48,033 nucleotides of DNA from an uncultured Clostridia bacterium (GCA_947589265.1 CANQAI010000003.1:1-48033); one strand, 5' to 3'; positions 1 to 48,033 are shown, counted from the stretch's first letter. Made by a program: numbers and translations. Notes: generated by a model from the sequence alone, not told the origin.

Positions 1-1011
1 AATATAATTTGGACTTCACAAATATTAAATAACCAAAATCGTAAAGTCCAAATTATATTTGCAGGAAAAGCACACCCAGCAGATAAAGAAGGTCAAGACT
101 TAATAAAATATATTCATGAAATATCAATGAAGCCACAATTTAAAGGAAAAGTATTTTTATTAGAAAATTATAATATTGCAATGTCAAAATATTTAGTAAG
201 TGGTGTAGATATTTGGCTAAATAACCCAAGAAGGCCAATGGAAGCTTCTGGCACTAGTGGACAAAAAGCATCTGTTAATGGTGTTATTAACTTTAGTGTA
301 CTAGATGGCTGGTGGGCAGAAGGATATAACAGCAAAAATGGTTGGACAATAGGCACTAATGCTGAATATTCTGATTATGAAGCCCAAGATATTGCAGATA
401 GTCAAAGCATTTATAATACACTAGAAAATAAAATTATTCCAATGTATTATGATAAATGTGAACAAGGTTATTCAGAAAAATGGCTTGAATATATGAAAGA
501 ATCTATTATTTCAACTGGTGGAAGATTTAGTACATCTAGAATGCTTACAGACTATGTAGACAAATTATATATTCCACTATGCAATTTATATAATAATTAT
601 TATACTGATTTAGAAAAGGTTGGACAGTTTAATAATTGGAAAGAGAATTTATATAATAACTGGAACAAAATAGAAATTTCACAAGAAGAAAATAATTTAG
701 ACAATATTACAATAGATGCAGGAAATAATATAGAGGTAAGATGCAAAGTAAAACTTCCAAACATTGAGGAAAAGAATATTGAAGCACAAGTATATTATGG
801 AAAAATAGATGAGAATGGTGTTGTAGATGATATTACTATTATACCAATGGAATTAGAAAATACAGATGAAGAAAATAGAACATATACTTATAAGGCAAAA
901 GTAAAATTAGTAAATGGTGGAAACTATGGATATACTTTTAGAGTAATGCCAAAAAATGAAATGATACTTGATTCTGAAAATTTAAACCTAGTAAAATGGA
1001 TTACAAAATAA
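1..1011 (+). CDS. glgP: Alpha-glucan (glycogen) phosphorylase, 3' part; gene begins before the window
   Basis: Frame open from base 1 (IIFAGKAHPAD); PLP-site motif EASGTSGQK and SVLDGWW. Confidence 0.93.
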   Translation, partial: NIIWTSQILNNQNRKVQIIFAGKAHPADKEGQDLIKYIHEISMKPQFKGKVFLLENYNIAMSKYLVSGVDIWLNNPRRPMEASGTSGQKASVNGVINFSVLDGWWAEGYNSKNGWTIGTNAEYSDYEAQDIADSQSIYNTLENKIIPMYYDKCEQGYSEKWLEYMKESIISTGGRFSTSRMLTDYVDKLYIPLCNLYNNYYTDLEKVGQFNNWKENLYNNWNKIEISQEENNLDNITIDAGNNIEVRCKVKLPNIEEKNIEAQVYYGKIDENGVVDDITIIPMELENTDEENRTYTYKAKVKLVNGGNYGYTFRVMPKNEMILDSENLNLVKWITK

Positions 1012-1064
1012 GCGCTTTGTAAAGTTATAACAAAGAAAAGACACTGTAGAAGGGAAGGTTTTTA

Positions 1065-2498
1065 ATGAAAAAAACAAAAATTATTTGTACATTAGGACCA
1101 GCAGTAGATAATCAAAAAATTCTAGAAAGATTAATTTCGGCAGGAATGGATGTTGCCAGAATAAATTTTTCACATGGAAATTATGAGGACCAAGCAAGCA
1201 GAATTGAAACATTAAAAAGAGCAAGAGAAAATGTAGGAAAATCAGTAGCACTACTATTAGATACAAAAGGTCCTGAAATTAGAATTGGAAAATTTGAAAA
1301 TGGCGAAATTGAACTAAAGGCAGGAGACATTTTTACTTTAGTAAATGAGGATATTTTAGGAAACAAAGAAAAAGTATCTATCACATACAAAAATTTATAT
1401 AATGAAGTAAACATTGGAACCAATATTTTAATAAATGATGGTATTATTAAAATAGAAGTAATAGAAATAAAAGGAACAGATATTGTATGCAAAGTTATAG
1501 ATGGTGGGCATTTAACAAACACTAAAAGTATTAATATACCAGGAATGCCAATTAATTTACCTAGCCCAACAGAAAAAGATATAGAAGATATTATATTTGG
1601 TATAAAAGCAGGATTTGATTACATTGCAGCATCTTTCGTTCGTAGCAAAGAAGATGTACTAAATATTAGAAAAGTATTAGAAAAAAATGGTGGAGAGCAT
1701 ATAAAAATAATATCTAAAATTGAAAACAGACAAGGCATAGACAATTTCGACAGCATTTTGGAAGTGTCTGATGGAATTATGGTAGCAAGGGGAGACTTAG
1801 GAGTAGAAATTCCTATGGAAGAAGTTCCAATATATCAAAAGCAATTTATTAACAAATGCAATAAAGCTGGAAAGCCAGTTGTAATAGCAACACAAATGTT
1901 AGAATCAATGATACATAGTCCAAGACCAACAAGAGCAGAAGTAAGTGATGTTGCAAATGCTGTATATGATATGGCAAGCTGTATAATGCTTTCAGGCGAA
2001 TCTGCAATGGGAGAATACCCAGTAGAGTGCGTAGAAACAATGGTAAGAATTAGTAAAGCTGTAGAAAACTCTATAAAATATTGGAAAAGATTTAAAACAA
2101 AAGAACATATATGTGACAATACAGACTATGAATACAATTTAAATTACTCAACATGTTTAACAGCTATGGACTTATGTGCAAAAGCAATATTTTGCTATAC
2201 AGATACAGGCAGAACTGCAAAAATGATAGCAGGTTTTATGCCAGAATGTCCAATTTATGTAATTACATCTAATAAAGAAATAGAAAAACAATTATCTTTA
2301 GTATGGAACACATACACAATTTTAGTACAGCAAAAAGAAAATATAGATGACATGATAGATGACGGAATTAAACTTGCTAAAGAAAACGGCTACATTAATG
2401 AGGGAGATATTGTTGTAATTGCAGGTGGTGCTTCAATTTTAGCAGGACACGAGCATGCAAAATTAAACAAAACAATAGGTGGAGTGTTAAAAGTGTGA
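1065..2498 (+). CDS. pyk: Pyruvate kinase
   Basis: KTKIICTLGPA, ARINFSHG, DTKGPEIR, MVARGDLGVE, ATQMLESM, PTRAEVSDVANA. Confidence 0.97.
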   Translation: MKKTKIICTLGPAVDNQKILERLISAGMDVARINFSHGNYEDQASRIETLKRARENVGKSVALLLDTKGPEIRIGKFENGEIELKAGDIFTLVNEDILGNKEKVSITYKNLYNEVNIGTNILINDGIIKIEVIEIKGTDIVCKVIDGGHLTNTKSINIPGMPINLPSPTEKDIEDIIFGIKAGFDYIAASFVRSKEDVLNIRKVLEKNGGEHIKIISKIENRQGIDNFDSILEVSDGIMVARGDLGVEIPMEEVPIYQKQFINKCNKAGKPVVIATQMLESMIHSPRPTRAEVSDVANAVYDMASCIMLSGESAMGEYPVECVETMVRISKAVENSIKYWKRFKTKEHICDNTDYEYNLNYSTCLTAMDLCAKAIFCYTDTGRTAKMIAGFMPECPIYVITSNKEIEKQLSLVWNTYTILVQQKENIDDMIDDGIKLAKENGYINEGDIVVIAGGASILAGHEHAKLNKTIGGVLKV

Positions 2499-2596
2499 AC
2501 ATAATGTGAATTCTAGCAGCTGTATATTGACTTTTGCTAATGCATAAATATATAATAATTAGCGATTAATATTTGAAACGTAAAAGGAGTTTTTAG

Positions 2597-5500
2597 ATGC
2601 TAGAACTTAAAAACATTAAAAAAACATATATAACAGGGGATGAAAAGGTAGAAGCACTAAAAGGAATAAATTTAAAATTCAGAGAGTCAGAATTTGTTTC
2701 TATTTTGGGGCAAAGTGGTTGTGGAAAAACAACATTATTAAATATTATAGGTGGCCTAGACAGATATACATCAGGCGACCTTATTATTAATGGCAAATCT
2801 ACTAAAAAATTTAAAGATAGAGATTGGGATGCATATAGAAACTATAAAATAGGTTTCGTATTTCAAAGCTACAATCTAATAGCACATCAAACAGTATTAT
2901 CAAATGTTGAACTTGCACTAACAATAGGTGGAATTTCTAAAAAAGAAAGAAAGCAAAGAGCAATTAAAGCATTAGAAGAAGTAGGATTAAAAGACCAAAT
3001 AAATAAAAAACCAAACCAACTATCTGGTGGCCAAATGCAAAGAGTAGCTATAGCAAGAGCCCTAGTAAATAACCCAGACATAATTTTGGCAGATGAACCA
3101 ACTGGAGCTTTAGACACAAAAACAAGTATACAAGTAATGGAAATACTTAAAAAAATATCTAAAGATAAGCTAATTATAATGGTAACACATAATCCAGAAC
3201 TTGCTGAAAAATATTCTAGTAGAATTATTAAAATTTTAGATGGTACCATTACAGAAGATTCAAACCCAATCTTATATAATGAAAACATAGAAACAAAAGA
3301 TACCTCATCAATAGGTAGAACATCTATGAATTTTCTTACAGCATTCAGGCTAAGCCTAAATAATTTACTAACAAAAAAAGGCAGAACTATATTAGTAGCA
3401 TTTGCAGGCTCAATAGGAATTATTGGCATTGCACTAGTTCAAGCTGTATCAAATGGCTTTCAAGGGTATGTTGATAGTATTCAAGAAGAGACCCTAACTT
3501 CGTATCCACTTACCATTATGCAAGAAACAACTGATATGACTAGTATGCTTCTTTCAATGACTTCAGACGATACCAATAAAGAAGCCACAGGAACAGTAGA
3601 AGAAAAACAATATGTTTCTGATATGTTATCTAACTTAAGCACTAATGATTTAAGAAGTTTTAAAAATTATTTGGAAAATAACTATAATAAAATAGAAAAT
3701 GATATATCATCAGTAAAATATTCATATAGCGTAGAACCAGCAATTTATACAAAAGATGTAACTGGAAAAATTGCAAAATTAAATCCTAGTAACTTGTTTA
3801 GGACTTCATCAACTATGATGTCTTCATTTACATCAGCATATTCTCAAATGACTGATGACAAAGAGGCTATTAATAATTCTTATGACATTTTAGCAGGACG
3901 TTTGCCAGAAAGCTATAATGAAATGATAATAGTTTTATCTCAGCCAAATACTATTTCAGACTTACTTATTTATTCATTAGGCTTGCGAGATCCAGAAGAA
4001 TTATCTGATATAGTAACTAAAATTATGAATGGTGAAAAAACAGACATAAATAATGAGCCACTTACGCTTTCTTATGAAGACCTAATGAATGTAGACTTAA
4101 AGCTAATAATGGGAACAGATACATATAAATATAACGAAAAATATAATATATATGAAGATATGTTACAAGATGAAAAATACTTAGAAAATTTGTATAATAA
4201 AGCAATAAACTTAAAAATTGTAGGAGTTGTTTGCCCAAAAGAAGGAACAACTTCAATGATGCTAAATACAGGAGTTTTATATACAAGTGACTTAATAGAT
4301 TATATAATTGACAATTCTTCGAAAACAGACATAGTAAAAAAGCAACTTGAAAATACAGAAGTAGATGTATTTTCTGGTTCGAAATTTGAAGATAAAAACA
4401 ACAAATTAGACCTAAATTTTCAAGACTTAGTTAGTGTTGACAGTAGCAAACTTGAAAGTGCATTTAATGTTAAAATAGACCAAAACGAATTACAAAAACA
4501 AACACAAAATTATATGACAGAAATAACTAATTCAATAACAACAGACACTACACCTGCCAAAAAAGCTTTTGCAGATGGTTTAAATACTTTAGCAAATGGA
4601 ATGTTTGAAAGTATAGAAGGAGAATTTGGAATAGATGACATAGATAAAATTGTTTCTAATTATTTAAACAAATCTGAGCCATCAAAAATATTAAGCTCAC
4701 TTGAAACAAAATATGTGATTCCACAAAGTACTTTCAAACAAGCATATACTGGTTTGTTAAAAAGTCTATTACAAATATATATAAACACATATAACAGTAT
4801 GTCTTTAGTTTTGCCACAAGGTGGAAATACTGGAAGTGATAATAATCAAAATAGCAATACAGAAAACGAAAATATAGAAAACAACAACTCAGAAACTAAT
4901 AATAATGTAGCTAACTCTCAAAATCAAAATACATTTCCTAATGTACAATCAGGTAAAGTAGTTGTTAATAAACAAATGCTTCCTTCTATTATTTCAGCAT
5001 TTACAAGTAGTGCAGCAATAGAACAAACAGAAAACACAATGGCAAAAGTAATGACAGAAACAGTTATGAAAAAAGATATCTTAACAAAAGTAGGAGAACT
5101 AACAGCTAACTTAACAAATAGTTTTGCATCAGCATTTAATGTAGATGAAGAAAAAATAGCAGGTTCATTTAAACTTAAAATGACAGAAGAAGAAATAACA
5201 AGAATAGTAACAGCAATGATGTCAGATACACAAACTACTGCTAAAACAAACTTAATATCTTTAGGCTACCAAGATAAAGAAGAACCTACTTATATTTCCT
5301 TCTATTTTGATAGCTTTGACGGAAAAGAAAACTTTATAAACTTTATAGATACATATAACGAAAAAATGGAATCACAAGGCGATAAAGAAAAAATAATAAA
5401 TTACACAGACACAACAGGAATACTTATGGAATCAGTTAAAACAATAGTAAATGCAGTAACTTATGTATTAATAGCATTTATATCAATATCACTTGTGGTA

Positions 5501-5860
5501 TCATCAATTATGATAGGAATAATTACATATATTTCAGTATATGAAAGAACAAAAGAAATAGGAATATTAAGAGCTATTGGTGCTTCAAAACACAATATAT
5601 CTTCAATATTCAATGCAGAAACATTTATAATAGGATTACTTTCCGGACTATTCGGAATAGGAATTTCATATTCATTAATACCTATTATTAACTCTGTACT
5701 ACATCACTTTACAGGTAACATACCTTTAAATGTAACACTATACTTTAATAATGCAGCAATATTAGTAATACTAAGCATTATACTTACTTTAATAGGAGGA
5801 TTAATTCCTGCTAAAGCTGCATCTAAAAAAGACCCAGTTATAGCATTAAGAACAGAATAA
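2597..5860 (+). CDS. ABC transporter, fused ATP-binding/FtsX-MacB-type permease
   Basis: Walker [25 protein letters not shown]; one N-terminal TM, large extracellular loop, C-terminal TMs with [14 protein letters not shown]. Confidence 0.92.
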
Positions 5861-5922
5861 TTTTGACTGCTTTGGAAAAACATCTCTTAAGTGGCAGTTT
5901 GCCACATTTAAGATATATATTG

Positions 5923-5958
5923 AAAGATTACTGATTATTAAAACAGTAATCTTTTTTT
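5923..5958 (+). terminator. Rho-independent terminator after the ABC transporter
   Basis: aaagattactg...cagtaatcttt stem followed by a T run. Confidence 0.7.
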
Positions 5959-5999
5959 GTATAAAAAACCTTAACTTTTAATAAATTCTTTAAATAAGC

Positions 6000-6026
6000 A
6001 CAAATTTTATTATTTTGTCATATTAT
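6000..6026 (+). promoter_or_regulatory. Mother-cell sigma (sigK/sigE-like) promoter of the cotJ operon
   Basis: ACA-16 bp-CATATTAT upstream of the cotJA RBS AAGGAGG; resembles the sigK consensus. Confidence 0.5.
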
Positions 6027-6062
6027 GTAGTATAAACAAAAAATAAGGAGGAAAAGAAAAAA

Positions 6063-6437
6063 ATGTTTAATCGTTATAGAAGATGTTGCTGCCAAAACAA
6101 CTATAACCCAGAAGTAATAGAAAACTTATGTAAAAATGTAGGCACTTCTGCTGAATATGAAGAAACAAATAACTCTGGCTGTGGTTGCATGCAAAATATG
6201 CAAACTAACTGTACCTGTGGATTTGACGATGAAGAAAGTGCATTTCCATCAAATCCAATGCTAGCACAAAGTTATGTTCCTATACAAAAAATGAACAGAA
6301 CTTTCACACCAAAATGTGGATTAAAAATGGGAACAATTTATCCTGAACTAGTAAGTCCTTATGTACCAGGTCAAGGAATGGCTGAAATAGAATATTTAAA
6401 AAATGCAAACGAAATTGGGGAGGGATGTAACAGATGA
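6063..6437 (+). CDS. cotJA: Spore coat-associated protein CotJA with Cys-rich N-terminal extension
   Basis: LAQSYVPIQ...GLKMGTIYPEL motif; first gene of the cotJA-B-C order. Confidence 0.88.
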   Translation: MFNRYRRCCCQNNYNPEVIENLCKNVGTSAEYEETNNSGCGCMQNMQTNCTCGFDDEESAFPSNPMLAQSYVPIQKMNRTFTPKCGLKMGTIYPELVSPYVPGQGMAEIEYLKNANEIGEGCNR

Positions 6438-6853
6438 TGAACAATAGTGATATGTTTGGTGGATGTAGTGATACAATTACAAACTGCAATTGTAACTATA
6501 CTCCTCAAGGAATAAATGCAGCATTTGGATACAATACAGCAAATGAAGCAAATAATGGAGATTGTGGATGTATGTCAAATGATGATAATATGGAAACAAG
6601 ACAAGAAATGTTAAACAAAATTAGAAGCTTAAATTTTGCTATTATTGAGCTTGGTCAATATTTGGATACTCACCCAGATGATAGAAAAGCCCTTTGCTTA
6701 CACAAAGAATATTGTAATCAATATAGAGAATTAACAGATAATTATCAAAAAGTTTATGGACCACTTACTATTCATTTCCCATGTAATAAATGGAGATGGC
6801 TAGAAGAACCATGGGCTTCGTTCATTTTGGAAACTATTTGCATTTTTTATTGA
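6434..6853 (+). CDS. cotJB: Spore coat protein CotJB, 5' part; native codons end at 6814, and the last 12 residues (ASFILETICIFY) come from the inserted element
   Basis: FAIIELGQYLDTHPDD, YGPLT, WRWLEEPW; the conserved PWPWE end is missing here and is found at 17300-17326. Confidence 0.88.
   Translation: MMNNSDMFGGCSDTITNCNCNYTPQGINAAFGYNTANEANNGDCGCMSNDDNMETRQEMLNKIRSLNFAIIELGQYLDTHPDDRKALCLHKEYCNQYRELTDNYQKVYGPLTIHFPCNKWRWLEEPWASFILETICIFY
6800..6832. other. attL junction
   Basis: gaacca-TGG-gctt-CGTTCATTTTGGAA; repeat arm at 6819-6832. Confidence 0.85.
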
Positions 6854-6866
6854 AGCATGTTAAAAT
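6838..6866 (+). promoter_or_regulatory. sigA-type promoter just inside attL
   Basis: TTGCAT-17 bp-TAAAAT with extended -10 TG. Confidence 0.55.
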
Positions 6867-6924
6867 GAAGCTAAAGAAAAGCACAATAAGCATATAAAAA
6901 ATAAAAGAAAGAGAGGATTTAGTA

Positions 6925-8025
6925 ATGGAAGAAGAAAATAAAAGTAAATATAAGTTAAGTAGAGTATTAAGTTTAGTAGCATTATTTGTATTAATAGTAT
7001 TCTTAATAGGAAATGGAATATCGTATGCAATGGGAGGTACTAATATATATTCATGGATATTAGAAAAAATTGGAACAAGTAAAGAATATGAAGAAAATGA
7101 AGAGCATGAAGAATATGAAGAATCAAAAACAGATATTAATCAAGTAGTAGAAAAAAATGGAGTTAAAGTTACATTAAGGGATATAGCATATGATACTAAC
7201 TTCTTAATAATGGGCTATATGTTTGAAACAGAAGATTTATGCCAAAAATCATATGATTTAGGATATTACCAAATTGACCAAAATGTTCAAGACAAAAATG
7301 AGGTAATTGTAAATATGCTACAAACTACAGCAGAAATAGAATTTCAAGCTAAAATATCTGATGGACAAAATGAAACATATATAGGAAATTATTCAGATCC
7401 AAATAGTGGTTTTAAATTAGAAACTTATCTCATATCTCTTTCAGATAAAACTCAAACTTTTGCAAGGGTAATTTCAAAAGATCAACTTGAATTATATGTA
7501 GTAATGGATATTTCAAAATATAGATTTGATGACACAGCAAATATAGAAATAATTATAAAACAATTAGGCATGAACATGGTTGAAGCAATGCCACCAATAT
7601 TTGAAGGTGAATGGAACTTTACAGTAAATAACTTAAATAAAGGAATAACAGAAATAAAGAATTATATAAGTACAGAATTTGAAATTGGTCAAGATAATCT
7701 TTTAGAAGTAGAAACAGATAGACAAAAAACACAAGAAATTGCAAATAGATTTGTAGAAGCTTTAAATGCAAAAGATATAAAAACAATGCAAGAATATGGA
7801 AGTTCAGATGCTGTTGCAACAGTACAAAAATATAATATGACAAATATGGAATCACCAAAATTTTCACATTATATGGAAGAAAGTAATTCATATTATTATT
7901 TTGCACCATATGAGTTTGAATATAATGGAATAACTGATCCTCAAGATATAAGTTTAGCCTATTTTCTTGTTTTGGAAGAAAGAGATGGTAAATTCTTAGT
8001 AACTTGTGTTGGAGCAACAGGCTAA
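6925..8025 (+). CDS. Membrane-anchored protein with DUF4179-like domain
   Basis: N-terminal TM; INQVVEKNGVKVTLRDIAYD...FEGEWNFTV pattern. Confidence 0.6.
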   Translation: MEEENKSKYKLSRVLSLVALFVLIVFLIGNGISYAMGGTNIYSWILEKIGTSKEYEENEEHEEYEESKTDINQVVEKNGVKVTLRDIAYDTNFLIMGYMFETEDLCQKSYDLGYYQIDQNVQDKNEVIVNMLQTTAEIEFQAKISDGQNETYIGNYSDPNSGFKLETYLISLSDKTQTFARVISKDQLELYVVMDISKYRFDDTANIEIIIKQLGMNMVEAMPPIFEGEWNFTVNNLNKGITEIKNYISTEFEIGQDNLLEVETDRQKTQEIANRFVEALNAKDIKTMQEYGSSDAVATVQKYNMTNMESPKFSHYMEESNSYYYFAPYEFEYNGITDPQDISLAYFLVLEERDGKFLVTCVGATG

Positions 8026-8088
8026 GTAGGGTTTTCTCCTTTTCGTTTTAAAATATTATGTAATATGAACAATAACAAAAGAATTTCA

Positions 8089-8123
8089 AAAAAATAGAGG
8101 TGTTTTTCATCTCTATTTTTTTA
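8089..8123 (+). terminator. Rho-independent terminator, possibly bidirectional
   Basis: aaaaaatagag...ctctattttttt. Confidence 0.7.
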
Positions 8124-8310
8124 TGCAACAAGGCTGAGTTATCTTTTGGAAAACTACTTCTTATCTACAAATAAATAGAAAGTTATATATTTATTAACTT
8201 ATAATATTTATATTACAATTGCATTACGTTTATATTACAGTTGTTGCATTTTAATAGCTTATCTGATAATATAAAAATAGAGTTATTGTAATATATGGAG
8301 GGAATACTAT

Positions 8311-11300
8311 ATGTCAATAGAATTAAAACCACATAATGAAGAAACATATATAAAAGTTAAAGAAAAATTTCAAACCAGTAATAAGGTTGCTGTTATTCAT
8401 CCAACTGGAACTGGAAAAATGTATATAGCTTTAAAAATGTTAGAAGATAATAAAGAAAAAAAGGCAATTTATATTGCACCTTCTAATTCTATATTACATG
8501 ACTTAAAAAAGAACATATTCGCAGAAGGAATGAATATGTCTGATTTTCCAAATCTAAAAAGAATTACTTATCAAAAATTAGCAAGATTATCTAATGAGGA
8601 AATTCAAAATTTAGATTTTGACATTATTGTTTTAGATGAATTCCACCATTGTGGAGCACCAGAATGGGGAAAAGGCGTAGAAAGATTAATACAAAAATGC
8701 CCTGATGCTAACGTATTAGGACTATCTGCCACACCATTAAGATATTTTGATGGATTAAGAGATATGTCAGACGAAATATTTGATAATAATGTTGCATCTG
8801 AAATGACTTTAGAAGAAGCAATAAAACAGGGAATACTTCCTGAAGCTATTTATGTTAGTACTTTGTATGGCTATGACGCAGAAATAGAAAACATACAAGA
8901 AAATATAAATAAAATAAAAGATAAAGAAAAAAGAGAACAAGCACAAGAATTATTTGATATTTTAAGTGAAAGATTGGATGAAAATACAAGAAATTTACCA
9001 GAATTATTTATGGAATATATGAAAAATAAAAGTGGCAAATGGATTGTTTTTTGTCGAAATATAGAAGATATGCAAGAAAAAATGGAACAAGCAAGAAATA
9101 TGTTTGGAAGAGTTAACTCTAATATAACTATTAGGGGGGTTTCTTCTCAAATAAGAGAAAACGAACAAATTCTAACTGACTTTGAAAATGATAATGATGA
9201 AAACTCATTGAAACTATTATATGCAGTAGATATGCTTAATGAGGGTTATCATATTAAAGACTTAGATGGTGTTATTATGATGAGACCAACTTTATCACCA
9301 ACTATATTTACACAGCAATTAGGAAGAGGATTAACCGTAGGAGATAATAAAATACCTGTTGTTTTAGATTTAGTAAATAACTTTTCTACTTGTAAAATTA
9401 TAGAAGACTTTACAGAAAGAATGAAAGCATACAAAGGAAAAACAGGCACAAGATTGCCAAGAGACGAAACAAAAAGTAGAATTTCTATATTTGATAAAAC
9501 AAAAGAATTTATGGAAATTGTAAAAAAAATAACTGAATTATCAAAAAGAAATAAAATATCATTAGAAGAAAAAATACAGATATTTGAAAAATTTAACACA
9601 ACAGGGGAAGAATTAACTGGAGATACAATTTTTGAAGGATATCCAATAGGAAAATGGGCTATACAAATTAGAGCATCAATAAAACGTCAAAATACCGGAA
9701 AAAATCAAAGAGCAGAAATTAATCCAACAGAAGAGCAATTAGATAGACTAAATACCTTAGGAATATTAGATAGGCAAATAGAAGCTACAATAGATGAAAA
9801 AATAGAAATGTTAGTTGAGTGGATGAAAAAATATCCACAAGCTGAAATTAAACGAAATATTCCAGAAGGTATCTTAAGAGGTTATGCTACAACAGAAGAA
9901 GAATATTTATCGATTATTGCACAATATCAAAATATGCAAAGATATTATCTTTATATAAGACAAAGGAAAAATGATGGAAAACTTACAGAAGAACAAATTT
10001 CAAAATGTAAGGAAGGAAATGTTAGAGGTATCTTTGGCTATCCAACTGTAGTAGAAGAACTAGTAAAAAAGACTGGAGTATCTGAAAGAGAAATTAGCGA
10101 TATTATTAATAACTATGGAACAATGGAACATTTTATACAATCATATAAAAGTAAAGAACAAGATGACTTACAAAGTATTGAAATAAGAAATTTAGCAAGT
10201 TCTATGCTAAGGAACACAATCGATATTGATTTAAACCCTAATAGTAAAGGCTATGATGCTTTATATTCTGATATTATGCATATAGAACAAACTGATAATA
10301 CTTTAGAGTTATATTCTAGTGAAAAGCTTAAAGAACAGCTAGAAACTTTATTACCAAGAGAAAAGTATATAATTGAAAGAAGATATGGCTTATTATCAGA
10401 TGAATTATCAAGAGATTTAAAGAGTGTTGGCTCTACAATGAAACTAACAGAAAATAGAATTAGGCAAATACAAATAAAAGCATTGAGAAAATTAGGATTC
10501 TCTTATAAAGCAAAGCAATTTCGTTATACTTTTGATAAAAGCGATGTTTTAACAGAAGATGAATGCAAAACAATTGATGAATTAAAAAATAATCTATATG
10601 CAAGTGACTTAATATTTCGTAATAACCCACATATATCACCTAACGATGCAAAAAATGAAGATATTATAAAAGCTTTTGAACTTATAAAAAATATGAGAGA
10701 AATAACAGAGGAAAGAGAAGAACAACAATGGCAAGAAAAATTAGAAAAACTTAATACACCATTAGAAGATACAAATATATCTGTTAAAGCATATATGTAT
10801 TTGCAAAAAAGAGGATTAAAACTAATAGGTGATATAAACCTGCTATCACCTGAAGATAACGTTAATTTACTAGAACTATTAGGTAAACAAGCATATATAG
10901 AATTTTTAAAAGAAATAGCCCAATATGGTGAACTTAATACTGATATAAAACATTTAGAAGAAATGCCAGAAGAAGAGATAGCAGAAAAGTTAAGACAGCG
11001 AGAAGAAAAACCAAAGAAAGCTTTAGAGCAAACTATAGAGGAGCTGGGTTTTTCAATTAGAACATTTAATGTGCTAAAAAGAGCAGGTATAGAGACATTA
11101 GGAGATATTTCAAAATTAACAGAAGAGCAATTTTCAAGAATTAGGAATACTGGTAAAAAAATGTATGACGAAGTTGCTAAAAAACTTGGAGAATATGGAC
11201 TAACTTTTAGAGAAGATAAAGAGTTAGAAGATATTAAAAAAGGGGGAGCCTCAGAAAATGAAAGCCAGGCAACTCATGAGGCAGGAAATGAAGATACATT

Positions 11301-11451
11301 TATTGAAGATGTATTAGAAAATGCAACTAGACGAGTGGAAGTAAGAAAGCAAAATGAACAAGCAGAAGAATTAGCCAAAAAATATGAAGAAGTATTTGGA
11401 AAAAGAGCATCAAATGATGGACAGCCTTTTAATAACGATGGCAATAGGTAA
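8311..11451 (+). CDS. SF2 DExH helicase with helicase-associated domain, sigma-70 region 4 and two RNAP alpha-CTD-like domains
   Basis: HPTGTGK, LDEFHH, GLSATP, QQLGRGL; FEGYPIGKWAIQIR; LLPREKYIIERRYGL...TENRIRQIQIKALRKL; IEELGFSIRTFNVLKRAGIETLGDI...IRNTGKK. Confidence 0.85.
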   Translation: MSIELKPHNEETYIKVKEKFQTSNKVAVIHPTGTGKMYIALKMLEDNKEKKAIYIAPSNSILHDLKKNIFAEGMNMSDFPNLKRITYQKLARLSNEEIQNLDFDIIVLDEFHHCGAPEWGKGVERLIQKCPDANVLGLSATPLRYFDGLRDMSDEIFDNNVASEMTLEEAIKQGILPEAIYVSTLYGYDAEIENIQENINKIKDKEKREQAQELFDILSERLDENTRNLPELFMEYMKNKSGKWIVFCRNIEDMQEKMEQARNMFGRVNSNITIRGVSSQIRENEQILTDFENDNDENSLKLLYAVDMLNEGYHIKDLDGVIMMRPTLSPTIFTQQLGRGLTVGDNKIPVVLDLVNNFSTCKIIEDFTERMKAYKGKTGTRLPRDETKSRISIFDKTKEFMEIVKKITELSKRNKISLEEKIQIFEKFNTTGEELTGDTIFEGYPIGKWAIQIRASIKRQNTGKNQRAEINPTEEQLDRLNTLGILDRQIEATIDEKIEMLVEWMKKYPQAEIKRNIPEGILRGYATTEEEYLSIIAQYQNMQRYYLYIRQRKNDGKLTEEQISKCKEGNVRGIFGYPTVVEELVKKTGVSEREISDIINNYGTMEHFIQSYKSKEQDDLQSIEIRNLASSMLRNTIDIDLNPNSKGYDALYSDIMHIEQTDNTLELYSSEKLKEQLETLLPREKYIIERRYGLLSDELSRDLKSVGSTMKLTENRIRQIQIKALRKLGFSYKAKQFRYTFDKSDVLTEDECKTIDELKNNLYASDLIFRNNPHISPNDAKNEDIIKAFELIKNMREITEEREEQQWQEKLEKLNTPLEDTNISVKAYMYLQKRGLKLIGDINLLSPEDNVNLLELLGKQAYIEFLKEIAQYGELNTDIKHLEEMPEEEIAEKLRQREEKPKKALEQTIEELGFSIRTFNVLKRAGIETLGDISKLTEEQFSRIRNTGKKMYDEVAKKLGEYGLTFREDKELEDIKKGGASENESQATHEAGNEDTFIEDVLENATRRVEVRKQNEQAEELAKKYEEVFGKRASNDGQPFNNDGNR

Positions 11452-11454
11452 AAG

Positions 11455-19730: not shown

Positions 19731-20447
19731 ATGAAAGAAAAAGTTGGAAAGATAATTAGAATAATATTATGGATATTTATAATTGTTGCTAGCATTTATA
19801 TAGCTTATGGAATTTATAGAGAAAGTAGAATTAGAGACTATGAAGATGGAAATGTTATACAGCCTACAGAAAATTCTACAATAGAAGAACCTTCTACAAA
19901 TGAACTTATGCAAAATGAAGTACAAAATGAGGCAACAGACAATAATGTAGAAGAAAATACACAAAGCAATAATGAGGTGAAAAATACGCAAGCACCAAAA
20001 CCTACAAGTAGTAGTGAAGAAAAATTGCCAAAAGAAATACCTACAACTTACAAAGGCTATACAGTATCAGCTAGATTAACAATTCCTAAAATAAATTTAG
20101 ACACTTATGTGTTTAAAAACTATAGTAAATCTGCATTAGACACTGGATTAACAAGTTATTATGGGGGAAATCCAAACGAAGTAGGAAATTATTGTGTAGC
20201 AGGTCATAATTTCCTTAGAAAGAACATGTTTGGAAGACTTACAGAATTAAAAAAGGGAGATAGAATGACTTTAACAGATAAAAAGCATGGAGCAATTACT
20301 TATCAAGTATATGATATATACAAAGTAAATCCTGATCAAACTGAAGTTTTATCGCAAGAAACAAAAGGTAAAAAGGAGATTACATTAATTACATGTAGTG
20401 ATTATACAAGTAAGAGAATTATTGTAAAGGCAAGAGAAGTAGTTTAA
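19731..20447 (+). CDS. Sortase
   Basis: LTIPKINL, NYCVAGHN, ITLITC, catalytic Arg in KRIIV. Confidence 0.92.
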   Translation: MKEKVGKIIRIILWIFIIVASIYIAYGIYRESRIRDYEDGNVIQPTENSTIEEPSTNELMQNEVQNEATDNNVEENTQSNNEVKNTQAPKPTSSSEEKLPKEIPTTYKGYTVSARLTIPKINLDTYVFKNYSKSALDTGLTSYYGGNPNEVGNYCVAGHNFLRKNMFGRLTELKKGDRMTLTDKKHGAITYQVYDIYKVNPDQTEVLSQETKGKKEITLITCSDYTSKRIIVKAREVV

Positions 20448-20472
20448 AAATTGAAAGGAATTAAGACACAAA

Positions 20473-23400
20473 ATGAAAAAGTTAGTAAAAATAATCTTGT
20501 TTGTAATTTTGGGCTTAATAGTAATCTTTTTTATAATATTTTCTTTACTGCAAAATAATGTGGCAGATCAACAAAAAAGAATTTCTACTACATTCCCAGA
20601 AGATTATAAACCATATATTGAAGAACTAAAAAAACAACATTCAAATTGGGAATTTAAAGCCTTATACACTAATTTAGATTGGAATTATGTAATAGGTAAA
20701 GAAAATGTATATGGAAAAAATTTAGTACCAAAATCATATTCAGATAGTTGGAAAAATACTAAAAAAGGTGAGTATAATGTAGAAATAGATGCAGGCTGGG
20801 TAGATAGTTCAAAACAGGCAGTAGAATATGCAATGGATCCAAGAAATTTCTTAAATTCTGTTAGAGTATTTCAATTTGAAGAATTATCATATAATTCAAA
20901 TACAAATACTTCAAGCAATATTGAAAAAATACTTTATGGTACAGAATTTTATAACAAAATTGTAGAATACAAAACATCAACAGGTAGTAATGTAGTTACA
21001 AATAAAAAATACTCAGATTTAATTTTAACAGCTGCCAAAACGTCTGACGTAAGTGGCTTCCATTTAGCATCTCGTATAAAGCAAGAAGTGGGACCATTTT
21101 TATCACATAGTTCAATTAGTGGCACAGTAGAAGGGTATAAAGGACTATATAATTTTTATAACATAGGAGCAACCAGCTCATCAGAGCCTTTAGGAGCTAT
21201 AAAAAATGGACTTCAATTTGCTAAAGATGGAAAGGGTGCAAGCAGTTCTACTAAATCAAAATATTTAATACCATGGAATACAAAGGAAAAAGCAATTACT
21301 GGTGGAGCAATTTTTATAGGTTCTAGCTATATAAACTTAGGGCAAAATACTATTTATTTGCAAAAATTTCATATTCTAGACAATAGTGGAGATGATAATC
21401 TTTTTTGGCACCAATATATGACAAATGTATTAGCACCATATAGTGAGTCCAAACTTATATATAATGGATATTCAAATAGCAAAATGCTAAATTCTTCTAA
21501 TTCTTTTATTGTACCAATTTATAATAATTTACCAGAACTTCCATGCATTAGCCCTGCTATTAACTCAAAAGATTATACAAGTGATAATAAAAAAGTATAT
21601 TCAAATGTATCTGGTAGTTTAAATATTAGAACAGGACCTGGTACTTCTTATGATGTAATAACAAGTGTTAACTCCGGAGAAGTAATGACAAGAATAGCAA
21701 AAGGCAGGCAAACAGGAGAATTATGGGATAGAGTTCGTTTAGAAAATGGCATTGTAGGCTATGTTTTTCAAGACTATATAAAAGAGGTAAAAGACATTCC
21801 TGTTGAGAAAATAAACTTATCTTTGGAAAATACAACTTTACAAAAAAAAGAAAGTGCTACTATAAAAGTAGAAATAACTCCTTCTGACGCAACTAATAAG
21901 TCATTAACATTTACTTCTAGCAATTCTGGAATAATAACAGTAGATAGCACAGGAAAACTATTTGGAGTAAGCTCAGGAAAAGCTACAATTACAGCAAAGG
22001 CTAAAAATGGCGTAACTGCAAGCATAGATGTGACAGTATATAGCAAAGTCACAGGAATAAAGCTAAAAGAGCAGGACTTATGTTTAGAAGTAGGGCAAAG
22101 TTACAGGTTAGTTCCAATAGTGCTTCCAGAAGATGCAAACAACCAAAAAGTAAATTATTATTCTTCACAAAGCAATATAGCAAATATTGATGAAAATGGA
22201 AACATACAAGCTATATCTAATGGAAATACCACAATAAAAGCAGTAACAGAAGAAGGAAACTTTGAAAGTGAATTAACACTTACTGTAATACCAAAATTAG
22301 AAGAAGGAGCACTTGTATTTGAAAGACCATTACAAGTTAATGCAAATCAAATTATAGGAGTAAATGAAAGAACAACAGTAAAAGAATTGCTAGAAAAGAT
22401 TAAAACTAATTATAGGCTAGAAGTTGTAAATAAATCTGGAACGATATTAACAGAAGAAAAAGTTGTAGGAACAGAAAGTAAAGTTAGAGTTTATGATGAA
22501 GGAAATTTAATTATAGAATATAGAATAATTCTATATGGAGATGTAAATGGAGATGGAAAAATAAATAGCATAGATTTATTAGTGTTGCAAAGGCATATAT
22601 TAGAACTTAAACCATTAGAAGGTATGTTTTTAAAAGCTGGTAATATTGCCAAAAACGGAAAAGCACCATCATCTATTGATTTATTAAAAATACAAAGGCA
22701 CATTTTGAATTTGCAACAAATTGATCAAACCTCTAACAATATAATAAATAGTATACAAACAAAACCTAATACAGAAACAATAAAACTAGAAATCAGCAAA
22801 GAAACTGTAAAACAGGGAGAAGAATTTAGTGTTACAATGAATGCTGAAAATTTTAAAGTATCAGCTTATGATATTAATCTTCACTTCGATTCTAATAAGC
22901 TTGAGCTAATCTCAGAAGCAAAAGATATAAATGTAGAAGATAATAATATAATTTATACTTGGTTTGACGAAAATGGTGGAAAAAATATTAGCAAAAATAA
23001 AGAACTAGCTAAATTTAATTTTAAAGCAAAAGAAGATGGTGTAAATAATTTTTCACTAGAAGGTAATTTCTATAATGAAAAAGAAAATTTAGTAACACCA
23101 AAAATAGAAGTAGCAGAAGTGAAAATAGGAGAAATAAATGAAAAAGAAAATACTTCAAATGAAAATCAAAATGAAACAAATATAGTACAAAGCAATGATA
23201 AAAATAATACAAATTTAGCGATTTTGCGTTTAAATAAACCGGGAATAGTACCTAACTTTAGTAGGGAAATTAAAGAATATTATATTAATGTAAATGAAAG
23301 CATTAATGATTTAGAAATTACAGCTGTTCCAGAAAACTCAAATTCAAAAATAGATATAATAGGAAACAAAAATTTAAAAAACGGACTAAATACTATTATA

Positions 23401-23949
23401 ATTAAAGTTACTTCAGAAAATAATCAAAATGAAACAGAATATAAAATTTATGTAACAAAAACATCAAATGGAGAAACAGCAAATGCACAATTAGAAACAT
23501 TAGCTATTGAAAACCAAACATTAGAGCACAACTTCATAGAAAATATTACAGACTATACAGCACAAGTAGATAACAATGTAAAGAGTTTAAATATTTTAGC
23601 AATTCCACAAAATGAAAATGCAAAAGTAATAATAGAAGGAGCTAATGATTTAAAAGTAGGAGATAATACAGTAATTGTGACTGTTATTGCAGAAAATGAA
23701 GTTACATTTAAAAAATATAAAATTACTGTTCATAGAAGAAATGAGCAAGAACAAAAAGAAGAAGAATATAAGCAAAACAATGTAAATATTAAGCAAGTAA
23801 GCTTAATTGACAACAGTAAACAAATAATAGATAAAAAGCAAGAAAATATGCAAATAAAAAGTGAAAACAGTTTATGGCTTGTAGGTGGAATACTTTTAAT
23901 AATATTAGTATCTGGGATTGTAATAATTAGAATTTTTAAGAAAAAATAA
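20473..23949 (+). CDS. Multidomain cell-wall hydrolase-like protein: glucosaminidase-like, SH3b, 2x Ig (Big_2), dockerin, cohesin-like, 2x cadherin-like, C-terminal TM
   Basis: AMDPRNFL, YNFYNIGA, GQNTIYLQKF, HQYMTN; LNIRTGPGTSY; GDVNGDGKINSIDLL duplicated. Confidence 0.75.
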   Translation: MKKLVKIILFVILGLIVIFFIIFSLLQNNVADQQKRISTTFPEDYKPYIEELKKQHSNWEFKALYTNLDWNYVIGKENVYGKNLVPKSYSDSWKNTKKGEYNVEIDAGWVDSSKQAVEYAMDPRNFLNSVRVFQFEELSYNSNTNTSSNIEKILYGTEFYNKIVEYKTSTGSNVVTNKKYSDLILTAAKTSDVSGFHLASRIKQEVGPFLSHSSISGTVEGYKGLYNFYNIGATSSSEPLGAIKNGLQFAKDGKGASSSTKSKYLIPWNTKEKAITGGAIFIGSSYINLGQNTIYLQKFHILDNSGDDNLFWHQYMTNVLAPYSESKLIYNGYSNSKMLNSSNSFIVPIYNNLPELPCISPAINSKDYTSDNKKVYSNVSGSLNIRTGPGTSYDVITSVNSGEVMTRIAKGRQTGELWDRVRLENGIVGYVFQDYIKEVKDIPVEKINLSLENTTLQKKESATIKVEITPSDATNKSLTFTSSNSGIITVDSTGKLFGVSSGKATITAKAKNGVTASIDVTVYSKVTGIKLKEQDLCLEVGQSYRLVPIVLPEDANNQKVNYYSSQSNIANIDENGNIQAISNGNTTIKAVTEEGNFESELTLTVIPKLEEGALVFERPLQVNANQIIGVNERTTVKELLEKIKTNYRLEVVNKSGTILTEEKVVGTESKVRVYDEGNLIIEYRIILYGDVNGDGKINSIDLLVLQRHILELKPLEGMFLKAGNIAKNGKAPSSIDLLKIQRHILNLQQIDQTSNNIINSIQTKPNTETIKLEISKETVKQGEEFSVTMNAENFKVSAYDINLHFDSNKLELISEAKDINVEDNNIIYTWFDENGGKNISKNKELAKFNFKAKEDGVNNFSLEGNFYNEKENLVTPKIEVAEVKIGEINEKENTSNENQNETNIVQSNDKNNTNLAILRLNKPGIVPNFSREIKEYYINVNESINDLEITAVPENSNSKIDIIGNKNLKNGLNTIIIKVTSENNQNETEYKIYVTKTSNGETANAQLETLAIENQTLEHNFIENITDYTAQVDNNVKSLNILAIPQNENAKVIIEGANDLKVGDNTVIVTVIAENEVTFKKYKITVHRRNEQEQKEEEYKQNNVNIKQVSLIDNSKQIIDKKQENMQIKSENSLWLVGGILLIILVSGIVIIRIFKKK

Positions 23950-24004
23950 AAATAATAGTATTATATTAATCTTATTTAAAGAATAATATAATACTATTTT
24001 AAAT

Positions 24005-24737
24005 TTATTTTATAAATTTAACAATTGCATGTAATAAAGCCCCATCACTACTTTTCATAACAACATAGTGATTTTTATCATCGTTTGTATAATAACAATT
24101 AACTATATTACCAAGTTTTGCACCTGATTTATACATTATTTCAAACTCATTGATTTCACCGAGAATTATATACATCTTCAGGCAAAGCTTCTAATGCATA
24201 ATCTAAATAATAAATATTATGCATATGTTCATTAACATCAATATCTCTTCTTAAAACCTTAAATTCAGAACAAGGAAGGCTAGAAAGTTCAGGTTGCTTA
24301 ATTTTTGGAATATCATTTTCACCAAAAACACTTTTATCTTCAGCTTCATATCTACCAATAACATCTTCAGTAATTTTAGCTATACTTCTATTATTTATAT
24401 TAATCAAGGTCCACTTAGAGCTTGCAATGCAAATAAGTTCACCATTTTTGTCATAAATTTCAAAATCACGAAGGGTATAAAATTTATTAGCATATCCAGC
24501 CCAAGTTCTTACAGTAACAGTATCTCCATAACGTACTCTTTTAAAAACTTTAACCTTCCAATGTAAAAGCATCCAAGTAAATCCATTATCATTTATTTCA
24601 TTAATACCAAAATTCACAGTGTCAGAATGATAACAAGCAATGCTTTCTAGTAATTCTAAAATTCCATGATTAGTTAATAAATTTGAATTGCCAACCTGAG
24701 TTAGACCTATGGTATATTCTTTTTCAATAACAGCCAT
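24005..24737 (-). CDS. Acyl-ACP thioesterase; needs +1 shift at CGG (24161-24159) to give 243 aa
   Basis: RRDIDVNEHMHNIYY; ORF stops at CGG TGA; +1 frame gives GEINEFEIMYKSGAKLGNIVNCYY...LLHAIVKFIK, completing the second hot-dog fold. Confidence 0.85.
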
Positions 24738-24926
24738 TTTTTAAACCACCCTTTCCACCCAATTATATCATAAAAAATAAAAACTGTTTATTTTTATATT
24801 AAATTTATATAAAATTAAAATATATTTATAAAAAATTTTATGACTAATAAGTCAGTATAAAGACATTTTGAATTTTTTATGATATACTAAACATGAAAAA
24901 ATAAATTAGAGGAGAAATCTTTTTAT

Positions 24927-26645
24927 ATGGAAAGAATTAAAATTTATGAAGCTACTGAATTCAATAATGTTAAGGAAATTATTTATAATTCAGTTCAAAA
25001 ATACAAGGAAAAAATTGCTTTTGTAATAAAACATAAAAAAGAAAATGAAGTACTATATGAAAATGTAACATATACAAGACTATTAGAAGATATTAACAAA
25101 TTAGGAACTTGTTTTTATAATATGGGATTAAAGTGCAAAAGAATAGCAATTATAGGTAAAAACAGATATGAATGGGTAATTACCCATTTAGCAAACTTAC
25201 TTGGAGGTATGGTGTCTGTTCCATTAGATAAAGACCTACAATATGATGAACTTGAAAGCTCTATAATAAGAAGTAAAGCAGACTGTATTGTTTTTGATGA
25301 AAAACTAGCAGACAAAATTTCAGAGATTAAGAAAAATGGAAAAACAAACTTAACAGAATATGTATGTATGAGTGAAATAGATGGCTTTAAATCTATAAAG
25401 GAATTATTACAAAAGGGAGAAGAGGCTATTAAAAATGGCCAAAAAGATTATATTGATGCTAAAATAGACGAAAATGCTATGAATATTTTACTATTTACAT
25501 CTGGAACAACAGCAAACTCAAAAGCAGTTATGCTATCTCAAAAAAATATTGCATCTAATATTTATGCAATGCAATGTGTAGAAGACATAAGACAAACAGA
25601 TACCAATATTGCATTTTTACCATTCCACCATATATTTGGTTCTACTTGTATTGTTATGATGCTTGCTTGTGGTGTAAAAAATGTATTTCCAGATGGCTTA
25701 AGATATATTAAGCAAAACTTAAATGAATACAAAGTAACATTATTTGTTGGCGTGCCAGTTTTAATAGAAGCTATTTATAAAACTATTATGAAAGAAATCG
25801 AAAAACAAGGAAAAACAAAACTAATTAAAGTAGCTACTGTAATTAGCAACGCACTTTTAAAACTACATATAGATATTAGAAGAAAAGTATTTAAACAAGT
25901 AATAGATGCTTTAGGTGGAGAACTACGTTTTGTTATTTCAGGTGGAGCACCTGCTGATGCAAAAATTGCTAAAGGATTTAATGACATGGGAATAAAAACA
26001 GTACAAGGATATGGCTTAAGTGAAACTGCTCCTGTTATTGCTGCAGAAAATGAAAAGGCTATGTCAAGTGGGTCTGTTGGTGTTCCTATGATTAATGATA
26101 CAATAGAGATTGACTCTCCAGATGAAAAAGGAATTGGAGAAATAAAAGTAAAAGGACCTAATGTAATGCTTGGATATTACGAAATGCCAGAATTAACAGC
26201 AGAAGTTTTAAAAGATGGATGGTTTTACACAGGAGATTTAGGCTATTTTGACAAAAAAGGCATTTTACACATTACTGGAAGAAATAAAAATATGATAGTT
26301 CTAAAAAATGGCAAAAAAGTATTTCCAGAAGAAGTAGAAACCTTAGTAAACAGATTAGAATTTGTAGAAGAATGTATGGTTTTTGGCATACCAGATAAAA
26401 GAGACAAATCAGATATTAAAATAGCTGTAAAAATAGTATATAATAAAGATGAAGTAAAAGAAAAACAGCCCAATATAAGCGAAGATGAATTATATAAGAT
26501 TATTTGGAATGAAGTTAAACAGCTTAATACAACTTTCCCAAAGTACAAACATATTCAAAAAATGATACTTACATCTGAAGAATTAATAAAAACTACAACC
26601 AAAAAAGTAAAAAGACAAGAAGAAATGAAAAAAATGCTATTATGA
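24927..26645 (+). CDS. Long-chain fatty acid-CoA ligase (AMP-binding)
   Basis: FTSGTTANSK, QGYGLSET, GWFYTGDLG, ITGRNKN. Confidence 0.9.
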   Translation: MERIKIYEATEFNNVKEIIYNSVQKYKEKIAFVIKHKKENEVLYENVTYTRLLEDINKLGTCFYNMGLKCKRIAIIGKNRYEWVITHLANLLGGMVSVPLDKDLQYDELESSIIRSKADCIVFDEKLADKISEIKKNGKTNLTEYVCMSEIDGFKSIKELLQKGEEAIKNGQKDYIDAKIDENAMNILLFTSGTTANSKAVMLSQKNIASNIYAMQCVEDIRQTDTNIAFLPFHHIFGSTCIVMMLACGVKNVFPDGLRYIKQNLNEYKVTLFVGVPVLIEAIYKTIMKEIEKQGKTKLIKVATVISNALLKLHIDIRRKVFKQVIDALGGELRFVISGGAPADAKIAKGFNDMGIKTVQGYGLSETAPVIAAENEKAMSSGSVGVPMINDTIEIDSPDEKGIGEIKVKGPNVMLGYYEMPELTAEVLKDGWFYTGDLGYFDKKGILHITGRNKNMIVLKNGKKVFPEEVETLVNRLEFVEECMVFGIPDKRDKSDIKIAVKIVYNKDEVKEKQPNISEDELYKIIWNEVKQLNTTFPKYKHIQKMILTSEELIKTTTKKVKRQEEMKKMLL

Positions 26646-26656
26646 AATAAAAAAAT

Positions 26657-26692
26657 AAAGAACAGGTAATTTTTTAATTATCTGTTCTTTTT
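26657..26692. terminator. Bidirectional terminator between the ligase gene and the tRNA
   Basis: aaagaacag...ctgttctttttt. Confidence 0.65.
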
Positions 26693-26768
26693 TGGCTCTC
26701 CGTGTTGGACTTGAACCAACGACCTATCGGTTAACAGCCGAGCGCTCTACCGACTGAGCTAACGGAGA
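26693..26768 (-). tRNA. tRNA-Asn(GTT)
   Basis: 76-nt cloverleaf tctccgttagctcagtcggtagagc...ctGTTaa...ggttcaagtcc...gcca with encoded CCA. Confidence 0.97.
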
Positions 26769-26943
26769 ATTTTTAAAGATAATATTTCCAAAAGCAAATT
26801 TATTATAATATAAATTATTAACTTATACAATACATTTTATACAAATTTTAAAAATAAATTTTTGAAAAAATATTGCCAAAAAAAATAGAATAATGATATA
26901 ATTTTTTCATAATAAAAAATACACAAAAGAAGGAAGGATAAAT

Positions 26944-27186
26944 ATGGGACTATTAGCTTTTATAATTAGCGTAATAGCTGGAATTTTAAGCCTTTTTAAA
27001 GCAACAAGATTACCAGCATTTATTGTAGCAATATTTGCAATAATATTTGCAATTGTAGCTACATATCAAAATAGCAAAAAAAGTAGCACCGAGGAAAACA
27101 AGCAAAATTCAAAAGCTTTTGAAGTGGGCTCTGTTATAAATTCCGGTGCTGTATGTCTTGCATACTTAATACTATTATGGCTTTAA
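26944..27186 (+). CDS. Small membrane protein
   Basis: RBS and three hydrophobic segments. Confidence 0.65.
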   Translation: MGLLAFIISVIAGILSLFKATRLPAFIVAIFAIIFAIVATYQNSKKSSTEENKQNSKAFEVGSVINSGAVCLAYLILLWL

Positions 27187-27270
27187 AAAAATATAAAAAT
27201 AATTAAAACTGCACTTTAAGTTTAAAGTGTGGTTTTAATTTATTATGCCATAAATGATTTAATAAAAAAA

Positions 27271-27630
27271 TTACCATTTTAAATTATTAAACACAAAACT
27301 TATAATTAATAATAGAAGTATAAAAATGTAATGTTTACTAAAAAAATTTAATAAATTAGGAATATATGAAAATTTATCTTGTATAAAATCTTTTACTAAC
27401 ATAATTAGAGAAAAAACTATAAAAACAAGTAATGGAATTCCAAGTATATTATACCAAATAGCATCTAAAAATTGAAAATGAAAAATAGAATTAAAAGACC
27501 TAGTCATTCCACAAGCAGGACAATAAAAGCCAGTAACTGCTTTTATAATACAAGTTACTGGCACTATTGCTACTAAAAATAAAAAACTAATTAATATTAC
27601 TAAAATAATACCGTTTTTTATTCTATTCAT
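27271..27630 (-). CDS. DUF2752-family membrane protein
   Basis: CIIKAVTGFYCPACGMTRS...A..YN motif. Confidence 0.85.
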   Translation of the reverse strand: MNRIKNGIILVILISFLFLVAIVPVTCIIKAVTGFYCPACGMTRSFNSIFHFQFLDAIWYNILGIPLLVFIVFSLIMLVKDFIQDKFSYIPNLLNFFSKHYIFILLLLIISFVFNNLKW

Positions 27631-27635
27631 TTATG

Positions 27636-27995
27636 CTAGTCCTTTAATGGATTTCCATTAGCATCTGTATTAATACTTCCAGTTAATATTAAAATTCCTT
27701 CAATTAACCCCCAAATACTAGAAACAACTGCTAACATTCCACAACTTAAAATAGAAATTAATAATTGCGCAATAGCCTTTCCAGTATATCCTAAATAGAA
27801 GTTGTGAATACCTAATGAACCTAAGAAAATACCTAATAAACCAGCAGCAATTTTTGATTTTTGATTAGGATTTGTATTAACATTCGCATTTTGTGTTGGT
27901 GTTGCATTAGTTGTATTAGCATTTGCAGATGCTTTGCAATCTTCGCAAAGTTCTTCTCCATCTTCTATTGGTTTTCCACATTGTTTACAAAACAT
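27636..27995 (-). CDS. Zinc-ribbon plus TM2-domain membrane protein
   Basis: GAGGAGG RBS before MFCKQCG; KSKIAAGLLGIFLGSLGIHNFYLG. Confidence 0.88.
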   Translation of the reverse strand: MFCKQCGKPIEDGEELCEDCKASANANTTNATPTQNANVNTNPNQKSKIAAGLLGIFLGSLGIHNFYLGYTGKAIAQLLISILSCGMLAVVSSIWGLIEGILILTGSINTDANGNPLKD

Positions 27996-28301
27996 AAAAT
28001 TTCCTCCTCTTATTTTTTTGAATATAACATAATTATACAATATTCTACATTTTTTTCAAGACTTTTAGAATATTTTTTATATTACTGTTACTAATTAATG
28101 CTTTTATAACTAATTGCTTTAATAGTACTATTAATATATGAAATAAAAAGTGAGGCTATGTCTTCATAATACAAAAAATAAAAATTGCATATCTTTTTTG
28201 TTGCTAAAAACTTGTAATCTAATTATAAAAATGATAAAATTTAAAAATAAAAAGTAATTAATACAAAGAAAGTCGAATAAACTAGAATAAAAACTAGAAA
28301 G

Positions 28302-29231
28302 GTGGTAGTATTTTTGGAAAAAGATAAAATTTATGAAATACTAACTAAGGAAATTGACTTAAACCACATAAAAAAAGATGAAGAAATGAAAAAACATACA
28401 TCTTTTAAAATAGGTGGAAACGCAGATATATTAGTTACTATAAAAAATGAAAAAGACTTAATATATACTTTAAAAGTTGCAAATGAGTACAATATCCCAA
28501 TAACCATAATAGGCAATGGAACTAATTTATTGGTAAAAGACAATGGAATTAGAGGAATAGTTATTAAAATAGATATAGACAGTGTGCAAATTGAAAGAGA
28601 AGAAAATAATGCAATTATAAAATTAGGTGCAGGAGTTAAAAACTGTAACTTGGCTCAAATGCTTCTAAAAGAGCAAATTGCAGGCTTTGAATTTGCAAGT
28701 GGAATACCTGGCACAATAGGTGGGGCAGTTTATATGAATGCAGGTGCTTATGGTGGAGAAATGAAGGATATTGTTAAAAATGTTACATATATGGAAAAAG
28801 ATTTAAGTGTTCATACCATAACAAATGAAATGTGTGAATTTGATTATAGACACAGCATCTTTTCTGAAAAAGATGTTATAATTACAAATGTAACAATAGA
28901 ATTACCTTATGGAAAAAAAGAAGAAATAAAGCAAAAAATGGACGAGAATATGCAAAACAGAAAAGAAAAGCAACCAATACAAATGCCAAGTGCAGGAAGC
29001 ACATTTAAAAGAGGTGCAGATTTTATTACAGCAAAACTAATAGATGAATGTGGATTAAAAGGCTACAAAGTAGGTGGTGCAGAGGTATCTACCTTGCATG
29101 CTGGTTTTGTTGTAAACACAGGAAATGCAACAGCACAAGATGTAATAGATTTAACAGAACATATAAAAAAAGAAGTTTTAGAAAAATGCTCAAAACAAAT
29201 TGAATTAGAAATAAAAATTGTAGGAGAATAA
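28302..29231 (+). CDS. murB: UDP-N-acetylmuramate dehydrogenase (start may be TTG 28314)
   Basis: HTSFKIGG, IGNGTNLLV, GIPGTIGGAVYMNAGAYG, PSAGSTFKR, HAGFVVN. Confidence 0.97.
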   Translation: MVVFLEKDKIYEILTKEIDLNHIKKDEEMKKHTSFKIGGNADILVTIKNEKDLIYTLKVANEYNIPITIIGNGTNLLVKDNGIRGIVIKIDIDSVQIEREENNAIIKLGAGVKNCNLAQMLLKEQIAGFEFASGIPGTIGGAVYMNAGAYGGEMKDIVKNVTYMEKDLSVHTITNEMCEFDYRHSIFSEKDVIITNVTIELPYGKKEEIKQKMDENMQNRKEKQPIQMPSAGSTFKRGADFITAKLIDECGLKGYKVGGAEVSTLHAGFVVNTGNATAQDVIDLTEHIKKEVLEKCSKQIELEIKIVGE

Positions 29232-29237
29232 TTAATT

Positions 29238-31014
29238 ATGAAGGGTTTTTTAAAGTGGTTTCGGCTCTAGTACTAAAATAAAAAGATGGATATTTCTTAT
29301 ATTAATCGGAATTGCTCTTAGCTGTTTTGGAATGGCAAAAATATTAACTAATGAAAGATTAGACTTTTTACCATTACTAGAAATTATTTTGAGCTTTATA
29401 GTTGGTTTTAGCTTAGTTGTTATATCAGTAGTACAAATGCAAAGAAGAACTTTAGAACTATTAGTACAAGAAACAGATAATAGAGTTGAAAACGAAAAAT
29501 CAAAAGTAAATAGTTTAATTTTTAATAAAAAAGTTTATGAACAAGGACCTAAAATTGTAGCTATTGGTGGAGGCAATGGCTTAAATGCAGTACTAAGGGG
29601 CTTAAAAAAATATACTAATAATTTAACAGCTATTGTAACTGTTTCAGATTATGGCAAACTTGTTCCAGAATCGAGAAAAATATTAGGCTCAATGCCACTA
29701 GATGACATAAAAGAAAGTATTATAGCTCTTTCTGAAAATGAAACTGCTATGAGAAACCTACTTAATGTAAACTTCAGTGAAGGAAGGCTAAAAGACCTTT
29801 GCTTTGGAGATATTTATTTATTAGGAATGAAAGAAGTATATGGCGAATTTACAAAATCTATCGAGCAAGCAGAAAATGTACTTAATATTACAGGTAAAGT
29901 TCTTCCTGTAACATTAGAACCAATACAAATTTGTGCAGAACTAGAAGATGGAACAGTTATAGAAAGCAAAGATAAAATACCTGAAATAGTAAATTCAAAA
30001 GCTAGCAAAATTAACAGAATTTTTATTAATCCTACAAATTGTAAAGTGGCACCAGGAGTTATAGAAGCAATACAAGAAGCAGATGCTATTGTTATTGGTC
30101 CTGGTAGTTTATATACTAATGTAATACCAAATCTTTTGGTTAAAGGTGTTGCAAAAGCTATTAAAGAAAGCAAAGGATTTAAAATTTATGTAAGTAATAT
30201 TATGACAGAGCCAGGTCAAACAGATAGTTACACATTATCAGACCACATTAAGGCAATTAATGAACATACAGGAAAAGGCGTAATTGAATATTGCATTTAT
30301 GATACAGGGGAATTAATTCCAGAATATGTTAGAAAATATAATATGCAAGGCCAAGAATTAGTAGAAATAGACTTAAGCAAAGCAAAAGAAGAAGGAGTAT
30401 ATTTAATGCAAAGAGAAATTTCTTGCATTACCGATGGTTATATTAGACACAATCCTAATGCTGTTGCAGCCTCTATTATTCAACTTATATGTGATGATTT
30501 AAAATTTAAAGATATGCAAAATGATACAAAATATGTTTTACTAAATGATAAATTAAAAGAAGAAAAGAAAAATTTGAAAATAAACAAAAAGAATAATAAC
30601 ATTAGACAAACTAGTAAAAAAGCTCCAAGAGAACCAAGTAAATTCTATAAAAAATATAAAGATAGAATAAAATCTATTCAAGAAGCAGAAATAAAAATGA
30701 AAGTAAAAGCTGGAATTTCTATTGCAGAAGATGAACAAAAACCAAAAAAACAGGTAATGCCAAGAGAAAAACAACCAAAAGAACAAATTAAAAATAATAA
30801 AACAGCTAAGAATACTAATAAGAAAACTTCAAGACTTACTAATATAATAAAAGGCAATAAAGGTAATAAAAACGCTAAATCTAAAAATAATAGTAAACCA
30901 ATAGGTAAACACAGCAAAGAACCTAAAAGTGAAGTTAGACCAAAAGAAATGAAGGAATTAGAAGAAAAAGAAAAAGAAGAATTCTTAAAAGCAATAAACA
31001 GTCTTAGAAAATAA
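29238..31014 (+). CDS. yvcK: YvcK/UPF0052-family protein with N-terminal TMs and basic tail; needs +1 shift at CGG 29262-29264 to give 591 aa
   Basis: GPKIVAIGGGNGL, AIVTVSD, IVIGPGSLYTNVIPNLLV, NIMTEPGQTD; AGGAG and ATG 29238 give MKGFLKWF then GSSTKIKRWIFLILIG. Confidence 0.85.
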
Positions 31015-31098
31015 AAAATAATAGCCGAAAAAACAGAAAAATAATAACCAAAACAAGGAAAACAACAGATAAAACAAATATTTTGGAGGAATATACAA

Positions 31099-48033: not shown

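Follow-up and report, generated by a model that had tools for sequence, protein, structure and literature searches.

A gene of an uncultured gut bacterium of the Clostridia encodes a member of a protein family in which region 4 of a sigma-70 factor (sigma4) is joined to C-terminal domains of the RNA polymerase alpha subunit (alpha-CTDs), and from which a helicase motor seems to have been lost many times over. The family, counted as 640 clusters at 50% identity of its defining module in a global library, is new to the literature that we searched: we found no description of a sigma4/alpha-CTD-helicase architecture in the open-licence literature, supplements aside. The gene lies in a stretch of 48,033 nucleotides (GCA_947589265.1 CANQAI010000003.1:1-48033), the whole of which we call the window. 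What such proteins do invites several suggestions. The one that we prefer, tentatively and as something a little short of probable, is that they are chaperoned effectors, exported by a chromosomal type IV secretion system (T4SS) of the order and acting on the promoters of another bacterium.

Domains of the protein and spread of its family

The open reading frame (positions 8311-11451, plus strand) is free of internal stops and encodes 1046 amino acids. The reading frame, Pfam and a structural model together divide it into a helicase, an HA-like/mid module, sigma4, two alpha-CTDs and a tail. The helicase core (8311-9540; Pfam, structure match and alignment) consists of ResIII (aa 3-143, E 2e-16) and Helicase_C (aa 230-339, E 5e-10); these and the other Pfam matches given below are above the curated cut-offs. 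Motifs I-VI are present, and their key residues are conserved at 91-100% in 96 close homologues (92 of 120 listed ones plus four locus proteins). With two RecA-like domains and motifs I, II, III and VI intact, the core is of the SF2 ResIII type, as a preliminary description of this DNA had proposed, and it is plausible from these motifs that it works as an ATP-driven DNA motor. Its top Foldseek matches are the type ISP, XPB, SauUSI, RadD and HsdR translocases at 13-18% identity; from XPB, RadD, type ISP and SauUSI it differs in having no nuclease or methylase.

The motor is followed by the segment that defines the family, the mid module (9547-10320; family profile and model), made of an HA-like domain and a helical region. 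The helicase-associated segment of the preliminary description scores below threshold in this protein, but is matched in the homologues P0066 (E 1e-7) and L062 (E 2e-6). Sigma4 (10333-10494; Pfam aa 677-728, E 1e-6, PDB sequence match and family profile) is a helix-turn-helix with altered recognition residues, E714 and N715 standing in place of the Arg and Glu of SigA in a comparison with two SigA sequences. The first alpha-CTD (10762-10929, aa 818-873) is degenerate, is missed by Pfam and found by the family profile, and has a Lys at the R265 position. The second (11035-11202, aa 909-964; Pfam aa 898-961, E 7e-23, PDB sequence match and family profile) keeps an Arg, R917, that we take to be the equivalent of E. 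coli R265. The PDB sequences that match aa 651-980 best come from alpha chains of RNA polymerase and from region 4 of RpoD/SigA. The sigma4 and both alpha-CTDs had thus been correctly recognized at the outset, and so had the lack of a nuclease domain: no nuclease family among the Pfam, PADLOC and NCBIfam profiles matched the protein. The gene closes with a helix (aa 995-1029) and a polar end (together 11293-11448; model), a predicted partner site and candidate export signal.

An AlphaFold2 model of the whole protein (mean pLDDT 79, pTM 0.45) has folded domains whose relative placement is uncertain. Residues 411-800 are modelled as a single confident unit, in which the mid module is predicted to pack with sigma4 (pLDDT 92.5, pTM 0.82). 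In a Foldseek search these residues matched nothing in the PDB at E<=0.001, SigA alone appearing, via region 4, and the ESM Atlas gave no usable match for the mid module or for the partner protein described below. Taken as a restriction enzyme, the protein and the element carrying it match no nuclease or methyltransferase family. Taken as a sigma-70 factor, it has no Pfam match to region 2, and the -35 recognition residues are altered. Taken as RpoA, its matches are confined to the CTD and fall far below the cut-offs, and the true RpoA of relatives is a separate gene of ~316 aa.

The fusion is conserved and no unique chimera, since about 97 of 120 listed homologues, counted by eye, have both PF04545 and PF03118; in a profile of the 96 close homologues sigma4 occurs in all 96 and alpha-CTD in 90. 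A search with a profile built on 11 rows of the mid module (aa 413-672) shows the same beyond close relatives: besides the 640 clusters, it matched 30 of the order's 401 genomes, which represent 14 of 49 genera. Among 401 genomes sampled across the phylum the same profile matched that of this bacterium only (0 of 400 others). The genomes of the order, which is probably TANB77, are 1-2 Mb in size with ~27% GC and fall into five families. TANB77 is described as having no cultured member (PMC11680825, consulted in part). No relative was found among viral contigs with two peptide patterns, by which a phage origin was set aside, and the main text of an account of polyvalent proteins, which are marked by a SWI2/SNF2-methylase dyad or LPD domains and occur on phages and conjugative elements, contains neither 'sigma' nor 'CTD' (PMC5512222, in the part available).

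The motor is the least constant component. Among the best 150 representatives of the mid module, some of which may be database proteins cut at contig ends, 127 are at least 350 aa long; 21 of these have the helicase and 106 lack it, while 112 have sigma4 and 99 an alpha-CTD. Sigma4 followed by alpha-CTD is the order in 90 of the 150, mostly without the motor, and the number of alpha-CTD copies per protein ranges from 0 to 5. At 32 genomic loci in 28 genomes, a set that leaves out three weak or truncated mid-profile matches, the helicase is present in 10 and absent from 22; one of the 10 (L072) matches the start of the module only and has neither sigma4 nor alpha-CTD. On a midpoint-rooted FastTree phylogeny of 117 rows, which has no true root, helicase state changes 22 times, at least 15 of these changes being forced by well-supported branches (shuffled mean, 25). 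Five helicase-less proteins (L062, L075, L114, P0170 and P0232) still start with the first ten or so helicase residues, and we infer repeated in-frame deletion of the motor. Because the helicase is dispensable, the family is defined by its sigma4/alpha-CTD module and not by the motor.

The motor itself is of the same subfamily as that of the ResIII-Helicase_C-HA helicases (PF04851 + PF00271 + PF03457), presumably those called TtrA-like, and the first HA-like domain is also shared. Over aa 1-496 it is 42% identical to a helicase with nine HA repeats (L073) from the same family of genomes. The present family has the mid module, sigma4 and alpha-CTDs where those helicases have their HA repeats, and its motor is optional.

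When nine close pairs that are not independent are pooled, pN/pS is lowest in the helicase (0.24, three pairs) and rises through the mid module (0.48) and alpha-CTD (0.63) to sigma4 (0.77); values above 1 occur in single pairs, though over short domains. By this measure sigma4 and alpha-CTD evolve fast. For the DNA-contact sites we assume the E. coli numbering and contact roles. On that basis 162 family alpha-CTDs keep the equivalent of R265 in 70% (with Lys in a further 11%), N268 in 58%, N294 in 43%, G296 in 81% and K298 in 51%; in a reference set of 30 RpoA of the order the alpha-CTD contact residues are invariant. In 116 sigma4 copies the equivalents of R584 and E585 are each kept in 35%, R586 in 58% and R588 in 42%, and the commonest residues across the family still match SigA. 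DNA binding by the family is plausible. That -35-reading residues persist in only 35% of the copies argues against the reading of one fixed consensus, and the erosion fits relaxed as well as diversifying selection. The promoter-targeted motor suggested in the preliminary description therefore survives in part: its domains hold and the reading is plausible, but the motor is dispensable and a fixed -35 consensus is not kept.

Partner gene, tail and chromosomal secretion system

Three nucleotides downstream (11455-11850, plus strand; profile and model) lies a gene for a 131-aa partner, a candidate chaperone or adaptor with no Pfam or NCBIfam match. Neither this gene nor the mobile element and secretion context discussed below formed part of the preliminary description. 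A partner-type small gene follows directly in 23 of the 32 loci (21 of family A and two of family B) and within 1 kb in 26, a count that is partly circular as the partner profiles were built in part from the same loci; it is absent directly downstream in nine loci, and six have none within 1 kb. No other neighbour is conserved. The distribution is patchy, and most loci lie between housekeeping genes with no repeated defence partner. Family A occurs in four of five genomes tested and family B in all five, with 2-12 copies each. Both families also follow the nine-HA-repeat and other helicases, a sigma-like gene cluster, an mTERF-repeat protein and many orphans. Of the fragments upstream of partners, 19 of 28 have no Pfam match. 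Since they serve unrelated cargoes, the partner families look generic, as chaperone genes would be.

The proteins encoded upstream of partners have unusual tails. Under a rule that was set after the tails had been seen, an acidic, non-hydrophobic end is scored for 22 of 54 non-redundant tails, as against 15 of 688 reading frames of this bacterium's own genome, and in leave-one-out tests the partner type could be told from the tail type in 39 of 54 cases (22 of 25 for A). A single tail profile yielded no second clear member in the same genome. Prediction of a complex between aa 979-1046 and the partner scored 0.69, the best control reaching 0.02; that mark is attained by 116 of 157 solved complexes and by two of 215 mismatched pairs, a calibration that is only roughly valid with the alignments made for this analysis. 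At least 63% of contacts agree between runs, and partner pLDDT is at least 61. The interface is predicted to be a coiled coil of the tail helix (~aa 997-1030) with partner residues 73-127, and such a coiled coil may pair promiscuously. The predicted binding would suit an antitoxin no less than a chaperone.

The order has what may be a suitable export route. VirD4 and two VirB4-type ATPases were found in all five genomes examined. One VirB4, on contig C10 of this bacterium's genome together with three T4SS pilins, PrgI and a lysozyme-domain gene, has an orthologue in 142 of 151 genomes and all 28 genera, at 61-92% identity and mostly in single copy. The second lies between gyrB and gyrA, next to dnaA-dnaN, and VirD4 lies near recR. 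These positions relative to housekeeping genes are syntenic in three genera, represented by this genome and two complete genomes of others. A relaxase (PF03432) is present in three of the five genomes, so that the system may be conjugative, and matched neither in G115 nor in the genome of this bacterium, which is 88% complete. In the open-licence literature we found no description of a T4SS in TANB77, and the main text of the TANB77 paper does not use the term 'T4SS' (PMC11680825, as far as that text was available).

Known systems offer two likenesses. In Patescibacteria, according to the sections consulted, the T4SS is chromosomal, mostly relaxase-free and often near dnaA (PMC12102498), and its pilin array is essential for epibiotic growth (PMC12857230). 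The system of the order resembles it in a reduced-genome monoderm host, a VirB2-like pilin array, the usual lack of a linked relaxase and a VirB4 near dnaA/dnaN, and differs in that the host is a spore-forming member of the Clostridia and the genes are split over three loci. Those sections name no RNA-polymerase-mimic effector or chaperone (PMC12102498, PMC12857230). The other likeness, by analogy, is with Helicobacter, where the T4SS chaperone CagF binds CagA near its C-terminal signal (PMC12857230, same sections). Here too the organism has a T4SS, and a small dedicated protein is predicted to bind close to the C-terminal end of a large one; unlike the present case as we imagine it, CagA targets eukaryotic cells.

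Possible functions

If our preferred suggestion is correct, the C-terminal helix would bind the small downstream protein, a secretion chaperone, and the chromosomal T4SS would export the protein into another bacterium. There sigma4 and the alpha-CTDs would attach to -35/UP-like DNA, or else to factors whose usual contacts are these domains, and the protein would occupy or remodel upstream promoter DNA. Members without a helicase would block passively; those with one would move along double-stranded DNA, dislodging or jamming RNA polymerase. A bacterial target is suggested because the domains are taken from bacterial RNA polymerase. The partner as chaperone, the export, the bacterial target and the -35/UP-like binding are each steps that we infer. 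What recommends the suggestion is that a generic tail-binding partner, a core T4SS unlinked to relaxase, and fast-evolving, lineage-specific cargo fit together under it.

Several observations count against an exported effector. The family genes are unlinked to the T4SS loci. The tail of this protein fails the tail rule, having one acidic residue in its last six, as do 73 of 102 long family representatives; tails of family B are classed correctly in only 17 of 29 cases. Nine of 32 loci lack a direct partner, and four of the 28 fragments upstream of partners belong to ordinary housekeeping genes. With ~1000-1900 aa, the proteins would be large substrates, and the contact residues named above are eroded, N294, K298 and sigma4 R584/E585 among them.

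The effector suggestion can be carried further, into a version that we regard as rather unlikely. The order might live on other bacteria as Patescibacteria do, its domesticated T4SS injecting a large and fast-evolving arsenal of proteins recognisable by a code of tails and chaperones. The present family would be the transcription-hijacking arm, silencing or redirecting host promoters with mimics of the promoter face of RNA polymerase, some of which have an XPB-like motor. Whether Gram-positive T4SSs serve as dedicated protein injectors is a long-standing question according to a 2025 review (PMC12857230, in part), and partner-dependent lifestyles have been proposed for other reduced gut lineages (PMC12306168, in part). 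A core T4SS, a tail-chaperone code and a candidate effector would open the question of protein injection, and that of the uncultured TANB77, to tests that need no culture, since the genes can be expressed in laboratory strains, and the partner families could serve to list candidate effectors genome-wide. If true, the parasitic lifestyle would point to co-culture as a route to isolation. Even if export is wrong, the family could yield promoter-binding modules of varied specificity.

Another potential role, the foremost alternative although we consider it improbable, is defence inside the cell against phages or plasmids. Sigma4 and alpha-CTD would serve as decoys against invader proteins whose target is RNA polymerase, or would read strong invader promoters; the partner would keep the protein silent, and upon a trigger the motor or module would arrest growth. 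Patchy and mobile genes, here travelling in an element beside a nucleotidyltransferase-HEPN pair, would suit this role, as would a motor resembling restriction translocases, and the predicted tail-partner model also fits an antitoxin. The fast evolution of sigma4 and alpha-CTD, with copy numbers of the latter from 0 to 5, fits a decoy too, and to that extent agrees with the sensor of phage hijackers imagined in the preliminary description, which found no direct support. Parts of known defence proteins are similar: BREX PglW borrows an alpha-CTD-like domain (PMC12839542, in the part consulted) and sigma4 matches MzaA, which borrows sigma domains. These matches are partial, however, covering only ~65-110 aa far below the NCBIfam cut-off, and unlike in those systems we saw no partner genes of the NERD, kinase, Pgl or Mza kinds. 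The recommended PADLOC search likewise returned only partial domain matches. Moreover, the search for a nuclease or other output domain found none, the motor is missing from most members, only two of 32 loci are near a related serine recombinase while the neighbours are mostly housekeeping genes, and the same partner families serve unrelated cargoes.

A third suggestion, to which we give little credence, is regulation of the cell's own or the element's transcription by a pre-assembled -35/UP reader acting as repressor or activator of a set of promoters, the motor being optional. The predicted packing of sigma4 with the mid module agrees with it, and varied recognition helices could encode varied DNA targets. 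Against it stand the occurrence in only 30 of 401 genomes and the lack of any conserved neighbour but the partner, and neither the tail-partner system common to unrelated proteins nor the sigma4 pN/pS near 0.8 would be explained. We are just as sceptical that sigma4 and alpha-CTD are generic grips on double-stranded DNA, interchangeable with HA repeats and unlinked to transcription, even though the related helicase L073 has nine HA repeats instead and the same partner family, base-reading residues are eroded and alpha-CTD copies also score as HhH domains: the pair sigma4 then alpha-CTD is kept in most representatives, largely without a motor to assist, and the commonest sigma4 residues are still those of SigA.

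The element in cotJB

The gene is carried by an integrative element of 10,488 bp (6815-17302), delimited by junction comparison, that interrupts the spore-coat gene cotJB, and it thus sits between cotJB and cotJC (Mn-catalase family). The 5' part of cotJB (6434-6814, plus strand; Pfam and relatives) is interrupted at 6814, behind a Trp codon, and the gene continues with its last codons from 17303. At the left junction (6809-6832) a 3-bp core (6812-6814) is followed by a 14-bp inverted-repeat arm (6819-6832); at the right one (17281-17326, plus strand) come the 14-bp arm (17281-17294), the core (17300-17302) and the last cotJB codons. The element encodes its own large serine recombinase with Resolvase, Recombinase and Zn-ribbon domains (15654-17258, plus strand; Pfam). 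Besides the nucleotidyltransferase-HEPN pair, it carries as co-cargo (11878-13644, plus strand; Pfam) a transglutaminase-like protein (11878-12954) and an LRR protein (12958-13644), a pair with relatives on contig C2 and in an element of genome G329.

In a survey of the genus, in which 45 of 51 genomes were matched, the 30 best-scoring cotJB loci were compared: 25 are intact and adjoin cotJC, and five carry an insert, always at the same base and with the same arm. Of the other filled elements fetched (n=5), three carry conjugation-type genes, one carries unrelated cargo, and only that of G329 has a member of the family, which is helicase-less. Since cargo differs among filled elements and a related serine recombinase is near so few family loci, the element is a vehicle. 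On the evidence of the cargo we reject it as an integral part of the function; under the effector suggestion, too, it would be one vehicle and stand outside the mechanism.

The sigK skin is a comparable serine-recombinase element that splits a sporulation gene (PMC5025042, in part). The likeness extends to the att arms and to empty sites in relatives, and precise removal would restore cotJB; the element differs from skin in its target, cotJB, and in a cargo that is entirely different between relatives. Among sequencing contigs from four runs over 4000-14000, one stops precisely at 6814, which hints weakly at a branch at the junction and which we do not count.

Integration at cotJB and the cargo of the element

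The spore gene cotJB is an integration hotspot (window 6815-17302; L062-L066 in other genomes), and what occupies this single site varies by species, from small cargo islands to conjugation-type elements. A transglutaminase-like gene and, next after it, an LRR gene form part of the cargo. We see a pair of this kind twice in the source organism's own assembly, G000 (window 11878-13644; G000:C2:50322-52708), and also in the element of a relative, G329. The two may possibly be an enzyme and its inhibitor. The element further contains a nucleotidyltransferase and HEPN gene pair (window 14293-14965), the first gene of which is apparently divided between two frames.

Partner proteins and the sigma4/alpha-CTD family

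Members of partner family B (L213-L241; G000:C50:2937-3440; G000:C21:14182-14520) are about 145 aa long and occur in 2-12 copies per genome, adjoining orphan proteins. Those tested have no match in Pfam or NCBIfam. The family could be a marker for listing candidate effectors. One such partner lies directly downstream of a bacterial protein with mTERF-like repeats (L222:309-1484). One relative has a cluster (L171:2460-7344) in which a family-A partner occurs with a different helicase and a sigma-like protein of 535 aa that has regions 2 and 4. Two members of the sigma4/alpha-CTD family are each divided between two frames (L163:3275-6356; L115:2310-4584), with the partner still downstream; either a frameshift or an assembly error would account for the split.

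Alpha-CTD proteins other than RpoA

Non-RpoA proteins with alpha-CTDs elsewhere in the order include tandem alpha-CTDs adjoining a sigma4 protein and stand-alone alpha-CTD-like genes of about 70 aa (L164:5435-7652; L165:4670-5488; L166:4370-5581; L167:5245-5460; L168:5597-5809). Automated tools could wrongly count the helicase's alpha-CTD as rpoA, which was not found in the whole G000 assembly (88% complete).

Type IV secretion and other genes

The chromosomal type IV secretion system is core in the order, VirB4 being present in 142 of 151 genomes. Its genes in G000 (three VirB2-like pilins, PrgI, two VirB4, VirD4 and a lysozyme) are distributed over three housekeeping loci (C10:4177-16715, C13:16316-20877 and C2:43068-45126; L194, L193 and L192). 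Elsewhere in the window, consecutive genes encode a cohesin-domain protein, a sortase and a large surface protein with SH3, Ig and dockerin domains (18615-23949), and a glycoside hydrolase 57 branching-enzyme gene apparently consists of two overlapping ORFs (35443-37036).
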